Shown piece by piece: positions 1-50,826 of a DNA stretch of 50,826 bases (positions within the stretch are counted from its first letter, which is position 1; each line of letters begins with the position of its first letter). This DNA comes from a virus (Duplodnaviria > Heunggongvirae > Uroviricota > Caudoviricetes), in the IMG/VR virus record IMGVR_UViG_3300028025_001180; one strand, written 5' to 3'. Position numbers and translations under genes: made by a program. Under the pieces are notes generated by a model, which had not been told where the DNA came from, did no database searches, and saw nothing but the letters and a program-made list of their open reading frames with translations.

Positions 1-38
1 ACCAAACATCCCCTAGGGTCATGCTATAACTTGACAAA

Positions 39-54
39 CGTTCCACGTGGAACA
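39..54. promoter_or_regulatory. parS: parS-like centromere site (ParB binding palindrome)
   Basis: CGTTCCACGTGGAACA: perfect 14-bp palindrome GTTCCACGTGGAAC (40-53), 15/16 match to chromosomal parS TGTTCCACGTGGAACA; intergenic. Confidence 0.75.
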
Positions 55-204
55 TTCCCCTGCTTTGAACCCAAAATTTTCCTAGCCCCCCACACCCTTT
101 GTGTCCATGGGGGAGTAGCCCTATCCATATCACAACCCCCCATACAATTTGGGGGAACGACACATCCCCCCTAATTAATTAATTAACGTTTAAAAAACAA
201 ACAG

Positions 205-606
205 ATGCAAAAAACAAACATCTTAAGTGGCAGATGGTCACAAGCAGGAAACTTCACAGGTAAGAACTTATCAGGTGAAAGAATTTTCATTTCAAAAGAT
301 TTAATGGCATCTTTGGGCTATTCAGCAGGTGACGTGACGACAAGCTTTTCTTGTGCTTACAAGACTGACTTGATTGGACAACTTGACGAGAAGGGTAATC
401 CAAAGGTTGATGCTAACACAGGTGAGCCTGTTCAAGTGGCTCGTGTTAATGCAACAGCAGTATTCACTACAGCAGACGAAATGCATCAAGCATTTGCTGA
501 TGATGCAGGACATGACATTGCTATCAAAGCAAAGGTTAAAGCTTCAGCAGAATCTGTAGGCTTGACAGAAAGTGCAATCAACAGCTTATTGTCAGTGGCA
601 TTCTAA
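205..606 (+). CDS. hypothetical protein (first early gene)
   Basis: 133 aa ORF, A-rich leader (AAAAAACAAACAG-ATG), followed by a strong hairpin; no family recognised. Confidence 0.85.
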   Translation: MQKTNILSGRWSQAGNFTGKNLSGERIFISKDLMASLGYSAGDVTTSFSCAYKTDLIGQLDEKGNPKVDANTGEPVQVARVNATAVFTTADEMHQAFADDAGHDIAIKAKVKASAESVGLTESAINSLLSVAF

Positions 607-612
607 ACTAAT

Positions 613-648
613 AGAGAGTAGTGTTCCTTAATTGGAACATTGCTCTCT
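613..648 (+). terminator. hairpin, probable intrinsic terminator
   Basis: AGAGAGTAGTGTTCC-TTAATT-GGAACATTGCTCTCT, 15-bp stem with 2 G:U pairs, just after the 205..606 stop; T-tract weak. Confidence 0.65.
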
Positions 649-660
649 TATTATATATAA

Positions 661-691
661 GGGTGGGTCATTGATGACTAATTAGGGTGGG
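661..691 (+). other. putative G-quadruplex motif
   Basis: GGG-T-GGG-N17-GGG-T-GGG; the long loop contains the TCA-TTGA-TGA hairpin. Confidence 0.45.
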
Positions 692-1034
692 ATTTACACA
701 TTACACTGTTATAACTAACTGATTATCAATACATTCTGTGTGAATGTGAGAATGGGTGTGTGTTAAATACCCACATATTGACACATTTTGACACATCATT
801 AATTCACGCTATACAATACAATATATATAGCATTAACTGACATTTATATGAGAACATATTGGATTACAAACTATAGCTCTATAGGACTGACTATAGGTGT
901 AGGTAAGAGTATTATCACTAGTAAAGATATAATTATTCCTAAGAGAGTTATACACTTTACAATAGGGATTCTGTTCTGGACCTATGTTATCAATATAGAT
1001 ATATAATGTACCATTTCTATTTCCCAAGGATAGA

Positions 1035-1091
1035 CAGATGTAAGATATAGGGGGAAGCCTCTATTATAAAGACCTAGTCGTCTTACATTTG
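1035..1091. ncRNA. candidate three-way-junction structured RNA/DNA
   Basis: outer stem CAGATGTAAGA/TCTTACATTTG, inner stems ATAGGGG-GAAG-CCTCTAT and GAC-CTA-GTC; intergenic; no family recognised. Confidence 0.3.
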
Positions 1092-1198
1092 AGTACAGAG
1101 GGATTTATTTGTTGCGTCATGACATACACATAAGAATATACAGCTAAGGCAACATAGGCTATATATTCGCTTTACACACACAATCAAAACACACGATT

Positions 1199-1420
1199 AT
1201 GAAATTAATCAAGCATCTCATTAACATTATGTTCCTATGGAGCATTCCTTTCATTCTATTAGGGTTCTTTAACGTTCTTACATGGTTTTCATTCAGCTAT
1301 ACAGCTGCTGTGACATCTAATGTATTTATGGTGGTTATATTCTTCTATTGCCTATTGTCATCCATATTGTATATGGTGAGCTTGGGTGAGATAGATGACA
1401 TGTCAATCCTTAAACCATAA
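1199..1420 (+). CDS. small membrane protein
   Basis: 73 aa with two hydrophobic segments; A/C-rich leader. Confidence 0.7.
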   Translation: MKLIKHLINIMFLWSIPFILLGFFNVLTWFSFSYTAAVTSNVFMVVIFFYCLLSSILYMVSLGEIDDMSILKP

Positions 1421-1481
1421 TACAATGAACGAACTTCCTGACTTTATAACAATACAATATTAGTGGTTAGTTTGTGTGAAT

Positions 1482-1515
1482 AGGGCTCTGCTCCCCCAGC
1501 AGGGTCCTTATTTTA
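1482..1515 (+). terminator. intrinsic terminator-like hairpin
   Basis: AGGGCTCTGCT-CCCCC-AGCAGGGTCCT followed by TATTTTA. Confidence 0.6.
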
Positions 1516-1560
1516 TACACTGACCTATATTTGCTAACACATACACTAAAAACAAACGAT

Positions 1561-2112
1561 ATGTTTACATTAGCTAAACTCGTATTAAAATCATACATGC
1601 CCAAGCGTTTAGAAAAGGGCATGTGGTTTAAAAGAGAACACAGTGATGTGCTCTTAGGTGACGTATATAATTACTTCACCATATATGAACTAAAAGAGAT
1701 ACCAAATGACATGTATCATTATATGTCTATCAATGGTGCACCTGTTGAGCCATACATTGTACAGCCAACACAGAATAGAGATGATAAAGAAGAAATCCTT
1801 GCAACACCTGACCAAATAGGTTGGTGGGACCAAGGTGATACAAGTGATGACTTGGAGGATATTACCATTGACATCATCAATAGCTATATATATGGTGAAG
1901 ATGGTGAAGATGGTTATATAGCATTGGAAGTCTTTGACTCTGAAGATGAAGATGGAATACATAGAAATGTAGTCTTTTTTCATAACAAGGTGACTATTAG
2001 ACATATATCATTTGTAGATGAAGGTGATGAGAATTGGGAAGATGATATAGATGAAGATGATTTAACAGACAACGATCCTGAACCAAAAGACGCAGACCAT
2101 GAAACAGAATAA
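1561..2112 (+). CDS. acidic hypothetical protein
   Basis: ORF 1531..2112, likely ATG start at 1561 (MFTLAKL) after an A-rich leader; very D/E-rich C-terminus. Confidence 0.85.
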   Translation: MFTLAKLVLKSYMPKRLEKGMWFKREHSDVLLGDVYNYFTIYELKEIPNDMYHYMSINGAPVEPYIVQPTQNRDDKEEILATPDQIGWWDQGDTSDDLEDITIDIINSYIYGEDGEDGYIALEVFDSEDEDGIHRNVVFFHNKVTIRHISFVDEGDENWEDDIDEDDLTDNDPEPKDADHETE

Positions 2113-2308
2113 TAACATTCAAAACGAAATAGCTATGAGAAATATCTTAGAATTATTTAAAAACAAGCAAAAGACAGAAGACAGACCCAAAATCACTGTA
2201 AAGATCAACAAACCATTTACACCAACAGAGCGTGAAAAGTTCAATCAATGGTGTAAAGAGTTGAATGTCAGTGCTATGTGGGACGATAATAAATTAAGGT
2301 TAGGTTAA
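2099..2308 (+). CDS. hypothetical protein
   Basis: 69 aa ORF overlapping the upstream stop, followed by a terminator. Confidence 0.7.
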   Translation: MKQNNNIQNEIAMRNILELFKNKQKTEDRPKITVKINKPFTPTEREKFNQWCKELNVSAMWDDNKLRLG

Positions 2309-2329
2309 TAGTGTGGTTAGTAAAGCGAG

Positions 2330-2356
2330 AGCCCTGCAGAAATGTGGGGCTTTTTT
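2330..2356 (+). terminator. intrinsic terminator
   Basis: AGCCCTGCA-GAAA-TGTGGGGCT followed by TTTTT. Confidence 0.8.
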
Positions 2357-2406
2357 ATTACACTATACATATGAAAATTTTTACTCACTCATTAAAAACA
2401 ACACAC

Positions 2407-2715
2407 ATGAGAAAGAAAGGATCAAACAACTATTCCAGAAAGGAATTAAGAACAATCAAGACAATGATGATGGATAACAAAAAGACTGTAAAGCCTATGT
2501 CCATGGTTAAGTTATCAAAGTTTGTAGCTGGTGCATTGAACAGACCATCTAATGGTGTCTACATTAAAATGTTAGATATGTCACCAAAAAAGACTAAGCG
2601 TCAAGCAGTTGTAACAAATACAGTGTCTACAAAGATGCCTATTAAAAGGTCTGTTACATTTAGAAAGCCAAGTAAGATAGAGATATCTGAAACAGGTATG
2701 ACATTCTTCTTTTAA
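2407..2715 (+). CDS. basic hypothetical protein
   Basis: the ORF-track start (2311) runs through the terminator; ATG 2407 after TAAAAACAACACAC is more plausible; K/R-rich. Confidence 0.75.
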   Translation: MRKKGSNNYSRKELRTIKTMMMDNKKTVKPMSMVKLSKFVAGALNRPSNGVYIKMLDMSPKKTKRQAVVTNTVSTKMPIKRSVTFRKPSKIEISETGMTFFF

Positions 2716-2733
2716 CCACTAATACTATCACAC

Positions 2734-2973
2734 ATGTCTTACAGCCTAATCTTTAGTGCAAAACCACATTGCACACATACAATTACAGTGTACGAACCAG
2801 ACCAACAAGATTCTTCTTATAGAAGAAGTATTAAAGCGTGCTCAAGACTAATAGATGCTATATTTGCTGCCAAAGCACATTATACACCATCTAGACGTTT
2901 ACATGTCAAGGGACGCAGATATATGTACATAAGTTCTGATGAGTACAAACTTATTAGATTTAAAAACTATTAG
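2734..2973 (+). CDS. hypothetical protein
   Basis: 79 aa ORF, A/C-rich leader. Confidence 0.7.
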   Translation: MSYSLIFSAKPHCTHTITVYEPDQQDSSYRRSIKACSRLIDAIFAAKAHYTPSRRLHVKGRRYMYISSDEYKLIRFKNY

Positions 2974-2988
2974 AATGGTATATTTTAT

Positions 2989-2996
2989 TATCTTTG
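2989..2996 (+). promoter_or_regulatory. Bacteroidota -7 promoter element
   Basis: intergenic TATCTTTG (TAnnTTTG); no matching -33 TTG. Confidence 0.45.
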
Positions 2997-3065
2997 TATT
3001 GTTGATATGGATATGGATTATTACTGAATTTATAAATGCTCCATATCAATCTAATACAAATAAAA

Positions 3066-3272
3066 ATGATTCTACAACTCAATCCAATGATTCCAATCCT
3101 GAGGCTGAGTGATAAAATGGAAGGTTATGCTTTCTTGGTTATAGACTATAGCCAAGAGCATAATCTTCTATTTACCTGTGCAATGGATGATGGTGAAATA
3201 TGGACACTCACAAACAAGGAGATTAGATTCTGCAAGAACATTTCTTTAGAAAGATATAATATAAATCTATGA
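3066..3272 (+). CDS. conserved phage hypothetical protein
   Basis: MILQLNP..P..GYAFLVIDYSQEH...GEIW..N.EIR pattern recalled from diverse phages; ATG at 3066. Confidence 0.75.
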   Translation: MILQLNPMIPILRLSDKMEGYAFLVIDYSQEHNLLFTCAMDDGEIWTLTNKEIRFCKNISLERYNINL

Positions 3273-3388
3273 TAGTACTATTCTACATTCAAATTGTCCT
3301 AGCAGTAATCTGCTGGGCTTACATGGTAACTTACGTATATGAACGTTTAAAAGACAAATATGGCAAAGGCAACAAACAAAAAGACTAA
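3269..3388 (+). CDS. small single-pass membrane protein (not in ORF track)
   Basis: 39 aa MIVLFYIQIVLAVICWAYMVTYVYERLKDKYGKGNKQKD, ATGA overlap with the upstream stop. Confidence 0.5.
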   Translation: MIVLFYIQIVLAVICWAYMVTYVYERLKDKYGKGNKQKD

Positions 3389-3629
3389 TGATTTAAAGGC
3401 ATTCTTATTTATATCAGTGGATAAAGGTAAGGTGAGTACAATTTATGATACTTACAACGATCCTGTATCATTAGCTGCAGCATTTACTACAGCAATGCAA
3501 ACAGATACAGAGTTGTTTGACATCCTAAGTGTTGCATTCATTACATTTCTTGAGGATAAAGAGAAACATAGTTCTAAAAAGAGCAATAAGTTGCCTAAAA
3601 CAGTGAAAAAAGAGGCAAAAAGGAAATAA
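3360..3629 (+). CDS. hypothetical protein
   Basis: 89 aa ORF, basic tail. Confidence 0.75.
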   Translation: MAKATNKKTNDLKAFLFISVDKGKVSTIYDTYNDPVSLAAAFTTAMQTDTELFDILSVAFITFLEDKEKHSSKKSNKLPKTVKKEAKRK

Positions 3630-3660
3630 ATTTCCAATAACATGCATTAAATTACACATT

Positions 3661-3873
3661 ATGAAGTGGGAAATAGTTAACAATGAACCTAAACTAGGTG
3701 AAATAAGATTTAAGACTAAGTTTGCATGGTTACCAACAAGAGTTATTAGCAAACTAACAGACACTGATCATATGATATGGTTTGAGTTATACATTGAAGA
3801 ACAAGAGTATAAATGTACATCAGATGGTTGGGAATACTATTGGAAAACTGTAGGTAGAACAATACATGTATAA
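3661..3873 (+). CDS. hypothetical protein
   Basis: 70 aa ORF, stop/start coupled to the next gene; FAWLP motif. Confidence 0.7.
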   Translation: MKWEIVNNEPKLGEIRFKTKFAWLPTRVISKLTDTDHMIWFELYIEEQEYKCTSDGWEYYWKTVGRTIHV

Positions 3874-4076
3874 TGGAAAGATACATAGCAGCAGAAGATA
3901 TAATAGCTAACATCAAAGCATATAGACACTCTCTAAACTATGATGACCAGTTTGATTTTGACATGGAAACAAAGAGAATAAAACTGAGTGATAAACGTAG
4001 AGAGACGCTTAAGAGCACAATACGTGCTTCAGAGTATAGAATGAATAGATATGGTGTACACAAAGATAAAAAATAA
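3873..4076 (+). CDS. hypothetical protein
   Basis: 67 aa, TAATG coupling. Confidence 0.7.
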   Translation: MERYIAAEDIIANIKAYRHSLNYDDQFDFDMETKRIKLSDKRRETLKSTIRASEYRMNRYGVHKDKK

Positions 4077-4079
4077 ACT

Positions 4080-6032
4080 ATGAACATACTCATCTATGAT
4101 ATTGAGACAATGCAGGAGTTATTCCTCATTGGCATATATAATCCTGAGAGCAACACTTATACAGAGTTTGAAGTGAGTAAGGATAAGAACCAACTAGATG
4201 GGTATATGAGGTTTATTGAACAACACCCTGAATACTATTGGGTTGGTTATAACAACTTACGCTTTGACTCTCAAGTGATTGAGTGGATCTTGCGTAACTA
4301 TGAAGATTGGCATGAGCTCACAGCTCTTGAGACAGCTGCTAAGATAGCACAAAAGGCTGCTGATATCATACATGATGCTAACTATGATGTATTCCCTGAG
4401 TATAGAGAAGAATGGCTTACACTTAAACAAATAGATGTATTCAGAGTGAACCACTATGATAACAAGAATAGAATGGTTAGCTTGAAGAGACTAGAGTTTG
4501 AGATGGATCTTGAGAACATTGAGGAGATGCCTATTCATCATACAAAGACTAACATGACAGATGAAGAGATTCAAATGACTAAAGACTATTGTAAGAATGA
4601 TGTTATGGCTACCTATGAGTTCTACAAGGTAACAACAGGTAACACTGAGCATCCATTGTACAAGGGTAACAACCAGATAGAGCTAAGACAAGATATTGAA
4701 GAAGAGTTTGGTATACCATGCTTAAACTATTCTGACTCTAAGATTGGTGATGAGATGATTAAGAAGTTCTATTGTCAAGAGAAGAATATACAATACTCTG
4801 ATCTACCAAGAAAAGGATTGTTTAGAACTGAAGTGAAGGTTAAGCATTGTATTGCTGATTACATTACATTCCAAACACCAAAGCTACAAGAGTTTCTAAA
4901 GACCATAAGCAAAGAGAAGCTAACTATTAAAGATGAATTTAAAGAATCAGTAGAGTTTTATGACAACATATACACTTTTGCAAAGGGTGGCTTACATACA
5001 GAAAACAAGCCTAAGATATTTGAAGCTGATGCTGATCATATTATTGTGGATTGGGATGTATCCAGTTACTACCCTGCTATCATTATTAATAATGGTAAAT
5101 ATCCCCATCATTTGGGCCCTGAGTTCCTTAGAGGATACAAAACCATGTTTGATAAAAGGTTGGAGCTCAAACCACTTGCTAAAAAGGATAAAAAGATTAA
5201 GGGTATTGTTGGGGCACTTAAACTCGCAGTTAATTCAGTTTATGGTAAGTCTTCTGACATGCAGTCTTGGATCTATGACAGACAGCTCACAATGTTCACA
5301 ACCATTACAGGAGAACTAAGTCTTCTGATGCTCATCGAAGCATATGAACTAGCTGATATACATATTATATCTGCAAATACAGATGGTGTAACAATCAAGT
5401 TACACAATGACAAAGTTGAGAAGATGTATGAGATTAACAAGTGGTGGATGGATCTAACCAGTTATGAGTTAGAACGTACAGACTATGCTAAGATTATATT
5501 CTCAACAGTAAATGACTATCTAGCAATCAAAACAGATGGAGAAATCAAAAAGAAAGGCGACTTTCTTACAGACTTTGAGCTACATAAGAATAAGAGTGCT
5601 CGTATTGTGCCTATTGCACTGGAGCAGTTTTTTGTTAATGATGTGCCTGTGGCTGATACCATTCGCAATCACACAAACATATATGACTATTGTCTCAGGC
5701 AGAAAGCTAGTAAAGACTTTCACTATGAAGGTCATAGCAAAGAGACAAAGACAGTCTACAATAAGCTGATTAGATATTATGTATCTAATACAGGAGAGAA
5801 GCTACTGAAGGTGAAGAATGAGAATTCAGATAGCACAGCTGTTGATGTATCACAAGTGGAAGCAGGTGAATGGGTAATGACAGTATGTAATTATCTAAAA
5901 CCAAACCATCCATTAGATAATATCAATCATGCATATTATATAGAGCGTGCTGAACGCATAATACATAAGATACAACTAGAAGGTAAGAAACGCAAAGTTA
6001 TTGTTAACCCTAATCAAATGAGTTTGTTCTAA
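4080..6032 (+). CDS. polB: DNA polymerase family B
   Basis: ExoI IYDIE, ExoII GYNNLRFD, motif A DVSSYYP, motif B KLAVNSVYGK, motif C ANTDG. Confidence 0.93.
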   Translation: MNILIYDIETMQELFLIGIYNPESNTYTEFEVSKDKNQLDGYMRFIEQHPEYYWVGYNNLRFDSQVIEWILRNYEDWHELTALETAAKIAQKAADIIHDANYDVFPEYREEWLTLKQIDVFRVNHYDNKNRMVSLKRLEFEMDLENIEEMPIHHTKTNMTDEEIQMTKDYCKNDVMATYEFYKVTTGNTEHPLYKGNNQIELRQDIEEEFGIPCLNYSDSKIGDEMIKKFYCQEKNIQYSDLPRKGLFRTEVKVKHCIADYITFQTPKLQEFLKTISKEKLTIKDEFKESVEFYDNIYTFAKGGLHTENKPKIFEADADHIIVDWDVSSYYPAIIINNGKYPHHLGPEFLRGYKTMFDKRLELKPLAKKDKKIKGIVGALKLAVNSVYGKSSDMQSWIYDRQLTMFTTITGELSLLMLIEAYELADIHIISANTDGVTIKLHNDKVEKMYEINKWWMDLTSYELERTDYAKIIFSTVNDYLAIKTDGEIKKKGDFLTDFELHKNKSARIVPIALEQFFVNDVPVADTIRNHTNIYDYCLRQKASKDFHYEGHSKETKTVYNKLIRYYVSNTGEKLLKVKNENSDSTAVDVSQVEAGEWVMTVCNYLKPNHPLDNINHAYYIERAERIIHKIQLEGKKRKVIVNPNQMSLF

Positions 6033-6286
6033 TGGCAAAGATAAATAGAGAGAACATAGCTGATCATCTAGTCGATTACCAGTTAGGTATAATTGGTAAG
6101 TCTACACAAGAAGCATATATGACTAAAGAGTGGTATAGCAAATGGACCATGACACAAGAACAACACGATGAGTTCAAAGCTTACGCTATACCATTAATGA
6201 AGAAGGTATTTAAAATAAACAAATCAAGAGCTGAGGCAAACTTTCAATGGTTTGATTTACAGTTTGGATTACGCATAAAAGATTAA
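6032..6286 (+). CDS. hypothetical protein
   Basis: 84 aa, coupled to the polB stop. Confidence 0.75.
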   Translation: MAKINRENIADHLVDYQLGIIGKSTQEAYMTKEWYSKWTMTQEQHDEFKAYAIPLMKKVFKINKSRAEANFQWFDLQFGLRIKD

Positions 6287-6289
6287 TTT

Positions 6290-6466
6290 ATGACTAATCA
6301 AAAATACATAATAAGCTCTGTGAAAACAGGCTCTACCAGATCTTTGTCTAGACGAGGAACAAATTGGTGGATATACACAACAACACCTAGAAAGAAGAAA
6401 CACAGTGGTCCATTCTATTCTAGATGGGAAGCACAACAACAATTAGATCAAATATTAAACAGATAA
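6290..6466 (+). CDS. hypothetical protein (not in ORF track)
   Basis: 58 aa MTNQKYIISS...QLDQILNR exactly fills the gap between neighbours. Confidence 0.55.
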   Translation: MTNQKYIISSVKTGSTRSLSRRGTNWWIYTTTPRKKKHSGPFYSRWEAQQQLDQILNR

Positions 6467-6468
6467 TT

Positions 6469-7026
6469 ATGGGAGCAACTTGGTTTGAAATAAGCAAACG
6501 TGGTACTTCATTAAGTAACGCATATAAATCTGCATGTGATGAAGCAGAAGAAGAATATGGTCATCAAGATGGCTATAATGGTACAATCAGTACTACGACT
6601 GATGCTACAGATGAAACAGAACTATATAACAAAAGTAAGTTTACTAGTATAGATGCTTATATAAATAGTAGAAGTCTTAACATGAACAAAAGAAATTGTT
6701 CTGCTATTTGTGTTGAGAAGCCTGTAGCTAATAACAATAAAACTAAGTCTCAAGTTACTAACTTGGTAACAAAAGGGACAAAGAAATGGGTTTTAAAATA
6801 TACAGTGGGATTACAAGCAGATGATTCACCACTTGGTTCATATGACACTAAAGGTGAAGCTGTTGAGAAAGCTAGAAAGTACACAGAAATGACAGGCGAA
6901 ACCACTGAAGTGTATATGGAAAAACTACTTGAAAAAGTAACACCTATTGTAGCTCGTATAACATATAAAAAGTCTACAACAGAGAAACCAGGTAAATGGA
7001 TATTCTTTGGTTACGCAGCAGAATAA
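6469..7026 (+). CDS. hypothetical protein
   Basis: ORF 6424..7026, likely start MGATWF at 6469. Confidence 0.8.
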   Translation: MGATWFEISKRGTSLSNAYKSACDEAEEEYGHQDGYNGTISTTTDATDETELYNKSKFTSIDAYINSRSLNMNKRNCSAICVEKPVANNNKTKSQVTNLVTKGTKKWVLKYTVGLQADDSPLGSYDTKGEAVEKARKYTEMTGETTEVYMEKLLEKVTPIVARITYKKSTTEKPGKWIFFGYAAE

Positions 7027-7033
7027 TATTATT

Positions 7034-7249
7034 ATGGCACATAGACCAATGACAACTAGAGAGTTGTATAAAGGAGGAGCAAGATTACCAACAAAAAACA
7101 TACTTAACACAACATTAGTCACTCAACTTGAGGTGATAGAAGATGGTGTAGTTAAGTATTATAATTGGAATAATAATGCTAAAGTGATAGCGTTGATAGA
7201 CGATACACATAAGACACTACGTATATACATTAATCATAAAAACAAATAA
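7034..7249 (+). CDS. hypothetical protein
   Basis: ORF 7007..7249, likely start MAHRPM at 7034. Confidence 0.7.
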   Translation: MAHRPMTTRELYKGGARLPTKNILNTTLVTQLEVIEDGVVKYYNWNNNAKVIALIDDTHKTLRIYINHKNK

Positions 7250-7250
7250 C

Positions 7251-7475
7251 ATGCCAGATATAAGTATGTGCCATGGTGGTAGTTGTTCACTAAGACTGAA
7301 CTGCTACAGATATACAGCTGAAGCTGAATCATTAGGTCAATCCTATTTTACAGAACCTCCATATAAAATGAACATGATGTTAGATGACAACGATCTAAAC
7401 TTAGGTGTTGTAACAACAGCATGTGCTTATTTTTGGAACAATACAAGATATAAAAAAGATGTTAAAACAACTTAG
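7251..7475 (+). CDS. Cys-rich small phage protein (probable metal binder)
   Basis: MPDISMC..GSC.LRLNCYRY...QSYF..PP...CAYFW pattern typical of Bacteroidota phages. Confidence 0.75.
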   Translation: MPDISMCHGGSCSLRLNCYRYTAEAESLGQSYFTEPPYKMNMMLDDNDLNLGVVTTACAYFWNNTRYKKDVKTT

Positions 7476-7650
7476 TTTTGATTGGGAGCACGAAGCTCAA
7501 AAAGATTTAGTATATTTGCATGAGACACAACAGATACTTGAAGAGGAGATTAAAAGAGTAACAAAACTACCTGCTCAGATAGTGGTAATTGATAAAGACA
7601 AAATACTAAACAGAGAACATGAACATCAAAGTAACCCCTTACCATTTTGA
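7459..7650 (+). CDS. hypothetical protein
   Basis: ORF 7423..7650, likely start MLKQLS at 7459. Confidence 0.65.
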   Translation: MLKQLSFDWEHEAQKDLVYLHETQQILEEEIKRVTKLPAQIVVIDKDKILNREHEHQSNPLPF

Positions 7651-8245
7651 GCAGTTGCTTAAAGATGGATATACATTAGACATGATATTTCTTCTCAAGC
7701 TGATAGATGAAGAATTTGACATCAAGACATTAGCTGAAGGAGGAGCAAAGACAGACATGCTATGTCAAACCTTACGTAGAAAAGGATTAGTGTCTGAACA
7801 ATTTAAGATTACAGTTCTTGGTAGGAATCTATTAGAATTCATGAACACACGTGCTAAGACTAGCAAGATTGTAAAGAAAACACAAACCTTTGCTGAGTTT
7901 GAGAGATGGTGGGCTGCATATCCAGGAACAGATATCTTTACACATAAAGGTAAAAGCTTCTCAGGTGGTAGAACATTGCGTGTAAGTAAAGATGAATGTC
8001 AACTAAAACTAGATGCTATCCTTGCTGAAGGAGAACATACTATTGATCAGCTCATAGCAGCATTAGAATATGAAGTGGCACAGAAGAAAGAGAATTCTTT
8101 CAAGACAGGTACAAATAGACTAACATACATGCAAGGCAGTATAACCTATTTGAATCAACGCTCATTTCAAAACTATATAGAGCTTATCAATCAGGGTGTG
8201 GTAATTAAAGAGGCTGACGAACCAATTAAAGGAATGGATATATGA
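7619..8245 (+). CDS. putative replication initiator / helicase loader
   Basis: N-terminal wHTH-like segment, FERWWAAYP motif of phage replisome-organizer C-domains, directly upstream of DnaB. Confidence 0.55.
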   Translation: MNIKVTPYHFEQLLKDGYTLDMIFLLKLIDEEFDIKTLAEGGAKTDMLCQTLRRKGLVSEQFKITVLGRNLLEFMNTRAKTSKIVKKTQTFAEFERWWAAYPGTDIFTHKGKSFSGGRTLRVSKDECQLKLDAILAEGEHTIDQLIAALEYEVAQKKENSFKTGTNRLTYMQGSITYLNQRSFQNYIELINQGVVIKEADEPIKGMDI

Positions 8246-9303
8246 GTTTTGAAGATTTAAAACGAGAAGTTCAAGCAGGTCTAGATGGTAGAAACAATGG
8301 TATACCTATGGGCTTTGATAGATTGAACAGATACATTGGCATCAGAAAAGGTATGTACACACTTGTAGGTGGTCTCACTGGATCAGGTAAAACTAGCTTC
8401 ATTGATGATGCTTACGTTTTAAATCCATTTGATTGGTACATTGATAACAAACCTCCAGGGCTGAAGTTACGTGTCATATATCGCTCCATGGAGCGTAGTA
8501 GAACGTACAAGTATGCTAAATGGGTCAGTAGAAAGATATTTCTAGACCAAGGAGTAATTATCCCTGTACCAAAGCTATTAGGTTGGACAGAGAAGATGAC
8601 TAGTGATGAGCACGATCTGTTCTTGATGTATGAAGATTACTTAGAGAACATGAAAGATGTTATTACAATCATTGATGGACCAGAGAACCCAATAGGTATA
8701 GCTAAACAACTAAGAGACCACGCACTAGAGAATGGTGTAATGGAAGATGTAGATCAGTATAACAAAAGATACATTCCTAATAATGAGAATGAACTAACTA
8801 TTGTTGTTATTGATCATATAGGTTTATTGAAACCAACAAAAGACTATCCTACTAAGAAGCAACTGATAGATAAAATGTCAGATGACCTTAGATATGCTAG
8901 AGATATGTATGGTTATAGTCCTGTAGTTGTCAGTCAGTTCAACAGAGACATTTCTAGTCCAATGAGACTAAAGAATGGTGATGTAGAACCACAGTTGGAA
9001 GACTTTGCTGACAGCTCACAGACACAGAACGATGCTGATGTCGTCCTAGCATTATTTGATCCTATGAGATACAAAGTGCAAGACCCATCAGGATATGACC
9101 TGAACAAACTTAGAGATGAGTTTGGTGCAAAGTACTTCAGATCATTGAGACTTATTAAGAACTCATATGGTGAGGACGATGTAAGGATTGGTCTAGGTTT
9201 CCTAGGTCAGATTGGTATGTTCAAAGAGTTACCAAAGATTAAGTATATGAATGAAAACGTATACAATGAGATTATTAATAAAACATTCTTTTTAAACAAA
9301 TAA
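8242..9303 (+). CDS. dnaB: DnaB-like replicative helicase
   Basis: Walker A GLTGSGKTS, SME, VIDHIGLL, VSQFNR, DADVV motifs. Confidence 0.9.
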   Translation: MSFEDLKREVQAGLDGRNNGIPMGFDRLNRYIGIRKGMYTLVGGLTGSGKTSFIDDAYVLNPFDWYIDNKPPGLKLRVIYRSMERSRTYKYAKWVSRKIFLDQGVIIPVPKLLGWTEKMTSDEHDLFLMYEDYLENMKDVITIIDGPENPIGIAKQLRDHALENGVMEDVDQYNKRYIPNNENELTIVVIDHIGLLKPTKDYPTKKQLIDKMSDDLRYARDMYGYSPVVVSQFNRDISSPMRLKNGDVEPQLEDFADSSQTQNDADVVLALFDPMRYKVQDPSGYDLNKLRDEFGAKYFRSLRLIKNSYGEDDVRIGLGFLGQIGMFKELPKIKYMNENVYNEIINKTFFLNK

Positions 9304-9304
9304 C

Positions 9305-9511
9305 ATGAGATTAAACTTCAAAATGTATAATACATTACCCACCAAGAAGAGCCATTGGTGGCAGGTGGTGTTGTTCCCTACAGTCAGTTTGATGAACAAC
9401 ATACAAAAACATGACCCATACGTAGCTGTGAATGCTGAGTATTTGTTCTGGTCAATTACAACAATCATAAGCTATGGCAAAAAAGGTCAACACCCTTACG
9501 TTACGAGATAA
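9305..9511 (+). CDS. hypothetical protein
   Basis: 68 aa in operon context. Confidence 0.6.
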   Translation: MRLNFKMYNTLPTKKSHWWQVVLFPTVSLMNNIQKHDPYVAVNAEYLFWSITTIISYGKKGQHPYVTR

Positions 9512-10568
9512 GAGGCAGCAACAGTTTGCTAAGGTATTTTTAGATCATGAAGAGTCTGGTATTCTTAATTTATGTCCTAGGTTTGGTAAGATATATACAA
9601 CTATCAATATATTGGAGCAATTGCCCAAGGATATTAGTATATTGATTGCCTACCCTGATCTAAAGATTAAATCAGCATGGGAACAAGACTTCTTAACTAG
9701 AAAGTATAAGAATAGCAATATAACTTACACTACTCACTTATCTATTAAAAAGCACACAGAATGCTTTTATGACCTAGTTGTGCTTGATGAGATACATTTA
9801 CTCTCTGAGGCACAAATAGAGGCTGTAAAGGAGCTATGTTGCAAAAGAGTGCTAGGTCTTACAGGAACCTTAGCATCAAATACAGAAGAAACATTAGGAC
9901 TAGAGTTAAAGCTACCAGTTTTAGCTACTTATTCCATAGAACAAGCAATTAAAGAAGGTGTTATCACAGACTATGAAATTAGAGTTATCTCTGTACCTTT
10001 AGATAACAAGGTGGACAACAACTATAAGGGCAAATGGAAAACTGAAAAGAAACAGTTTGATGCTTATGGTTGGGTCATAGATCAGATGGAGAAACAGAGA
10101 AAGAGTACAATGTTCTTACGCTTAGCTAGAATGAGAATTGTTCAAAGCAGTCTTGCAAAACTTAACAAGACTAAAGAACTTCTAGCAAAGCATAAAGACG
10201 AGCGTATTCTAGTATTCTGTGGTGTCACAAAGATTGCAGATGCATTAGGCATTCCTGTATATCATAGCAAAGCAGGTGACAAAGAAGTATTTGAAGACTT
10301 TGCATCTGGTAAAGGTAACCACTTAGCTGTCGTAAAGATAGGTAATACAGGAGTTACATATAAGCCTCTTAATAGAGTGATAATCAATTACTTTGATAGC
10401 AACGCTGAGAATCTTGCACAAAAGATTAATAGATGTATGGCTATGGAGTATAATACACCTGATAAGAAGGCACACATCTACATCATCTGTTCTACAGAAG
10501 AAGTAGAAAAAAAATGGCTTAGAAAAGCATTAGAATTTTTTGACAGTAAAAAAATAGCATATTTATGA
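9474..10568 (+). CDS. superfamily 2 (DExH) helicase
   Basis: motif I PRFGK, motif II VLDEIH, motif III LTGT, second RecA domain; motif VI atypical (QKINR). Confidence 0.85.
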   Translation: MAKKVNTLTLRDKRQQQFAKVFLDHEESGILNLCPRFGKIYTTINILEQLPKDISILIAYPDLKIKSAWEQDFLTRKYKNSNITYTTHLSIKKHTECFYDLVVLDEIHLLSEAQIEAVKELCCKRVLGLTGTLASNTEETLGLELKLPVLATYSIEQAIKEGVITDYEIRVISVPLDNKVDNNYKGKWKTEKKQFDAYGWVIDQMEKQRKSTMFLRLARMRIVQSSLAKLNKTKELLAKHKDERILVFCGVTKIADALGIPVYHSKAGDKEVFEDFASGKGNHLAVVKIGNTGVTYKPLNRVIINYFDSNAENLAQKINRCMAMEYNTPDKKAHIYIICSTEEVEKKWLRKALEFFDSKKIAYL

Positions 10569-10777
10569 AATTAGAATTATTACAAGAAAACAATCCAGGA
10601 AATGGTACAATGTACGCAGTGAAAGCAGATGATTACACAATCAGATGGTTTGCTCACTTAGAGTCTGCAGAAAAGTTTTATAATGAAATTATAACTGATC
10701 CAAATGTGTTAAAAAAACAAGTAATTATTTTGAAATCTCAAGAGATTGATTTACCTTTGGAGGAAACAAATCAGTAA
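10565..10777 (+). CDS. hypothetical protein
   Basis: 70 aa, ATGA overlap. Confidence 0.7.
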   Translation: MKLELLQENNPGNGTMYAVKADDYTIRWFAHLESAEKFYNEIITDPNVLKKQVIILKSQEIDLPLEETNQ

Positions 10778-10782
10778 AAAAC

Positions 10783-11454
10783 ATGGCAAGCAAATTAATT
10801 GGAATTGTTGGTGCTACAGGCACTGGCAAATCAACATCAGTGAAACATTTAGATCCCAAAGAGACTTACATCATCAATGTTGCTAAGAAAGAATTACCTT
10901 TCAAAGGAGCAGAGAAGTTGTACAATTCAGAGAGTAAAAACTACAAAGAAGTTGATGATGCAAATGAAATTACACGTTTACTACGTACAATTTCAGAGAA
11001 AGCACCACACATCAAAAACATCATTATTGAAGACTCTAATTACATTATGGGATTCAATATGTTGGCAAGAGCTACAGAAGTAGGATTCACTAAATTTACC
11101 ATTATGGCTAAAGATATGGTGGAACTATTTAGAGAAGCTAGAAGATTACGTGATAATTTAAAAGTGTTCTATTTTACACATCCTGAGACTATTGAAGATG
11201 GTGGTGAGATTATAGGATATAAAATCAAAACAGCAGGTAAGTTAATTGATAACCAAATTGTGTTAGAAGGTTTACTTACAGTGTGTTTATACACACACGT
11301 GGAAGAGAGCAAAGATGGCTCAGCCACATATAATTTTGTAACTAATAGATTTAAGAAGTATCCAGCAAAGAGTCCTGATGGAATGTTTGCAGATATCAAG
11401 ATACCTAACAACTTACAACAAGTAGTCAATTCAATTGACGAATATTACAATTAA
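10783..11454 (+). CDS. AAA_24 / Sak4-like P-loop ATPase (recombination)
   Basis: GATGTGKST, IIIEDS, THPE, KIKTAGK, KSPDGMF. Confidence 0.85.
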   Translation: MASKLIGIVGATGTGKSTSVKHLDPKETYIINVAKKELPFKGAEKLYNSESKNYKEVDDANEITRLLRTISEKAPHIKNIIIEDSNYIMGFNMLARATEVGFTKFTIMAKDMVELFREARRLRDNLKVFYFTHPETIEDGGEIIGYKIKTAGKLIDNQIVLEGLLTVCLYTHVEESKDGSATYNFVTNRFKKYPAKSPDGMFADIKIPNNLQQVVNSIDEYYN

Positions 11455-11475
11455 TAAACATTAAAATCAGAAAAA

Positions 11476-12351
11476 ATGAGTAACATTGGAGGAGAAAAAA
11501 GAGAAAACCCAGTATTTGAATCAGAAGGATTTGCCAAAAAGGTAGGTCTATTCGAAGCAAAAGTAATTGCAGTGAATCCAACAATAGAGGAGTATGCTGA
11601 TGTCTTAGGTAGAGAGTTAAAAGAAGACAGCAAAGCTACTAACTATTTAGGTACAAGTAAAGATGGCAATGCTAGATTACGTATTGACTTTTGGTTAGAA
11701 GAAGTTAAATCAAGAGACAAGTACAAATTAACTTTCTTTATTGAGAACAAAGAGAAAGAAAACAAAGATGGCACAAAGAAACAATATATCAACAATGTAG
11801 GACGTTGTACATGGGCAGACAGTCCAAACAACTTACCAACATGGTTCAAAGAAAGAGAGAATCGTGTAGCATTTGTTGGTGAAGAAGACTTATATAATTT
11901 CTTACGCTCTTGGTTAAGTAACATTGACTTTAGCAGTAAGAAATCTACATTACAATTAGAATTCAACAAGTTGATTAAGGGTAATGTTAAAGAACTTAAT
12001 GAGCAAATCAATGGTGAGTGGGCTAACAACATTGTAGCCTTAGCTACCATCTCTACACAAGAGAAAGAAGATGGTGTAAAAGAGTTCCAGAATGTATATA
12101 ACAAAGCATTCTTACCTCCATATAGCATCAAAGCTTTCAGATTGGTAGATTACAACAGAGCTGACTCAGTTAGTGCTTTACGTCAGAAGTCTTCTAAAGA
12201 CTTAAAACCTCATGAGCGTTTTGTATTAAACGTAATAGGTGAGTATGGCTGTAAAGACTATTATACATTTAAAGAGTTGAAAGAATATAGTTCTGACGAC
12301 AATCTAGTAGCATCTGACAAAGTTATGGAAGATGATGACAGTGATTTTTAG
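11476..12351 (+). CDS. putative single-stranded DNA-binding protein
   Basis: position between AAA_24 and primase, beta-rich N-terminus, acidic tail EDDDSDF. Confidence 0.55.
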   Translation: MSNIGGEKRENPVFESEGFAKKVGLFEAKVIAVNPTIEEYADVLGRELKEDSKATNYLGTSKDGNARLRIDFWLEEVKSRDKYKLTFFIENKEKENKDGTKKQYINNVGRCTWADSPNNLPTWFKERENRVAFVGEEDLYNFLRSWLSNIDFSSKKSTLQLEFNKLIKGNVKELNEQINGEWANNIVALATISTQEKEDGVKEFQNVYNKAFLPPYSIKAFRLVDYNRADSVSALRQKSSKDLKPHERFVLNVIGEYGCKDYYTFKELKEYSSDDNLVASDKVMEDDDSDF

Positions 12352-12374
12352 TGTGTCCCCTCTAAAATAGAATT

Positions 12375-12398
12375 GGCCTCACACTTGTGGGGCCTTTT
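12375..12398 (+). terminator. intrinsic terminator
   Basis: GGCCTCAC-ACTT-GTGGGGCC-TTTT. Confidence 0.8.
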
Positions 12399-12413
12399 CA
12401 TTAACCCTATATT

Positions 12414-13418
12414 ATGATTAGTGGAGAAAGAAAAGTAAAGATATCAATAGATGCTATTCTAAGCAGGATATCAGAGTATGATATATTTAGATATTATATG
12501 CCTCATCAAGACTGGAGGATTAATAGGGTGACCTATTCTCCATTCAGACATGAGAACAATCCATCCTTTATGATTGGTAACAAGTTAGGCTATCTGTCAT
12601 TTATAGACTATGCTGATACTAGTAAACGTGGTGATTGTTTTAACTTTGTTCAGACATTACATAACCTTCCTAGTACAAGTGACACTTTGAAGATGATAGA
12701 TAGAGACTTTGGTCTTGGTCTGTCTACAGGTGTGATGACAGGCGAGTATAAGAAGATTATATCTGAGTACAAACAACCTGAAATAGAGAAGAGATACTCT
12801 CTCATCCAAGTTAAGGTTAGAAAGTTTACACAAGATGAATTGGACTATTGGGCCCAGTATCACCAGGACATACAAGACCTTAGAGATAACAATGTCTATT
12901 CTATCAAAGAACTCTATCTTAACAAACAAAGGTTCCCATTAGGAGAGAATGAACTCAGGTTTGGTTATCTCTATGAGGGACAGTATTGGAAGATATACAG
13001 ACCATTTGCTGATAAGAAACACAAATGGATGCCTAACAATGTACCTATCACAGCAATGGATGGTAAAGAGAACATAAAGAACTGCAGCGTAGCATTCATC
13101 AACAAGAGTAAAAAAGACTTTATGGTGATGAAGAAGTTATTCCCCTGCAGCTGTGCTGTCCAGAATGAAGGTCTTGGATGTTTCTCACATGAGAATGTAG
13201 AATATCTAAAGGCTAACTCTGACAGACAAATCCTTAGCTTTGATGCTGATGATGTTGGTGTACAGAATTCAAAGCAGATAACAGATATGTTTGACTTTGA
13301 ATATACTAACGTCCCACGTCAGTATTTAGCAGAAGGTATTAAAGATTGGGCAGATCTTGCAAAAGCTCATGGATTAAAAGTAATTGAAGATTATTTAAAA
13401 AGTAAACAAATTTTATGA
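12414..13418 (+). CDS. dnaG: DNA primase (DnaG-like, crAss-type)
   Basis: degenerate Zn-binding domain SPFRHENNPSF...GDCFNFV; TOPRIM FDADDVG; KDWAD. Confidence 0.8.
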   Translation: MISGERKVKISIDAILSRISEYDIFRYYMPHQDWRINRVTYSPFRHENNPSFMIGNKLGYLSFIDYADTSKRGDCFNFVQTLHNLPSTSDTLKMIDRDFGLGLSTGVMTGEYKKIISEYKQPEIEKRYSLIQVKVRKFTQDELDYWAQYHQDIQDLRDNNVYSIKELYLNKQRFPLGENELRFGYLYEGQYWKIYRPFADKKHKWMPNNVPITAMDGKENIKNCSVAFINKSKKDFMVMKKLFPCSCAVQNEGLGCFSHENVEYLKANSDRQILSFDADDVGVQNSKQITDMFDFEYTNVPRQYLAEGIKDWADLAKAHGLKVIEDYLKSKQIL

Positions 13419-13576
13419 CAATAGAAGATTTAAAACAAGCTATTCAAGATCACGTAGAGTGGTTTGAAACCACTGAAGGTGATGATTTGGAATGCATAGG
13501 TATAGAAAACTTAGAAGGTATACTATCTGAATATTTAAAAACTGAAATTAAATTATCATTAAATGGAGACGTTTAA
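13415..13576 (+). CDS. small acidic hypothetical protein (not in ORF track)
   Basis: 53 aa MTIEDLKQAIQDHVEWF...LNGDV, ATGA overlap with the primase stop. Confidence 0.6.
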   Translation: MTIEDLKQAIQDHVEWFETTEGDDLECIGIENLEGILSEYLKTEIKLSLNGDV

Positions 13577-14324
13577 CACAACAAAAGCCCTGATAATGGG
13601 CACACCAGTTCCAGTACAAACACGTACATATAAGCCAGTTAGCCACTCATCATTGATTGACTTAACATTAAACAGTATTGAGAAAGCAGGATTTAAGTTA
13701 GACAAAGAAACTTACTCTTCTGCAGTGGATGGTCAGATTGCTAATGGTAGATTCTCTATCAGCAATGTTGCAGACAGTGAGATGCAATTACAGATTGGTT
13801 GGCAGAATAGCTACAACAAGCAGCTTACATTGAAGTTTGCTATTGGTACACGTATATTAGTATGTTCTAATGGTTGTGTGTCAGGTGACTTTGGTGCATT
13901 CAAAAGAAAGCATGTAGGTGAGATTCAATCATTTACACCAGGTGCTATTATTGACTACATTGCACAAGCAGGAGAAGCATTTACACTTATGCAACAGCAA
14001 AGAGAGTCTATGAAGCAAATAGAAATCACTAAGCGTACCAAAGCTGAGTTAGTTGGTAGAATGATGCTAGAAGAGCAGTTCATTACATCTACACAGTTAA
14101 ACATCATTAGTAGAGAGTTGAAAGCCCCTACACATGATTACAATGCTAAGGATAGTTTATGGGAGTTGTACAACTATACAACATTTGCTATGAAAGAATC
14201 TCATCCAGCTCAGTGGATGGAAAGTCATATCAAAGCACATGCGTTCTTTAATGACTATTCACATTACGTATCAGGACCATGGGAAGCTCAAGAAGCAACA
14301 TTTAATCAATTATCAATATTTTAA
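13563..14324 (+). CDS. DUF932/DUF945-like phage/plasmid protein
   Basis: YKPVSH..LID, NSYNK...F..G.R.LVCSNG motifs. Confidence 0.75.
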   Translation: METFNTTKALIMGTPVPVQTRTYKPVSHSSLIDLTLNSIEKAGFKLDKETYSSAVDGQIANGRFSISNVADSEMQLQIGWQNSYNKQLTLKFAIGTRILVCSNGCVSGDFGAFKRKHVGEIQSFTPGAIIDYIAQAGEAFTLMQQQRESMKQIEITKRTKAELVGRMMLEEQFITSTQLNIISRELKAPTHDYNAKDSLWELYNYTTFAMKESHPAQWMESHIKAHAFFNDYSHYVSGPWEAQEATFNQLSIF

Positions 14325-14325
14325 C

Positions 14326-15042
14326 ATGAATTGGGAGAAATTTAAAGATCAGTTTCATCCTTCTTGGCATAGGTTTATGCAACCTTTTATTGAAAGTGAA
14401 GCATGCGATAAGATTTATAAATATCTCAAATCTGAAAGTCAGAGGGGCAAAAAGATTGCTCCTCTCTCTCAGAATGTTTATAGATGTTTCTATGAAACAC
14501 CCTATGATGAGCTGAAAGTGATTATGATAGGCATGTGTCCTTATCACTCTATGAAGAATGGAGAATATGTGGCAGATGGTCTTCTAATGGGTTGCTCTAC
14601 GACAGGCATATTACAGCCTTCTCTGCAAAAGTTTTACGATGGTGTAGAGAAAGAGTTTTATGCTGGTCTGTGTGTAACATGCGACAGATCACCAGACATA
14701 TCATTCCTAGCTAAGCAGGGTGTGTTGATGTATAACGCAGCTTTGACTACAGAAATTAATAAAGCAGGCTCTCACATTGATTTATGGGAACCTTTTACTA
14801 AGTATCTTTTAGAAGAAGTGTTGGCAACAACAGGAGCACCTGTAATCTTCCTAGGTAAGGACGCAGCTAAATATCAAAAGTATATTGCTCCATTCACATG
14901 GAACTTTACACTAAGTCATCCAGCCAGTGCTTCTTATAAGCAGACTGATTGGGACACAGAAGGAGTATTTACAAAGGTAAATACAATATTAAAAGAAAAC
15001 AATAACACATCAATAGATTGGTTATTAGATACACCATTTTAA
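14326..15042 (+). CDS. ung: uracil-DNA glycosylase family 1-like, catalytic Asp replaced
   Basis: KVIMIGMCPY (cf. GQDPY), ADGL, LMYN (cf. LLLN), FLGK.A, SHPAS; start MNWEKF at 14326. Confidence 0.85.
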   Translation: MNWEKFKDQFHPSWHRFMQPFIESEACDKIYKYLKSESQRGKKIAPLSQNVYRCFYETPYDELKVIMIGMCPYHSMKNGEYVADGLLMGCSTTGILQPSLQKFYDGVEKEFYAGLCVTCDRSPDISFLAKQGVLMYNAALTTEINKAGSHIDLWEPFTKYLLEEVLATTGAPVIFLGKDAAKYQKYIAPFTWNFTLSHPASASYKQTDWDTEGVFTKVNTILKENNNTSIDWLLDTPF

Positions 15043-15052
15043 AAACACAATT

Positions 15053-15409
15053 ATGTATACAGTTAAACATGGAGGAGACATCCACAAAGGAGATTTAATA
15101 GCAGTAAGTAATAGTAATGACTTCACTGTTGGTATTTATTTTGGTAGAGGTTCAGGTGGTACAGTTCAATATTATAGATATAGTACTCCTGGATATTGTA
15201 AACAACGTCATGAAGAAAGAGTAAAGAAACTTGGCGAAGCAGCAGGACAGTTTACAATTAAACATCTTTGGAAAGACTTTTTAAATACACCAAGAGATAC
15301 TAGAGTTCTTAAATTAAACAGAGATAACATTACAGATCAAAAGACAATAGAAACAATACTAGAAGCAAAAGAAATACTAAAAGAATTCAACATAGAAGTA
15401 AACTACTAG
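15053..15409 (+). CDS. hypothetical protein
   Basis: 118 aa, A/C-rich leader. Confidence 0.8.
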   Translation: MYTVKHGGDIHKGDLIAVSNSNDFTVGIYFGRGSGGTVQYYRYSTPGYCKQRHEERVKKLGEAAGQFTIKHLWKDFLNTPRDTRVLKLNRDNITDQKTIETILEAKEILKEFNIEVNY

Positions 15410-15413
15410 ACAC

Positions 15414-17759
15414 ATGATACTCGAAAAACAAACAGAATCACACATCCTTCAAGAAGGAACTACACAGGAAACTGTGAAAATGTCACTAGACTTAGATTCT
15501 GCACAAGTATTGATGCAGATGTTAAGTAAGAATCTATATTCAGATTCAATAGGCTCTACTATCAGAGAATGTGCATCTAATGCACTAGATAGTCACAGAA
15601 GAGCTGGAAGTGACAAGCCTATTATTGTTTCATTCAAAAGAAACAGTCAGGCAGATACATATGAATTTGCTGTTGAAGACTTTGGTATTGGTTTAGATGA
15701 TAGTGATGTAATTAACATTATCAGTAAGTATGGTAAGTCAACCAAGCGAGACAGTAACACAGAATTAGGCATGATGGGTCTTGGTTTCAAGGCTCCATTA
15801 GCATATAGCTCTAGCTTCTACTTTGTAGCTAGAAAAGATTTTATGGAACGTAAGTATATGATGTACGAAGGAGAAGATGCAAACAGTATTGACCTTTTGT
15901 ATGAGAAGCCTACAGCAGAACCAAATGGTGTAAAGGTGATTGTTCCAGTGAACTATTCTGATAGATATAGTTTTACTAGTAAAATCAAAGAGCAATTAGC
16001 TTATTTTGAGAATGTTTATTTTGAGGTGGACAGCTCATGGGGAAGAGTGGATAATGATTTCATAATTCACAGAGCAGAACACTTCCAATACTCTAGCTTA
16101 GCTCAAAACAATGACATGCATCTTTGCTTGGACAATGTTAGTTATCCTATTGATTGGGATAAACTTGGTATAAGCAGAATAGGTATCAAAATGGCTTTGA
16201 GATTCAGTCTTAGTGATGGATTGTTTCCTACACCAAACAGAGAAGCTCTTAGATATACACAAGAAGCCAAAGAGACTATTCTTAAGAAGATAGCTATGGT
16301 AGCTGATGTATTTATGGAAAAGTTTAATGAAGCAATCACTACACAAAGTGATATCAAAGCTATTATGCAATTCTATAGCAAAAACAATAAGCATATCAAG
16401 TCTTGGTACAAGGGTACAGACGATGATGTTTGTATAGATGATCTTGTAAGACATTCTTCTATACCTGTAGCACAGCCTAAACTAGACAACATAAAGTTGT
16501 TGAACTTAGAAAGACTTGCTGTAAAAGCTAAGGAATATATTCTTGCTGAATACAAGTTTAAATATAGATTTAGTGGTAAGTTTCAGAACATGAAAAGCTA
16601 TTATCATGAGTATCTAAGAATATCAGACTTTACAAGTTATAACTTTGGTGGTGTATACATTTATGAGAATGAACTTTCTAAAGGTAAACAAGACTATCTA
16701 AGAACTATTCTACCAGATAACAAACAAATATATTTTGTTAAGAAATCACCATTTAAACTTAAAAGTAAGGGTGGTTCTGTTGATTATGCTAAGTATTATG
16801 ACTCTGTATTGAACTTATCAATGTATCCTAAAGCTCAATGGAGACAGCTTATTCAAGAGTTCCAATATGTAGTGGGACTGTATGCTAAAGACTTTATAGA
16901 TGTAGATGCTATTGAGGTGCCACAATCATTCAAGGATGCTCAGAAAGCTAAGAGACTGAAGATAACAGTTGCATCAGTGCAAGGTCCTAAGAAGATAAGA
17001 ATGAAGGGTGAATTCTCTGGTAAGATAGGTACAAAGATGGAAGTGCATCTATCTGATCAATATTGTAAGTTTGTTCCTACCACGTTTAAAATGGAAATGA
17101 TCCATCAAAGATCTACATTAAACGTTTATGCTAAAGAAGCTGATAAGAAGAAAATGGACAATGCTTGGTCTTGTTTTAATAAACATGCAGTGTTTGTATT
17201 AGTTGCCCAAGCAACATTTGACAACTTACAGAAAGCAGATTTACATAATTGGATAACACTAGATAAATTTATGGAAGGTAAAAACAGACCATTTAAGACA
17301 ATAGCTACAGAGTTTCTAATCAGTGATTTAATTGCAACTTACAAAGATACATTTAAAAGAATCAATGTAGTTAGAGAGATATCTAATGATTTAGGAGATA
17401 AATTACAAACATTGTGGGATTATCATAATAGTCAGTATAGAAGCTATTGTGATGATGCAACTAAGGCTGCAGTTATAGAACATGCTAAAGCAAACAATTT
17501 GTTTGACCAACCTACATATTTAGTGTATAAACAGGTTAATGAAGTGTTTATTAAGTTACCATTCTTAAATGCAATATTAGAAACAATGGGTTATCGTGAG
17601 TCTAAAAAGGATAGTCCAATGATGACAGCTATAGCTGATCTATTTAAGTATCACAAGCATAAAGTTAATTTAGAGCATTATAAAATCAAATTAACAGAAG
17701 ATGCTCCTTTAGAGGAGACATTGACACAAGACACAATTGAAGAATTACAAACAATTTAA
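15414..17759 (+). CDS. rIIA: rIIA-like protein with GHKL/MORC ATPase domain
   Basis: IRECASNALDS, EDFGIGL, GMMGLGFK, LFPTPNREAL; adjacent to rIIB. Confidence 0.85.
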   Translation: MILEKQTESHILQEGTTQETVKMSLDLDSAQVLMQMLSKNLYSDSIGSTIRECASNALDSHRRAGSDKPIIVSFKRNSQADTYEFAVEDFGIGLDDSDVINIISKYGKSTKRDSNTELGMMGLGFKAPLAYSSSFYFVARKDFMERKYMMYEGEDANSIDLLYEKPTAEPNGVKVIVPVNYSDRYSFTSKIKEQLAYFENVYFEVDSSWGRVDNDFIIHRAEHFQYSSLAQNNDMHLCLDNVSYPIDWDKLGISRIGIKMALRFSLSDGLFPTPNREALRYTQEAKETILKKIAMVADVFMEKFNEAITTQSDIKAIMQFYSKNNKHIKSWYKGTDDDVCIDDLVRHSSIPVAQPKLDNIKLLNLERLAVKAKEYILAEYKFKYRFSGKFQNMKSYYHEYLRISDFTSYNFGGVYIYENELSKGKQDYLRTILPDNKQIYFVKKSPFKLKSKGGSVDYAKYYDSVLNLSMYPKAQWRQLIQEFQYVVGLYAKDFIDVDAIEVPQSFKDAQKAKRLKITVASVQGPKKIRMKGEFSGKIGTKMEVHLSDQYCKFVPTTFKMEMIHQRSTLNVYAKEADKKKMDNAWSCFNKHAVFVLVAQATFDNLQKADLHNWITLDKFMEGKNRPFKTIATEFLISDLIATYKDTFKRINVVREISNDLGDKLQTLWDYHNSQYRSYCDDATKAAVIEHAKANNLFDQPTYLVYKQVNEVFIKLPFLNAILETMGYRESKKDSPMMTAIADLFKYHKHKVNLEHYKIKLTEDAPLEETLTQDTIEELQTI

Positions 17760-17771
17760 AAAAGCAAAAAC

Positions 17772-19244
17772 ATGTTAAGCTTAAAATGGTTTAAGAGTGC
17801 TATTGAACGCACAATTGAAAAGGTAGTAGAAAACAAAATGGAACAAGCTTTTAATGAATTGGATAATGAGGAGGGGCAAGTAGCCCCTTCTTATTCTCCT
17901 TCAGGAAAGCCCTATCTAAACATTAAAATGGTTAATGATACATTGACTATTGTAATGAATGATGGTAACATCATTACTAAATCTCCAGCAACAGCAGATG
18001 ATTTCAATGCTGCTAGAGACTGTAAAACAGAAACTTGTCTATTTAACCTTGTGAGCACACAAGAGATTAAGGACCAAAGAAGAAAGATTGAGGCTGAGTA
18101 TGAAAAGGTAAAGGCTGTTCAAAAAGGTGCTGAGTATTTGGCTACCCTTGATCAGTTTGAAATGAAAAGTGGTAGTCTTTATTTAAAAGGCATCAACAGA
18201 AGCTTGCCTCCATTACTAGTAGAAGAGTTCTTAGAAGTGGTAGGTAAACACAATGGTACAGATAATGACGAATTTCTTGCTTTGCAAAGATTCTTCATGT
18301 GGTGTTGTTTAAACCCAAGAGCTGAAGTGGCTGATAAGCTATTTAACTTCTTAAAGAAGAATGCTTTTGGTATTACTAAACAGGGCTTCTTTGTAGCTTT
18401 GAGAAACGTAGTGACATTACATGGTTCTACAGAATTAGTACACTTTGTATCTAATGCATATAATAAAGTGAAGGCTGTGTGGAAGAAGAAACCAGAGGAC
18501 TATTTTGTATTCTTACAAAATGGTGAATATAAAATGGTTCACAAAGATGCTATTTCTAGAGAAGAAACTGAAACATGTACATATTGTAATGGTTCAGGAA
18601 CCAGTCCTGAGTATGATGAAGAATATGATGATAGTGGTGAGTGTTATGAGTGTGATGGTACTGGTGAAATCACCCATTATTATGATAATGATCATGGTGA
18701 GAAGATTGGTAACCTGACTGAGCTTTATCTTGATTTGCCTAATAGAGCAGAAAATAGATTTACAGATGCTCATACAAGAACATTTGACATCAGAATTGGT
18801 AGACCAGTAGACATGCCTATGGAACAATGTAGATGGAATACTGACGACTGTGGTGCTGAAGGTCTTCACTTCACTAGTGATGAGATTCATTATGTGGGTT
18901 GTGGTGATACTTCTGTACTTGTACTTATTAACCCTATGAAGGTTGTAGGTATTGGTGAGTCTAAGGGTAGATGCTATGAGTATTTGCCAATTATGACTGT
19001 GCCACGTGAGGAAGCAACAGAAATCTTACATGACCTAGATTTTGACACTCTTGAGTTGGATGAGTCTTATGCTGTGCGTGAGTTGAATAACTTGGCTGAG
19101 AAAGCTAAGGAAGGATTCACTGCAGAAGCTAAGAAATATGACTTCAACTTACCTGCTTTGTCTGCTGTAGAAGTATATACAATTGTTAAGAGTCTTGATG
19201 AAATAAAGCAAGAAATATCTAAAAGAATTGTAGAAATTGATTAA
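17772..19244 (+). CDS. rIIB: rIIB-like protein with inserted CR-type zinc finger
   Basis: L.RFF..C.LNP, GFFVA, D.HT.TF..R.G..V.M, CG.EGLH, VL.NP..VV, K.RCYEY; CTYCNGSG...CYECDGTG insert. Confidence 0.8.
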   Translation: MLSLKWFKSAIERTIEKVVENKMEQAFNELDNEEGQVAPSYSPSGKPYLNIKMVNDTLTIVMNDGNIITKSPATADDFNAARDCKTETCLFNLVSTQEIKDQRRKIEAEYEKVKAVQKGAEYLATLDQFEMKSGSLYLKGINRSLPPLLVEEFLEVVGKHNGTDNDEFLALQRFFMWCCLNPRAEVADKLFNFLKKNAFGITKQGFFVALRNVVTLHGSTELVHFVSNAYNKVKAVWKKKPEDYFVFLQNGEYKMVHKDAISREETETCTYCNGSGTSPEYDEEYDDSGECYECDGTGEITHYYDNDHGEKIGNLTELYLDLPNRAENRFTDAHTRTFDIRIGRPVDMPMEQCRWNTDDCGAEGLHFTSDEIHYVGCGDTSVLVLINPMKVVGIGESKGRCYEYLPIMTVPREEATEILHDLDFDTLELDESYAVRELNNLAEKAKEGFTAEAKKYDFNLPALSAVEVYTIVKSLDEIKQEISKRIVEID

Positions 19245-19250
19245 ATTTGT

Positions 19251-19277
19251 AGTCCAGGGGTATATAGCTCCTGGACT
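19251..19277 (+). promoter_or_regulatory. hairpin between rIIB and HNH gene
   Basis: AGTCCAGGGG-TATATAG-CTCCTGGACT, directly preceded by TAAATTTG (19242-19249). Confidence 0.5.
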
Positions 19278-19289
19278 TAATTTAACATT

Positions 19290-19715
19290 ATGAAAAAGAA
19301 CGCAACAAAAAGAACTTCTAAGATACCTAGAAAAGTGGCTGTTAAACCAAGATGTCATGGAACTATGACAGAATCAGCATTCTGGAGTTTTATACGCAGT
19401 GCTCTCAGACAAAAGTCTAGATTTTGGAAACCTATTACAGAATGTAAGCTAGCAGCACGCAGACTGTACAAAGGTGTAAACAAGAGACAAAAGTATGAGT
19501 ATCAATGCAATGTATGTAAAAACTGGTTCATAGAGAAGAAGATCAATGTTGATCACATTAATCCTGCAGGAAGCTTAAACTCTTCACAAGACTTACCAAG
19601 TTTTATAGAAAGGTTGTTTTGTGAGGTGGATAATCTACAGGTGTTGTGTGAGAAATGCCATGACAAAAAAACAAAAGCAGATAAAAATGAAAAGACAAAT
19701 CTTAAAGCTTCATGA
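19290..19715 (+). CDS. HNH endonuclease
   Basis: CNVC...VDHINP...NLQVLCEKCHDKKT. Confidence 0.88.
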   Translation: MKKNATKRTSKIPRKVAVKPRCHGTMTESAFWSFIRSALRQKSRFWKPITECKLAARRLYKGVNKRQKYEYQCNVCKNWFIEKKINVDHINPAGSLNSSQDLPSFIERLFCEVDNLQVLCEKCHDKKTKADKNEKTNLKAS

Positions 19716-19935
19716 CAAGAAGTACGCAGATCTACTTGATGACAGAGTCAAAGAATGTATTCTAAAGAATGAGAACTATGAAATTGAGTACAAAGGCAAG
19801 ATCATGGTACTTACTCCAGAGGATCTCAAGACAAAGTGCCTAAGCAGGCAGTATATTGAGAAGCCAAAGTATGGAGAAAAGCCATATCACTTATTATCTT
19901 ATTTATGGGAACCTACTAAAACAACAGAGAAATGA
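19687..19935 (+). CDS. hypothetical protein
   Basis: ORF 19621..19935, likely start MKRQIL at 19687. Confidence 0.7.
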   Translation: MKRQILKLHDKKYADLLDDRVKECILKNENYEIEYKGKIMVLTPEDLKTKCLSRQYIEKPKYGEKPYHLLSYLWEPTKTTEK

Positions 19936-20165
19936 GAGATATAGAAGTATTAAAAATAGTCTATTCTTATGTAAGTCATCAAATTGATCCACAGAAAAGC
20001 ATTCCTCTTGACTATTTAGCAGGTTTAAACATTAGTGACATAGATGCTATATCAGAAGACATGTTTGAAGAAACTGTTTATACTAAAGAAGATGTAAAAT
20101 TCATGTTAAAGGAATTAAGTAAAGTTATAATTAAACTAGAAAAAAATGAGAAAGGAACTGACTAA
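19932..20165 (+). CDS. hypothetical protein
   Basis: 77 aa, ATGA overlap. Confidence 0.7.
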   Translation: MRDIEVLKIVYSYVSHQIDPQKSIPLDYLAGLNISDIDAISEDMFEETVYTKEDVKFMLKELSKVIIKLEKNEKGTD

Positions 20166-20421
20166 CGTATTTGTAAGTGGAAAACCTTCATTTACAGAAG
20201 TGTGGTATGAAGGCTACATAGAAGATGGAGATATCAAACACCAGTTTTGGTTAATTGATCCTCAAGGTGAAGACCAGTATGGTAATGAGTATGAAATGGA
20301 AGTAAGGTGGTTCTTTAAGAGCGTCCCTGCTAAGATTAGAGCAGCTCATGACCAAATTTTACAACAGTATAAATACAAGAAGAATGATACAGGGAGAAAC
20401 GAAAACAGAAGCTCAATATAG
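20146..20421 (+). CDS. hypothetical protein
   Basis: 91 aa in operon context. Confidence 0.7.
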   Translation: MRKELTNVFVSGKPSFTEVWYEGYIEDGDIKHQFWLIDPQGEDQYGNEYEMEVRWFFKSVPAKIRAAHDQILQQYKYKKNDTGRNENRSSI

Positions 20422-21427
20422 AGCAATTTATCTAGACAGCAGTTCTAGTTTAAAGGACTTTTCCATGGATAGGAAAAAGTACCATAAGAAATACATACTT
20501 AATCAAGTGGTTGAGGACGAAGAAAGTAAAGCAGCCACTACAGGTAGACTTGTAGAAACATTGTTAATGGAGCCCCATTTATTTGATGAGAAGTTCCATA
20601 TATCTACATGTATGTCTACACCAACAGCTATGATGTTGGACTTTGTAGAAGCTTTGTATAAGTATACAGTGGACGCTACAACTGAAGATGGTATGGTAAC
20701 TAGAAGCTTTGAAGACATGTGTAAGGATGCTTATGCAGATGCAGGCTTCAAGATTACATTAGATGCTGTTCTTAAGAAGTTTATAGGATCTGAAGCTGAG
20801 ATATATTACAAAGAGATTAGAGAGGTTAGATCTAAGAAGCTTACAGTGGTGACTACCAAAGAAATAGAAAACGCTGAGAAAGTTGTTCTAGAATTAAGAA
20901 CTAATCCTGTCACAGCAGAGATTGTAAACTTGGTTAATGACACTCAATATTCTGTATTCAACCAATTACAAGTTGAAGGCTATGAAGTGTTTGGTCACAT
21001 GTTTAAGTCTATGATGGACAAGGTGATTTTAGATCACAAAGCAAAGACAGTGCAAGTGTATGACCTTAAGTGTACTTGGTCTGTAGAGAACTTCTATAGT
21101 GAGTATTATCTATATAGAAGAGCCTACATCCAAGGATTTTTATATCATAAAGCTGCAGAGACTTGGGCTAGTGAAATGGGCTATGGAGATTATACAATCT
21201 TATATCCTAGATTCATTGTATGTGACAGCACTAATTATTCTAATCCTTTGGTATATGTAATGAGTGTAAACAGCATGGACAATGCTCTTAATGGTTTTGA
21301 ACATAATGGAAGACAATACCCAGGTGTTGCACAACTTATTGAAGACCTTAAATGGACTTTAGATAATGATGTGTGGAACATTTCAAGAGAGAATCATATT
21401 AATAATGGTATTGTAAATCTAAACTAA
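20384..21427 (+). CDS. PD-(D/E)XK exonuclease (RecE/ExoVIII-like)
   Basis: SSSSLKDF, A...GRLVETLL, KSMMDKV...VYDLKCT, Y..QG.LY; start MIQGET at 20384. Confidence 0.8.
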   Translation: MIQGETKTEAQYRAIYLDSSSSLKDFSMDRKKYHKKYILNQVVEDEESKAATTGRLVETLLMEPHLFDEKFHISTCMSTPTAMMLDFVEALYKYTVDATTEDGMVTRSFEDMCKDAYADAGFKITLDAVLKKFIGSEAEIYYKEIREVRSKKLTVVTTKEIENAEKVVLELRTNPVTAEIVNLVNDTQYSVFNQLQVEGYEVFGHMFKSMMDKVILDHKAKTVQVYDLKCTWSVENFYSEYYLYRRAYIQGFLYHKAAETWASEMGYGDYTILYPRFIVCDSTNYSNPLVYVMSVNSMDNALNGFEHNGRQYPGVAQLIEDLKWTLDNDVWNISRENHINNGIVNLN

Positions 21428-21979
21428 ATGGAGAGAAAACACACAATCACTAGCATATTCATTGTCCCAACTCTCAGCATTGGCAGAGAAAAGTTGATAG
21501 ATAATGGATTTGTAAATGGATATATAAAAGATGGTATGAGAGATGCACAGTATGAAAATGCTGTGTATCTTCTCTTTAAACCAAGTAACCTAGAGAAGTT
21601 TAGGGTTTTTCTAGATAAGGAGTATGAAAGAACAAAGTCTATTATAGATGACTATGACTATGAAGAAGGTTATGTAGTGGTTGTTTATGAAATCAATTCT
21701 AAACTGAAAAATGACATAGAATTGATAAAACAGGGCAAATATTCTAAAACTTCTCCTGCTTTTCAGGGAATATTCCCTAAAGTTGTACAGATTAAGAAGA
21801 ATGGGATGCGTAGAGATGAGATATCTTTGCAATACAGAGTCTTTAATAAGACAGAAGATCTTGTACAATTTTGGGAAGATAAACTAGGAATAGAACTTCC
21901 AGAAGACCTAGAAGTTTGGCATGGTTTCTTTGATGAATTTGAAACGTTAGACCTTGATAAAATTAAAGAGTATGTATAA
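21428..21979 (+). CDS. hypothetical protein
   Basis: 183 aa, immediately after the nuclease. Confidence 0.85.
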   Translation: MERKHTITSIFIVPTLSIGREKLIDNGFVNGYIKDGMRDAQYENAVYLLFKPSNLEKFRVFLDKEYERTKSIIDDYDYEEGYVVVVYEINSKLKNDIELIKQGKYSKTSPAFQGIFPKVVQIKKNGMRRDEISLQYRVFNKTEDLVQFWEDKLGIELPEDLEVWHGFFDEFETLDLDKIKEYV

Positions 21980-22178
21980 CAGTGAAATACTAGACCATCT
22001 AATCAGTAAATATGGTATAGATGATGTAATTAAATTTTGTGACATGGAGCGTGAAAAGAATGATCTCCTAGCACAATCAGTAGATGAAGACAAGCAGCAC
22101 CATCCAGAACCTAATGAATGGAGATTCGAGAGAGACTGGTGGGCTGAAAGTGGTAAACAATTAAAACAAAGAATATGA
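21972..22178 (+). CDS. hypothetical protein
   Basis: ORF 21954..22178, likely start MYNSEI at 21972. Confidence 0.7.
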   Translation: MYNSEILDHLISKYGIDDVIKFCDMEREKNDLLAQSVDEDKQHHPEPNEWRFERDWWAESGKQLKQRI

Positions 22179-22543
22179 CAGGAGCAGAACTATTAGAGAC
22201 CTATCCTAAGGCAGCATTTGCTATTAAGGAGTTTTACTATGGAAAGATGATTGAGTCTTTAAGTGAAGACTCTGACATTCCACAAGACTTTAAAGAGATG
22301 GTTAAATCACAACAGTTTGATAGTGAATACGTTGCTACATTTATTGACACTAATCCTAGATTTTTATTTGATATCTTTGATGCAAACCAGATTTATATTC
22401 AAATAAGTGTAGATATTGAGAATAACTGTTTTAGATGGTCTTTTGATGGTGGTCATGTAGAAAGTAATGACTATGCATCTAGAAAAGAAGCTGAAGCTTC
22501 AGTTGTAGAAGAAGCATTTAAAATCTTAAATGACAAGTTATGA
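22175..22543 (+). CDS. hypothetical protein
   Basis: 122 aa, ATGA overlaps on both sides. Confidence 0.8.
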   Translation: MTGAELLETYPKAAFAIKEFYYGKMIESLSEDSDIPQDFKEMVKSQQFDSEYVATFIDTNPRFLFDIFDANQIYIQISVDIENNCFRWSFDGGHVESNDYASRKEAEASVVEEAFKILNDKL

Positions 22544-22791
22544 GTGATCAAATAGTATTAGAAGTGATTGAGAAGTATGCTCAACGTAGTGAAATAGGGA
22601 TTAATAAGTATGGCACTACACTTGAACAGAACAATCATGATAACTATCTCAAGCATCTACAAGAAGAATTGATGGATGCCACGCTTTATTTACAGAAATT
22701 AATGAGCTTGGATAAGGAAATAACTAAATTAGTTAAAGATTATTCTAACGATGCTGAACTTGGTTACAAAATAAGAAATTTAGTTAGATAG
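22540..22791 (+). CDS. putative MazG-like all-alpha nucleotide pyrophosphatase-fold protein
   Basis: R...GI.KYGTTL...HLQEELMDA.LY pattern; lies just upstream of nrdJ. Confidence 0.5.
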   Translation: MSDQIVLEVIEKYAQRSEIGINKYGTTLEQNNHDNYLKHLQEELMDATLYLQKLMSLDKEITKLVKDYSNDAELGYKIRNLVR

Positions 22792-22806
22792 AATTTTGTA
22801 ATTCTC

Positions 22807-22837
22807 TTGGTTTATAAGAAGGGTTGCTGTAAATTTG
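22807..22837 (+). promoter_or_regulatory. Bacteroidota primary-sigma promoter of nrdJ
   Basis: TTG (22807-09)-N20-TAAATTTG (22830-37). Confidence 0.75.
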
Positions 22838-22852
22838 CAACCCTTCATTTTT
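22818..22852 (+). terminator. hairpin/terminator overlapping the nrdJ promoter
   Basis: perfect 10-bp inverted repeat GAAGGGTTGC-TGTAAATTT-GCAACCCTTC followed by ATTTTTT. Confidence 0.6.
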
Positions 22853-22874
22853 TAACTAAAAAACACAAATTAAC

Positions 22875-24734
22875 ATGGATTTAGGATTAGATGCCTTGAG
22901 CAAGATTACAATTTTTAGCAAGTACGCAAAGTACATCCCTGAGCTAAAAAGAAGAGAAACATGGGACGAGATAGTAGATAGATATGAGAACATGATGATC
23001 AAGAAATATCCTAATCTAGAACAAGAAATTAAAGACAGTGCTACGTTTATCAGAAAGAAGAAAGTCTTACCTTCTATGAGAGCTCTTCAGTTTGCAGGTG
23101 CTGCAGCTGAGGTGAACAACTCAAGAATCTACAACTGTTGTTTCCTACCAATTGATAGTATTTATAGTTTCAGTGAGACTATGTTCCTATTGTTAGGAGG
23201 TACAGGTGTAGGTTATTCTGTACAGAAGCACCACGTAGACCAACTACCTACAATTGTTAAGAATGAGAAATTTAAGCACAGAAACTGGCTTATTGAAGAT
23301 TCTATCATGGGCTGGGCTGATGCTGTAAAGGTTTTGATGAAGTTTTATTTTGAAGGTGGTCAAAAACCTAATTTTGACTTTAGAGCTATTCGTGAGAAAG
23401 GAGCTAGATTAGTAACTGCAGGTGGTAAAGCCCCTGGTCCTGAACCATTAAAAATCTGTTTAGCACACATTGATGCTATTATGGAGCGTAAAGAACATGG
23501 ATCAAAGCTTACACCACTAGAGTGTCACGATATCTTATGTCATATTGCTAACTCTGTGTTAGCTGGTGGCATCAGAAGATCAGCAATGATTGCATTATTT
23601 AGCCATGACGATGAAGAAATGATTACCTGTAAGTATGGTAATTGGTGGGAATTGAACGAGCAAAGAGGTAGAGCTAATAACTCTGCAGTTCTTAAAAGAG
23701 GCGAAACATCACAAACAGAGTTTGTAGGTTTATGGAAGCGTATTGAAGCATCAGGAAGTGGTGAACCAGGTATCTATTGGTCTAATGACCTAGATTGGGG
23801 AACTAACCCTTGTTGTGAGATTGGATTACGTCCATATCAGTTCTGTAACCTATGTGAGGTGAATGTATCTGACATCACATGTCAGGAAGATCTTAACGAT
23901 AGAGTGACAGCAGCTGCATTCTTTGGTACATTACAGGCAGGCTTTACTGATTTCCACTACCTACGTGACGTATGGAAGATGACAACCTTTAGAGACGCTC
24001 TATTAGGCATTGGTATGACTGGCATTGCTTCTGGTGAAGTATTGAAATACAATTTAGAAGTGGCAGCAGCTGTGGCTAAGAAGACAAACCAATTAATCAC
24101 TGAGATTATTGGTACAAATGAGGCAGCTCGTATTACATGTATCAAGCCTTCAGGAACAACATCATTAGTATTAGGTACAGCAAGTGGTATCCATGCTTGG
24201 CATGCTCCATACTACCTACGTACAATGAGATTTAATAAGAATGAAGACCTTGCACAATACTTGATGATCAATCATCCAGAGTTGTGTGAAGATGATGTAT
24301 TACGTCCTACAGACACACTGTGTGTACGTATCCCTGTTAAAGCTCCAGAAGACTCTATTCTACGTACAGAGACAGCAATCGATACGCTAGAGCGTGTTAA
24401 GAGATTCTCTACAGAATGGGTTAAATCAGGACATGTTAATGGTGCTAATACACATAACGTCTCAGCAACAATATCTGTTAAAGAAGGAGAATGGGAAACT
24501 GTAGGAGATTGGATGTGGACTGAACAAGAACACTATAATGGTCTTTCTGTACTACCAGCCTTTGACCATACATACAAACAAGCTCCATTTGAAGATATAA
24601 CAGAAGAAGAATATAATGCACGCATTAATGCATTAAGTTCTCTTGACCTAACTAAGGTGATGGAACTAGATGACACTGTAGACTTTGGTCAGGTTAGTGC
24701 TTGCAGTGGGTCCCAATGCGAGATCAATCTTTAA
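22875..24734 (+). CDS. nrdJ: class II (B12-dependent) monomeric ribonucleotide reductase
   Basis: LPSMRAL, YNCCF, GGTGVG, RRSA, TNPCCEI, KPSGT, C-terminal CSGSQC. Confidence 0.93.
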   Translation: MDLGLDALSKITIFSKYAKYIPELKRRETWDEIVDRYENMMIKKYPNLEQEIKDSATFIRKKKVLPSMRALQFAGAAAEVNNSRIYNCCFLPIDSIYSFSETMFLLLGGTGVGYSVQKHHVDQLPTIVKNEKFKHRNWLIEDSIMGWADAVKVLMKFYFEGGQKPNFDFRAIREKGARLVTAGGKAPGPEPLKICLAHIDAIMERKEHGSKLTPLECHDILCHIANSVLAGGIRRSAMIALFSHDDEEMITCKYGNWWELNEQRGRANNSAVLKRGETSQTEFVGLWKRIEASGSGEPGIYWSNDLDWGTNPCCEIGLRPYQFCNLCEVNVSDITCQEDLNDRVTAAAFFGTLQAGFTDFHYLRDVWKMTTFRDALLGIGMTGIASGEVLKYNLEVAAAVAKKTNQLITEIIGTNEAARITCIKPSGTTSLVLGTASGIHAWHAPYYLRTMRFNKNEDLAQYLMINHPELCEDDVLRPTDTLCVRIPVKAPEDSILRTETAIDTLERVKRFSTEWVKSGHVNGANTHNVSATISVKEGEWETVGDWMWTEQEHYNGLSVLPAFDHTYKQAPFEDITEEEYNARINALSSLDLTKVMELDDTVDFGQVSACSGSQCEINL

Positions 24735-24740
24735 AATAAA

Positions 24741-24772
24741 TTTGGTAGTTTCAGACAAATACCATATATTTG
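24741..24772 (+). promoter_or_regulatory. Bacteroidota primary-sigma promoter of HNH gene
   Basis: TTTG-N20-TATATTTG. Confidence 0.8.
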
Positions 24773-24781
24773 TGGAATAAA

Positions 24782-25345
24782 ATGTCTGAAATGAAGAATG
24801 ATCTTGGTCAAAAGTTTGGAAAACTAACTGCTATTGAGTTAGAAAAAGATAAGAATGGGTATAACACAAGATACTTATGTAAGTGTGACTGTGGTAATAC
24901 CCATTCTGTATCTAAATCTCATTTAAGAAGTGGTAGAATTACTCACTGTGGATGTGTAAGACACGAAGGTGCTAAACATCAACAGTGGACAGGGATTGGA
25001 GAAATATCAGGAGATTTTTGGTGGTCTCATGTAGTCAGAAGTGCAAATGGAGACATTTTTAAAAATGGTAGAAGAAAACCTAAAGAACTTACATTAACCA
25101 TTCAGCAAGCATGGGACTTATTTCTTCAGCAAGATAGAAAATGTGCTCTTTCTGGAATATTATTAACATTTCCAAAGAGATCAAAAGATAAATCTTATAC
25201 AGCATCTCTAGATAGAATAGACTCTTCTAAAGGATATGTTCTTGGTAATGTTCAATGGGTACATAAAGATATAAATATTATGAAGAATAGATTTGATAAT
25301 CAATACTTTATAGAGATATGTAAATTGGTAACTAAAAATAAATAA
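24782..25345 (+). CDS. free-standing HNH/EndoVII-like homing endonuclease
   Basis: N-terminal GQKFGKLT...CKCDCGN...L.SG...CGC domain; C-terminal CALSG...SLDRIDSSKGY..GNVQWV..DIN.MK; ATG at 24782. Confidence 0.85.
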   Translation: MSEMKNDLGQKFGKLTAIELEKDKNGYNTRYLCKCDCGNTHSVSKSHLRSGRITHCGCVRHEGAKHQQWTGIGEISGDFWWSHVVRSANGDIFKNGRRKPKELTLTIQQAWDLFLQQDRKCALSGILLTFPKRSKDKSYTASLDRIDSSKGYVLGNVQWVHKDINIMKNRFDNQYFIEICKLVTKNK

Positions 25346-25348
25346 CCT

Positions 25349-25591
25349 ATGTTTCAAACAAGTTTTATCCCACAAGGTTGGGAATGTCCAAAATGTAAAA
25401 GAGTTTATTCTCCTACAACAAGTATGTGCAGTCATTGTCCTCAACATACACAAGGACTAGCAACCACAGGAACTAGTACGAGTACCACTTATTCACATCA
25501 ATTTGAATCAGATAAAAAATCTTCAAGTAAAACTAAATGTAAGATATGTGGTTTAGAAAAATGGCAACACCCACTTGTTTCATATACATAA
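25349..25591 (+). CDS. small zinc-finger protein
   Basis: GWECPKC..VYSP...C.HC and CKICG. Confidence 0.75.
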   Translation: MFQTSFIPQGWECPKCKRVYSPTTSMCSHCPQHTQGLATTGTSTSTTYSHQFESDKKSSSKTKCKICGLEKWQHPLVSYT

Positions 25592-25629
25592 TCATATAAG
25601 TGCAGGTGGTGCATGTGAAATTCAATAAT

Positions 25630-25809
25630 ATGGAAAAGAAAGAGTTCATAAAAGATGTACACTATTATTTGGAGGAGGGCAGAGTAGTTTTTACTGCCCT
25701 CCAACATTTAGAGCGTGGCTATTGCTGTGGCAACAATTGTAGACATTGTCCATACGAGCCAAAAGCTATTAAAGGTAACCAAATGATAGCAGAAGATAAA
25801 AAAAGATAA
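25630..25809 (+). CDS. DUF5522-like Cys-rich protein
   Basis: VFT...HL.RGYCCGNNCRHCPY; start MEKKEF at 25630. Confidence 0.75.
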   Translation: MEKKEFIKDVHYYLEEGRVVFTALQHLERGYCCGNNCRHCPYEPKAIKGNQMIAEDKKR

Positions 25810-25874
25810 AATAGTTTGCATTTATATGCGTGTATATACGTATGTTTGCATCTCTGTTTTTCGTTAATTGTGTC

Positions 25875-25910
25875 AGCCCCTGGTATTTCTATACTGGGGG
25901 CTATTTTTTT
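25875..25910 (+). terminator. intrinsic terminator
   Basis: AGCCCCTGGTAT-TTCT-ATACTGGGGGCT followed by ATTTTTTT. Confidence 0.8.
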
Positions 25911-25922
25911 AATGAAAAAAAG

Positions 25923-25953
25923 ATGGAAATATGCAGAAAAAGTTTTAAATTTG
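25923..25953 (+). promoter_or_regulatory. probable promoter of recA operon
   Basis: TAAATTTG (25946-53) with ATG rather than TTG 20 nt upstream. Confidence 0.55.
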
Positions 25954-25972
25954 TATCACAAAATTAACAATT

Positions 25973-27010
25973 ATGGCGAAAGCAGTAAAACAACCAACAG
26001 ACAGTGGTGTCTCTAAACTCCAAGACGCTTTGGATAAATTAAACAAAGCATATGGTACAGGTACAGTTCTTGCACTTGATTCCAAAACAGATGGTCATTA
26101 TGATGTAATCAGTACAGGTTCAATTGGATTTGATTGGATCACACTAGGTACTGGTGGATTTGTAAAAGGTAAGTTGTATGAACTTATGGGATGGGAAGGC
26201 TCAGGTAAGTCTACCATCTGTGGTCACGCAGTTGCTGAATGTCAGAAGGCAGGAGGTAAAGTAGTTTACATTGATGGCGAACATGCTGTTGATAAAAACT
26301 ATTTTGAAGCAATTGGTGTTAATACATCAGAGATGTTAATTGCTCAGCCATCATGTGGTGAAGAAGGATTTAATGTTGCATTAGAAATGATTAGAACTGG
26401 TGAGGTAGACCTTTTGATTATTGACTCAGACTCATCATTGATTCCTAAGAAGGTTTTGGATGGTGAAGTGGGTGATAGCTCAATTGGTTTGAAAGCTAGA
26501 CTGAACAGCAGTGTATATTCAAAACTAAAGTCTGCTATGTCTATCAGTAACACATGTGTTATTGTCATCTCTCAATACAGAGAGAAGATTGGTGTAATGT
26601 TTGGTAATCCTACAACAACACAAGGTGGTCATGCATTGAAGTTTGCATCTGATGCTCGTATAGAAGTTTCTAAGACAGCTGCAAAAGATGGTGATGTAAC
26701 TTATGGTAATATCACTAAAGTGAAATGTGCTAAGAACAGAATGAGTCCTCCATTTAGAATGACTAGTTTTGAGATTGTCTATGGTGTAGGTATTGATAAG
26801 GTGAAAGAAATCATGGACTTGTTGAATGAGTATGAGCTTGGTAGAAAGTATGGTCAGACAATGACATTCAATGAAATCAAGTACAACCTTGAAGAATTCA
26901 AACGCATGTTGTTAGACAATGAAGAATTCTATACTGAAATCAAACAAAGTATCATTAACAAGATTAAACAAATTGAACCTAAAATTGAATTAGCAGATGT
27001 TGAAAATTAA
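25973..27010 (+). CDS. recA: RecA/UvsX recombinase
   Basis: ISTGS..D..LG.GG, GWEGSGKST, IDGEHA.D, QPSCGEE, IIDS, QYREKIGVMFGNP.TT.GG.ALKF. Confidence 0.95.
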   Translation: MAKAVKQPTDSGVSKLQDALDKLNKAYGTGTVLALDSKTDGHYDVISTGSIGFDWITLGTGGFVKGKLYELMGWEGSGKSTICGHAVAECQKAGGKVVYIDGEHAVDKNYFEAIGVNTSEMLIAQPSCGEEGFNVALEMIRTGEVDLLIIDSDSSLIPKKVLDGEVGDSSIGLKARLNSSVYSKLKSAMSISNTCVIVISQYREKIGVMFGNPTTTQGGHALKFASDARIEVSKTAAKDGDVTYGNITKVKCAKNRMSPPFRMTSFEIVYGVGIDKVKEIMDLLNEYELGRKYGQTMTFNEIKYNLEEFKRMLLDNEEFYTEIKQSIINKIKQIEPKIELADVEN

Positions 27011-27440
27011 ACTACAAAAAGTTACAGAAGATGCTCGCATGCCCATCAAGGGTAGCGAGCACGCTGCTGCATATGATGTATATGCACATAGTATTACCAG
27101 AACTGGAGATGGTAAAGTGAAGGTAGGTCTTGGATTCAAGACTGAAATCCCTAAAGGTTACAAAGGTGTAATTGTTCCACGCAGTAACTTAACCAAGTTT
27201 CGTTGGGTATTAAACAACTCATTTGGTGTAATTGATTCTGATTACAGAGGTGAGTGGATGGCCATCTTTACACTAATTGATAACTCTGATACAGACAGTG
27301 ATGAGTTTCCTTATGGTGTAGGAGATAGAGTGGCTCAAATTTACTTTGAAGAAGTATTACCTATATCTTTTGATGTGGTTCCTGAATTGGAATCATCTGA
27401 GAGAGGTGAGGGAGGCTTTGGATCAACTGGTCTGAAGTAA
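26997..27440 (+). CDS. dut: trimeric dUTPase
   Basis: AAYD, PRS, GVIDSDYRGE, GDRVAQ, RGEGGFGSTG. Confidence 0.95.
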   Translation: MLKIKLQKVTEDARMPIKGSEHAAAYDVYAHSITRTGDGKVKVGLGFKTEIPKGYKGVIVPRSNLTKFRWVLNNSFGVIDSDYRGEWMAIFTLIDNSDTDSDEFPYGVGDRVAQIYFEEVLPISFDVVPELESSERGEGGFGSTGLK

Positions 27441-27838
27441 TGGCTACGTGTAAAACCTGTGGTAAGAAATGTGATAAGGAGTATTGTTTCATGCACAAAC
27501 CTAGAAAACCATTAACTTCTAGTAGAGGATTTAAAACTCCTATTAAGAAGTATGAAGAAGAGATGCATAATATTGTTATAATGCAAACATTCTTCTTACA
27601 AATCTGGAAGAAAAGACCTCATAAATCAGAAGTTAGTGGAACTTCTCTAGGATCTGAAGCATTGTCAACATACTTTCATCATATTTTACCAAAAGAAAAA
27701 TATCCAGAAGCTTCTTTGGATCAAGAAAATATCATACTTTTGACGTGGGAAGAACATGACCAGGTAGAAATGGACCCTACTAGATATGAAGAAGTAAACA
27801 AAAGACGTGAACAATTAAAACAGAAGTACAATGTATAA
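27440..27838 (+). CDS. HNH/NinG-like nuclease with degenerate Zn site
   Basis: FHHILPK...NIILLT.EEHD; SEVSG and LTWEEH replace the CxxC pairs; N-terminal CxxC..C..C. Confidence 0.6.
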   Translation: MATCKTCGKKCDKEYCFMHKPRKPLTSSRGFKTPIKKYEEEMHNIVIMQTFFLQIWKKRPHKSEVSGTSLGSEALSTYFHHILPKEKYPEASLDQENIILLTWEEHDQVEMDPTRYEEVNKRREQLKQKYNV

Positions 27839-28277
27839 GTTACCAGTAGCTATATTTGCTGTAATAGTAGGAATTGTAACCTTGTATTCAGCTTGTACAG
27901 ATAAGCCAGGTTTTTTCTCACAGTCTAAGATAGTCTTTATAACAGGCTCTACCTTTGATATGGATATTATTGTTATAGTTACACAAGATACAGCTTATGC
28001 TGCACAATATGTACGTGACAATTTAGACTCCACTGTGACTGGTAAAGACTTTGATGCAAGAGCTGTTACATTTGGTCCTCAGGAAGGCAAACCTATTATT
28101 ATATGGTTGTCTGATGCAGAAGACAAAGGTGTAGTGGCTCATGAGTTTTTTCATGCTACATTATACAAAATGTATTGGGCAGGTATGCAACTTAATTCAG
28201 AGACAGAAGAAGCATTTGCATATGAAATACAATATTTAACAAATCAATTTTATAACCAAGTAAACAAAATACAATGA
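27831..28277 (+). CDS. membrane-anchored/secreted zincin-like metallopeptidase
   Basis: N-terminal hydrophobic segment, AHEFFH and downstream EEAFAY. Confidence 0.55.
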   Translation: MYKLPVAIFAVIVGIVTLYSACTDKPGFFSQSKIVFITGSTFDMDIIVIVTQDTAYAAQYVRDNLDSTVTGKDFDARAVTFGPQEGKPIIIWLSDAEDKGVVAHEFFHATLYKMYWAGMQLNSETEEAFAYEIQYLTNQFYNQVNKIQ

Positions 28278-28543
28278 GTTTATTCTTTTACACAAGAAAA
28301 ACAGAAGATGGTAAAATCTTCACAGACAGCTTTAACCTAAATAAGGTTATTAGATCAGTACAAATGGATGATAACAAAGTGTTAGTCTTATTAGACGATG
28401 CACACGATCGTTCAGAAGATGTACCAGATATTGATCCTAAAACAGGAAAACAAAGAGGAGTTAAAAGACAACGTAATACATATTCAACTGAAATTAGTTT
28501 AGTTGATGAAGACGTAACAAGATTTCACAATTTAAATAATTAA
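28274..28543 (+). CDS. hypothetical protein
   Basis: 89 aa, ATGA overlap. Confidence 0.8.
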   Translation: MSLFFYTRKTEDGKIFTDSFNLNKVIRSVQMDDNKVLVLLDDAHDRSEDVPDIDPKTGKQRGVKRQRNTYSTEISLVDEDVTRFHNLNN

Positions 28544-28545
28544 TC

Positions 28546-28836
28546 ATGCCAAAGTTATTAGGAAACAGAATCTACTTAGAAATGCCTAAGGAAGATGAAG
28601 AAAGTAAATTAATTGTAGACGAGAACACTAAAGAAGCATTACAAAGAGAATTGCTTAATAAGATGTCTAAGTTAAAGGTGGTACAAGTGGGCACTGTTGT
28701 TACAGAAATCAAGATAGGGGATTGGGTGTTGGTAGATCCAGCAGCTTTAAACAAAGCTACACTAGTTCCCATCTCTGATGATGGTGAAGAACGTGTAATA
28801 TTGGTATCTCCATTTGATGTAATTCAAATTTGGTAA
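28546..28836 (+). CDS. groES: GroES-like co-chaperonin
   Basis: KLLGNRIYL (cf. PL.DRV.V), VVQVG, IKIGD.VL. Confidence 0.75.
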   Translation: MPKLLGNRIYLEMPKEDEESKLIVDENTKEALQRELLNKMSKLKVVQVGTVVTEIKIGDWVLVDPAALNKATLVPISDDGEERVILVSPFDVIQIW

Positions 28837-28837
28837 T

Positions 28838-29593
28838 ATGGACTCACTTCCATTTATATCATGTAAATGCATAACTTATGGGAGGGTAGCTACGCTTGAG
28901 GAGAGTATTTATTCTTTCCTCAAGCAGGACTATCCTAAGGATAGATGCGAACTTATCATAGTAAATGACTATCCCTTACAAACTCTTATATTTGAACATC
29001 CTCAAATCAAGATAGTTAATCTATCTAAAACATTTGATACTATAGGAGAAAAGGAAAACTATGCTACAGAACTGTGTCAAGGAGACATTATATGTCAATG
29101 GGACGATGATGATGTAGCCCTACCAAACCACTTACAGAATGTAGCTAAGTATATGACAGAAGAAGTTAATATTCTTCATTGGGAGACAGGAGTGTTATGT
29201 CACATCACAGGTATTGAAAATGTTGGTTGGATAGGTAACTCTGGTATTGTATTTAGAAAAGCAGCTTGGAAAGCAATAGGAGGACATCCTCTTGAAAATG
29301 CTGGATATGATATGACTTTCATAGAAAGACTACACAGTTATGGAGGTAGACTATTTGCCAAACCACCTAAAGAAGAAGCTAGCTGGTTCTATATGTGGGG
29401 AGGAAGAGGATATCACATGAGTGGACAAGGTCATGATAAACCTGGAAAACTCAATGCTATTCAAAGACATAGTAATCACATTGAAATGGAAAGAACTATG
29501 GGAAGAATTCCTACAGGAGATGTTCATCTTATTCCTTATTGGGAAAAAGATTATAAAGACATGTTACAAAAGAAAATAGATGAAAATAAATAA
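28838..29593 (+). CDS. glycosyltransferase family 2
   Basis: TYGR..LEE.I.SFL.QDY, ELIIVND, IGEK.N, QWDDDD, IGG...NAGYD. Confidence 0.85.
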   Translation: MDSLPFISCKCITYGRVATLEESIYSFLKQDYPKDRCELIIVNDYPLQTLIFEHPQIKIVNLSKTFDTIGEKENYATELCQGDIICQWDDDDVALPNHLQNVAKYMTEEVNILHWETGVLCHITGIENVGWIGNSGIVFRKAAWKAIGGHPLENAGYDMTFIERLHSYGGRLFAKPPKEEASWFYMWGGRGYHMSGQGHDKPGKLNAIQRHSNHIEMERTMGRIPTGDVHLIPYWEKDYKDMLQKKIDENK

Positions 29594-30233
29594 ACTAATT
29601 ATTGACTCCACAGATTCTAATACAGATTTGTGTAAACTTGCTGTTAAGTATCCTACAGATAAATGTCCCTATCATAATAGCTCCACTTTACATAGACATG
29701 CTTACACGTCTGTGTATAACTTAATATTCTCACACATACGTTATAAAGAACTTGTAATTGGTGAGGTGGGAATATTAGACAATAACTCAATGTTATGTTG
29801 GAGAGAATACTTTCCTAATGCTTTATTGTTTGGCTATGAATATCACCAAAACAAATTAGACAAAGCAGTAAATGATAAGGTTGATAGAGCATCTTATATC
29901 CATGTAGATATTACTAGTGAGCATTCTTTAAACAATGCATTTTCTGAGACCAACTTCTTTGACATAATCATTGAGGATTCAACGCATGTGTTTGAAGATC
30001 AAATCAGATTTTTAAACATAGCTTACAAGTGTGTTAAACCAGGAGGAACAGTTGTTATTGAAGACATATTCATCAACGAAGATGAAAACAGATATATGGA
30101 AGCCATAGATCACATCAAAGAATACTTTTCATCAGCTACATTTGTTTTAGCTAATCATGATTTAAAGTTTTCTCCAGGTTGGGACAATGATAAACTATTA
30201 ATATTACATAGAAACGACAAACCATGTTCTTAA
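29580..30233 (+). CDS. SAM-dependent methyltransferase (sugar O-methyltransferase-like)
   Basis: HAYT.VY, GEVGI, W.EYFPNA, FDIIIEDS.H, KPGG..VIED. Confidence 0.8.
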   Translation: MKINKLIIDSTDSNTDLCKLAVKYPTDKCPYHNSSTLHRHAYTSVYNLIFSHIRYKELVIGEVGILDNNSMLCWREYFPNALLFGYEYHQNKLDKAVNDKVDRASYIHVDITSEHSLNNAFSETNFFDIIIEDSTHVFEDQIRFLNIAYKCVKPGGTVVIEDIFINEDENRYMEAIDHIKEYFSSATFVLANHDLKFSPGWDNDKLLILHRNDKPCS

Positions 30234-30757
30234 ATATTATCACTCCTTGTAGTAGACCTCATCTTTTACATAGCATTGCAGAGAGCATTAACATACCTAA
30301 AGAAAACTATAGATGGATTGTTGTATTTGATTCAGACACTATTCCTGATGGCATTCCTGAATGCGAAGCTTATTGTATAAAAAACTCAGGCAGTGTGTGT
30401 GGTAATTCTCAAAGAAATCTAGCAATTGATTTAGTAACAGAAGGTTATCTCTACTTCAATGATGATGACACTATCATGCATCCAGAACTGTGGAACAACA
30501 TCAAAGATTTAACTAATGACTTTATTCATTTTGATCAAGAAGAAAAAGATGGAAGCATTAGATTAAAACAAAGTAGTGTTAGATTAAGTTACATAGATAG
30601 TCACAACTTCATTGTACATACAACAGTGGTAGGCAATGAAAGATTTGTTATAAACAGAAGAGATGCAGATGGTGTATTTGCTGAAAACTGTTACAACAAA
30701 TCTAAAACTTCAAACTATATTCCCAAAGTGTTAAGCACTTACAACGCACTTAGATAA
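30224..30757 (+). CDS. glycosyltransferase family 2-like
   Basis: IITPCSRP..L, W.VVFD, GNSQRN, YF.DDD, ID.....ADG.F. Confidence 0.75.
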   Translation: MFLNIITPCSRPHLLHSIAESINIPKENYRWIVVFDSDTIPDGIPECEAYCIKNSGSVCGNSQRNLAIDLVTEGYLYFNDDDTIMHPELWNNIKDLTNDFIHFDQEEKDGSIRLKQSSVRLSYIDSHNFIVHTTVVGNERFVINRRDADGVFAENCYNKSKTSNYIPKVLSTYNALR

Positions 30758-30758
30758 T

Positions 30759-30784
30759 AAAAAAGCCCCTTAATTGGGGCTTTT
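30759..30784. terminator. bidirectional intrinsic terminator
   Basis: AAAAAA-GCCCC-TTAATT-GGGGC-TTTT between convergent genes. Confidence 0.9.
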
Positions 30785-30787
30785 CTT

Positions 30788-31000
30788 TTATTTTGATAGT
30801 CTCTTTTGTTTCATAGGCCAATTCTTACTTCTCAATCTAAGCTTTGTATCAGCTTCTTTCATATAATTACCATCAACTGGTTTTGGAGGAGCCACCTTAG
30901 GTGCAGGTCTTGGTTTACCTGATCCTTTAGCTTTACCTGCAGTCATTGGCTTTACTGACTTTGCTTGTTTAACGCTTACTTTAGCTGATTTCATTAGCAA
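30788..31000 (-). CDS. small basic K/P/A-rich protein
   Basis: 70 aa, last gene of the minus-strand operon. Confidence 0.7.
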   Translation of the reverse strand: MLMKSAKVSVKQAKSVKPMTAGKAKGSGKPRPAPKVAPPKPVDGNYMKEADTKLRLRSKNWPMKQKRLSK

Positions 31001-31392
31001 CCATTTTTACACTTACCACCACCTTTCATCATTTTACCATAACTTGCTTTCTTAGGAGCTTTACCAGCTTTCTTCATAGCAATTGCAATAGCAGCTTGTT
31101 TAGCTAATGATTTACCAGACTTAGCCATTTTCTTAGCACCTGCAATTCTATCTGCTTGTGTAGGATTAGGGTTTTTGTCAATACCAGCTTTCACTGATAA
31201 CATACCAAATGCTCCACCCTTTTCAGCCTTAGGAGCTTTCTTCTTAGCCATAGCAGCTTTACCAAATACACCAGACTTATCTAGTTCTTTAGCTTGCTTA
31301 TCTCCAATCTTATCAATTGCAGACTTTTTATATACTTTACCAGTCATTTCACCTGGAACCATTTTACCAGTTTGAGCTTTCTTCATTTTCAT
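30994..31392 (-). CDS. basic K/A/G/M-rich protein
   Basis: 132 aa; KAEKGG, KMMKGG and NP..T.ADRIAGA motifs. Confidence 0.8.
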   Translation of the reverse strand: MKMKKAQTGKMVPGEMTGKVYKKSAIDKIGDKQAKELDKSGVFGKAAMAKKKAPKAEKGGAFGMLSVKAGIDKNPNPTQADRIAGAKKMAKSGKSLAKQAAIAIAMKKAGKAPKKASYGKMMKGGGKCKNGC

Positions 31393-31411
31393 TTTATAAA
31401 GATTTTAATTT

Positions 31412-31831
31412 TTAACATTTCCATTTACGTAAAGACTTATTGATTCTACTATTAGGATCATTAGCAGTCTTAGAACTTGTAAGTTTCTTTTTCATACCAC
31501 TCATCCTAGCACAGAATGATTTCTTTCTAGGACCCCCTTCAGGTTGTGGAGCTTTAAGACCTGGCTTACCTGGGTTAGCTCTGTTATAAGAGGCTCTACC
31601 TTTTGCATTGAGACCACCTGAAGGATTCTTGCCTTCTTTACGTTGCCAAGCTGGTGAGCTTCCACCATTCTTTAATGATGTACCATCTTTTTTAATTAGA
31701 TGACCATTAGGAACAGGAGTAATAGAACCCTTAATAGGACTTAGAGTGTCCCCATTTTTAAGGACTCTCTTACCTACATAAGCTTCAGCTTTCTGTGGGT
31801 TGTAAACTTTTGTCTTAGGTATTCTAGCCAT
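31412..31831 (-). CDS. basic protein, DUF6321-like C-terminal domain
   Basis: AWQRKEGKNPSGGLNAKGRASY...LKAP...RKKSFCARM.G...RINKSLRKWKC. Confidence 0.75.
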   Translation of the reverse strand: MARIPKTKVYNPQKAEAYVGKRVLKNGDTLSPIKGSITPVPNGHLIKKDGTSLKNGGSSPAWQRKEGKNPSGGLNAKGRASYNRANPGKPGLKAPQPEGGPRKKSFCARMSGMKKKLTSSKTANDPNSRINKSLRKWKC

Positions 31832-31832
31832 G

Positions 31833-32003
31833 TTATTTAGCTTTACGCTTTGCAGCTATCTTCTTGAATGTCTTAGCTAATGCTTTAGCTTTACCAGTAC
31901 AACCAGGTTTAGTGATAGGAGTGCATTTACCTTCTGTACCTCTAGCCTTAATAGACTTAGATACTTTCTGCATCCACTTGCCGTCTTTTTTAGCTGTTGC
32001 CAT
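31833..32003 (-). CDS. small basic protein
   Basis: start MATAKKDGKW at 32003; GTEGKCTPITKPGCTG motif. Confidence 0.75.
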   Translation of the reverse strand: MATAKKDGKWMQKVSKSIKARGTEGKCTPITKPGCTGKAKALAKTFKKIAAKRKAK

Positions 32004-32004
32004 G

Positions 32005-32349
32005 TTATTTCTTTTTAGACTTAAGTTTAGGAGCCATTTCACCACTACGTTTTTCTATGATTTCAGATTCACGCTTTAATGCTGCTTTTCTGAAACTTGC
32101 TGGATTCACTTCTTTTGTAGCTGCTTGCTTCTTATTAAGACCAAATTGCATTTCAGAACGTCCATTCTTTGCCATCTTAGTAGCACCAAGTTCTTTATCT
32201 TTAGTTAACTTAGCTTTGCCTTTAGCACCTGCTAAGGTAGCTTCTTGAACTTTAGTCCAAGCACCCTGAGGGTCAATAGGGCCTACACGCTTATCAGAAG
32301 CTTTCATTCCTGAAAGACTACCCATTCTGTCTTTTTTTACAGTTGCCAT
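32005..32349 (-). CDS. basic hypothetical protein
   Basis: 114 aa, coupled to neighbours. Confidence 0.75.
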   Translation of the reverse strand: MATVKKDRMGSLSGMKASDKRVGPIDPQGAWTKVQEATLAGAKGKAKLTKDKELGATKMAKNGRSEMQFGLNKKQAATKEVNPASFRKAALKRESEIIEKRSGEMAPKLKSKKK

Positions 32350-32498
32350 TATTTTTTAGTTTTAGCTTTTATTTTCTTCTCTTGTTTTAACATAGCAGCT
32401 GTAGGTTTCTTTCCAGATCCTTTAGCAGCTCTAATATTGTCCCAAAGACCACGCTGTGAAACAGAGCCATCTTTACGTTTAATCATTTCCTTTGCCAT
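32349..32498 (-). CDS. small basic protein (not in ORF track)
   Basis: 49 aa MAKEMIKRKDGSVSQRGLWDNIRAAKGSGKKPTAAMLKQEKKIKAKTKK, TAATG coupling on both sides. Confidence 0.8.
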   Translation of the reverse strand: MAKEMIKRKDGSVSQRGLWDNIRAAKGSGKKPTAAMLKQEKKIKAKTKK

Positions 32499-32764
32499 TA
32501 TAAACTAGATTTATTTTCAGGAACCTCTACTACTATACCAGCTTCAACTGCAGCAGCTAATGTATCTTCAAGAACATCTCCTGCTTGTTTAGCCAATAGA
32601 ATAGTTTGTGCTTCCTTTGTATTAATAACTGCACGCATTGCGTTTAATAACATTCCAAAATTACCACCATCTAATACAAACTTAGCATTCATATCCCATG
32701 TATACTTTTTGTTTGGATCAAACTTAGGAACTTGTTGTTCTTGTAAATCAATAATCTCTGCCAT
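32498..32764 (-). CDS. hypothetical protein
   Basis: 88 aa, first gene after the promoter at 32789-32819. Confidence 0.8.
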   Translation of the reverse strand: MAEIIDLQEQQVPKFDPNKKYTWDMNAKFVLDGGNFGMLLNAMRAVINTKEAQTILLAKQAGDVLEDTLAAAVEAGIVVEVPENKSSL

Positions 32765-32788
32765 ATAATTATATTTTTGGTTTAGTCA

Positions 32789-32819
32789 CAAAGATATGCA
32801 TTTATTGCGTATCTTCCAA
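32789..32819 (-). promoter_or_regulatory. Bacteroidota promoter of basic-peptide operon
   Basis: minus strand TTG-N20-TATCTTTG. Confidence 0.75.
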
Positions 32820-33095
32820 ATTTATTTCAAATGTTATAGTTGCTGAACTTTTAATGCTTTTAGACAGATTCAGTCTAATCTTGAACATGTTGTGAAACTT
32901 TAAGATTTCTTCTAGCAACATCTCATTGTACATAGGCAATGAAGGTGCCAATCTAAAGTGATACGAATTAGGATTCTTAGTAATCTCTAACGTAGATAGT
33001 TCATCAACTGAGGATATAATTCCCTCAAGGTGTGCAAAATAAACTATTTCATTATCTTGCATCACCTGAGGAAAAAATTTCTTGTTAATTTGCAT
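32802..33095 (-). CDS. hypothetical protein
   Basis: 97 aa, coupled to the upstream gene. Confidence 0.8.
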   Translation of the reverse strand: MQINKKFFPQVMQDNEIVYFAHLEGIISSVDELSTLEITKNPNSYHFRLAPSLPMYNEMLLEEILKFHNMFKIRLNLSKSIKSSATITFEINLEDTQ

Positions 33096-33499
33096 TAAGA
33101 CAAGGTTAATAAGTATTTAGTTTTTGCTGCTTCTCCTGATAGGGCATCAGCTAAATTAGCTATATCATGATAGCTGTTTGATTCAGCATATCTCTTTAAG
33201 TTACTAGAGAAGTCCATAAGTGCTGTGACAACTGAATTAGAGTCTGCCCCACTTAATGCTTCTATTTTATATACACCAGGACGCTTACCTGTATAACCCA
33301 TAAGCTTTTCTATTACACCATCTTTAAAATCATGTACATAATCATACAATCCTCCTAGAGCTTGGTGCTCAGCATAACTTTTTGTTTGCCAATGTAATAA
33401 ATGTAATTGCTCATGAAAATATGTAAGCTTCCCAGCTATTGTTTCCAAGTTTAATTCTCCTGATTTCATCATCTCATCAGGGAATAGTGATTTTGCCAT
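33095..33499 (-). CDS. ferritin/Dps-like protein (DUF5856-like)
   Basis: LHLLHWQT.SYAEH.AL..LYD....FKD..IE pattern of Dps ferroxidase helices; KTKYLLTL end. Confidence 0.75.
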   Translation of the reverse strand: MAKSLFPDEMMKSGELNLETIAGKLTYFHEQLHLLHWQTKSYAEHQALGGLYDYVHDFKDGVIEKLMGYTGKRPGVYKIEALSGADSNSVVTALMDFSSNLKRYAESNSYHDIANLADALSGEAAKTKYLLTLS

Positions 33500-33514
33500 T
33501 ATTATTGGTTTTTA

Positions 33515-33940
33515 TTAGTCTTGAAAGATGTTAAATGATAACACTCCATCAGGACATAGATTGTTTTTCACTGATAAAGGAACACTTAATTGTACAGTGG
33601 TTGCATTTACAGCTGAATATGTTCCAAACGCTCTAGTTTCTTCATTACTATTAAGAAGATCAATTAGTTCAGTCATATTTGCTGCACCTGCTTGTGTAAA
33701 GACTGTAGATGCATCTTCTCCATCGCATTCTATTGAAATAGAAACAAACGTTAAAGGAAATGCTGCTGGAATAGTATCTGTTATCAATGTAGGAGCAGGA
33801 TTACAACACTCATTTGCATCTATCTCTTGCCAGTTACCTACTTGTGGTTTGAATCTTTGTAAGATCAAACTGCCTGAAATGACACGTCCTGTACCATCGT
33901 AACGTACATATGCTTTTAATCTATTATTGCTATTTGCCAT
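33515..33940 (-). CDS. B-family protein: LKAYVRYDG...ECCN domain plus C-terminal beta-rich domain
   Basis: N-terminal ~48 aa paralogous to 33953..34204. Confidence 0.85.
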   Translation of the reverse strand: MANSNNRLKAYVRYDGTGRVISGSLILQRFKPQVGNWQEIDANECCNPAPTLITDTIPAAFPLTFVSISIECDGEDASTVFTQAGAANMTELIDLLNSNEETRAFGTYSAVNATTVQLSVPLSVKNNLCPDGVLSFNIFQD

Positions 33941-33952
33941 GTTTATTTAAGT

Positions 33953-34204
33953 TTAAGTAGGTTGAGTAGTAGTTGTAGTAGTAGTAGGAGTAGCAGTCGT
34001 AGTAGTAGTTGTTGTACTTGTACTTGTGCTTGTACTACTTGTAGTAGTTGTAGTAGTTGGATTGCAGCATTCATAAGCTGGAATCTCTACCCACTTACCC
34101 ACTTTTGGTTTCTTTCTTCTTAAGATTAGGCTGCTTGGAACGATTCTTCCAGTACCATCAAAGCGTACATAAGCTTTGAGAGGGCGATTGTCAATTGAGG
34201 CCAT
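33953..34204 (-). CDS. B'-family protein: LKAYVRFDG...ECCN domain plus mucin-like Thr tail
   Basis: last 34 aa contain 25 Thr and 5 Ser. Confidence 0.85.
   Translation of the reverse strand: MASIDNRPLKAYVRFDGTGRIVPSSLILRRKKPKVGKWVEIPAYECCNPTTTTTTSSTSTSTSTTTTTTTATPTTTTTTTQPT
33956..34057. repeat. imperfect ACN trinucleotide array (Thr tail)
   Basis: plus-strand (GTA/GTT)n runs. Confidence 0.8.
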
Positions 34205-34206
34205 AA

Positions 34207-35223
34207 TTAATAATTTATATTATATTTTGTTTTTAATTCCATTAATTGTGTAAGGTAGTAATGATTAGCATGCTTTTTAGATGTTTCATCATTTAAAACC
34301 TTATCTAAATGTGTATCTAGAAAAGGATCTTTACCAGTGTGGTATGCTCCCTTGTAGAAAGCAGGATATCCCATACTAGTCTGTCCTGTAATTCCTGCGT
34401 TATGTAATATAGTTGTTCTCTCTAGTTTCTCTATAGGATCTGAAGACCAACAGAATTCCATTTCAGGAATATTCTTTGTCTCTTGTTCTCTAAGCCAAAC
34501 GTTCCATAACACAGCCCACATATCTGCACACCAGCTTTGAAACCCTTTATTCTCATCTTTAAAGAACTCCTTGTTTATGTTCTGAAGGTAGACACGTATT
34601 AATATACAGTCATTCATCACCTTCTTCCAGAAGTTAGCATCTATGTTCTTTAAGAAATATTGAGCTCCTCCTGAATGATCATTGTTAGCTTCAGCTATCT
34701 CTCTTGTTATACCCACTAAGCTTGTAAGCTCAGCTAAGACATCTCTAGTTTGGTACTCTTCCACCTTATCGAATAAGACATCTCTTAATTTACTATCAAA
34801 ATATGAAGCATTGATGTAGCTGTTTGTGTCAGATAGATAGTTTATATCATCATCTTTAAACTTGTCAACATCAAATTTATCTGTAAAGATTACGTCACAG
34901 TCACAGTAAAACACTGCTTTGGTAACCATATCAGGATTGTCCTGGAAATATCTCATTAAGCAATAAGGACGTAGAATAGGAATATAAACTCCTAAATACT
35001 GACTTACGTCTCCTGAATCCTTGTAGAAAGCAAACTTTGCTTCAGGATACAGTTCCATGATCTTCTCCCACTTTCCATTGTATTCTCTAAAACTAGGTGT
35101 ATACACTAAAACAATTGCCTTGTCTGAGTGTCCAAGCTTCTTCAAGCTTTCCAACCATAGATGTACCTGCCATGTGTAGTAGACATCATCTGGCTGTGCA
35201 CAGATAAATTTAAGATCCTTCAT
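34207..35223 (-). CDS. GT-A fold glycosyltransferase-like protein
   Basis: true start MKDLKF at 35223; FYCDCDVIF (DxD), GGAQY.LK, WCADMWAVLWN, HNAG. Confidence 0.75.
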   Translation of the reverse strand: MKDLKFICAQPDDVYYTWQVHLWLESLKKLGHSDKAIVLVYTPSFREYNGKWEKIMELYPEAKFAFYKDSGDVSQYLGVYIPILRPYCLMRYFQDNPDMVTKAVFYCDCDVIFTDKFDVDKFKDDDINYLSDTNSYINASYFDSKLRDVLFDKVEEYQTRDVLAELTSLVGITREIAEANNDHSGGAQYFLKNIDANFWKKVMNDCILIRVYLQNINKEFFKDENKGFQSWCADMWAVLWNVWLREQETKNIPEMEFCWSSDPIEKLERTTILHNAGITGQTSMGYPAFYKGAYHTGKDPFLDTHLDKVLNDETSKKHANHYYLTQLMELKTKYNINY

Positions 35224-35249
35224 ATATGTAGTTTGTTGGTTTCTCTTTA

Positions 35250-35423
35250 TTAAGGAGCAGGTGTAGTGGTCGTAGTAGTTGTTGGTGCCACTGTAGTTGT
35301 GGTTGTTGTTGTAGACGCTGGAGGATGAGCTGTAACTTGTGTCAAATATTCCAATTGCTTGGATATCTGCCAAAGTAAATTATCTGTTGTACTCCAACCT
35401 ATTTGTCTTGATGGTATTGCCAT
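35250..35423 (-). CDS. A'-family mini-protein: MAIPSRQIGW domain plus Thr tail (not in ORF track)
   Basis: 57 aa MAIPSRQIGWSTTDNLLWQISKQLEYLTQVTAHPPASTTTTTTTVAPTTTTTTTPAP; N-terminus nearly identical to 35428..36156. Confidence 0.85.
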   Translation of the reverse strand: MAIPSRQIGWSTTDNLLWQISKQLEYLTQVTAHPPASTTTTTTTVAPTTTTTTTPAP

Positions 35424-35427
35424 GATA

Positions 35428-36156
35428 TTATCCTATTTGTGTTACTGTTAAAATTGTTGATGGTATATCTGGATGAACAGGAGCAACTCCTACAGGTTCG
35501 TATGCAAGTGTTACAGCATTATCCACGTTACTATCTATGTGCCAAGCCAGTTGAAATGTATTTCCTGCACCAGCATCTACTAAGAAGTTCCAAGCAGCTA
35601 CAATATATACAGAGTTACCTGGGAATGATATATAACTAGCAGAAGATGGCACATCTACACCATTTTTTCTTAACCATATTGTTGCTCTTGTAGCACTGTT
35701 ACCAGTTGTACTTACCATTTGAGCACTAAATTGTATATTATATTTTCCAGCATTTGCTACAGTGATTAATGTAGGATTACTAGAACCATCGTTTGTTATA
35801 CTTACACCATTACTCAAATCTGTATTACCAAACTTCATAAACAATACAGTAGCACGTGGTCCAGTTTGATCAGTTACATCATAAAACGAACCATAATAAA
35901 GACTAGATGCTCCACTAACACCAGATGTACCAGAAAACCCTGTTGTACCTGATGTTCCTGCTGCTCCACTTGTGCCTGATGTTCCAAAGGTAGCTCCACT
36001 AGTACCACTAGAGCCTGTAGCTCCTGATGTACCTGATGAACCAGATCCAGAAGAACCACAACCTATTACACAACCTATCCCTTCTATCTGTTTAGAGATT
36101 TCCCACAACAAGTTGTCAGTTGTGCCCCAGCCTATTTGTCTACTTGGTATAGCCAT
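35428..36156 (-). CDS. A-family protein: MAIPSRQIGW domain, collagen-like G-X-X linker, C1q/BclA-like head (putative virion spike)
   Basis: (GTS/GAT/GSS)n run, then YYGSFYD...ITV.NAG.YNIQFSAQ...IWLRKNG.DV...AWNF. Confidence 0.75.
   Translation of the reverse strand: MAIPSRQIGWGTTDNLLWEISKQIEGIGCVIGCGSSGSGSSGTSGATGSSGTSGATFGTSGTSGAAGTSGTTGFSGTSGVSGASSLYYGSFYDVTDQTGPRATVLFMKFGNTDLSNGVSITNDGSSNPTLITVANAGKYNIQFSAQMVSTTGNSATRATIWLRKNGVDVPSSASYISFPGNSVYIVAAWNFLVDAGAGNTFQLAWHIDSNVDNAVTLAYEPVGVAPVHPDIPSTILTVTQIG
35902..36057 (-). repeat. Gly-X-X (GTS-type) low-complexity repeat
   Basis: GSSGTSGATGSSGTSGATFGTSGTSGAAGTSGTTGFSGTSGVSGASS. Confidence 0.8.
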
Positions 36157-36163
36157 AATTTAA

Positions 36164-36193
36164 CAAAGATATGTTACTTTTTAATATTAACAA
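36164..36193 (-). promoter_or_regulatory. Bacteroidota promoter of A-A'-GT-B'-B operon
   Basis: minus strand TTG-N19-TATCTTTG, 7 nt upstream of the ATG at 36156. Confidence 0.7.
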
Positions 36194-36249
36194 TGACTGT
36201 CAATAATTTACAATAACAATTTTAATTATAAGTGTTTTAACTTTTTTAG

Positions 36250-37458
36250 TTATAAATTTACCTTGCTTCCCACCACTGCAAAGAACAACATTGGTATGCT
36301 AGGATTTGTGCTAACACTAGTCTTTAGTCCTGTGTTAAACTTGAATCTTTTTGTAATTGAGTAGTCCATATTGAAGCCTGTAAGGAACATCATATCTTCA
36401 CTTATTTCAAAGGTGTTGTCCTTTATTCCATATGTTACAGGGCTCCCAGAGATATATAGGTCAGGAGATATGGTCAGTCTTTTGTTTATAGTGAAAGGTT
36501 TTGTGTAAAACACTAACAATGAATGAGTTGTAGTGAACTGTTGTTCTGACTTCTGAATACTCACTGTAGCGTTTATGCCTGTCACTCCCCACTTTCCTAG
36601 TGGATATATTTGTGCATAGGTGAGGAAACCAAATGTGTTTCCAAATGCATGCACCAATGTAGCACCACTATTATCTATTCTATATAGTTTACCTTCATCG
36701 AAGTTCATTTTGGTATAGCGTCCACTAAGAGCAAACTGTTGAAGATTGCTCCATACCATTCCTGTGAGTCCCCAGCTTACATCTCCAGCCATGGATGTCT
36801 GTGATATACCTGATGTAACTATGAGCTGTACTGAGTTATCTAATGTTTGTCCTGCTGTAAGATCAGAGTTAAATAGTATAGGGTTCATTTTAGCTTGACC
36901 TTTTGCTCCCCCTTTACCACCTGACTTACCCCCTCCCCCCTTGCTTTCAGATTTGCTTTCTGATTTAGATTCTCCTGAAGAACTTTCAGAAGAGCTAGAC
37001 TCAGAACTTCCTCCTCCACCTCCACCACCACTGTCTCCTCCTGAGCTTGTAACAGATCCACTAGCACTTGATGCTGCAGCACCTGCAGCTGAGCTAGCAG
37101 CAGAAGAGGCAGCTGAACTTACAGCCCCACTAACAGCACCACTTACAGCTGATGAGACAGCAGTTGCTGTAACAATTGTAGCAGTTTGTGCTGCTTGAGC
37201 CACTGAGCACGCAGAAAACTTTTTATATTCTTCGAAAGCTTGACTGATCCAGGCTTGAAGAGCCCCACTATATACATCACTAGCTGTAAAACTTTTAGAT
37301 TTATTATAAATAACAATAGTGGTAGAACCAGTAATAGGTATACTAAAGACACTTGTAACTTTTGTACAAGGATCTGTCCAAGTTTGTATAATGGTTTGAG
37401 AATACCCATATAATGGTAGTATAACTACTGTTATTAGAATAAATATAAACTGTTTCAT
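36250..37458 (-). CDS. putative outer-membrane beta-barrel protein with N-terminal S/A/G linker
   Basis: SPI signal (..LYGYS|Q), small Cys domain, long S/A/G-rich linker, alternating amphipathic strands to the C-terminal VGSKVNL. Confidence 0.65.
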   Translation of the reverse strand: MKQFIFILITVVILPLYGYSQTIIQTWTDPCTKVTSVFSIPITGSTTIVIYNKSKSFTASDVYSGALQAWISQAFEEYKKFSACSVAQAAQTATIVTATAVSSAVSGAVSGAVSSAASSAASSAAGAAASSASGSVTSSGGDSGGGGGGGSSESSSSESSSGESKSESKSESKGGGGKSGGKGGAKGQAKMNPILFNSDLTAGQTLDNSVQLIVTSGISQTSMAGDVSWGLTGMVWSNLQQFALSGRYTKMNFDEGKLYRIDNSGATLVHAFGNTFGFLTYAQIYPLGKWGVTGINATVSIQKSEQQFTTTHSLLVFYTKPFTINKRLTISPDLYISGSPVTYGIKDNTFEISEDMMFLTGFNMDYSITKRFKFNTGLKTSVSTNPSIPMLFFAVVGSKVNL

Positions 37459-38171
37459 TACTTTGTGAAGATACCTTTCTTCACCATTCTATCCAAGATT
37501 CTAGCACAAGCAATATCTAGAGCCTTCTTTGTAGCAATAGATATAGTTGATTGATTAAATTTTACAGGATCTAGACTTGCGTCTGACAATCCTGAAGTTT
37601 CTTTAGTTGTTTTAGCATCTCCTAATCCAGAGCCAGAGAACACAACACCTGTCTCAGCATCTGTAAACCTCACCTGAAGACCAATGCGTGTCACCATAAG
37701 CTGGCTTGTTGCTAGCTTTGAGCTCACTGTTTCATCTTCAGAGATAGAATAGTCATAGCATTCAATAGTAACAAAGTATTTAGCTAAGTTTATCTTACCA
37801 CGTCCATCTAGTTTGTTCTCAGATATTCCAGCAGCTGATGCTTGGAACTGCTTTACCATTCTGTTCTTAATCTCAGTCTTATCTTCAGTGAACTTAAATC
37901 TATTTAGGTTCTCTAAGTATTCCATAGATATATTAGCCACCCCTAATCCTACACGCTTCTCTTTAAGCTCAGGATACATTTCATACATTTCATCTGATAT
38001 ACCACACTTCAGGATTTGGATAGGAATTTGAGGTCCTTCGTAATCCAGGAAGTCAGAAATGTCAATAGACTTCTCAAAGCTAGCTTTATACTGCTCTGTA
38101 GAAGTCTTTGCCAATTGACTATTTACTGCTCCAGAGAACAGTAAACAGCCTATAAGAATTAAATATTTCAT
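37458..38171 (-). CDS. csgG: CsgG/HfaB-like periplasmic/outer-membrane protein
   Basis: SPI signal (AVNS|Q), G.GVA......L....RF, AKYFV...YDY, GLQVRF.D.ETG.V...G.G, C-terminal helix ATKKALD.A. Confidence 0.65.
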   Translation of the reverse strand: MKYLILIGCLLFSGAVNSQLAKTSTEQYKASFEKSIDISDFLDYEGPQIPIQILKCGISDEMYEMYPELKEKRVGLGVANISMEYLENLNRFKFTEDKTEIKNRMVKQFQASAAGISENKLDGRGKINLAKYFVTIECYDYSISEDETVSSKLATSQLMVTRIGLQVRFTDAETGVVFSGSGLGDAKTTKETSGLSDASLDPVKFNQSTISIATKKALDIACARILDRMVKKGIFTK

Positions 38172-38770
38172 TATTCTTTGATTTTACCACAGTGAATACA
38201 CTCATAGTCTCCATCATGATCTACATCTGCAAACACATGATCACATTGTCTGTGAGCTTTGATTTCATGTTCAAGCTTAAGTTTCTCCATCTCTTGCTCA
38301 TGTTCTTGCTCATCAATCTCAAGAGCTTGTCTGTGCTCTTGTTCATCACGAGCGATCTCATGCTTTTGTTTATTCTCTGTAACAGCTAAGTCTCTAGCTG
38401 CAGCAGCACCTTGGACAAATGCATCAGGGATAGTTGGAGCTACAGGTTTATTGCTCTCTTTCATGTCATTGGTGTGAGACAGTGTAGTACCATCTTCCTC
38501 ATCCATCTTCTGTACAAGCATCTTATCTTTGTCAGTATCACTAAACCAGTAGTCTATAATCTTACCATAGCTACCAATGAAGGCACCTAACATCAATAGT
38601 AATAACTCCTTCCATTCTGCAGCAGCAGAAATGTTATTGTTAAGAGCCATGAATATACCAGCTATAATTAATATAAATGATCCTAATACTAAGGCAGTGA
38701 TATACCACCTACGTAACATCATTGATCCTAAAAGTTCTTTAAAACCTGAAGGCTGTTGAGGCTTGTCCAT
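38171..38770 (-). CDS. two-TM membrane protein with coiled coil and C-terminal CxxC
   Basis: TM pair ending GAFIGSYGKIIDYWF, E/Q/H-rich heptads, CDHVF...CIHCG. Confidence 0.75.
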   Translation of the reverse strand: MDKPQQPSGFKELLGSMMLRRWYITALVLGSFILIIAGIFMALNNNISAAAEWKELLLLMLGAFIGSYGKIIDYWFSDTDKDKMLVQKMDEEDGTTLSHTNDMKESNKPVAPTIPDAFVQGAAAARDLAVTENKQKHEIARDEQEHRQALEIDEQEHEQEMEKLKLEHEIKAHRQCDHVFADVDHDGDYECIHCGKIKE

Positions 38771-38871
38771 ATGTTTGCAATTGTTTCTTGGTTATTTTTT
38801 ACTAGCTCAGCTTTCTTTACACCAGATCTCCTAGATCTTTGAGCTTTTGGTTTGTTTTTCTTCTGTGCCAT
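38728..38871 (-). CDS. small basic protein (not in ORF track)
   Basis: 47 aa MAQKKNKPKAQRSRRSGVKK...; starts 3 nt after the upstream stop and overlaps the next gene. Confidence 0.45.
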   Translation of the reverse strand: MAQKKNKPKAQRSRRSGVKKAELVKNNQETIANIWTSLNSLQVLKNF

Positions 38872-38874
38872 GGC

Positions 38875-39177
38875 TTACCATTTTGGAGCTTCTTCTTTAA
38901 ACTCATCTCCTTCTTTCTTCTTTACAGGAGCAGGTTTAGCTGCAGCTTCTTTTTCTTTAATGATGACAGTCTTACCACCACCTGCAGCTTGTTGTTGAGT
39001 TTGTGAGTTAGTAATGTTAATTACTGGAGCTGCTTGTTGTACAGGAGCAGCTTCATCACCACCTCCTGTTAATTTATTAGTTACAAAGCCACCTACACCT
39101 AGTGTAACTGTGCTTACTAACGTTATGATAATTCCTTTAAAGGATTTACCAGTTGATTCTTCTTGTTCTTCTGCCAT
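38875..39177 (-). CDS. single-pass membrane protein with A/Q/P/K linker
   Basis: TM IIITLVSTVTLGVGGFV, low-complexity tail ending PKW. Confidence 0.8.
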   Translation of the reverse strand: MAEEQEESTGKSFKGIIITLVSTVTLGVGGFVTNKLTGGGDEAAPVQQAAPVINITNSQTQQQAAGGGKTVIIKEKEAAAKPAPVKKKEGDEFKEEAPKW

Positions 39178-39182
39178 GTTAA

Positions 39183-39539
39183 TTATTTTTTAATAGTTAT
39201 TTGACGTTTGTATTCTTTACCAAAGATATCAATAAGTGTAACTGTGTAGTCTCCAGAATTAACATCTGAGTAGTCTAACTTCTTGATTACCATATTGTTA
39301 TCAGCTGTAAATCCTGTAGCATATTTAACATCTCCCTTTAGATCAATTAACTGAATAGCATATTTAGCCCCTTCAGTTACACTTAATGTAAGTGTTATTG
39401 GTCCCTTTGTTATCACTGGTTCCACTCTCTCAATAGCTGTGGAGGTAGCTATCTTACCCAAGCTAATCTCAGGTGTTGGTTGCACTTTTGTACAACTTGA
39501 TATTATAAAAACGATACAGCAGATTATTATATTTCTCAT
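39183..39539 (-). CDS. lipoprotein consisting mostly of a T9SS C-terminal sorting domain-like fold
   Basis: lipobox IISS-C16; IQLIDLKGDVK...KLDYSDVNSGDYTVTL...KRQITIKK matches the T9SS type A CTD pattern. Confidence 0.65.
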   Translation of the reverse strand: MRNIIICCIVFIISSCTKVQPTPEISLGKIATSTAIERVEPVITKGPITLTLSVTEGAKYAIQLIDLKGDVKYATGFTADNNMVIKKLDYSDVNSGDYTVTLIDIFGKEYKRQITIKK

Positions 39540-39540
39540 A

Positions 39541-41238
39541 TTAAAAGTTGTTATATCCTGTTAATTTAATTTGTGTTGTGTTCAAGTTGATTCCTAATTG
39601 GTTACCAGACATATCTGAAGCATCCATGTTAGAAGTTACTTTGATATATGAGTTGATGTTTAATCCATTTTGTAATGTAGAAAACAAAACTTTGAATGGT
39701 ATACCTTTTGTGTAAGGAGTTTTTAATTCTTTATCTACAGCTCCAAATTTAATTCTGCCTGGTCCACGTGAAGCAAACACTAACCACACTGGTACATCTG
39801 TTGTAACAGATTCAAACTTCACTTTGGTTGGGTCATATACAAACTCAAACTGTAGTCCTGATAAGTTAGCACCTTTGCCATCTACAGCAACTGGTACAGT
39901 GAATTCATTACTAGTAACAGTGATGTTATTCAAATTCACATCTATAGATGTAATAGGGTTAGGTGTATTCACAGCTGATGATTTTACACTAAATGATTGT
40001 ATTGTTCCATCAGGTTTAACTACCTGTGAGCTATGTGATCTATTAATGTCTCCAGGAATTAAGTACTTAAGGTTTAAATCTTGAGCCACTGTAGATGTCT
40101 TAAATCTAGTTCCATATAAGTTAGCTTCCTTCCAATATGCTGGTGTTAATGTGTCGTATTCACTATCCAATAACATAGGAATATTATACAATGTTTGACC
40201 AGGTGTAGCTTTTACCACTGTATCAACTCCAATCACTTGTGCAAATAAAGCTGTAACATCATTACCATCAAATGCTTTGTTCATTATAATGTCAGAAGCA
40301 ATCCAGCTAGCTCCTGTCTTTATGTTTACATTATTAAACGTACCATCTAAGTTCTGTTTAATAAACTCATTTTGAGCTGCTGTATAATCAGAGATGGTCA
40401 CAGCTTTATTTAAGTAAGAAGGTATACTATCTGTAGGTATTGTAGCAAACACATTATATACAGTGTTAGGAGTTAGTTCAGATCCCAAGAAGAATGTACC
40501 ATTGTTTGCTGGTACCATTTGTGCTTTGACAATACCTGTAGCTGAATCTACAAACATTATTTTAGGAACTATACCATTTATATCTACGTATCCATTTACT
40601 AATGCATTAGAACTAGGTATAGGTGTTATCCAAGAATTGCGAGGCTTAGGCATAAATACTGTAGACAAATTGTTATACTGATTAGTATAAGCTTGTGCAG
40701 CATTAAAGTATACAGAGTCATAAGCAAATCCTGCACTTACATTAACCACTTTAAATCTTAAATATGCAAGATCACCATCTACAAGATTAGCAGTAGAAGC
40801 AGTGTTAATCCATATACGATTAATAGCTTTGTTAGAGGACTGGTTATAATTGTATTGAGCATAGTTGAAATTTGTGAGACCATTTGTAGTTGTGTTGTTT
40901 GGATTCTTTACAAACGTATATCCAGGATAGTACTGGTTTTGGAACGTAGCTGTAGCTCCTTGAGGAAGAGCGGAACCTTGATTACCTGCTTTTGGAAACA
41001 CAATGTCTATAAAACTAATAGCAGTGTATTGGTGTTCAAAGTCTAAGTAGAAAGATCTTGCTGAAGAACCATTATTCTTATAAGCAAGAGCTAACTGCAC
41101 TGTATCTCCTTTTGCAATCACCCCACCACGTATATCAACGTTTTGTTCTGTAGGTGTGAGCCTTAGTTCTGTTATTTGTCCGTAAGAAAATGTTACAATT
41201 ATTTGAAAAATTGTAACAAAAAATAATAGTTTATTCAT
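39541..41238 (-). CDS. secreted cohesin-domain protein with dockerin-like middle segment
   Basis: SPI signal (FSYG|Q); N-terminal cohesin-like KGDTVQL..FYLDFE; AVTISD...IASD...FDGND; C-terminal cohesin VPV.V....LSGLQFEFVYDP.KVKF. Confidence 0.7.
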   Translation of the reverse strand: MNKLLFFVTIFQIIVTFSYGQITELRLTPTEQNVDIRGGVIAKGDTVQLALAYKNNGSSARSFYLDFEHQYTAISFIDIVFPKAGNQGSALPQGATATFQNQYYPGYTFVKNPNNTTTNGLTNFNYAQYNYNQSSNKAINRIWINTASTANLVDGDLAYLRFKVVNVSAGFAYDSVYFNAAQAYTNQYNNLSTVFMPKPRNSWITPIPSSNALVNGYVDINGIVPKIMFVDSATGIVKAQMVPANNGTFFLGSELTPNTVYNVFATIPTDSIPSYLNKAVTISDYTAAQNEFIKQNLDGTFNNVNIKTGASWIASDIIMNKAFDGNDVTALFAQVIGVDTVVKATPGQTLYNIPMLLDSEYDTLTPAYWKEANLYGTRFKTSTVAQDLNLKYLIPGDINRSHSSQVVKPDGTIQSFSVKSSAVNTPNPITSIDVNLNNITVTSNEFTVPVAVDGKGANLSGLQFEFVYDPTKVKFESVTTDVPVWLVFASRGPGRIKFGAVDKELKTPYTKGIPFKVLFSTLQNGLNINSYIKVTSNMDASDMSGNQLGINLNTTQIKLTGYNNF

Positions 41239-41696
41239 TATAGTAGTTTGTTAATCAATGAGTTACATGCTTTCTTTAAAGCTGTGGATAGATTCTGTTG
41301 GTTAAATTTACCTCCCTCATCTATCAATAAGGTGGACATACTTGTCTCATCTGCAGACTCTTCTATGAGAGCCTTCTTAATCACCTTACCATTTTCATCA
41401 ATGATAGTTCCATATAATCTGATAACTACTGACTCTTTGTTCTTATGCATCACAGAAAAACTAGACTGTGTTTTCAATACGTCTAAGTAGACAATATCAA
41501 TATCTAATCTTTTGTTTGAGTTGTGATCAATGTCATAGTTTTTATCCTGTAGGATTTCTTCTACAATGTTCTTTACACCAAACTCTAGTTTGCGATTGCC
41601 TGCAACAGCACCAATCTTCACCTTATTGGTAACATTACCAATAGCTATAGATGGTGTTTGCCACCACAGTGATAATATTAATAATAGATGTATCAT
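41238..41696 (-). CDS. second CsgG/LptE-like alpha-beta protein
   Basis: N-terminal hydrophobic anchor, FGVKNIVEE.L, C-terminal LSTALKKAC helix parallel to 37458..38171. Confidence 0.55.
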   Translation of the reverse strand: MIHLLLILSLWWQTPSIAIGNVTNKVKIGAVAGNRKLEFGVKNIVEEILQDKNYDIDHNSNKRLDIDIVYLDVLKTQSSFSVMHKNKESVVIRLYGTIIDENGKVIKKALIEESADETSMSTLLIDEGGKFNQQNLSTALKKACNSLINKLL

Positions 41697-41698
41697 TG

Positions 41699-41827
41699 TT
41701 ATCTGCCCTGTCTGTTGTAAGGTTTAGTTGCTTTGTCCTTAGGACCTTTAAACTTTTGTGCTTTACCACCTTTGCGTTTTCCAAATGTGATCTTTTTAGC
41801 ACTTGCTGCTCCTTTTGCTTTTGCCAT
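41699..41827 (-). CDS. highly basic peptide (not in ORF track)
   Basis: 42 aa MAKAKGAASAKKITFGKRKGGKAQKFKGPKDKATKPYNRQGR fills the intergenic gap. Confidence 0.7.
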   Translation of the reverse strand: MAKAKGAASAKKITFGKRKGGKAQKFKGPKDKATKPYNRQGR

Positions 41828-41833
41828 GTTGGT

Positions 41834-42433
41834 TTATGTTAATAGTGAAAAATACTCTTTGAAATGCTTGATACGATCAGCAAGACCAATTGTACCACCA
41901 TTTACTCTCTTAGTAATCATTGTCACAGCAGCATCTGTAGCTCCTGTATCTGCAATCTTATTCAATCCATTCTTACTCCAGAACCAAGCAGCTGATGCTA
42001 ATGCAAACTCTGTAGCTACAAGATCAGGAGTCTCTTCAATTGGTTTGCCTATAGACTTACCAAACGCTGTATAGTTATCACGTCCAGTTAATTGAATGTA
42101 TCCTCTACCTCTAAACTTAAAGCCATCACCACTAGCTTCATTACCATTACCCATTCTACCACCATACACTCTATTAGCAATCTTCTGTGGTTTCTTAGCA
42201 TAGTCTAAAGCAATAGCTTCACTAGGGAAGTATTTCTTGAATATACCCTGCAGACCTTTGGCTGAGTAGTTTAGGTTTTCATTAGTGATTCTAAATCCAC
42301 CAGACTCGTGACCACATTGTGCTAGGAAATGAGACAAGCGTAGGGGTGTATTCACTCCAAACTTATCTTGTATCCCAGGTATTTGTTCAATCACTTTATC
42401 TGGTACGTGACCTTTTAATTTATTTAGATCCAT
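41834..42433 (-). CDS. endolysin, glycoside hydrolase family 19
   Basis: HFLAQCGHESGGF, ENLNYSA, YGGRMGN, FRGRGYIQLTGRDNY, SAAWFW, KRVNGG. Confidence 0.93.
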   Translation of the reverse strand: MDLNKLKGHVPDKVIEQIPGIQDKFGVNTPLRLSHFLAQCGHESGGFRITNENLNYSAKGLQGIFKKYFPSEAIALDYAKKPQKIANRVYGGRMGNGNEASGDGFKFRGRGYIQLTGRDNYTAFGKSIGKPIEETPDLVATEFALASAAWFWSKNGLNKIADTGATDAAVTMITKRVNGGTIGLADRIKHFKEYFSLLT

Positions 42434-42599
42434 CTTTTTTCTTTTTGGTAGGTTTTTTCTTAGGTTTACTTTTAGGTTTAACTTCTTGAGGTTCTACCTT
42501 ATATAAAGCTTCTTCTATTTGTTTGTCTATTTTCTCAACAGATTTAACATGTTCTTCACGTTTAGCAAACAATGACTTAATAAATAATAAAATGTTCAT
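42420..42599 (-). CDS. small protein with K/P-rich tail (not in ORF track)
   Basis: 59 aa MNILLFIKSLFAKREE...KPKKKPTKKKKDGSK between the lysis genes. Confidence 0.65.
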   Translation of the reverse strand: MNILLFIKSLFAKREEHVKSVEKIDKQIEEALYKVEPQEVKPKSKPKKKPTKKKKDGSK

Positions 42600-42600
42600 G

Positions 42601-43200
42601 TTATTTGATTTTCCAATAAGAACTTATGCCATAGTTTAATTGACTACCTATGGTTGAGCCCACGTTGAATCCAACGATTTTATCTTTCTTAGACTTGTAA
42701 AGAATGCCAAGATGAGCACCTGTTACACCTAAGGTTTGGTTACCTTGTACACCACCACCAAAGAACAATGCTGCTTTAGGAGGAGCATAGTTTGTAATAG
42801 TGTTAGTGATAGTTATTGTAGGAATCTTATAGTTAGATCTTACAGAACGTCCTTTGATATTGTTCTGGTTTACAGTGTCTGTAATAGCTACATAACCAAG
42901 AGTGTCCAGTCTAATTGTATCTTTAAACTCTACAAGAGCCATATACTTACTTAACAAATCCTTATACTGAGCTAAAAGCTTAGGGTAGTTTGTGTCAGCA
43001 ATATACTCTGGAGGAGTGGCAACAGTATCATGTAACACTTTGCCTTTCAATGTTTTATAAATAGTTGTGTCATGTACAGACCAACTTGTATCATGTACAG
43101 TCACTGTATCAGACTTTTGATGTCTAGGACTGCAACCATTCTTAGAGAAGGCTACATAAAGCACTAAGACAACTATTATACCAGTTAATAATTTATTCAT
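42601..43200 (-). CDS. membrane-anchored lysis accessory (spanin-like candidate)
   Basis: N-terminal TM with NGC, repeated HDT/.DT motifs, C-terminal amphipathic strands ending YWKIK; lies between holin and endolysin. Confidence 0.5.
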   Translation of the reverse strand: MNKLLTGIIVVLVLYVAFSKNGCSPRHQKSDTVTVHDTSWSVHDTTIYKTLKGKVLHDTVATPPEYIADTNYPKLLAQYKDLLSKYMALVEFKDTIRLDTLGYVAITDTVNQNNIKGRSVRSNYKIPTITITNTITNYAPPKAALFFGGGVQGNQTLGVTGAHLGILYKSKKDKIVGFNVGSTIGSQLNYGISSYWKIK

Positions 43201-43435
43201 TACCTTTTGTTTTATTTATCCACTTGTCTACAGATGCTATACCAAAACAAGCTATTGTTAATATCTTGAATGAGTCAAATATAAACTCATTAACTAACAG
43301 TGGTTTGTTCATAGCCCCTGTAACAATATCTGCTACAGCAAATATGATCATCATAACAAAAGCTGCAAATCCAATTACAGCCTTCTCATTGATGGAATTA
43401 TTGTCATCAAATAGATCAGAAAAGAATTTCTTCAT
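43193..43435 (-). CDS. putative holin (2 TM)
   Basis: 80 aa, two TM segments, charged C-terminus, in the lysis cassette. Confidence 0.65.
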   Translation of the reverse strand: MKKFFSDLFDDNNSINEKAVIGFAAFVMMIIFAVADIVTGAMNKPLLVNEFIFDSFKILTIACFGIASVDKWINKTKGNE

Positions 43436-43745
43436 TTTGTTTGTTTTTAATTATTGTTCTAGTATTAGGTAGGATGGCAAATGTTTCAAACATTAACTCT
43501 TTATCATGCTCATTAAAAGGCATAGAAGCTGTTCTCTTATATACAAGTCTTTCTAGATTATCTATACGTGTCTTGTCTACATTAGATTGAGCCATTAAGG
43601 CTTTGACATCTGACTTTACCTCAGCTAAGTCATCTTTGATGTCTTTTAACATCATACCAGCAAATATCCCAATGATTGTAACCACACCAGGGAATAGCCA
43701 GTTTTTAATTTCTGCAATAACAGAACTCTGTTGTTTTGTCGTCAT
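43416..43745 (-). CDS. single-TM coiled-coil protein (holin/antiholin-like)
   Basis: likely start MTTKQQ at 43745; TM WLFPGVVTIIGIFAGMML followed by heptads. Confidence 0.7.
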   Translation of the reverse strand: MTTKQQSSVIAEIKNWLFPGVVTIIGIFAGMMLKDIKDDLAEVKSDVKALMAQSNVDKTRIDNLERLVYKRTASMPFNEHDKELMFETFAILPNTRTIIKNKQNEEILF

Positions 43746-43760
43746 TATAATAAGTTGTAG

Positions 43761-43790
43761 AAATAAAAATACACCCAGGACATGGATGTA
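43761..43790 (-). terminator. intrinsic terminator in lysis-operon leader
   Basis: minus strand TACATCCA-TGTCC-TGGGTGTA-TTTTTATTT. Confidence 0.6.
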
Positions 43791-43835
43791 CAATATGGTC
43801 AGGACGACCTATTTAGGTTAATATCTAGTTCACTG

Positions 43836-43867
43836 CAAAACTAAGTAAAAAAGTTGAAACTACCAAA
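43836..43867 (-). promoter_or_regulatory. Bacteroidota promoter upstream of lysis operon
   Basis: minus strand TTTG-N20-TAGTTTTG. Confidence 0.8.
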
Positions 43868-43874
43868 TCTTTTT

Positions 43875-44243
43875 TTAGTAGGGCTGGTAGGATTTCTCCT
43901 CTACAAAGTCAGAGCCATACTTAATATTAATTTCTTTTTTAATATGTGCTCTTCTATCATTTAATCTGTAGACAGATCTAGCTAAGTTAACAAACTCTTC
44001 TCCAAAACTACTAGATCTTTCAAAGTCTCTTAGAAGGTCTTCCACCTTCCAAAGATTTTGGTTCACTTCAAGCAGTCTGTCTGTCAAAGGATCATGTAAG
44101 ATTTCAGGATGTACAGCATCATTCAAATAATTTCTCTCTTTGAAAACATTAACTAGTTTGTCTTTGTCTGTAATGTTCAAAGCTTTGATGGAAAGTATAG
44201 TCCATTTGTCTACTACTTCTCCTACAGAAACTTCAATTTTCAT
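43875..44243 (-). CDS. DUF6165-like protein
   Basis: start MKIEVSVGEVVDKWTIL.IK at 44243; L..VN..LW.VED..R, LARSVY..ND.RA.IK.EIN...GS..VEEKSY. Confidence 0.85.
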   Translation of the reverse strand: MKIEVSVGEVVDKWTILSIKALNITDKDKLVNVFKERNYLNDAVHPEILHDPLTDRLLEVNQNLWKVEDLLRDFERSSSFGEEFVNLARSVYRLNDRRAHIKKEINIKYGSDFVEEKSYQPY

Positions 44244-44253
44244 ATCAAAATGT

Positions 44254-44298
44254 TTTGTTATTTTCAACAAAAATAGTAACTTTGTTTGAAATAACCAA
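44254..44298. promoter_or_regulatory. two overlapping divergent Bacteroidota promoters
   Basis: plus TTTG(44254-57)-N19-TAACTTTG(44277-84); minus TTG(44298-96)-N20-TATTTTTG(44275-68). Confidence 0.75.
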
Positions 44299-44301
44299 GA
44301 A

Positions 44302-45228
44302 ATGAAACCAGTTTGTTTGAATCTGGAAGAATGTAATGGATTAGGTGACCTGATCTGTGCCACCCCCACTATCAAAAAGCTATTTGAAAGCTATCAAAGA
44401 AAGATAACTGTACTGTCTCAGATGCCTGAGCTATTTAAGATGAATCCATATGTAGAGAAGAGCTATAAGAGCAGCTCTGTAGATATGACGTACATACAAT
44501 GTAATTACATTGTACATAATTCATTCTACTTAGTAGGTAAAAAGGACGAGCGTGGTATAGAGATGAAGCACAACATGATGGATATCAGACAGTTCCATGC
44601 TATACATCTAGGATTTATGCTTACTCAAGATGAACTAGAGTGTCACTACAGACCTATAGAACAACAAGTTAATCATATAGAAGGTAAGTATGCTGTGATA
44701 CATCCTGTTAATAGCTGGCCTAATAGAACCTGGTCTCAAGATAACTGGCTTAATTTAGTTGATGAACTAATCAAATGGGGATATAAAGTGGTAGCTGTGG
44801 GTAAGGATAGCTCTGAGACAGGGTTCTTTAATGTAGACAAACCTGTACATGAGATGAATGATAAGGTGATTAACCTGATGAATCAAACATCTATCTCTGA
44901 GACTTGGCACTTGATTAACAATGCTGCAGTTGTTATCACTATGGATAGTGGCATCCTACACTTAGCAGGTACAACCAACACTAATATTGTTGAACTAGGC
45001 TCTCCTATCAATCCAGAGTTTCGTAGACCATATAGAAAAGAAGGCAAACATATATACGTAAGAGGAGGATGTGGATTACATTGTTCATCCAATATGAAAT
45101 ATGCTCTTGAGTATTGGGACACTATAGACTCTGTGCAACCATTGATAGGATGTTTAGAGAAGAAAGAAACATTTGAATGTCATCCATCTGTAGCTCAGGT
45201 TATTCATTCAATTAATACCAACTTATGA
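44302..45228 (+). CDS. glycosyltransferase family 9 (heptosyltransferase-like)
   Basis: GLGD..CATP, W.NR.W...NW..L, L..NA..VIT.DSGILHLA. Confidence 0.85.
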   Translation: MKPVCLNLEECNGLGDLICATPTIKKLFESYQRKITVLSQMPELFKMNPYVEKSYKSSSVDMTYIQCNYIVHNSFYLVGKKDERGIEMKHNMMDIRQFHAIHLGFMLTQDELECHYRPIEQQVNHIEGKYAVIHPVNSWPNRTWSQDNWLNLVDELIKWGYKVVAVGKDSSETGFFNVDKPVHEMNDKVINLMNQTSISETWHLINNAAVVITMDSGILHLAGTTNTNIVELGSPINPEFRRPYRKEGKHIYVRGGCGLHCSSNMKYALEYWDTIDSVQPLIGCLEKKETFECHPSVAQVIHSINTNL

Positions 45229-47870
45229 AAAAATTATTAATCATTACTCCTCATCTATCAACAGGAGGAGCTCCACAGGTGACAGTTAATAAGATTGAAC
45301 TACTTAAGGATAGCTTTGATATCATGGTGGTTGAATGGGAGTGTATAGCCTGGGCATTTGTTGTACAAAGAAATAGAATCATTAACCTTGTAGGAGATAA
45401 GTTTAAGTCTTTAGGAGAGAACAAGAAGACTGAACTGTTGGAAATTATACAGGAGTTCCAACCAGATGTAATATCTATGGAAGAGTTTCCAGAAATGTTT
45501 ATGCCTGATGATGTCACAGCACAAATCTACCACAAAGATACACCATGGAAGATAGTAGAAACTACACATGATAGTTCCTTCAGACCTGAGTGGAAGAGAT
45601 GGGCACCTGATAGATTTATATTTGTTAGTCCTTATAACGCATTCAAATACGTCAACTTAGATATACCAATGGATATAATTGAATATCCTGTAAATAAGAA
45701 AGGACGTAATAAAGTGGAGATGCAAAACAAGTTAGGACTAGATCCTAGTTACAAACATATTGTCACTGTAGGACTGTTCACTCCTAGGAAGAATCAAGCT
45801 TATGCTTTTGAAATGGCTAAAGAGCTAGAGAAATATAAGGTGAAGTTTCACTTCTTAGGTAACCAAGCTGGTAACTTTGAGTCTTATTGGAAGCCATTAA
45901 TGCAGAATAAACCAGACAACTGTGTCATCTGGGGAGAGCGTGATGATGTATCTGAATTCCTACAGGCTTGTGATGTGTTCTTCTTTCCATCTAAGGGAGA
46001 CAGAGGTAACAAGGAACTTAATCCAATAGCCATCAAAGAAGCTATGGAATATGACATAGTTAAGTTAATGTATAACCTAGATGTGTATTGTAACAAATAC
46101 AATGGTCAGAAGGACATGATGTATTTAACAGGTGACATAACTATTGATACAGTTAATCTTATGATAAGACTAGACCTAGATAGACTAGACGAGGAGTTAA
46201 TCATCATAGGTACCTATCCTAATCTAAAGGAGCGTGTTAACTTAACTAAGAAAACCATAGAGTCTATGAAGTCTCTAGGTAGAAAGATTATGTTAGTCTC
46301 ACACTACCCTGTAGACGATGAGATTCAACGTATGGTAGATTATTACATCTATGATGCACACAACCCACTCACTCATCACAGCTATTACACAAAGTTTTAT
46401 AATGATACCTCCCATTACTATGCTGAGATAAACATCAATGGGCTTAAGGATACCAATCAGTCTCTTACAGTGTTAACTAATATGTACAATGGATTTAAAG
46501 CTGCTAAACAGTTAGGATACAAACGTGTGTTCTATAATACATATGATGTTATTGTAGATCTTAGAGACTTACAGATGATAGAAACAGCATTTGCTTCTGG
46601 TAAGAATGCATACTTAGCTACCCTTCCTACACCTATGGGTAAAGGAATTCAGACTAATGGAATGATGTTTGATATAGACTACTTCCTTAATACATTTGAT
46701 GACACAGCTGACGCAAAAGAATACAATAGAATCTGTGAGCAAATAGGAGCTCAGAACTTCTTAGAGGACTATCTATCAAAAAGAATCAATGATGATAATG
46801 TAGAAATAGTTACCAATGAGCAAGAAACATTACTAATCCATAGTGGCTTAGGCACATCTTCTAACAGTGAGTATTATTCTATTGTTCCAATTGTTGGAAA
46901 ACCAAACAATTATATGTTCTATTTCTTTACATATAATGTAGACCACAGAACTATATATGTTACTATAGGAGATGTAGACAAAAGAATCCAAGTGGCTAAG
47001 ACTAGAGAATGGATGTATCCTTTTAAGTTTAATGGAGATCCAATTGATATACAACTAGACTTCTACGATGGAGATCATTGCTACAAAATAGAGAAGTATA
47101 ACCTAAACAAGAACAATCTAGATAAGTATCAAAGCACAGGTAGGTTTGAATTCAAACAGAAAGATAGACCAAGAATAAAATTAGTTCACATACAAACTAC
47201 ATTAAACGATGAAAGAGAACAAGCCAGTAGAGCATCCCTTGAACAAGTCAAAGACCATGGTTGGGAATACAGGTTACACCTTAACAAGCCCTATAAATCA
47301 CTACCACCATCATACAACTGCATTAGACCAGATTGTGTTTCAATGGAACTCTTCAATGAACAGCAAGTTCAACAGTATGGTACTGCACTTACCCCAGCAC
47401 ATTATGGATGCTATCAAGCATTCAGAGATGCCATCCTAAGTGAATTTCATGATTGTGATTTCTTAATAGTGTGCGAAGGAGATTGTATTATTGAGACAGA
47501 CATACACAATTTCATACGAAAAGTTGAGGAATGTGCACACTTATTGGGACCAAACAACATAGAGTTTATGTCATTTGGTGATAAGGATACATTAGAACAT
47601 GGCTGGCCTCAGAGCCCTGAGGTAAGAAAAATCAATGATGTAATGTATGAAACCAACCACATTATTGGTTTACAATGCATCATGTTCCCAGCTCACATAG
47701 CTCCATGGTTAAAAGAAACATTACGTAAAGAACCTTGGGATGCTGCAGATATGTATTTCAACATTATATTTAACAACCAAAAGATGGGTATTGTATATGA
47801 AAGACTCACCACACAAGCAGATGGGTTTTCATTAATAGACAACATGGAAAAATCATTCATAAAGAAATGA
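45225..47870 (+). CDS. three-domain glycosyltransferase fusion (GT4 + unknown GT-A-like + GT25-like)
   Basis: N-terminal PHLSTGGAPQ...VG....KNQ...E-LNPIAIK-E; central domain paralogous to 47867..48853; C-terminal LTP..YGCY..F...LIVCEGD...IIGLQ. Confidence 0.8.
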   Translation: MKKLLIITPHLSTGGAPQVTVNKIELLKDSFDIMVVEWECIAWAFVVQRNRIINLVGDKFKSLGENKKTELLEIIQEFQPDVISMEEFPEMFMPDDVTAQIYHKDTPWKIVETTHDSSFRPEWKRWAPDRFIFVSPYNAFKYVNLDIPMDIIEYPVNKKGRNKVEMQNKLGLDPSYKHIVTVGLFTPRKNQAYAFEMAKELEKYKVKFHFLGNQAGNFESYWKPLMQNKPDNCVIWGERDDVSEFLQACDVFFFPSKGDRGNKELNPIAIKEAMEYDIVKLMYNLDVYCNKYNGQKDMMYLTGDITIDTVNLMIRLDLDRLDEELIIIGTYPNLKERVNLTKKTIESMKSLGRKIMLVSHYPVDDEIQRMVDYYIYDAHNPLTHHSYYTKFYNDTSHYYAEININGLKDTNQSLTVLTNMYNGFKAAKQLGYKRVFYNTYDVIVDLRDLQMIETAFASGKNAYLATLPTPMGKGIQTNGMMFDIDYFLNTFDDTADAKEYNRICEQIGAQNFLEDYLSKRINDDNVEIVTNEQETLLIHSGLGTSSNSEYYSIVPIVGKPNNYMFYFFTYNVDHRTIYVTIGDVDKRIQVAKTREWMYPFKFNGDPIDIQLDFYDGDHCYKIEKYNLNKNNLDKYQSTGRFEFKQKDRPRIKLVHIQTTLNDEREQASRASLEQVKDHGWEYRLHLNKPYKSLPPSYNCIRPDCVSMELFNEQQVQQYGTALTPAHYGCYQAFRDAILSEFHDCDFLIVCEGDCIIETDIHNFIRKVEECAHLLGPNNIEFMSFGDKDTLEHGWPQSPEVRKINDVMYETNHIIGLQCIMFPAHIAPWLKETLRKEPWDAADMYFNIIFNNQKMGIVYERLTTQADGFSLIDNMEKSFIKK

Positions 47871-48853
47871 AAAGAATAGTTATTATAAGTTGTTACCCTT
47901 CTGGACAGAGAGAAGTAGAAATTCTTAATAGATGTATAGAAGGATTTAGACATACAGGATGGGACATTATGATTGTTAGTCATCTACCAATTGATGAATC
48001 TACTGCTAAGAAAGTGGAATACACCATCTATGATAGTAACAATACATTCCTTCCTCCTACATACACCCCTAATTGGTGGTTTCAAACAAATGAACATGCC
48101 ATAAATATATTTAATGCAGGTCATACTCTTCCTATATGTAGAAACATGAGATGTGGCATTGGCTTAGCAAAGGCTATGGGATATGATGAGTTTATATTTA
48201 CAGAGTGTGATGTTCTTCTATCTGAGTTTGATGCAACTAAACTAGTAGGACTAATGGATGATATGAGTGGCTTAGATAAGAAGATGTTATTCTTTAGACC
48301 TGAAGAGTATAGAGACTGTGAAGGATCTTATGTATATGAGACATTGCTATTTGGTGGTAACACTACCTTCTTCCTAGATGTGTTTCAACCTCCACTAGAT
48401 GTAAATGAATGGTTACGCATACCTATGGGCTATACACTAGAGCTATCCTTCTACGAACAGTTTAGCAAACACGAAGACCAGTTTCTATTAGTACACGATC
48501 ATAGCTCTAACATATTCACAGACAGTGATGTCAATGTGCTTAGATATGGGTTGTTTAACTGTGAGCTATTATATAATGATGTTGTTCCAGAAGAGCCTGT
48601 TCTATTTATAATGAACGCATTGATATTAGAGGAATGGAAACATGTTGATGTTTATAAGAACAATGAACTAACACAAACACAAATCTTAGGCAAAGGACAC
48701 TATTGGTTCAATAGTTACAAATTAGATGGAGAAGAAATACGTGTAGAAGTATATGACATTGATAAAAAATACTTATTTTTGTCTAAGAAATTTACATTAA
48801 CCAAAGAGAACCTACCTCTGTTCAAAGAAAAAGGAATAATTAAATCAAAATAA
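47867..48853 (+). CDS. GT-A-like protein, stand-alone paralog of the central domain of 45225..47870
   Basis: IIISCYP...IMIVSHLPID...IYDSNN and AKAMGY.....ECDV align with IIIGTYP...IMLVSHYPVD...IYDAHN and AKQLGY.....YDV. Confidence 0.7.
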   Translation: MKRIVIISCYPSGQREVEILNRCIEGFRHTGWDIMIVSHLPIDESTAKKVEYTIYDSNNTFLPPTYTPNWWFQTNEHAINIFNAGHTLPICRNMRCGIGLAKAMGYDEFIFTECDVLLSEFDATKLVGLMDDMSGLDKKMLFFRPEEYRDCEGSYVYETLLFGGNTTFFLDVFQPPLDVNEWLRIPMGYTLELSFYEQFSKHEDQFLLVHDHSSNIFTDSDVNVLRYGLFNCELLYNDVVPEEPVLFIMNALILEEWKHVDVYKNNELTQTQILGKGHYWFNSYKLDGEEIRVEVYDIDKKYLFLSKKFTLTKENLPLFKEKGIIKSK

Positions 48854-48854
48854 A

Positions 48855-49406
48855 ATGGCACATCAAGCAGAACAAGCATTTTGCAGACTTGTAAAACAAG
48901 TTTTTCCTGAGTATTTTAAGAATGTAAATGTCTGTGATATAGGTTCACTAGACTTAAATGGTAACAACCACTATCTATTTGAAGACTATTCTTACATTGG
49001 TGTAGATATTGGTAAGGGTAAGAATGTAAATGTTGTAAGTAAAGGACATGAATACAGACCTATAGATGGTAAGAAATATGACACTGTTATAAGCACAGAA
49101 GTGTTTGAACATGATATGTATTGGAAAGAAACTATAATGAATGTTATAGAAAACCTATTAAGACCAGGAGGATTGTTTCTATTTACATGTGCTACAACAG
49201 GAAGACCAACTCATGGAACTAGTATATTTGATCCACAAGATAGTCCATTTACAATACAGGATGATGAGTGGGCTGGATATTACATGAACGTTACAGAACT
49301 AGATGTAAGAGAAGCAATAAACTTAGATAAGTATTTTTCTGCACATCACTTCTATGTAGATGACAACAGCTGTGATTTATATTTCTGGGGACTATTAAAA
49401 AAATAA
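48855..49406 (+). CDS. class I SAM-dependent methyltransferase
   Basis: VCDIGSLDLNG, YIGVDI..G.NV, DTVISTEVFEHD, LRPGG. Confidence 0.88.
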   Translation: MAHQAEQAFCRLVKQVFPEYFKNVNVCDIGSLDLNGNNHYLFEDYSYIGVDIGKGKNVNVVSKGHEYRPIDGKKYDTVISTEVFEHDMYWKETIMNVIENLLRPGGLFLFTCATTGRPTHGTSIFDPQDSPFTIQDDEWAGYYMNVTELDVREAINLDKYFSAHHFYVDDNSCDLYFWGLLKK

Positions 49407-49407
49407 T

Positions 49408-50100
49408 ATGCAAACAATAGATGTAATCATACTTACAAATACTAAGACTGAAAAGAGTCTTAGAATGACTTTAAGAACTATATACACCTTACGTGATAGT
49501 GAGGTGGGGTATAAGTTCAATGTGCATTTAGTGGAGTCAGGAAACGATCATACAAAGGACTATCTTGAAACAAAGATGGTAGCCAATTACATTAAGCCCA
49601 ATGAACCATTTAACTATAACAAGTTCATCAATATAGCTATGAACTATGTAACATCAGAGTGGGTTATTATATCCAACAATGATGTAGGTTATGAGAAGAA
49701 TTGGTTAACTGAGATGATGGTTGTTAGTAAAGAAAGACCAGACATACATTCTTTCTCTCCAAAAGATCCTGCATTATACATCAAGTACTTTGATTGGCAT
49801 TTTATAGATAGTCCATCTAAATATTTTGAAAGTTATGTTGTACATGAAGCACTGATGGGTTGGTGTTTGGTTGTTAAGAAGGAAGCACTAGATAAAATAG
49901 GTCCTTTTGATGAGCAGTTTGATATGTATTACCAAGACAATGACTATGCAAGAATGTTAATTAAACATGGTATCAAGCATGCGTTGGTGAGAGATTCTAT
50001 TGTCTGCCATTTGAGAACAGTAAATATAACCAAGCTCACTCCTGAAAGCATTAAGAAAATGGAAGAAGACAAAATTAAATTTGAAAGAAAATGGGAATAG
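49408..50100 (+). CDS. glycosyltransferase family 2
   Basis: IDVIILT, FNYNKF.N, IISNNDV, GWC, IG.FDE.F..YYQDND. Confidence 0.88.
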   Translation: MQTIDVIILTNTKTEKSLRMTLRTIYTLRDSEVGYKFNVHLVESGNDHTKDYLETKMVANYIKPNEPFNYNKFINIAMNYVTSEWVIISNNDVGYEKNWLTEMMVVSKERPDIHSFSPKDPALYIKYFDWHFIDSPSKYFESYVVHEALMGWCLVVKKEALDKIGPFDEQFDMYYQDNDYARMLIKHGIKHALVRDSIVCHLRTVNITKLTPESIKKMEEDKIKFERKWE

Positions 50101-50826
50101 TACAAGTAGCCACAGGATTAATTACCATCCCACCAAATGGTTGGGGTGCTGTAGAAAGACTTATATGGGCATATAAACAAGGACTAGAACAGTTAGGTGA
50201 AACTGTAGATATACAATACATCAATCATGTAGAGAACAAACCTGATCAGATTGTGCATACACATCTAGCAAACCTAGCGATTGACTGCAGAGATAGAAAC
50301 ATTCCTTATATATACTCATTACATGACCACCATACAGAATGGTATGGTAAGGATAGCTGGGTGTATAACCAGAATGTAGAAGCTATGAAAGGAAGTATTA
50401 TATCCTTTACGCATGCAGAATACTTGATTGATTACTTTGATACAGTGGATAAGCTATTCTATCTGCCACATGGTGCTGATATTGAATTCTTTACACCAGA
50501 CCATAGTCCAAAATCACATGCATTATTAATGATAGCTAATAATGGACTTGGTGGTGATTCAGGGTTTGATAGAAAAGGATTTAGATATGGTATAGAAGCA
50601 GCTAAGGAGTTGAATCTTCCTATTACTATAGCTGGTCATCCTGATAATAATAAGTTCTTTGAGATACACTCTGATTTATTAGACTATCCAAAGTTAACTT
50701 TAAAGTTAACAAATCCTACAGATGAAGAGATGAGAGAACTCTATCACACCCATACTATATTCTTACATCCCTCCATGCTAGAAGCAGGACACCCTAATCT
50801 AACATTGATGGAAGCCACAGCATGTG
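50091..50826 (+). CDS. glycosyltransferase family 4 (truncated by window end; not in ORF track)
   Basis: open frame MGIVQVATGLITIPPNGWGAVER..., RKG, LHPSMLEAGHPNLTLMEA. Confidence 0.85.
   Translation, partial: MGIVQVATGLITIPPNGWGAVERLIWAYKQGLEQLGETVDIQYINHVENKPDQIVHTHLANLAIDCRDRNIPYIYSLHDHHTEWYGKDSWVYNQNVEAMKGSIISFTHAEYLIDYFDTVDKLFYLPHGADIEFFTPDHSPKSHALLMIANNGLGGDSGFDRKGFRYGIEAAKELNLPITIAGHPDNNKFFEIHSDLLDYPKLTLKLTNPTDEEMRELYHTHTIFLHPSMLEAGHPNLTLMEATAC

Follow-up and report, generated by a model that had tools for sequence, protein, structure and literature searches.

A phage cohesin protein and its neighbouring lipoprotein as the probable halves of a divided T9SS cargo

To our knowledge, every T9SS cargo described so far has its sorting domain in cis. 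PorU and PorZ, which are surface components of the T9SS, are held on outer-membrane barrels by CTDs that they retain. Phage T5 represents a different class of envelope protein, the Llp-type exclusion lipoproteins, which are small, phage-encoded and located in the outer membrane. Phage genes with type A sorting domains have been described as 'Cryophage' T9SS cargo, and use of the host T9SS was presumed for them, as it is here; the accessible part of that report presents ordinary fused cargo (glycoside hydrolases and a PA14 protein) and describes no cohesin cassette or detached lipidated CTD (Bellas et al., 2020; PMC7468147).

We analysed a 50,826-nt IMG/VR virus record (IMGVR_UViG_3300028025_001180), referred to here as the window, in which the gene of a cohesin protein, p565, is followed by that of a small predicted lipoprotein, p118. 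The coordinates and gene content given for this pair in a preliminary description agreed with the ORFs and the sequence (Table 1). We consider it probable, at roughly 0.6, that the two proteins are halves of a phage-encoded T9SS cargo that was stably divided at the linker between cohesin and CTD, and that they still act together.

Table 1. Genes and domains of the cassette and the adjoining lysis block, with their positions in the window
Feature	Position	Strand	Description
p402	36250..37458	minus	Signal peptide, 2-Cys N-terminal domain, Ser/Gly-rich linker, C-terminal domain; homologue of immuto gp018
p237	37458..38171	minus	Most conserved protein of the cassette; Gln at +1 after its signal peptide
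p100	38875..39177	minus	N-terminally anchored membrane protein; Pro/Ala/Lys-rich tail with final W
p118	39183..39539	minus	118-aa ORF, ATG start; lipobox and 7-strand beta-sandwich
Predicted CTD-derived 7-strand beta-sandwich of p118	39186..39440	minus	Residues 34-118, runs to the C-terminus
Predicted lipoprotein signal peptide of p118	39492..39539	minus	Lipobox ISSC, Cys16
p565/p118 junction	39540..39543	minus	p565 stop TAA and a single spacer base, then p118 ATG
p565	39541..41238	minus	565-aa ORF; secreted cohesin protein of several domains; Gln at +1 after the signal peptide
C-terminal cohesin domain of p565	39544..39960	minus	Residues 427-565; last strand is the invariant LTGYNNF tail
Domain series of p565			N-terminal beta-sandwich ~23-205, Ig-like 214-268, helical dockerin-like 269-336, disordered linker 402-428, C-terminal cohesin
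p152	41238..41696	minus	Small exported protein; stop overlaps p565 start; homologous to immuto gp019
Endolysin (GH19-like)	41834..42433	minus	Directly upstream; phrog_181, E 9e-75
Separate lipoprotein in the lysis block	42601-43200		199 aa

The cohesin protein and the lipoprotein

The N-terminal residues of p565 were MNKLLFFVTIFQIIVTFSYGQ, and the protein ended in ...KLTGYNNF before the stop codon TAA. Its match to the Pfam Cohesin profile (PF00963) reached 26.9 bits, above the cut-off of 24.1. In the AF2 model of p565 (pLDDT 81.4), residues 427-565 aligned with the solved cohesin 6kgf_C (VIA-align; Z 15.7, rmsd 2.3, 135 of 147 residues), and Foldseek also identified the cohesin fold in this domain (E 5e-10). 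Since the match to a solved cohesin covers residues 427-565, p565 terminates at the boundary of its cohesin domain without a CTD, which bears out what had been stated of it. The tail residues L559, T560, G561, N563, N564 and F565 were invariant or nearly so among 28 sequences. Of the best 120 p565 homologues listed, 119 were 538-580 aa long and none contained PF18962; this profile was also absent from the 113 matches to short relatives of the p565 cohesin, which were mostly fragments on short contigs. The sole hint of an N-terminal cohesin in p565 was one dyad alignment, to 3l8q_C, over the model range 22-561. The region at residues ~269-336, which had been called dockerin-like, was predicted to be helical in the AF2 model. 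That designation did not hold up at the profile level: Dockerin_1 (PF00404) gave no Pfam match in p565 at E<=1, and it was detected in 6 of 16 fused relatives below the threshold (16.5-21.7 bits against 22.9).

The predicted lipoprotein signal peptide of p118, with its lipobox, was MRNIIICCIVFIISSC, and the next residues were TKV. Cys16 was invariant in all 40 aligned members of the p118 family and followed small residues (G, A or S). By the lipobox criterion, p118 is a predicted bacterial lipoprotein (SPII substrate). The protein is made up of the lipobox, a linker of ~17 residues and the sandwich, without a passenger domain. Its AF2 model (pLDDT 90.5) contained seven strands, the last of which was formed by residues 109-116 of 118. 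The family also had a G-F-T-A motif of its own, whose four residues were conserved in 36, 28, 29 and 38 of the 40 members, respectively.

Relation of the p118 sandwich to T9SS CTDs

The preliminary description had called p118 a lipobox plus a CTD-like sequence and had proposed searches with PF18962 and TIGR04183. The lipobox was borne out by the invariant Cys16, and the relation to CTDs by profile-profile and structural comparison; the thresholds of the two curated HMMs were not reached. PF18962 matched p118 with an E of 0.0021 and 18.8 bits (cut-off 27), the match spanning profile positions 7-69 of 75, and TIGR04183 scored 13.5 bits (cut-off 23). At the family level, PF18962 matches at E<=0.1 were found in 26 of the 40 members, the best at 1.1e-6. 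When the p118 family profile was compared by hhalign with 21 genuine CTDs of the cassette, the Prob was 94.1-94.9% (E 1.3e-7 and 4.6e-8, 68 columns); four other domains, used as controls, gave 0.2-0.7%.

The p118 model matched the solved CTDs 8qb1_A (Z 10.9, rmsd 1.8, 77 of 88 residues) and 8glk_D (Z 10.3, 75 of 75 residues), and these two had the top identities to p118 in the structure list, at 19-20%. By fold alone, macroglobulin-type domains equalled or beat the CTDs (Z 11.8, within ~1 Z). They were also at the top of a Foldseek search of the model against the PDB (E 1.3e-4), with no CTD in the first rows, and CTDs were among the structure matches only after re-alignment. When PDB sequences were searched with the family profile, the one outcome was a weak match summed over the repeats of GhpA. 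Nine of the 55 phmmer matches of p118 were to long proteins (four SprB-repeat/CHU_C proteins, one PKS, one FctA adhesin and others); they were considered as a fused form and rejected, the similarity being a short repeated motif (shared G-x-Y).

The sole CTD residue reported as a PorV contact, in the accessible part of the source, is a near-C-terminal Lys (PMC10994853). Position 111 of p118, which opens the last strand, was basic in 39 of 40 family members (34 with K, 5 with R), and a last-strand K or R was present in 21 of 21 cassette CTDs; the global hhalign alignment placed the conserved lysines of the two groups 2-3 columns apart. A Pro-x-Pro motif before the first core strand was invariant in the 21 cassette CTDs (P15, P17) and absent from the p118 family, which had no conserved Pro at the aligned p118 positions 41-47.

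Judged by these sequence comparisons, the p118 sandwich is homologous to the T9SS type A CTD, below threshold in this copy and above chance at the family level. Type A CTDs (PF18962/TIGR04183; for instance the NucA CTD of F. johnsoniae, 8glk, and the mirolase CTD of T. forsythia, 8qb1) have in common with p118 a C-terminal beta-sandwich of seven strands, the G-x-Y pattern and the profile-profile homology; a basic residue in the last strand recurs in both, at columns 2-3 apart in the global alignment. Unlike them, p118 has no passenger and no Pro-x-Pro, carries an SPII instead of an SPI signal peptide, and scores below threshold.

Divided and fused forms within one cassette

In all 22 IMG/VR loci that reached far enough, the gene immediately after the p565 homologue was a p118 homologue that had the lipobox Cys, and p118 homologues followed in 24 of 24 related loci when two MAG loci were counted. 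When 185,579 species genomes were scanned with an alignment of p565, two loci were returned, both from MAGs and both split, in bins labelled Flavobacterium and Sediminibacterium; tblastn found nothing similar to p565 in 50,697 phage records. The spacing between the two genes in the 24 loci was -1 nt (6 loci), 1 nt (9), 4 nt (1), 5 nt (7) or 6 nt (1), and all three relative frames occurred.

Fused versions, which had been suggested as something to look for among the homologues, were found. In the cultured Flavobacterium phage vB_FspM_immuto_2-6A (NC_055915), gp015 matched both Cohesin (36.7 bits) and Por_Secre_tail (34.6 bits) over the cut-off. Of 80 loci with the cassette in other phages, 50 encoded a single protein of 627-646 aa, 25 encoded a pair of 363 aa and 243 aa, and five were cut by the contig end. 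The CTD was fused to the cohesin in 75 of the 75 loci with a whole gene, and PF18962 was over the cut-off at the C-terminus of all 16 fused proteins scanned. Within this phage cassette, where the rule was checked, the expectation that cohesin proteins of this kind usually carry a terminal CTD was thus upheld. No stand-alone p118 was found among the 2270 ORFs of the 80 loci, where the best score was 21.1 bits; in the window's clade, the scores were 100-139 bits.

Immuto gp014/gp015 and the uncultured proteins of 627-646 aa agree with the window in cassette, domain series and neighbours, but their CTD is covalently attached to the cohesin, whereas that of the window is separate, in p118. The immuto gene is cut between the dockerin-like region and the cohesin, whereas the cut in the window lies between cohesin and CTD. 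Immuto gp013 is a C-type-lectin protein, for which BLAST found no homologue among the window's cassette proteins or the ORFs of L001-L023.

Homologues of p100, p237, p402 and p152 are the neighbours of both forms. p152 was present in 23 of 23 loci and matched immuto gp019 (E 4e-7), with a weak match to PF03923 (22.3 bits against 25). p100 was present in 22 of 23 loci and matched immuto gp016 (E 2e-5); it always came after the CTD-bearing gene, also in type A and type B loci, where that gene is the fused one. p237 was 52% identical to immuto gp017. Language-model features offer two leads only: p237 may be CsgG/HfaB/LpoB-like (atlas scores 0.93-0.94), and the C-terminal domain of p402 may resemble an outer-membrane beta-barrel (porin-like clusters, 0.91-0.95). 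Searched against PDB sequences, the p237 profile gave no match and the p402 profile gave low-complexity matches only. In relatives, lysis genes were interleaved with the cassette: the endolysin came right after p118 in L021 and L022, and a holin-like p80 lay inside the cassette in L095 and L100-L102.

Within this one conserved envelope cassette, fused and split forms are therefore strictly complementary in their distribution. Because the CTD was fused in 75 of 75 other loci, none of which had a separate p118, the pair is an evolutionarily fixed split; the split cargo proposed in the preliminary description was thus supported, with fusion in the sister cassettes and two genes throughout the window's clade. 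In a quick p237 tree, the longest branch simply separated the split clade from the other loci. We consider division of a fused ancestor the probable direction of change.

Possible roles of the pair and comparison with known systems

The undivided form found in other phages is a single protein of ~630 aa that comprises a signal peptide, a beta-sandwich, an Ig-like domain, a dockerin-like region, a cohesin and a type A CTD. Its counterpart in the window's clade stops at the cohesin domain; in the divided cargo that we favour, the CTD-descended sandwich is made separately, from a translationally coupled gene and with a lipoprotein signal peptide of its own. p118 would then act as a partner in the outer membrane, held there by a lipid anchor in place of the covalent link and retaining the docking role of the CTD for p565. 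Its docking site could be the host SprA-PorV translocon or the outer-membrane proteins of the cassette itself. Since fused forms exist, a 'Rosetta stone' argument suggests that the products of the two genes still act together. Complex prediction for p565 residues 425-565 and p118 residues 17-118, both supplied as alignments, gave 0.08, 0.40 and 0.14 in three runs, values on both sides of the mark of 0.32 that speak neither for nor against binding. A more specific proposal, which we put forward tentatively and think has perhaps one chance in a few of being right, is that the detached lipid-anchored CTD docks in SprA-PorV and either carries non-covalently bound p565 to the surface or shuts the translocon, so that the phage would re-wire or disable host secretion and gliding.

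The strongest competitor, though an unlikely one, is that p118 acts independently of p565 as a plug or decoy: a lipid-tethered CTD would be stuck in SprA-PorV, block secretion and gliding, and remove T9SS-dependent phage receptors (superinfection exclusion). The retained CTD fold and near-C-terminal basic residue suit such a role, as does an invariant lipid anchor that has no obvious use in a mere export tag. The accessible part of one study reports that blocking transport makes substrates stall inside the translocon (PMC10994853), and the accessible parts of two others map Flavobacterium phage resistance to gliding/T9SS genes (10.1101/2020.10.02.323337; PMC9804748). The complementary distribution, together with the unbroken adjacency to p565, nevertheless favours a function of p118 with the cohesin protein over a pure decoy, and the sister cassettes appear to export via the T9SS rather than to block it. 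We find it harder still to believe that p118 is a generic Ig-like lipoprotein, with a convergent or trivial likeness to CTDs and a functionally meaningless pairing with p565. The sub-threshold HMM scores would fit, as would macroglobulin and S-layer domains as the top structural matches and the G-x-Y motif behind the phmmer matches to giant SprB-repeat proteins. What speaks against it is the specificity of the profile-profile match (94-95% against <1% for the four other domains), the PF18962 matches across much of the family (26 of 40), and the position of the sandwich, which lies where the CTD lies in fused homologues and is missing as p118 where the CTD is fused.

A role in lysis is at least as improbable. 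Here p118, in the outer membrane, and p100, anchored in the inner membrane and spanning the periplasm, would form a spanin-like pair; the p100 gene begins 5 nt after p118, endolysin and holin-like genes are near, and in two relatives the endolysin lies directly behind p118. But in the 75 fused-form loci p100 follows a CTD-bearing cohesin protein, and since no separate lipoprotein is present there, a spanin pair would miss its outer-membrane half. The lysis block of the window moreover already contains a lipoprotein of its own (Table 1), and o-spanins are short and proline-rich, unlike the folded 90-residue sandwich of p118. Finally, it is very improbable that the two ORFs are really one gene, separated by a sequencing frameshift, pseudogene formation or programmed recoding. 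They are only 1 nt apart, and a check for a frameshift at 39539-39541 had been recommended; none was found. Two ORFs and a stop codon were present in 24 of 24 loci, at variable spacing and in all three frames, and the complete signal peptide and invariant Cys of p118 were kept down to ~27% identity.

Literature searches found no T9SS cargo with a lipobox, no lipidated or stand-alone CTD and no report of this cassette; as far as these searches extend, a lipidated CTD is therefore without precedent. The cassette itself is widespread among phages, with more than 100 loci, and places T9SS-targeted cohesin/dockerin-like proteins, together with a CsgG-like and a porin-like protein, beside lysis genes (the latter two names resting on the leads above). 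In nature, this phage protein exists side by side in fused and split versions; at least two phage groups are represented, and one of the fused-type relatives belongs to a cultured Flavobacterium phage. Both a possible action of a CTD in trans and the effect of the lipid anchor are thus directly testable with natural versions.

Among known systems, PorU and PorZ come close to the divided cargo in that they keep their CTD as a permanent docking module instead of losing it by cleavage, and we propose such a role for p118. Both belong to the host, carry large passenger domains and lack a lipid anchor, whereas p118 is a predicted phage lipoprotein. The Llp-type proteins, compared here by description, resemble p118 as small phage lipoproteins of the outer membrane that could block a host surface machine. 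Llp has no paired cargo gene, whereas p118 is paired with p565.

Two genes encode the cohesin protein and its CTD-like neighbour

The window is a portion of a large phage genome. Its plus strand carries genes for DNA polymerase, helicase, primase, rIIA, rIIB, a UvsX-like recombinase and ribonucleotide reductase, and a GH19-type endolysin (phrog_181, E 9e-75) is encoded in a minus-strand block at ~30.9-44.4 kb. Contigs with relatives of the genes of the p565/p118 region reached 162 kb.

The AF2 model of p565, the 565-aa cohesin protein, had a pLDDT of 81.4 and five parts. Its C-terminal cohesin is well supported, as judged by the Pfam score (26.9 bits; cut-off 24.1), a Foldseek match (E 5e-10) and a VIA-align superposition (Z 15.7, rmsd 2.3, 135/147 residues). 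Because the superposition spans model residues 427-563, the invariant LTGYNNF tail is the final cohesin strand, and p565 stops at the domain boundary. PF18962, a model of the T9SS type A C-terminal sorting domain (CTD), was found in none of the best 120 p565 homologues, which had 538-580 aa except for one of 402 aa; the cohesin protein is without a CTD, as the preliminary description had stated. In consensus sequences, Gln also followed the predicted cleavage site of p237 and p402, encoded in the same operon, which fits the 'Q-rule' described for Bacteroidetes proteins cleaved by signal peptidase I (PMC5837995).

The p118 gene, encoding the CTD-like lipoprotein, starts 1 base past the TAA stop codon of p565, and the two are co-transcribed. 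A p118-family HMM was applied to 23 IMG/VR loci found via p565, and 22 had a lipobox-bearing homologue directly downstream; the contig of the 23rd stops 209 nt past the p565-homologue stop codon. With two MAG loci added, the two homologues adjoined as separate genes in 24 of 24, with a spacing of -1 (6 loci), 1 (9), 4 (1), 5 (7) or 6 nt (1) and in all three relative frames. This excluded both conserved recoding and an assembly error, including the sequencing frameshift for which the preliminary description had proposed a check at the junction. Every named cluster member was annotated 'hypothetical protein', on contigs of <=115 kb.

Features of the window and of the corresponding locus (L024) of the cultured Flavobacterium phage vB_FspM_immuto_2-6A (immuto)
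Feature	Location	Strand	Description	Counterpart
Envelope cassette	36250-41696	minus		L024 2788-8670
Collagen-repeat protein	35428-36156	minus	Tail-fibre PHROG matches (phrog_5073, E 1.6e-6)
p199tm	38171-38770	minus	Membrane protein
p100	38875-39177	minus	Pro/Ala/Lys-rich stretch
p118			Lipoprotein signal peptide (lipobox ISSC), ~17-residue linker, 7-strand sandwich reaching C-terminus
p565	39541-41238	minus	N-terminal signal peptide ending ...SYG↓Q
p565 beta-sandwich	~residues 23-205		N-terminal; AF2 model
p565 Ig-like domain	residues 214-268		AF2 model
p565 helical region	residues 269-336		AF2 model
p565 disordered linker	residues 402-428		AF2 model
p565 cohesin	C-terminal		AF2 model
42-aa ORF	41699-41827	minus	Extremely basic (MAKAKGAASAKK...)
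199-aa protein	42601-43200	minus	Lipobox-type (...FSKNGC)
immuto gp013	L024 2788-3786		Signal peptide, C-type lectin	None found
immuto gp014			363 aa: sandwich, Ig-like domain, dockerin-like region	N-terminal part of p565
immuto gp015			243 aa: signal peptide, cohesin, CTD	p565 cohesin plus p118
immuto gp016				p100
immuto gp017				p237
immuto gp018				p402
immuto gp019				p152

Kinship of p118 with sorting domains

By curated models, the window's p118 is not a CTD: it scored 18.8 bits with PF18962 (cut-off 27) and 13.5 bits with TIGR04183 (cut-off 23). An exhaustive phmmer search with p118 returned 55 representatives at E<=0.001, comprising 46 of 71-137 aa and 9 long proteins (SprB repeats and others); the long ones were rejected as whole-domain relatives, sharing only a short repeated G-x-Y motif. 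We aligned the window's p118 with 39 of the 55, leaving out the 9 long and 7 short or aberrant ones. Cys16, Tyr60 and Tyr98 were invariant in these 40 sequences, and 26 of them matched PF18962 at E<=0.1 (best 1.1e-6). Many relatives had Asp/Glu at +2 to +5 past the lipobox Cys (alignment positions 17-22; for example CQDIE, CTDIE, CRNDED), which resembles the Bacteroidota surface-lipoprotein export signal; the window's own p118 (CTKVQPTPE) is without it.

The test that we regard as decisive for the kinship was a profile-profile comparison with bona fide CTDs from the homologous cassette. The p118 family aligned with a probability of 94.1% (E 1.3e-7) and the p118 domain alone with 94.9% (E 4.6e-8), against 0.2-0.7% for four other p565 domains used as controls. 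These sequence profiles establish the CTD ancestry of p118. Of the earlier designation as a CTD-only lipoprotein, the lipobox and the CTD homology stood, and membership by the curated cut-offs did not. The sandwich was confidently modelled (pLDDT 90.5), and the p118 model matched the full length of two solved CTDs, those of mirolase (8qb1_A; Z 10.9, rmsd 1.8, 77/88 residues, 20% identity) and of translocon-bound NucA (8glk_D; Z 10.3, 75/75 residues, 19% identity); unrelated macroglobulin domains matched equally high (Z up to 11.8), so the fold alone cannot decide CTD identity. Pro-x-Pro, invariant in the cassette CTDs, is absent from p118, which counts against CTD membership. Lauber et al. (PMC10994853) report that the motifs conserved among CTDs determine the fold and that PorV is contacted by a near-C-terminal Lys alone. 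The last strand opens with a basic residue in 39 of the 40 aligned p118 sequences and in all 21 cassette CTDs, at positions that the global alignment offsets by a few columns.

Fused and split forms in related phages

The most conserved neighbour, p237, has a 52%-identical homologue in immuto, whose gp015 exceeded both curated thresholds (Cohesin 36.7 bits; Por_Secre_tail 34.6 bits, residues 166-240 of 243). With gp017 as the query, relatives were found in 117 stretches. Among the best 80 of these 117 loci, 50 encoded a single protein of 627-646 aa equal to gp014 plus gp015, 25 had the two-gene immuto form, and 5 were cut by contig ends. We scanned 16 of the 50 single proteins, picked for differing C-termini: all 16 had PF18962 above cut-off at the extreme C-terminus (28.6-44.7 bits), 13 had a Cohesin match (12 at or over cut-off), and 6 had a sub-threshold Dockerin_1 match at ~residues 252-303. 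The fused versions that the preliminary description had proposed to look for thus exist. The p118-family HMM found no stand-alone p118 among the 2270 ORFs of the best 80 loci; it matched 11 CTDs of the long proteins and, in 10 further cases, a signal peptide alone (top 21.1 bits). The two forms are complementary, with a fused CTD where there is no p118 and p118 where there is no fused CTD, which gives one CTD module, never two or none, in every case.

Fused-form cassettes also encode a secreted C-type-lectin protein (Lectin_C 57.3 bits), namely gp013 in L024 and its homologues in L025-L104. It contains a dockerin-like stretch, ends in ...GYNN, GYAN or GYSN and lacks a CTD. In BLAST comparisons, neither the cassette proteins of the window nor the L001-L023 ORFs included a gp013 homologue.

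In a maximum-likelihood tree from a quick search, which covered 71 p237 homologues once identical rows were removed and was unrooted as to the window's clade, the split clade lay on one side of a branch with SH-aLRT 100, and the immuto-type form was a clade (98) nested in the fully fused form, indicating that two lineages each split the protein, and did so at different linkers. Fission seems the more plausible direction in the window's clade, since a CTD is inherently the C-terminal portion of a cargo protein and since p118 lost a motif that fused CTDs retain.

Possible function and neighbouring genes

Because they form a single polypeptide elsewhere, the p565 and p118 products probably act together. 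Most likely, p118 is a putative outer-membrane lipoprotein retaining the CTD docking role for p565. Anchored in the outer membrane, it would dock on behalf of p565 at the host SprA-PorV translocon or at the cassette's own envelope proteins p237 and p402, its lipid anchor standing in for the peptide bond of the fused form. Three predicted complexes of the p565 cohesin part (residues 425-565) with p118 (residues 17-118) scored 0.08, 0.40 and 0.14 against a mark of 0.32, and so spoke neither for nor against binding. As leads only, p237 is CsgG/HfaB-like by language-model features and p402 porin-like. It is possible that p118 is instead a pure decoy jamming the host T9SS, which would fit the known link between phage resistance and gliding or T9SS mutations (10.1101/2020.10.02.323337, PMC9804748); however, a decoy explains less well why p118 is never apart from p565 and never beside a fused CTD. 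A spanin role fails because fused-form phages would be without the lipoprotein half.

The envelope cassette is conserved and common to unrelated large phages. It comprises p152, the cohesin protein(s), p100, CsgG-like p237, porin-like p402 and sometimes p199tm, frequently with holin-like and endolysin genes in between. p100 and its homologues, always behind the CTD-bearing gene, have a Pro/Ala/Lys-rich stretch followed by a conserved C-terminal tail, ...E-(S/P)-W or ...PKW; their layout is reminiscent of a TonB- or TolA-like periplasm-spanning tether. p199tm, which BLAST detected in some related loci but not in others, combines a coiled region rich in Glu and His with a cluster of cysteines, C-x(15)-C-x2-C, at its C-terminus. 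The 42-aa ORF, between endolysin and p152, is kept in 22 of 23 related loci. The 199-aa protein, the second of lipobox type, lies in the holin/endolysin block and may be an outer-membrane lysis component. The collagen-repeat gene is directly past the cassette.

Searches of open-access text turned up neither a detached or lipidated CTD nor a cohesin/CTD envelope cassette. The split pair is of real interest to T9SS and Bacteroidota-phage researchers; phage-encoded T9SS cargo is itself described in one report that we found, on 'Cryophage' (PMC7468147).
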